NCBI RefSeq assembly: GCF_006345805.1
Contig: NW_021825202.1
Location: 1 to 16,417 of the forward strand
Length of the DNA stretch: 16,417 bases
Origin: Octopus sinensis
Taxonomy: Eukaryota
Direction of reading: 5' to 3'
The notes beneath the pieces were generated by a model, which did no database searches, was not told where the DNA came from, and worked only from the letters and a program-made list of their open reading frames with translations. The position numbers were made by a program, and so were the translations under genes. Below, one piece after another: positions 1-16,417 of the stretch. How positions within the stretch are numbered: the stretch's first letter is position 1; the number at the start of each line of letters is the position of its first letter.

Positions 1-150
1 GGGCGGTGTGGTAACATGCTTACTTCCTAACCGCATAGTTCTCGGTTCATTCCCACTACGTGGAACCTTGGGCACGTGTCTTCTACTATAGCTTCGAGGC
101 GATTAAAGCCTTGTGAGTGGATGTGGTAGACGGAAACTGAAAGAAGCCCG

Positions 151-152
<2 letters not shown>
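1..152 (+). mobile_element. 5' half (tRNA-like head plus CORE-like domain) of a composite SINE, truncated by window start
   Basis: Matches 9734-9893 and the reverse complement of 2310-2470 (ccttgggca.gtgtcttctactatagc...gccttgtgagtggat.tggtagacggaaactgaaagaagcccgtc); ends in (TA)n at 153-194. Confidence 0.9.
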
Positions 153-196
<44 letters not shown>

Positions 197-335
197 CATA
201 AGGGACTAAAGCCATCTGAATATGGCTAGGGACAGGGCAGGGTGGTGGGGGTGTTACTGTTGCATTTAGGCTTGACACCATCACGGCGTCCTCTATCCTG
301 CAAAGGGAGATAATTCCCCGATGAAGCAGAAACCA

Positions 336-380
336 CACACGGACCTAGGTTTCAAGGTGTTTGCCTATTATCAACGTATG
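336..380 (-). ncRNA. Type I hammerhead ribozyme, U3-A8 core variant (copy A1)
   Basis: Minus strand reads CAUACG UUGAUAA U AGG CAAACA CCU U GAA ACCUAGGU C CGUGUG. Stem I is 6 bp with one G.U, stem II is AGG/CCU, stem III is the palindrome ACCUAGGU, and the cleavage triplet is GUC (site between 342 and 341). Confidence 0.75.
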
Positions 381-699
381 TAGCAAGGCAAGCCCTTTCC
401 TCGACGAACAACTCACTCTGCAGGATATTTATATATAGATTTTCAAGCAAAATACATTTGCTGATTTCGAAAATCTGTTCGATAGCAATAATAATTCTCT
501 AAATGAGATATAGACAGTAACTGCTCCATAACATAAGGGACTAAAGCCATCTGAATATGGCTAGGGACAGGGCAGGGTGGTGGGGTGTTACTGTTGCATT
601 TAGCCCCAGGCGAACATCAACGTCGCCAGATAGGCTTGACACCATCACGGCGTCCTCTATCCTGCAAAGGGAGATAATTCCCCGATGAAGCGGAAACCA

Positions 700-745
700 C
701 ACACGGACCTAGGTTTCAGGAGGTGTTTGCTATTATCAACGTATG
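700..745 (-). ncRNA. Hammerhead copy A2 with disrupted stem II
   Basis: Stem I, core UUGAUAA, GAA, ACCUAGGU and GUC match A1, but stem II reads UAGCAAACACCUCCU (indels; mutation or sequencing error). Confidence 0.5.
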
Positions 746-943
746 GTAGGCAAACCGCTTCCTCGACGAACAACTCACTCTGCAGGATTTTATATATAGA
801 TTTTCAAGCAAAATACATTTGCTGATTTCGAAAATCTGTTCGACAGCAGCAATAATATTCGAAATCAGCAAATGTATTTTGCTTGAAAATCATATATAAA
901 TATCCTGCAGATTGAGTTGTTCGTCGAGGAAGCGGTTGCCTAC

Positions 944-987
944 CATACGTTGATAATAGGCAAAACCTTGAAACCTAGGTCCGTGTG
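944..987 (+). ncRNA. Hammerhead copy A3 in the inverted arm
   Basis: CATACG TTGATAA T AGG CAAAA CCT T GAA ACCTAGGT C CGTGTG; predicted cleavage after 981. Confidence 0.75.
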
Positions 988-1223
988 TGGTTTCCGCTTC
1001 ATCGGGGAATTATCTCCATTTGCAGGATAGAGGACGCCGTGATGGTGTCAAGCCTATCTGGCGACGTTGATGTTCGCCTGGGGCTAAATGCAACAGTAAC
1101 ACTCCCACCACCCTGCCCTGTCCCTAGCCATATTCAGATGGCTTTAGTCCCTTATGTTATGGAGCAGTTACTGTCTATATCTCATTTAGAGAATTATTAT
1201 TGCTATATATATATGTATATATG

Positions 1224-1257
<34 letters not shown>

Positions 1258-1330
1258 TGTATGTATGTATGTATGTGTGTGTGTGTGTGTTTGATTTTTT
1301 GTGTATGTGTGTCTTTTAGTATGTATTTGT

Positions 1331-1465
1331 GGCAACCGGCGTTGGTGTGTTTACGTCCCTGTAGCTTAGTGGTTCGGCAAAAGAGATCAAGCTTTAGAAA
1401 ATAATAAGTCCCAGGGTTGATTCATTCGAGTAAAAATTCTTCATGGCGTTGCCCCAGCATGGCCG
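1331..1465 (+). mobile_element. 3' half of the composite SINE whose head is at 1-152
   Basis: caaccggcgttggtgtgtttacgtccctgtagcttagtggttcggcaaaagaga...ccagcatggcc matches 10757-10892; preceded by (TATG)/(TG) microsatellite. Confidence 0.8.
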
Positions 1466-1772
1466 AGGTTGGTTAGCATATCAGTAGCTTAATATATTAG
1501 TTGTTTAACTAATAAGTAGGTTAACAGGTTAGTTGGTTAACAGATCAGTAGGTTAACCGTTAAGATGGCTAACGGATTAGATTAACATATGAGTAGGCTA
1601 AGTAGATTAGCTGGTTAAATGGTAAGTCGGTTTACGATGTTGACAGATCAGTATGTTACAAGATAAATAGATTTAAGCAGATTAGCGTGTTAATAGATCA
1701 GATTAACACTTCATAAATTTAAAAGAACAATGAGTTAACAGATCAATAGGTCAAAAGATCAATAAGTTAATG
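1466..1772. repeat. Degenerate minisatellite with GTTAACAGATCAGTAG-like motif
   Basis: Recurring gttaacagatcagtag, gttgacagatcagtat, gttaatagatcagatt and gttaacagatcaatag variants. Confidence 0.7.
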
Positions 1773-2006
1773 TTCCAGATTGAATAGAATATTTTTCACT
1801 TTGTTTTCTATTTTTTTTTTCTTTCAGAATTTTAGATAATATTGTAAATTAAATTTTAACAGTCGAAAAGAAAAACTCCTGCTTTACAAAATGGTTTACT
1901 GTTCCTATGGGTAGTATATTTCTAAGTCTCAACAGTTTATCAATAGTTCACCTCCGATGATATAGCCTCTGTTTAATCATAGTCATTCTCAGGTGAATTC
2001 GGAAGA

Positions 2007-2265
2007 TACTCTTTTTTTTACTCTTTTACTTGTTTCAGTCATTTGACTGCAGCTATCCTGGAGCAACGCCTTTAGTCGACAAAATCGACCCCTCGACTTA
2101 TTCTTTGTAAGCCTAGGACTTATTCTATCGGTCTCTTTTGCCGAACCGCTAAGTTACGGGGACATAAAACACACAGCGTCGGTGCCAGGCGATGTTGGGG
2201 GACAAACACAGACACACAAACATATACACACCATACATACATATATTATATATATATATATATAT

Positions 2266-2297
<32 letters not shown>

Positions 2298-2470
2298 ATA
2301 ACATATATACGACGGGCTTCTTTTCAGTTTCCGTCTACCAAATCCACTCACAAGGCTTTGGTCAGCCCGAGGCTACAGTAGAAGACACTTGCCCAAGGTA
2401 CCACGTAGTGGGACTGAACCCGGAACCATATGGTTGGTAAGCAAGCTACTCACCAATCAGTTACTCCTAC
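2007..2470 (-). mobile_element. Complete composite SINE (head, internal (TA)/(TG) microsatellite, tail ending in GAGTAAAA-type repeats)
   Basis: Reverse complement of head (2310-2470) and tail (2007-2220) are joined through (TA)n at about 2236-2308. Confidence 0.9.
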
Positions 2471-2610
2471 GCCTATACGGAATTCGCAAATATCTTCTCA
2501 AGGTTAATGGAGAGAAAGAGTGCGTGCGTGTTTGTGTCTCCTTTTCTTGACATACTATGATAATTGCAAAGGAGTGTCACTGTCACCCAAGCAGTGGCAT
2601 TAATTGTCAT

Positions 2611-2784
2611 TATTACCTTGATTGGAAAACAGGTGAGATCTGACGACAGGAAGGGCGTCTGTACAAAGAAAATCTGCCTCAATAAACTCCGTCCGATACA
2701 AGTAAGCTTGAAAAAGTGGACGCCAGAATGATGATGATGACGATGATGATGATGATGATGAAGATGATGCTGATGATGATGATG
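2611..2784 (+). mobile_element. 3' end of a retroposon-like repeat with (GAT)n tail
   Basis: acaggaagggcgtctgtac...gaaaaagtggacgccaga followed by (GAT)n at 2728-2784; family not named. Confidence 0.55.
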
Positions 2785-2793
2785 CATACAACC

Positions 2794-2932
2794 AGCTTCC
2801 ACACAGTTTCTATTTACCCAATTCTACCACGAATCATTTGTCACCCTAGGGCTGTAATATAAGACTCTTTCTCAAGGTACCCTGCAATGGAATTGAACTC
2901 GAAGTCTAATGGTTGGAAACCAAGCTTCTTGA
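2794..2932 (-). mobile_element. Strongly decayed SINE head copy
   Basis: Patchy match to the head family (cagtttctatttaccca, ctcaaggtacc, aattgaactc). Confidence 0.55.
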
Positions 2933-2979
2933 GCGCTCACTATTCAATTCTGTACATCACACCTAATACTCTATACATA

Positions 2980-3116
2980 CTTCTTCCAGTTTCCCTCTAC
3001 AAAATCCACTCACAAGGTTTTGGCCAGCCAAAGGTCATAGTAGAAGACACTTGCCCAAGGTGCCACGAAGTAGGAGTAAACTAGGAACCATGTGGTTGCG
3101 AAGCAAGCTACTTACC
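2980..3116 (-). mobile_element. SINE head copy
   Basis: aatccactcacaagg...gtagaagacacttgcccaaggtgccac...gaaccatgtggttgcgaagcaagctacttacc. Confidence 0.85.
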
Positions 3117-3196
3117 TTAAAATCACTTCTGCACCTATCTATCTATTTCTCTGTCTCTGTCTCTCTCTCTCTCTCTCTATCTATTTATCTACACAC

Positions 3197-3232
<36 letters not shown>

Positions 3233-3262
3233 ACACACACATATATATATATACATATATAC

Positions 3263-3352
3263 GTGAAGGCGCGTGTCCTCGTTTTTAGACTGTTGCACTC
3301 ACGATCGCCAGATGGAGTGCTTGAGCAAAATACTTCATTTCACGTTGTTCCA
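3263..3352 (+). mobile_element. Decayed fragment of the second tRNA-SINE family
   Basis: gtgaaggcgcgtg...ctcacgatcg...ttgagcaaaatacttcatttcacgttgttcca resembles the reverse complement of 7945-8059. Confidence 0.6.
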
Positions 3353-5077
3353 GACCCGACCTTTGCTAAAACAATGCAAAACGCATTGTGACCTGCGATG
3401 TCGGTCACGTGTCAGGTAATATGTATATGTATGTGTGTGTATGAATGTGTGTGTGCGTGTATGTGCATGCATGTATGTAAGCATGTGTTTCTAATTTAGT
3501 TCTTTCTTGTGTAAACTAAAGAAAGAATATTCTTGAAATGAATTACGGCTATGTTGGAAGAGTTTTCTTCATATAATCTGTATATTTTATTGAATTATAT
3601 ATATAATATATTGTTCAAAAGACTTAACATATACATATAGCGATGAACAGCCAACATAGACTTGTATTTAAAACATGTTTACATTTCTTTCGATAAAGAA
3701 GAGATGTTATATTTGAATGAAAACTGTTTCTCCTTCCTCTGGTTACGAACTTTCTGATATAGAAAGGAGAAAAAATATCTAGAACACTACGTTAATCGAG
3801 GTATTAGCGTATATATATATATATATATATATTTCTCCGTATATGCATGTGTGTCGTGTATGCGTAAGTGTATCTGCATATATACATACATAACATATAC
3901 ACACACACATATATATATATATATATTATATCAGGTAACCAGATGTGTATGAGTGTGTATGGAGCACTGTATGCGGACAGTTGTTTGTCCAAACATATTG
4001 ACCAATGTAATCAGTAAACTGTCGCAGCAAATGTGATGTATTGGCCAGTGTCCAATCAATAAAGAAACACGAACCCACAGAAAGGAATATAGATTGTGAA
4101 AACACAACAAGTTCCGGTATAATGGCGAACTTTCAGCTTTGTTTGTAGATGAGGTTATAAACTGACAGACGTGGGACAAAGAATATGTCAGTTACTAACA
4201 CATTCACAAACACTCGTACACCACACGCACACACAGAAACACACACGGAAACGCGCACGCAAATGCGCGCGCGCACACACACACACACACATCGCCACAA
4301 GTGTGTTGATTATAATTGACATTAGAAGGACAACAATGGTGAATTATTTCCAGACAGATAAGTAACCCATTTCTTACATATAGAGATTCGTGTATATGGC
4401 TTCATAGATGTAAACACACATTCGTGCATGTGTATATATACATATATGATATATATACATATATGATATATATACATATATGATATATTAATAAATAAAA
4501 CATATGCATATATATGTACATATATGTACGTACCTACCTCTACATGTATATATACACGCATATATGAGTACAGGACACCAAAAAAATGTCGAACACAATG
4601 AGAAACGAAAACATAGACACAAACACAAGGAACTGGACATTTTTCTTAAACAACAAAAAAAGAGTACAGGACAAATAACACAAGGAAAAAACCCCTTCTT
4701 CAGTCGCCATGGTTTCATCTACTCCACGTTTCGAAGGTAAAGGCGAGACGTAACTTCGATAAGAAACTTTCGTTCTTGCGAAAAGCAAATCAAATAAAAT
4801 TTGAGATCTTTTTGCAGAGGGGTAAAATGGTAACAAAACCAGGACAGTAACGACAGTACAAAATATAAGCAGTAAAGGACAGGACAAGGAAAATAACAAG
4901 ACAAGAAGGGCTGTTAACGCCGAACGAAAAAAAGGAGTACGAACGCTAAATTCTGTGAACGGCGAACGGAGCAAAGAGAATTGCCGTCCACACCTCAAGA
5001 AGGTACATGCTAGAAAGACAGTAGCGGAGCTCTCGTCGCGGGTCAACGACGGGTGGGAGGAGGAGGAGGAGCAAGAG

Positions 5078-5257
5078 AATCCAAACAAGAAAACACAAAG
5101 AAAACAAAAAAAATAGAGCAACGCGAGGACGTGGAACAAATAAAATATTATTGGACGCTCAGGAAAGATGGGAAGAAGGAGGGTTTAACGTTTCGAGCGG
5201 AGCTCTTCGTCGGAAACATAGGAGAGGAAAGATCCCGAGAAGGGAAGACAGAGGAAA

Positions 5258-5291
<34 letters not shown>

Positions 5292-5301
5292 TATGTATGT
5301 A

Positions 5302-5332
<31 letters not shown>

Positions 5333-5364
5333 TCCTCTGTCTTCCTTCTCCTATGTTTCCGACG
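5078..5364 (-). mobile_element. Element D1: PLE-type terminal repeat (5078-5258) plus an inverted partial copy (5330-5364) across a (TA)n tract
   Basis: Homologous to 16035-16160. Segment 5330-5364 is the reverse complement of 5208-5258 lacking about 16 nt. Confidence 0.75.
5183..5217 (-). ncRNA. Minimal hammerhead-like motif, variant core (D1)
   Basis: GUUU CCGACGA A GAGC UCC GCUC GAA ACGU U AAAC. Stem I is 4 bp and stem II 4 bp, with palindrome ACGU; the core has C at position 4 and an extra A after A9. Confidence 0.6.
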
Positions 5365-5377
5365 TGTGTATATATAT

Positions 5378-5408
<31 letters not shown>

Positions 5409-5643
5409 CAGCTATTGCTGGAAATTACCATATGTATATGCAGTTTATGTAGTAGTGGTGGGGTGGCATGAGTGCATGTGTGATGCACTTGAGAATCTTT
5501 TTCCGTTTAACCAATCTAGTTTCGTCCGATCGAATTCGTGTGTATGTGTGTGTGTGTGTGTGTGTGTTATCCATATATCACTGTCGCTGTATTGTCAGCT
5601 ATATATATATATATATATATGCGTAGATACAGACACGCACGCA

Positions 5644-5676
<33 letters not shown>

Positions 5677-5905
5677 GCTAAAGCATATCCAGGCGATTTC
5701 CCCCCTCCCACACGTCTACTTCTAACGCTTCCTTCTGTTCTCGTAGATCTCGCTCTCCACTCCTTGTTGTCCACCCACGTATTTATACAATACATGGCGA
5801 AAGTTGAATGTCCGCCGGTTAAGCGCTTTGACGTCATTTATGCATTTACACATGAATATAAATGCACCCATACATAGATATATAATCATGTATATATTAT
5901 ATATA

Positions 5906-5943
<38 letters not shown>

Positions 5944-5977
5944 GTATGTATGTATTATATATATATTTATATTTATG

Positions 5978-6566
5978 TAATAGACATATTAAAATAACTA
6001 AGTCTCTCTAAAAGAGAACAGCGGCAGCGTTCCCGGAAAATAATAGTTATCGCCATACTAATATGGCATTCTTATAAAAATAAGAAAAAAGCTGTCCGCT
6101 TATTAGCTCCATGAGGCCATCGCCTTAAGTTAGCTATTTGATACACAAACTGTATCCATATAACCTTCGAACAAGGGAGGTCAGTCGCTCCACACTACTT
6201 GACCGGCAGCTACAGACGCGTTTCGGGGTATTGCCCTTTTCAATGCAGCGTAGCCAGCCAGTAGGTGTCGCTTCCGACAATCTCGTTCGATGGTTTTATT
6301 TACCTAGTTTCGGTGGGAATACATCCACTTGTTTTCAATAATAGAAATATTAAAATAACTAAGTCTCTCTAAAAGAGAACAGCGGCAGCGTTCCCGGAAA
6401 ATAATAGTTATCGCCATACTAATATGGCATTGTTCGAAGGTTATATGGATACAGTTTGTGTATCAAATAGCTAACTTAAGGCGATGGCCTCATGGAGCTA
6501 ATAAGCGGACAGCTTTTTTCTTATTTTTATAAGAATGCCATATTAGTATGGCGATAACTATTATTT
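5978..6566 (-). mobile_element. Element B: 361-nt unit with 93-nt terminal direct repeat and 137-nt inverted segment
   Basis: 5978-6070 is repeated at 6339-6431 (1 mismatch). Segment 6430-6566 is the exact reverse complement of 6038-6174. (TA)-rich flanks. Confidence 0.85.
6209..6249 (-). ncRNA. Type I hammerhead ribozyme, U3-A8 core variant (B)
   Basis: GCUGCA UUGAAAA GGG CAAUAC CCC GAA ACGCGU C UGUAGC. Stem I is 6 bp and extendable, G10.1-C11.1 is present, stem III is the palindrome ACGCGU; GUC site between 6215 and 6214. Confidence 0.85.
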
Positions 6567-6635
6567 ATATTTATGTATATGCATATATAAATTTATGTAT
6601 ATATGTATATATTTTGTGTATACATACATACACAC

Positions 6636-7334
6636 TGGGGTCATTCGGACGCCCGACTTCACCGTGAACAGGAATTAATCTTCTTTTTCGCTTCTTTGCT
6701 CCACGTCGGCTCAACTCCCCCTCTCTTCATCTGACACCTACTTGCTGTCTTCTCTGCTACTTACCTCCTCTATTCATTGATGCCGCCACCACCCCACCCC
6801 ATGCACACACACACCACACACCCAACACAAAATTACACACTCCACACACACTAGCACTGACCACTTTCCAGTACCCACATCACACACCATCATCCACACA
6901 CCCACACACAATCTTCAATAGCGTCACCACGCATACCACTATACGAGCAGCCACACATTACAGATGCACACACTTACACGCACACACACACACACGTCAA
7001 AGTCACTAGCCCCTATACACACACACATTCACACACACCATTTTCAAACACACACACACACACAGACATTCACACACATACACAGGCGCAGCTTTATTTG
7101 CGATCACTAGCACTTTATTATCTCCCTTTTTTTCAACCTCTTCTTTCAAACATTTTTTACTAATCATTCGCCATACTTAACGCTAAATCTACAATTTATT
7201 ATTTAAATTTTCTCTCGGTTTATTTTCTCTTATTCCTTTCTATTGAAGCGAGTAGGCTTGAGCGTTAAACTAATACATCTGCTTGTTGTTCCTTCACGTT
7301 CTTTTGTTTTTGGATTTTCTATAAATTTCACCTG
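6636..7334 (+). mobile_element. 5'-truncated Penelope-like element: GIY-YIG C-terminus, CA-rich 3' region and decayed terminal repeat
   Basis: From 6636 reads WGHSDARLHREQELIF/(frameshift)RFFAPRRLNSPS, matching the E..LIF.L....P.GLN end of PLE endonucleases. The tail ttgttcc...tttggatt followed by (TA)n resembles the D tails. Confidence 0.7.
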
Positions 7335-7504
7335 TATATAATATCTATATATATTAATATATATATATATATATATATATAATATACTATCCTGAGAGAT
7401 AAGTATTATGAAATATAAAATGGCGACTGAATTCTTTTTATCGCTTGGAACTGTTAGTGGCTCATAAATATATGTACTGGTGTTATTAAATTATATATAA
7501 TATA

Positions 7505-7522
7505 TGTACGTATATATATATG

Positions 7523-7594
<72 letters not shown>

Positions 7595-7664
7595 ATATGT
7601 ATATAATGTATATATATGTATATATATATACATGTGTATATATATATTAATATATATATCTGTA

Positions 7665-7710
<46 letters not shown>

Positions 7711-7722
7711 CATATATATATA
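7505..7722. repeat. Compound (TA)n/(TATG)/(TATC)n microsatellite
   Basis: Directly visible; similar tracts at 153-194, 1204-1270, 3140-3260, 5878-5977, 9110-9285 and 16160-16397. Confidence 0.95.
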
Positions 7723-7726
7723 TAAG

Positions 7727-8059
7727 GGTAAAGACCCCCTTCGGTCATGAATGACCATGGCATTGCACCTAGAAAGTTACCCTCCTAGACACAAGTCCGG
7801 GCAAGGTTGTTTATGGAAGGCCAGCAGTCGCCCATGCATACCAGCCTCCCCTCTCCACGCCACCAGTGTTATCCAAGGGAAAGACAAAGGTCGATACAGC
7901 TTGGCACCAGTGACGTCGCAACTCATTTCTACAGCTGAGTGAACTGGAGCAACGTGAAATAAAGTGCCTTGCTCAAGAACACAACATGCAGCCCGGTCCG
8001 GGATTCGAGCTCACAACCTCACGATCGTAAGCTCGACGCTCTAACCACTGAGCCATGCA
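7727..8059 (-). mobile_element. tRNA-derived SINE, second family (head possibly tRNA-Arg-like)
   Basis: Minus strand has A box tggctcagtggtt, B-box-like gctcgaatccc, ACG at the anticodon-like position, and a CORE-like cttgagcaaggcactttatttcac. Confidence 0.85.
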
Positions 8060-8176
8060 CGCATGCATGTATGCATGTATGTATATATGTATACGTGCAT
8101 GTGTATGTGTATGTATGTGTTCCAGTTCTGGAGATTTACCGCAGATACTATAATGTTTAAATATTATTTTAGGAAA

Positions 8177-9105
8177 CTATTTCTTGCTGATGATTGTGAT
8201 ATAGGATTTCGTACAGAACAAGCACTGTAAGATCTGATTATAGTTTTTAATGATTAAGGTTTTGCTTTGGAAATGCATTTGAAGAAAACAGAACTTATCT
8301 TATCGGTTTCACATGGAATGCCATATGTTAAACCAAAGATGTTAGCAAGAGATTAAGAATTGAAAGTAAAGAATCCTTATTCTCATCCGGGAAGGGCACC
8401 GTCAGATAGTGCAAGTTTTGGGAAGGCTTTTGGAAATCTGGAAAGCAGGCTTTAACCAAGCAAGGGATCAGATTAAGCGTAAAGACACCTATCTACAAAA
8501 CGTGCATGCTCTCGGCTTTATTGAATGGCTGTTAAACTTGGATGATCTACAAAATCATATTAAGATGCTCGAATGGTTTCACCAATGCTGTGAATATGAA
8601 GTGGACCACACACACCTTGAATACCGCAGTTCTAGAGAAGGCTCAAATGATTAGCATAGAAGTTATCATCGTTTGGAGTGTTTTAAGGTGGAGTGGAATT
8701 GTTTGAATGAGTAGTACCAGAATTCCAAAACAACTGTCTTATGGGAATTTAAAACCAAGAAAGATCAAAGCTTCATAACCCAAACAGCGGTACGAAGACT
8801 TCGAGATAAACTTGAAGAAATGTACGGTTACTAGAGAGAACTGGGAAGGCAAGCAAACGTGGGGAAATCTATCTCTGATGGTTTGGCGTTACTTGAAAGA
8901 GAAATAATTAGTCATACAAAAGAGCAATTCCATTGAGGAAATAGGCAAGAAAACATCAAAAGCTGAGAAAAAGCTGGTTCCAAGAGCCACGTGTATGGCG
9001 AAACGATGAAGTCGAAAACTGACAAGAAAAGTCATCTACGAAGTCAAGTAAGGAAAAAGACTCGAGAAGAAATCCCAAGACGCCATAATCAAGTACAAGT
9101 TGACA
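8177..9105 (+). pseudogene. Decayed 3' portion of an RTE-clade LINE reverse transcriptase ORF
   Basis: Ordered motifs across frameshifts and stops: [88 protein letters not shown]. Confidence 0.9.
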
Positions 9106-9124
9106 AATTATGTATGTATGTATG

Positions 9125-9172
<48 letters not shown>

Positions 9173-9733
9173 TATATATGTAAATATATATATATATGTA
9201 AATATATATATATATATATATATCTTTGTGTGTGTGTGTGTGCGTGTGTGTGTATCTGTATGTGTGTGTGTCTGTGTATGTGTGTGAGGAAAATTCATCA
9301 ATGCGTAAACAATCCGGTTTATTTATTCTGAAATGTTTGCCTTTAATATTTTCCTTTTCTGAGCTAAAATCTAGCGCACAGCACAAGCCTAGCTTACTGT
9401 TATTCAAATTTAAAATCTATAATTTTTCAGAAAATTTTTTACCTAATAAAGATAATGAATTTTAGCGATACTTGCACTCTGATTGATCTGAGTACACCAA
9501 ATATTTCAATATTTTCTGTTTTTCCGCGAATGAAAATTAATATTCTTATTCGTGTAAATAATCTTAAACTTTAAAACACCGCATTTTAATATTTCATTTT
9601 AATAAGGACAGTCTGATTAATGAAAATTATTTTAACAAAATACCAAATGACTCTATATTTGCATAATAATTTATGGGGTGCAGGCAAAACAGTGAGAATC
9701 CAAAGACAAAACATCAATTTATTTTCAATAGCC

Positions 9734-9893
9734 GTAGGAGTGGCTGTGTGGTAAGTAGCTTGCTTACCAACCACATGGTTACGAGTTCAGTCCCATTGCG
9801 TGGCACCTTGGGCAAATGTATTCTACTATAGCCTCGGGCCGACCAAAGCCTTGTGAGTGGATTTGGTAGACGGAAACTGAAAGAAACTCGTCG
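9734..9893 (+). mobile_element. Composite SINE head (tail at 10717-10940)
   Basis: ggagtggctgtgtggtaagtagc...gttcagtccc...gtggcaccttgggcaaatgt...gacggaaactgaaagaa then (TA)n. Confidence 0.9.
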
Positions 9894-9895
9894 TA

Positions 9896-9926
<31 letters not shown>

Positions 9927-10136
9927 TATGTGAAATAGAAAGATGAATAATCTTGTAGTAGATTAATCAACATTTAACCGATACCTTAGTAGCAAAAATC
10001 ACAGCAGTAAACAGCACGGTTGGAGGTACAACCATCTGGCGTTGCAACCGTGCGTTGGTGCGGATAATTGAAATTAAAACATTATTGGTGAATTGAAGAA
10101 ATGGAGCTGAACGCAGATTGAACAGAAATCGTTTTA

Positions 10137-10225
10137 TTTCATTCTACACGTGTTTCGAAAGGCACAAATTACCAAAATCCGATTGAATAATGGGACCATA
10201 TTGTGTCTTTCTCTTCAGGAAGAAA
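10137..10225 (-). ncRNA. Type I hammerhead ribozyme, canonical core (C, left arm)
   Basis: Reverse complement of 10501-10589. Confidence 0.85.
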
Positions 10226-10500
10226 AAAGGAAATCCGTTGGAAAAACAAAAACAGAACAGAGGCGGAGCAAAAAACAAATCGAACTGTGCTCCTAAATAG
10301 TCAGAACTTTATTCTCGGTCACAAAGAACATCTATACACCCTCACCCACATGATTGACCGATGCCTGACCCGTTGAATTCTTCAGCCACCGTTCTCAACA
10401 TACACTGATAACAGTTTCGCCATGGGCTCTTAGGAGCACAGTTCGATTTGTTTTTTGCTCCGCCTCTGTTCTGTTTTTGTTTTTCCAACGGATTTCCTTT

Positions 10501-10589
10501 TTTCTTCCTGAAGAGAAAGACACAATATGGTCCCATTATTCAATCGGATTTTGGTAATTTGTGCCTTTCGAAACACGTGTAGAATGAAA
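10501..10589 (+). ncRNA. Type I hammerhead ribozyme, canonical core (C, right arm)
   Basis: TTTCTTC CTGAAGA GAAAG-ACACAA...TTGTG-C-CTTTC GAA ACACGTGT A GAATGAAA. Core is CUGAAGA, stem II is long, stem III is the palindrome ACACGUGU, GUA site after 10581, and stem I has a single U bulge. Confidence 0.85.
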
Positions 10590-10642
10590 TAAAACGATTT
10601 CTGTTCAATCTGCGTTCAGCTCCATTTCTTCAATTCACCAAT

Positions 10643-10704
<62 letters not shown>

Positions 10705-10716
10705 ACGTGTGTATAT

Positions 10717-10940
10717 ATGTTTGTGTGTCTATGTTTGTCTCCCCCAACATCGCTTGACAACCGGTGCTGGTGTGTTTACGTCCCCGTAACTTAGCGGTTC
10801 GGCAAAAGAGACCGATAGTATAAGTACTAGGCTTACAAAGAATATGTCTTGGGGTTGATGTGCTCTACTAAAGGCGATGCTCCAGCATGGCCACAGTCAA
10901 ATGACTGAAACAAGTAAAAGAGTAAAAGAGTAAAAGAGTA
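10717..10940 (+). mobile_element. Composite SINE tail
   Basis: gtttacgtccccgtaacttagcggttcggcaaaagagaccgatag...aatgactgaaacaagtaaaa(gagtaaaa)n. Confidence 0.9.
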
Positions 10941-11356
10941 ATTTCTGGCAGATTCAAACATGAATATGCTGGTCATTGATGTTTCCTTTCATCAGATGTG
11001 AGGTTATAATGCTTCTCATTTAAAGCGAGGAGATGTTAGTTGATGACGAATACATTATTGTACAGAACCATACTTTTCACTAAGTTAATTTTAACTTCAG
11101 ACAGGTCTTTTGAAGAAATATTCATGCACAGTACTTCTCCATTCAGTTTCTTTAATGGATACTGATTTGTGTATATAACGGCTTTTTTTTTTTTTAAGCA
11201 AGCGAACTATTCTTTGTATGTTACTGGAGATACTCTATCGGGCAGACAAAACTAAATCCCACTAACTGGGAATAAGTCAAGTCGGGTGTGCATTGTGGGC
11301 CCTATGATTTATGGCCTAATGTTGCTGAAAATTACAAGAGAAAATTTGCTCGTTAA

Positions 11357-11645
11357 TATTGGGTTTTCCGGAAAGTTCGTGCCGATTTTTAAAGGAAAGA
11401 AAAAAGGTCAATAAATACTTGCCATTACATTTTTAATCAACCAAATACGAACCATTTTGTTGCACAATGCGTCTCCAACTTTCCTTTAACTTGAAAATAC
11501 CCTCTTCCCAGAATTGACGTGGGTTCATGGCAAAGAATTCATCTAGGTATCGTTTTACGTCATCCAAAGAATTGAAATTTTTACCATTAAGACTATTCTG
11601 CAGAGACCTGGATAAGTGGAAATCCTAAGGAGCAATATCTGGTGA
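11357..11645 (-). mobile_element. Mariner transposon 3' end (transposase C-terminus plus TIR)
   Basis: 11645-11433 reads SPDIAP*DFHLSRSLQNSLNGKNFNSLDDVKRYLDEFFAMNPRQFWEEGIFKLKESWRRIVQQNGSYLVD*, a YSPDLAPSD-type motif. The end TA-TTGGGTTTTCC is TIR-like. Confidence 0.92.
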
Positions 11646-12766
11646 ATCAAAGAGCTTCTTGGTGGAATTAGAATCCATTAAGAGTGTCATTGGCAATAAA
11701 ATTCAAAATTCAGACACAGCACCTATGTGTCCCTATGTTAACTCTGACAACTGTCTGTTTGACGATAACTATATGACAAAATCTGTAGTTTCATTTGTTA
11801 AGGTTCAATTAAATGATTCCTTTCTTTTTTTCCGAAATCCTACACCGGACGCACGAGAATATCTTCAACTTATTCATCCAATATCGGCAATGCTCGGAAA
11901 AACTGCATGGCTACTTAATCAAAGTATACCCTTTTGAATTCGAGAAGCGACACGTCATTCGTTCAGAAATAAGGGCTCTTTCCTAAATTGCACACAGCCA
12001 CATCACTAGTGTAGCTTCACTTCATGGCTTCGTTACTGGTTATGGTTAATTGCCAAAATAACCATCTTGAAGTAAAAATACGGCTTAAATGTCAGGTCAT
12101 AGCTATGAAATACTTGCAAACACACACCAAAAAATAGTTTTGTCCGCTATAAATCGCCTTAACACAAAACATAGTTTCTGGCTCAGACAGATTTGTTAAC
12201 TTTCGTAAACTCCTTTTTGAAGAGGCTTGTCAATTCTAATAGTTCTGTGCGTTCAACCAAGTAATACCAAATCGCTTTACGTCGCACTCCTATAATAACT
12301 AAGCTATATTACCTTCGATTCCGTTTTAATCGATTTTGTTTCACTTTATTCCACGTTCGGTCATTTTAAATTCATTTTATTATATTTACATTTTTGATTT
12401 ATTTGCATTCACAATTTTAATATTTCGTTTCATTTCCAATTCTATTAACCTATTTTTACCATTTTTACTATTATCTTTTTTTATAATTTTATACATTTAT
12501 AATTTTATAAATTAAAAAAAAAAAATATATCTTTTATAGATTCGTATTTATTTATTTATCAACTTTTTAATACCTATATTTGGTTATTAATCTATATATT
12601 ACATATTGAGTACACTGTTTTTCTCCGCGTTCAGACAATACTTTTTGCCATTAACATAAACACACATATACACAAATGCACGCATGCACGGAAACACGTC
12701 TATAGTTTGGAAACAAGAGAACTTACTGCTTCATTTAAGATATTGGTGGTTAAACATAGACATACG

Positions 12767-12951
12767 CTTTAGGGTTATGACACACACTTCATGCACTAAC
12801 ATACACATCTGTAAACACCACTCGAATAAGCACACATTAACACGTTTGTGTGTGTGTGTGCAAACGCTTGTGTGTAGCAGTTAATGTGTGCTTATTCGAG
12901 TGGTGTTCGCAGATGTGTATGTTAGTGCATGAAGTGTGTGTGACCCTAAAG
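12767..12951. repeat. Convergent inverted repeat (12767-12841 / 12880-12951)
   Basis: Arms of about 72-75 bp with one small indel and 2 substitutions; 38-nt spacer. Confidence 0.9.
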
Positions 12952-13138
12952 TGTGCGCGTGTATTGTGTATGCTTATGTATGAAGGTTGTATGTGTTTAT
13001 GCGTGTTGTGTGTGTGTGTGTGTATTGTGTGTGTTTTTTAAAGAATGAATGCTGTGTGTTGTGAAGGAATGCATGGAGGTGAGAGGTAAGTTAGGGGTGA
13101 CGAGAGTTAGGGGTTGGAAGGTATTGGATGCTAATGTG

Positions 13139-13373
13139 TGTGCAGGTAAAGGGGTCGGTGATGTGATAGGCGCGCTGATGGGTACTGGCGCGGATAATGG
13201 GTGTTGGAGAGATAGGGGCAGGTGCGACAGCGCGGGCGAGAGCAAAGGATTGAACCAGGTTGAGTAGCAGAAATAGGGAAGAAACTACAGACCAAATGGT
13301 CACGCAGATTATGGGCGCATTTGAATGATGAAGGGGTGGATTAGAGAAGATGTGGGAGGTGGAAGGGATCGGA
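13139..13373 (-). pseudogene. Penelope-like element ORF relic: RT-endonuclease linker with Cys motif, up to the start of the GIY-YIG domain
   Basis: With frameshifts: SDP/STSHIFSNPPL/SFKCAHNLRDHLVCSFFPISATQPGSILCSRPRCRTCPYLSNT/IIRASTHQRAYHITDPFTCT, i.e. the NLRD.LV, CxxxxCxxC and FTC motifs of Neptune-type PLEs. Confidence 0.85.
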
Positions 13374-13629
13374 CTTTTGGATGTTGTACATTTAGTTGCA
13401 AACCAAATGCTTATTTATTTAGCGTCGTTTAAACGTTATGGAATATAGAGTACAGATAATGGAGTATAACGTTACATTGTTTTGTATAGACAAATATTTT
13501 TTCGTTTTTTTCCATCGATTCTCAAATCTGGTGGCGTCGTAAAGTCGCCCTCATGACTTACAACTTGTATTTCTCATTTTACAAGGGATACTGAGATGTC
13601 CCTGGCTTTAAGGGTATAGCTTAAGGGCT

Positions 13630-13800
13630 TGTTGAAGATCTAACCTTCCGAGTTCTTTTACAGGGCTTAGAAAAACTGAAAGACCGCTGCAATAAGTGTG
13701 TAAATCCGAGAGGAGAATATGTTGAATAAAATCATAATTAACTGATCCTCCTGTATTTTCTTTTACCCAAAGACAAGGAACTTTAGAGAATTCCCTCGTA
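13630..13800 (+). mobile_element. Second mariner 3' end fragment
   Basis: GLEKLK/DRCNKCVNPRGEYVE* (stop at 13727-13729) followed by a TIR-like end ggaacttt...ccctcgTA. Confidence 0.8.
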
Positions 13801-13925
13801 AGTCTGGCGAAACGTGTTCCACTTCAGGTGAAATTACTTTCAGAGTGAGAGGCGGAAAAAACGAGTTGAGAGAAAGAAAAGTATCGACGCCAGCGCTGGT
13901 CTCATACTTTAGAGCCCGAATGGAT

Positions 13926-14300
13926 GGATATGGAAGCACTCCGTCGGTTACGACGACGAGGGTTCCGGTTGATCCGTTCAACGGAACAGCCTGCTCGTGA
14001 AATTAACGTGTAAGTGGCTGAGCACTCCACAGACACGTGTACCCTTAACGCAGTTCTCGGGGATATTCAGCGTGACACAGAGAGTGACAAGGCTGGCCCT
14101 TTGAAATACAGGTACAACAGAATCAGGAAGTAAGAGTGACAGAAAGTTGTGTTGAAAGAGTACAGCAGGGATCACCACCATCCCCTGCCGGAGCCTCGTG
14201 GAGCTTTAGATGTTTTCGCTCAATAAACACTCACAACGCCTGGTCTGGGAATCGAAACCGCGAGTCCGCTGCCCTAACCACTGGGCCATTGCGCCTCCAC
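13926..14300 (-). mobile_element. tRNA-derived SINE, third family, with target-site duplication
   Basis: A box tggcccagtgg and B box gtttcgattcc on the minus strand; flanked by agagcccgaat(g/a)gat at 13911-13925 and 14301-14315. Confidence 0.85.
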
Positions 14301-14824
14301 AGAGCCCGAATAGATAAAGGGCAAAGTTGAATCCGGTGATATCTGAACTCAGAAAAAAACCATAACTAGAATAAATCTCGCAAATCTTTTCATACAACGT
14401 TCGAACGACTGAGCCAACAAATCATCGTTGGAATATAATTTATAATGTTTAGAATCTGTCAAATAATTAGTTTCTGTGATGTGTGAGAGGAACTCTTCAA
14501 AGTGGAGATTAAATAACAAATGGCTGTGAAACAAAATGGCTGTTCACACGAAACTGCTTTTATCGTTATTTGCTATATCTAAAGACAAACTTACGTCAAA
14601 GGAAACAAGGAAAGTTTTGCGTTTGTGTTAATAAAAATACGTAGAATATGATAAGTTAGCGTGGTGTAAAGGGCAGATGGGTTGTGAGGTTTACAAATGT
14701 TGTTAATACATTAATTTGATGTTCAGTACATGCTGTTGATCTCTGGTTCGTGTGTTCGTAAATGGCTAAATGACTTTTATATAATATTATATAATTACAA
14801 ATGTGATTTTTATCATTTATCTTA

Positions 14825-15210
14825 TACTTGTTTCAGTGATTAGACTGCGGTCATGGCGGAGCACCGCAATGGCCAATTTCAGTACTTATTCTATCGGTCA
14901 CTTTGACCGAACCGCTGCTTTACTGGGACGTAAATACACCAACACCGGTTGTCAAGTTGTGGTGAGGGTAAAACACACACACACACAAACATACACACAT
15001 ATGTGTGCCTGTGTGTGTGTGTGTTTGTCTGCGTTTATATGCACACGAGGGACTTCTTTTAGGTTCCGTCTACTAAAACCACTCACAATACCTGGGTTGG
15101 CCTGAGGCTATCTTGGAAGGCACTTGTCCAATGTGCCACACCGTGGATCTGGAACTGGAACCATGTGGCTGGGAAGCAAATTTCTTAACACGCATCTACG
15201 CCTGCGCCTA
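14825..15210 (-). mobile_element. Older complete composite SINE (tail, CA/TG spacer, head)
   Basis: Diverged match to 2007-2470 in the same order. Confidence 0.8.
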
Positions 15211-15507
15211 TATATATACACGAATGTATGCATCCACTTGTATATATACATATGTAAATATATATACACACACACACAAACACACATACAGACATATTTA
15301 TAAATACATATATATATATGTATGTACGTACACACATGCACCCCCACACATATATATATATATATAAATACAAACCAACACATAAACATACACACAAAAA
15401 CACGTACTCGCACATATCCGTCTTAAACTAAACATTACTCACCTGTAACGATTATCTTCTCCGGCTCTCAATTAGTTTCTAGTAAAACTGTTATTGTGCA
15501 AAACTAA

Positions 15508-15661
15508 CACGTGACGTGATTGGATGAACGATAGTGAGAAGGTCAAAGTTCAGCGAAGATAACTTGGCGGTGAGTAAGAGAAAGGGAGTTGCAAAGGTCA
15601 GCAAAAATGACCTGCTGACAATTTATCCAGTTGAAACAGTCTATTGATTTCTATTGGCCAA
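15508..15661. promoter_or_regulatory. Candidate cis-regulatory motif cluster
   Basis: CACGTG 15508, TGACGTGA 15512, ATTGG 15519 and 15653, AGGTCA-A-AGTTCA 15540-15552, AGGTCA-N7-TGACCT 15595-15613, TGCTGAC 15613. Confidence 0.35.
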
Positions 15662-16034
15662 AACAATCGGATTATTTAACCGCCAGCAATACTAGCCGTG
15701 AGATGGGGGTGTCGGATGTTGTGGGAGATGTGGACTAAGCAGCGAATATTCTTGGAGAAAAGCCAACGTTACAGGAATTTTGATTCACCAAATCTTCGTA
15801 TTGAAACACGCCAGGAAAAAAATTGTAGTTTTGCCGCTGTTTGTTTAGTGTGTTTATCGAAATGCTTAGGTCGATATATTGGTCCATGTATGTATGTATG
15901 CATATATACTCATGCAGAAAAGGACGCACGTACGAACACACATACACACCCACACACACACACACGCACAAACACCACAAACACTCACATACACACACTT
16001 ACATATATATATAAATATGCATACTTAAGTATAT

Positions 16035-16160
16035 ATGTTTCCGACGAAGAGCTCCGCTCGAAACGTCATACCTCCCTGCTTCTTTCCTGAGCGCCTATTG
16101 ATAATAATACTGTAATTGTTCCATTGTTGTTGTTTTTTGTTTCCCGTTTGGATTAAAATT
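16035..16160 (+). mobile_element. Element D2: second copy of the PLE-type terminal repeat
   Basis: atgtttccgacgaagagctccgctcgaaacgt is identical to D1; then ctttcctgagcg...ttgttcc...gtttggatt and (TA)n. Confidence 0.75.
16037..16071 (+). ncRNA. Minimal hammerhead-like motif, variant core (D2)
   Basis: GTTT CCGACGA A GAGC TCC GCTC GAA ACGT C ATAC; GUC triplet, stem I has one mismatch. Confidence 0.5.
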
Positions 16161-16329
16161 ATATATATAAGATATATATATATATATATACTTATATATA
16201 TGTATATATATCTATATATTATATATATATATATATATAAGGTACTTATATATATGTATATATATATATATCTATATATATATATATATATACTTATTAT
16301 TGTATAATATATATATAATATATATATAT

Positions 16330-16394
<65 letters not shown>

Positions 16395-16417
16395 TATCGT
16401 AGTGTTATACTAATTAT

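What the first reader, a model, noticed from the sequence alone, without database searches (positions are those of the whole stretch)
193..6566. Elements A and B are diverged members of one ~360-nt hammerhead (retrozyme-like) family with conserved architecture
Seen: the unit is 364 nt between cleavage sites in A (342 to 706) and 361 nt in B. Colinear landmarks lie at near-identical offsets: hairpin TCTCTAAAWGAGA (496-508 / 6005-6017), hairpin GCCAT-N3-AATATGGC (546-561 / 6052-6067), TTAGCYCCA (600 / 6103), AAGGGAG (667 / 6173), hammerhead site (706 / 6215), CGCTTCC (756 / 6269) and AATACAT (812 / 6318). Most intervening sequence differs. Established: metazoan retrozymes are non-coding tandem units of a few hundred nt with type I hammerheads that yield circular RNAs. 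Inference: this is an old, structurally constrained cephalopod family of such elements; whether it has been described cannot be told from the window.
Basis: partly seen in the sequence, partly recalled or inferred. Interest (0 to 1): 0.92.

Follow-up and report, generated by a model that had tools for sequence, protein, structure and literature searches.

The report
Hammerhead-bearing mini Penelope-like retroelements
Two diverged copies of a roughly 360-base non-coding mobile element carry a variant hammerhead-ribozyme motif and show the insertion scars typical of Penelope-like retrotransposons, so they are a new member of the known "retrozyme" class, not a new kind of element.

Summary
Elements A (193-1206) and B (5978-6566) share a 364/361-nt non-coding unit. 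All six landmarks sit at the stated coordinates. The units are about 50% identical, yet they align colinearly far better than shuffles do (z 5.6-8).

Both carry a type I hammerhead-like motif on the minus strand of their long arm. It has a 6-bp helix I, a 3-bp helix II and a short palindromic helix III (ACCUAGGU / ACGCGU), and four pairs change compensatorily between A and B.

The interpretation needs three corrections:
- **Non-canonical core.** It reads UUGANAA (U3-A8 in place of C3-G8), and no Rfam hammerhead model matches even at E<=10. This covariation is already published for Penelope-like element (PLE) hammerheads.
- **Fewer ribozymes than implied.** B has one hammerhead, and one of A's three has a damaged helix II.
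- **Not tandem arrays.** Each locus is a partial tandem plus a head-to-head inverted arm set in (TA)n. One arm ends at unit position 177/178 and the other at 224/237, each just after a conserved hairpin. That is the PLE signature of both strands primed, two internal reverse-transcription starts and a one-sided tail.

Best reading: non-autonomous, PLE-mobilised retrozyme-like elements. Catalysis, circular RNA, copy number and cephalopod origin could not be tested.

The parts
153..195 (.). (AT)n microsatellite abutting the 3' end of A's left arm
   Evidence: TRF period 2, 21.5 copies; junction ...GTTAT|ATATAT
193..858 (-). Element A, long arm: 1.9 units on the hammerhead strand (unit positions about 212-364, 1-364, 1-178). 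The 3'-most unit (193-527) lacks about 30 nt.
   Evidence: Direct repeats D14-D16 and D20, spacing 335-364; arm alignment; end positions
859..1206 (+). Element A, inverted arm: nearly one full unit (unit position 236 round to 224), head-to-head with the long arm
   Evidence: Inverted repeats I5, I8, I13 at 97-100%; 343 matches, 2 mismatches and 8 gap columns against the adjacent unit
332..384 (-). Hammerhead-like motif, A copy 1. Core UUGAUAA ... GAAA, helix III CCUAGG, GUC with C17 at 342. Passes the descriptor.
   Evidence: 73.8 bits with model R1
696..749 (-). Hammerhead-like motif, A copy 2, C17 at 706. Helix II is disrupted (UAGCAAACACCUCCU), so it fails the descriptor.
940..991 (+). Hammerhead-like motif in A's inverted arm, C17 at 981. 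Passes the descriptor.
   Evidence: 84.3 bits
546..561 (-). Conserved hairpin 1 of A (GCCAU-AUUCAG-AUGGC, unit positions 145-160). Other copies at 211-226 (-) and 1127-1142 (+). It lies 18 nt upstream of arm end site 1.
   Evidence: helix 12 invariant
496..508 (-). Conserved hairpin 2 of A (UCUC-AUUUA-GAGA, unit positions 198-210). Another copy at 1180-1192 (+). It lies 14 nt upstream of arm end site 2.
1204..1290 (.). (TA)n/(TATG)n/(TG)n microsatellite abutting the 3' end of A's inverted arm
   Evidence: TRF; sequence
5900..5977 (.). (TA)n-rich microsatellite abutting the 3' end of B's long arm
   Evidence: TRF period 2, 39.5 copies
5978..6429 (-). Element B, long arm: 1.25 units on the hammerhead strand (unit positions 147-361, then 1-237)
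   Evidence: Direct repeat D13, 96 nt, 98%, spacing 361
6430..6566 (+). Element B, inverted arm (unit positions 41-177). It contains no hammerhead.
   Evidence: Inverted repeat I4, 137 nt, 100%
6205..6253 (-). B's only hammerhead-like motif. Core UUGAAAA ... GAAA, helix III CGCG, GUC with C17 at 6215.
   Evidence: 60.4 bits
6052..6067 (-). Conserved hairpin 1 of B (GCCAU-AUUAGU-AUGGC, unit positions 148-163). Other copies at 6413-6428 (-) and 6537-6552 (+).
6003..6017 (-). Conserved hairpin 2 of B (UCUCU-UUUAG-AGAGA, unit positions 198-212). Another copy at 6364-6378 (-).
6567..6630 (.). AT-rich simple repeat abutting the 3' end of B's inverted arm
   Evidence: TRF

Best explanation
A and B are two old, diverged lineages of one short (361-364 nt), non-coding, non-autonomous retroelement. 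It is a retrozyme-like mini Penelope-like element (PLE) that an autonomous PLE reverse transcriptase / GIY-YIG endonuclease inserts into (TA)n microsatellites.

The unit has three functional parts:
1. A type I hammerhead-like ribozyme with a U3-A8 core pair. Its helix III is too short to close on its own, so two copies must pair through the palindromes ACCUAGGU (A) or ACGCGU (B) to form a double hammerhead.
2. A 38-44-bp rod that extends helix I.
3. Two conserved hairpins, each followed by a U/A-rich site where reverse transcription starts.

Proposed cycle. A multimeric transcript, or a monomer cut at GUC and then ligated into a circle, is bound by the PLE protein. The protein nicks both strands of AT-rich DNA. 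Each 3'-OH primes cDNA synthesis from one of the two internal start sites (unit position about 178 or about 224-237). Synthesis runs back through the ribozyme junction for more than one unit, and the two cDNAs meet head-to-head.

Shown here: the sequence architecture, the A-B homology, compensatory changes in the hammerhead helices, the shared arm ends and the microsatellite flanks. Inferred: transcription, cleavage, circularisation and the identity of the mobilising enzyme.
For: Homology of A and B:
-, with the landmarks.

Hammerhead-like motif:
- A descriptor accepting C3-G8 or U3-A8, helix I >=4 bp, helix II >=3 bp, GAAA, a short helix III and UH hits 374-342(-), 950-981(+) and 6243-6215(-). 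The expectation is 0.0025 hits per shuffled window.
- On the four-copy alignment 97.7% of cells pair, against 12-63% in slid controls. Four pairs change on both sides between A and B: three in helix I and one in helix II.
- Co-folding two copies gives the double hammerhead with an intermolecular helix III. It is 4.4 kcal/mol (A copy 1) and 6.1 kcal/mol (B) more stable than two monomers.
- The U3-A8 covariation, short palindromic helix III and paired motifs 100-700 bp apart on opposite strands are all described for PLE hammerheads (PMC4209133). A U-U mismatch at the base of helix II occurs in axolotl retrozymes (PMC7229834).

Non-coding, self-paired unit:
- The longest stop-free stretch in a tandem unit is 57-70 aa, and Pfam finds nothing.
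- GC is 42-44%.
- Monomers fold with z -3.0 (A) and -7.1 (B). In both, nt 1-48/57 pair with nt 277/279-331/332.

PLE-type insertion:
- Both loci are a partial tandem plus an inverted arm, with 3' ends pointing outward into TA-rich repeats.
- Arm ends fall at unit positions 178 and 224 in A and 177 and 237 in B. One arm therefore carries a 46-60-nt tail.
- Craig et al. describe partial tandems, an adjacent inverted 5'-truncated copy, a one-sided tail and (TA)n bias (PMC8557442).
- Frangieh et al. show that a PLE protein cleaves and extends both strands of AT-rich DNA and starts reverse transcription at two internal sites that define the tail (PMC11167929).
- Retrozymes as PLE derivatives.
- PLEs are annotated in Octopus vulgaris (PMC13282606).
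Against: - No Rfam hammerhead family matches, even at E<=10 on small sub-regions.
- Two of the eleven core nucleotides differ from consensus, and activity of this variant was not measured.
- PLE minimal hammerheads cleave poorly in vitro, and the anole PLE ribozyme needs its protein.
- The descriptor was written after I had seen the sequences.
- Only two independent lineages exist, so covariation rests on a single comparison. Projecting one monomer's MFE structure onto the other keeps only 56% of pairs, against 30-48% in controls.
- B has one hammerhead and A's copy at 706 is damaged, so these loci may be dead copies.
- No further copy, autonomous partner or transcript could be examined.
- A's three unit copies differ by 7-13 mutational events, including a 30-nt indel. 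Rolling-circle copying of a single circle is therefore not demonstrated.
- The 100% identical inverted arms could partly be assembly artefacts.
Confidence: 0.68

Rival explanations
1. The units are not free-standing elements. They are pieces of an autonomous, already catalogued PLE (pseudo-LTR, UTR or an internal UTR repeat), seen here as heavily 5'-truncated insertions.
For: PLE insertions are typically 5'-truncated and carry their hammerheads in pseudo-LTRs. Xenopus retrozymes are sequence-related to PLE pseudo-LTRs. Family C in this window looks like a longer PLE-type element with its own minimal hammerhead-like motif. Repbase and Dfam could not be queried.
Against: Both arms that exceed one unit repeat with a 361-364-nt period, so the 3' start site is joined directly to the same short unit and not to kilobases of ORF. 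Two lineages only 50% identical keep the same unit length. There is no ORF and no Pfam hit.
Confidence: 0.15
2. The hammerhead-like motif is a non-catalytic relic or a protein-binding fold. The elements still move by PLE machinery from unprocessed multimeric transcripts, and no circular RNA is involved.
For: For the anole PLE, ribozyme mutants do not affect insertion and unprocessed RNA is the dominant template. Minimal PLE hammerheads cleave poorly. Rfam finds nothing here. A's tandem units are not identical.
Against: The core, the helices and the palindromic helix III are kept between lineages that are otherwise 50% identical, with compensatory changes. The 3-8 pair is replaced by another Watson-Crick pair and not lost. 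All arms long enough to do so read straight through the cut site, as expected from ligated circles or uncleaved multimers.
Confidence: 0.3
3. A and B are DNA-level structures with a chance hammerhead resemblance: foldback or MITE-like DNA transposons targeting TA, local satellite DNA rearranged by replication errors, or assembly artefacts.
For: The loci have long inverted arms, some 100% identical (I4, I1). Flanks are TA-rich, and Tc1/mariner-type MITEs target TA (my own knowledge). Mariner remnants are present in the window.
Against: The termini are not inverted copies of each other. In A, end 1206 pairs with 482 and not with 193, and the extra 289 nt is a direct repeat. The hammerhead descriptor expects 0.0025 chance hits per window but hits two independent lineages. 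The two lineages share the same two arm-end positions.
Confidence: 0.05

Closest known systems
Metazoan non-LTR retrozymes (Cervera & de la Pena 2020, PMC7229834; review PMC7761336)
   Same: Non-coding units of 170-400 nt with GC below 50%. They carry a type I hammerhead with a weak, palindromic helix III that works as a dimer, the monomer is highly self-paired, and copies occur as more than one unit. PLEs are proposed as the mobilising partner.
   Different: Here the core is U3-A8 and not the canonical C3-G8 of the 'classical' type I motifs. No recognisable loop 1 / loop 2 tertiary contact is evident. The loci are 1.25-1.9-unit partial tandems with an inverted arm, not multimeric arrays. Circular RNA was not tested. 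No cephalopod example turned up in the searchable literature.
Minimal hammerheads in pseudo-LTRs of Penelope-like elements, including the U3-A8 variant of Schistosoma Cercyon (Cervera & de la Pena 2014, PMC4209133)
   Same: The U3-A8 covariation in the core, a very short palindromic helix III implying dimers, pairs of motifs on opposite strands 100-700 bp apart, and mostly dispersed non-coding copies.
   Different: Minimal PLE motifs have a long helix II (7-8 bp) and a short helix I (4-5 bp). A and B instead have a 3-bp helix II and a 6-bp helix I that continues into a rod of about 40 bp, as retrozymes do. The repeat period is 360 nt and not about 3 kb.
PLE insertion architecture and mechanism (Craig et al. 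2021, PMC8557442; Frangieh et al. 2024, PMC11167929)
   Same: Partial tandem, an adjacent inverted 5'-truncated copy, an AT-rich/(TA)n target, an extension ('tail') at one end only, two internal reverse-transcription start sites next to a stem-loop downstream of the hammerhead, and both DNA strands used as primers.
   Different: There is no RT/GIY-YIG ORF. The tail is 46-60 nt, against 30-40 nt. The start sites lie 177-237 nt after the cut site, against 85-92 nt in the anole element. The sites are U/A-rich, not AC-rich.
Newt satellite 2 and Schistosoma Sm-alpha hammerhead repeats (from my own knowledge; the newt satellite is also cited in PMC7229834)
   Same: Repeats of about 330 nt with type I hammerheads that cleave as double hammerheads.
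   Different: Those have canonical cores and long tandem arrays or SINE-like dispersal. No sequence relationship was tested.

Membership tests
Hammerhead ribozyme, type I | Conserved core positions U4 G5 A6 N7 A9, G12 A13 A14, A15.1-U16.1 and H17 (cleavage triplet GUC) | tested here: met
   UUGAUAA / UUGAAAA ... GAAA ... GUC in A (342, 981) and B (6215)..
Hammerhead ribozyme, type I | C3 and G8 in the core | tested here: not met
   Both lineages have U3 and A8, a Watson-Crick replacement. This covariation is reported as a natural PLE variant (PMC4209133). Activity of this pair was not measured here.
Hammerhead ribozyme, type I | Three helices around the core, with helix I open and helices II and III capped | tested here: met
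   Helix I is 6 bp and helix II 3 bp. Helix III is 2-3 bp, palindromic and dimer-forming. 97.7% of cells pair and 4 pairs change compensatorily. Double-hammerhead co-fold.
Hammerhead ribozyme, type I | Match to the curated Rfam covariance models (Hammerhead_1 and relatives) | tested here: not met
   No hit at gathering score on the whole window, and none at E<=10 on 150-1250 or 5950-6600.
Hammerhead ribozyme, type I | Self-cleavage at the predicted site | not testable with these tools
   Needs in vitro transcription of monomeric and dimeric constructs.
Metazoan non-LTR retrozyme | Short (about 170-400 nt) non-coding unit with low GC | tested here: met
   Units of 364 and 361 nt. Longest stop-free stretch 57-70 aa, with no Pfam hit. 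GC 0.44 and 0.42..
Metazoan non-LTR retrozyme | Tandem repeat with at least two consecutive complete hammerheads (criterion of the 2026 preprint) | tested here: inconclusive
   A has two direct motifs 364 nt apart, but the one at 706 has a broken helix II. B has one motif. TRF calls no array..
Metazoan non-LTR retrozyme | Highly self-paired monomer | tested here: met
   MFE z -3.0 (A) and -7.1 (B). 57-63% of nucleotides pair in the circular fold. A 38-44-bp rod extends helix I..
Metazoan non-LTR retrozyme | Expression as linear and circular RNA of unit length | not testable with these tools
   No transcriptome data for the source organism could be reached.
Metazoan non-LTR retrozyme | Many dispersed genomic copies | not testable with these tools
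   Only two loci are visible in the window. Protein-handle, contig and metagenome searches found nothing relevant.
Penelope-like element insertion (non-autonomous derivative) | Partial tandem plus an adjacent inverted 5'-truncated copy | tested here: met
   A: 193-858(-) and 859-1206(+). B: 5978-6429(-) and 6430-6566(+). The 3' ends point outward..
Penelope-like element insertion (non-autonomous derivative) | AT-rich / microsatellite target | tested here: met
   All four arm ends abut TA-rich simple repeats.
Penelope-like element insertion (non-autonomous derivative) | Two alternative 3' ends, giving a tail at one end only | tested here: met
   Ends at unit positions 178 and 224 (A) and 177 and 237 (B). 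The tail is 46-60 nt, longer than the published 30-40 bp..
Penelope-like element insertion (non-autonomous derivative) | Sequence relationship to an autonomous PLE with RT and GIY-YIG domains in the same genome | not testable with these tools
   There is no PLE ORF in the window and no access to the genome, Repbase or Dfam.
MITE / foldback DNA transposon | Terminal inverted repeats at both ends of the element | tested here: not met
   In A the right end (1206) is complementary to 482 and not to the left end (193). The left 289 nt is a direct repeat. B is asymmetric in the same way..

The most novel reading that the evidence does not exclude
The unit is a minimal, self-contained template for a Penelope-like reverse transcriptase. 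It holds a U3-A8 double hammerhead plus two conserved hairpin / U-A-rich modules that act as the enzyme's two internal initiation sites. On this reading the insertion scars in A and B are natural footprints of dual-strand, internally initiated, target-primed reverse transcription of a retrozyme. That would give direct mechanistic evidence, beyond co-occurrence and phylogeny, that PLEs mobilise retrozymes, and it would come from a lineage (apparently cephalopod) where none has been described.
Probability: 0.35. Interest if true: 0.6.

Novelty: new member of a known kind. Interest (0 to 1): 0.45.

Why it matters
Hammerhead-bearing retrozymes and their suspected dependence on Penelope-like elements are known. 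The link, however, rests mainly on co-occurrence and on sequence relatedness in vertebrates.

If these loci are typical of a larger family, they would add three things:
- An invertebrate, apparently cephalopod, retrozyme lineage.
- A retrozyme-type ribozyme that carries the U3-A8 core pair so far reported for PLE minimal hammerheads.
- Insertion footprints (both strands primed, two fixed start sites after conserved hairpins, a one-sided tail, a (TA)n target) that match what a purified PLE protein does in vitro.

That would make the mobilisation mechanism testable with defined RNA modules. It also matters for annotation: neither Rfam nor TRF reports these loci in this window, so pipelines built on those tools would probably miss them.

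Tried and rejected
- **Rfam.** I ran gathering mode on the whole window and E-value mode on the two elements. There were no hammerhead hits. The only matches were microRNA-precursor models hitting A's palindrome centre far below threshold, which I rejected as artefacts of the hairpin shape.
- **Spurious ORF as a handle.** I used the ORF inside A to try to fetch other copies. The protein database returned no candidate, and no encoding contig is on record.
- **LINE RT remnant as a route to host DNA.** The remnant at about 8400-8900 returned only five short metagenome proteins, so I abandoned this.
- **Metagenome scans.** The exact A motif gave 0 hits. A degenerate A/B core pattern gave 14 loci that score at most 23 bits with model R1, against 60-84 bits for the real copies. 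Most of these matches cover only the core and lack a convincing helix I, so I treated them as chance.
- **Model R1 over the window with filters off.** Only the four known copies appear, and the next best hit scores 10 bits.
- **Relationship of A/B to the other (TA)n-embedded elements C and D.** None was found (z about 0).
- **Whole-monomer covariation.** The RNAalifold consensus looks strong (23 compensatory pairs against 1-6 in slid controls). It was derived from the same two lineages, though, and the independent projection test is weak. I therefore rely only on the hammerhead helices and on the shared rod architecture.
- **Literature and supplements.** I found no cephalopod retrozyme. Lunse et al. 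2017 is not held.
- **tRNA scan.** Nothing was found.

Full report
**Observation**

The window is repeat-rich, with many microsatellites.

Element A spans 193-1206. Direct repeats are spaced 361-364 nt apart, or 335 nt where the first copy lacks about 30 nt. An inverted copy at 859-1206 matches 482-832 at 97-100% (D14-D16, D20, I5, I8, I13).

Element B spans 5978-6566. It has a 96-nt direct repeat spaced 361 nt apart (98% identical) and a perfect 137-nt inverted repeat, 6038-6174 against 6430-6566 (D13, I4).

**Is A-B similarity more than chance?**

I took the monomers on the hammerhead strand: A is the reverse complement of 342-705 (364 nt), and B is the permuted reverse complement of 5978-6338 (361 nt).

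- They align colinearly over the whole unit, with 50% identity in ungapped columns.
- The local score is 25 against 11.9-12.1 +/- 1.6-1.8 for dinucleotide-preserving shuffles (z 7.2-8.0; 0/1000 and 0/300).
- The semi-global score gives z 5.6.
- The reverse complement of B scores 1.5 on the semi-global score (A-B 13.5). Control 361/364-nt segments from elsewhere in the window reach at most 13 (against A) and 9 (against B) on that same score.
- Shared 7-mers at offsets within 8 nt cover 30 bases against 2.4 +/- 4.1 (1/2000).
- Two other (TA)n-embedded elements in the same window (C, D) show no similarity to A or B.

The homology is real but old.

**The ribozyme-like motif**

Rfam finds no hammerhead family, either at gathering score or at E<=10 on the small sub-regions.

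Reading the sequence shows why. On the minus strand at 384-332 and 6253-6205, and on the plus strand at 940-991, the order is that of a type I hammerhead:

- helix I 5' strand
- UUGAUAA (A) or UUGAAAA (B)
- helix II hairpin
- GAAA
- CCUAGG (A) or CGCG (B)
- UC, then the cut site
- helix I 3' strand

Positions 3 and 8 are U and A instead of C and G.

A descriptor allowing either Watson-Crick pair at 3-8 finds these three sites. It expects 0.0025 hits per shuffled window. I wrote the descriptor after seeing the sequences, although its elements are the standard ones. The fourth copy (C17 at 706) fails because helix II is disrupted.

On the four-copy alignment, 97.7% of cells pair against 12-63% in slid controls. 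Four pairs change on both sides between A and B, three in helix I and one in helix II. A covariance model built from this alignment finds only the four copies in the window, at 60-84 bits, with the next hit at 10 bits.

Helix III cannot close on its own. The self-complementary ACCUAGGU and ACGCGU give a double hammerhead when two copies are co-folded, 4.4 and 6.1 kcal/mol better than two monomers.

Each unusual feature has precedent:
- The U3-A8 covariation is reported in PLE hammerheads (about 1,300 hits in Schistosoma), along with a short palindromic helix III and paired motifs on opposite strands 100-700 bp apart (PMC4209133).
- A U-U mismatch at the base of helix II occurs in axolotl retrozymes (PMC7229834).
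- A swapped 3-8 pair partly restores cleavage in the anole PLE ribozyme (PMC11167929).

**The rest of the unit**

It is non-coding. The longest stop-free stretch in a tandemised unit is 57-70 aa, and there is no Pfam match. GC is 42-44%.

Both monomers fold well, with z -3.0 for A and -7.1 for B. In both, helix I continues into a 38-44-bp imperfect rod joining nt 1-48/57 to nt 277/279-331/332, just upstream of the core.

The RNAalifold consensus has 23 compensatory pairs against 1-6 in slid controls. It comes from only two lineages, however, and projecting one MFE structure onto the other gives just 56% pairing against 30-48%. I therefore claim a shared architecture and not a pair-by-pair conserved structure.

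Two hairpins are conserved in sequence at the same unit positions. GCCAU-N6-AUGGC is at 145-160 in A and 148-163 in B. UCUC(U)-loop-(A)GAGA is at 198-210 in A and 198-212 in B.

**Architecture of the insertions**

On the hammerhead strand, each locus consists of two arms that diverge head-to-head, with their 3' ends pointing outward into TA-rich simple repeats.

| Arm | Window coordinates | Unit positions covered | Cut sites crossed |
|---|---|---|---|
| A, long arm | 858 to 193 | about 212-364, 1-364, 1-178 | two |
| A, short arm | 859-1206 | 236 round to 224 | one |
| B, long arm | 6429 to 5978 | 147-361, then 1-237 | one |
| B, short arm | 6430-6566 | 41-177 | none |

In both lineages one arm ends at position 177/178, 14-18 nt after hairpin 1. 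The other ends at 224/237, 14-25 nt after hairpin 2. One end of each insertion therefore carries a 46-60-nt extension.

A more TA-like stretch at about 266-285 in A was not used as an end. TA microhomology alone therefore does not explain the choice of ends.

This is the published PLE signature. Craig et al. describe partial tandems, an adjacent inverted 5'-truncated copy, a one-sided tail and (TA)n insertion bias (PMC8557442). Frangieh et al. show that a purified PLE protein cleaves and extends both strands of AT-rich DNA and starts reverse transcription at two internal sites next to a stem-loop downstream of the hammerhead, with the tail being the sequence between them (PMC11167929).

The termini are not inverted copies of each other, which argues against a MITE or foldback DNA transposon.

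**Interpretation**

The best-supported reading is a non-autonomous, PLE-mobilised, hammerhead-bearing mini-element. It belongs to the non-LTR retrozyme class (PMC7229834, PMC7761336), which a 2026 preprint derives from PLE pseudo-LTRs.

Two lineages only 50% identical keep the unit length, the ribozyme variant, the rod, the hairpins and the arm ends. Each also shows young copies, with arms 97-100% identical. This points to long-term constraint at the level of the element.

Several things remain open:
- **Template form.** It may be a ligated circle or an unprocessed multimer. A's three unit copies differ by 7-13 events, including a 30-nt deletion. That fits either post-insertion decay or a heterogeneous multimeric template.
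- **Source loci.** B with its single hammerhead, and probably A, are insertion products. They need not be source genes.
- **Organism.** I could not verify it. PLEs are annotated in Octopus vulgaris and Rfam hammerheads in the giant squid. No cephalopod retrozyme turned up in the searchable literature.

**Limits**

These tools reach no cephalopod genome, Repbase or Dfam entry, or transcriptome. All attempts to find further copies failed or gave only chance-level hits.

The following all remain untested:
- catalysis
- circular RNA
- copy number
- the autonomous partner
- prior annotation

**Verdict**

This is a new member of a known kind. It has two modestly interesting features: a U3-A8 core in a retrozyme-type ribozyme, and PLE-type insertion footprints with two shared start sites.

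Noticed in passing
window 9927-10651: Element D is another (TA)n-embedded element. It has perfect 222-nt inverted arms (10075-10296 / 10430-10651), a 133-nt centre and a 148-nt one-sided extension (9927-10074). It has no hammerhead-like motif and no similarity to A or B. Its architecture resembles the PLE-type insertions.
   Followed up: partly
window 4560-5258 (-), 5326-5366 (+), 16036-16155 (+): Family C is a longer (TA)n-associated repeat with a minimal-hammerhead-like motif, CCGACGA-A-GAGC-UCC-GCUC-GAAA-CG-UY (U4 replaced by C), at 5215-5186 (-) and 16043-16070 (+). A short inverted piece lies across a (TA)n block. The 120-nt copy ends about 85 nt after the putative cut site, similar to the start-site distance reported for the anole PLE.
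   Followed up: partly
window 2-186, 9742-9926 (+); 2322-2476, 2984-3138, 15057-15211 (-): There are five copies (74-90% identical) of a roughly 155-185-nt SINE-like repeat, each adjoining a microsatellite. ARAGORN finds no tRNA-like gene in them.
   Followed up: no
window 2016-2183 and 10760-10927; 1330-1386 and 10755-10811; 14820-14934: A second dispersed repeat family is present, 80-89% identical, in direct and inverted orientation next to the SINE-like copies.
   Followed up: no
window about 8370-8900 (+); 11436-11624 (-); about 13600-13740: Decayed coding remnants are present: the C-terminal part of a LINE-type reverse transcriptase (52% identity to a metagenome protein; Pfam silent on the fragment) and mariner-like transposase tails with stops and frameshifts.
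   Followed up: partly
window 778-927: The centre of A's palindrome matches several plant and animal microRNA-precursor models far below their thresholds (for example MIR4208, 61 bits against a gathering score of 140). This is a generic long-hairpin effect and not a microRNA gene. Transcription through it would nevertheless give a long double-stranded RNA.
   Followed up: no
window 267-296 versus 631-660 region (unit positions about 75-104): The outermost A unit lacks a 30-nt segment (CTATCTGGCGACGTTGATGTTCGCCTGGGG) that is present in the other two A copies and has a counterpart in B. The deletion is bounded by a short CTA repeat.
   Followed up: partly
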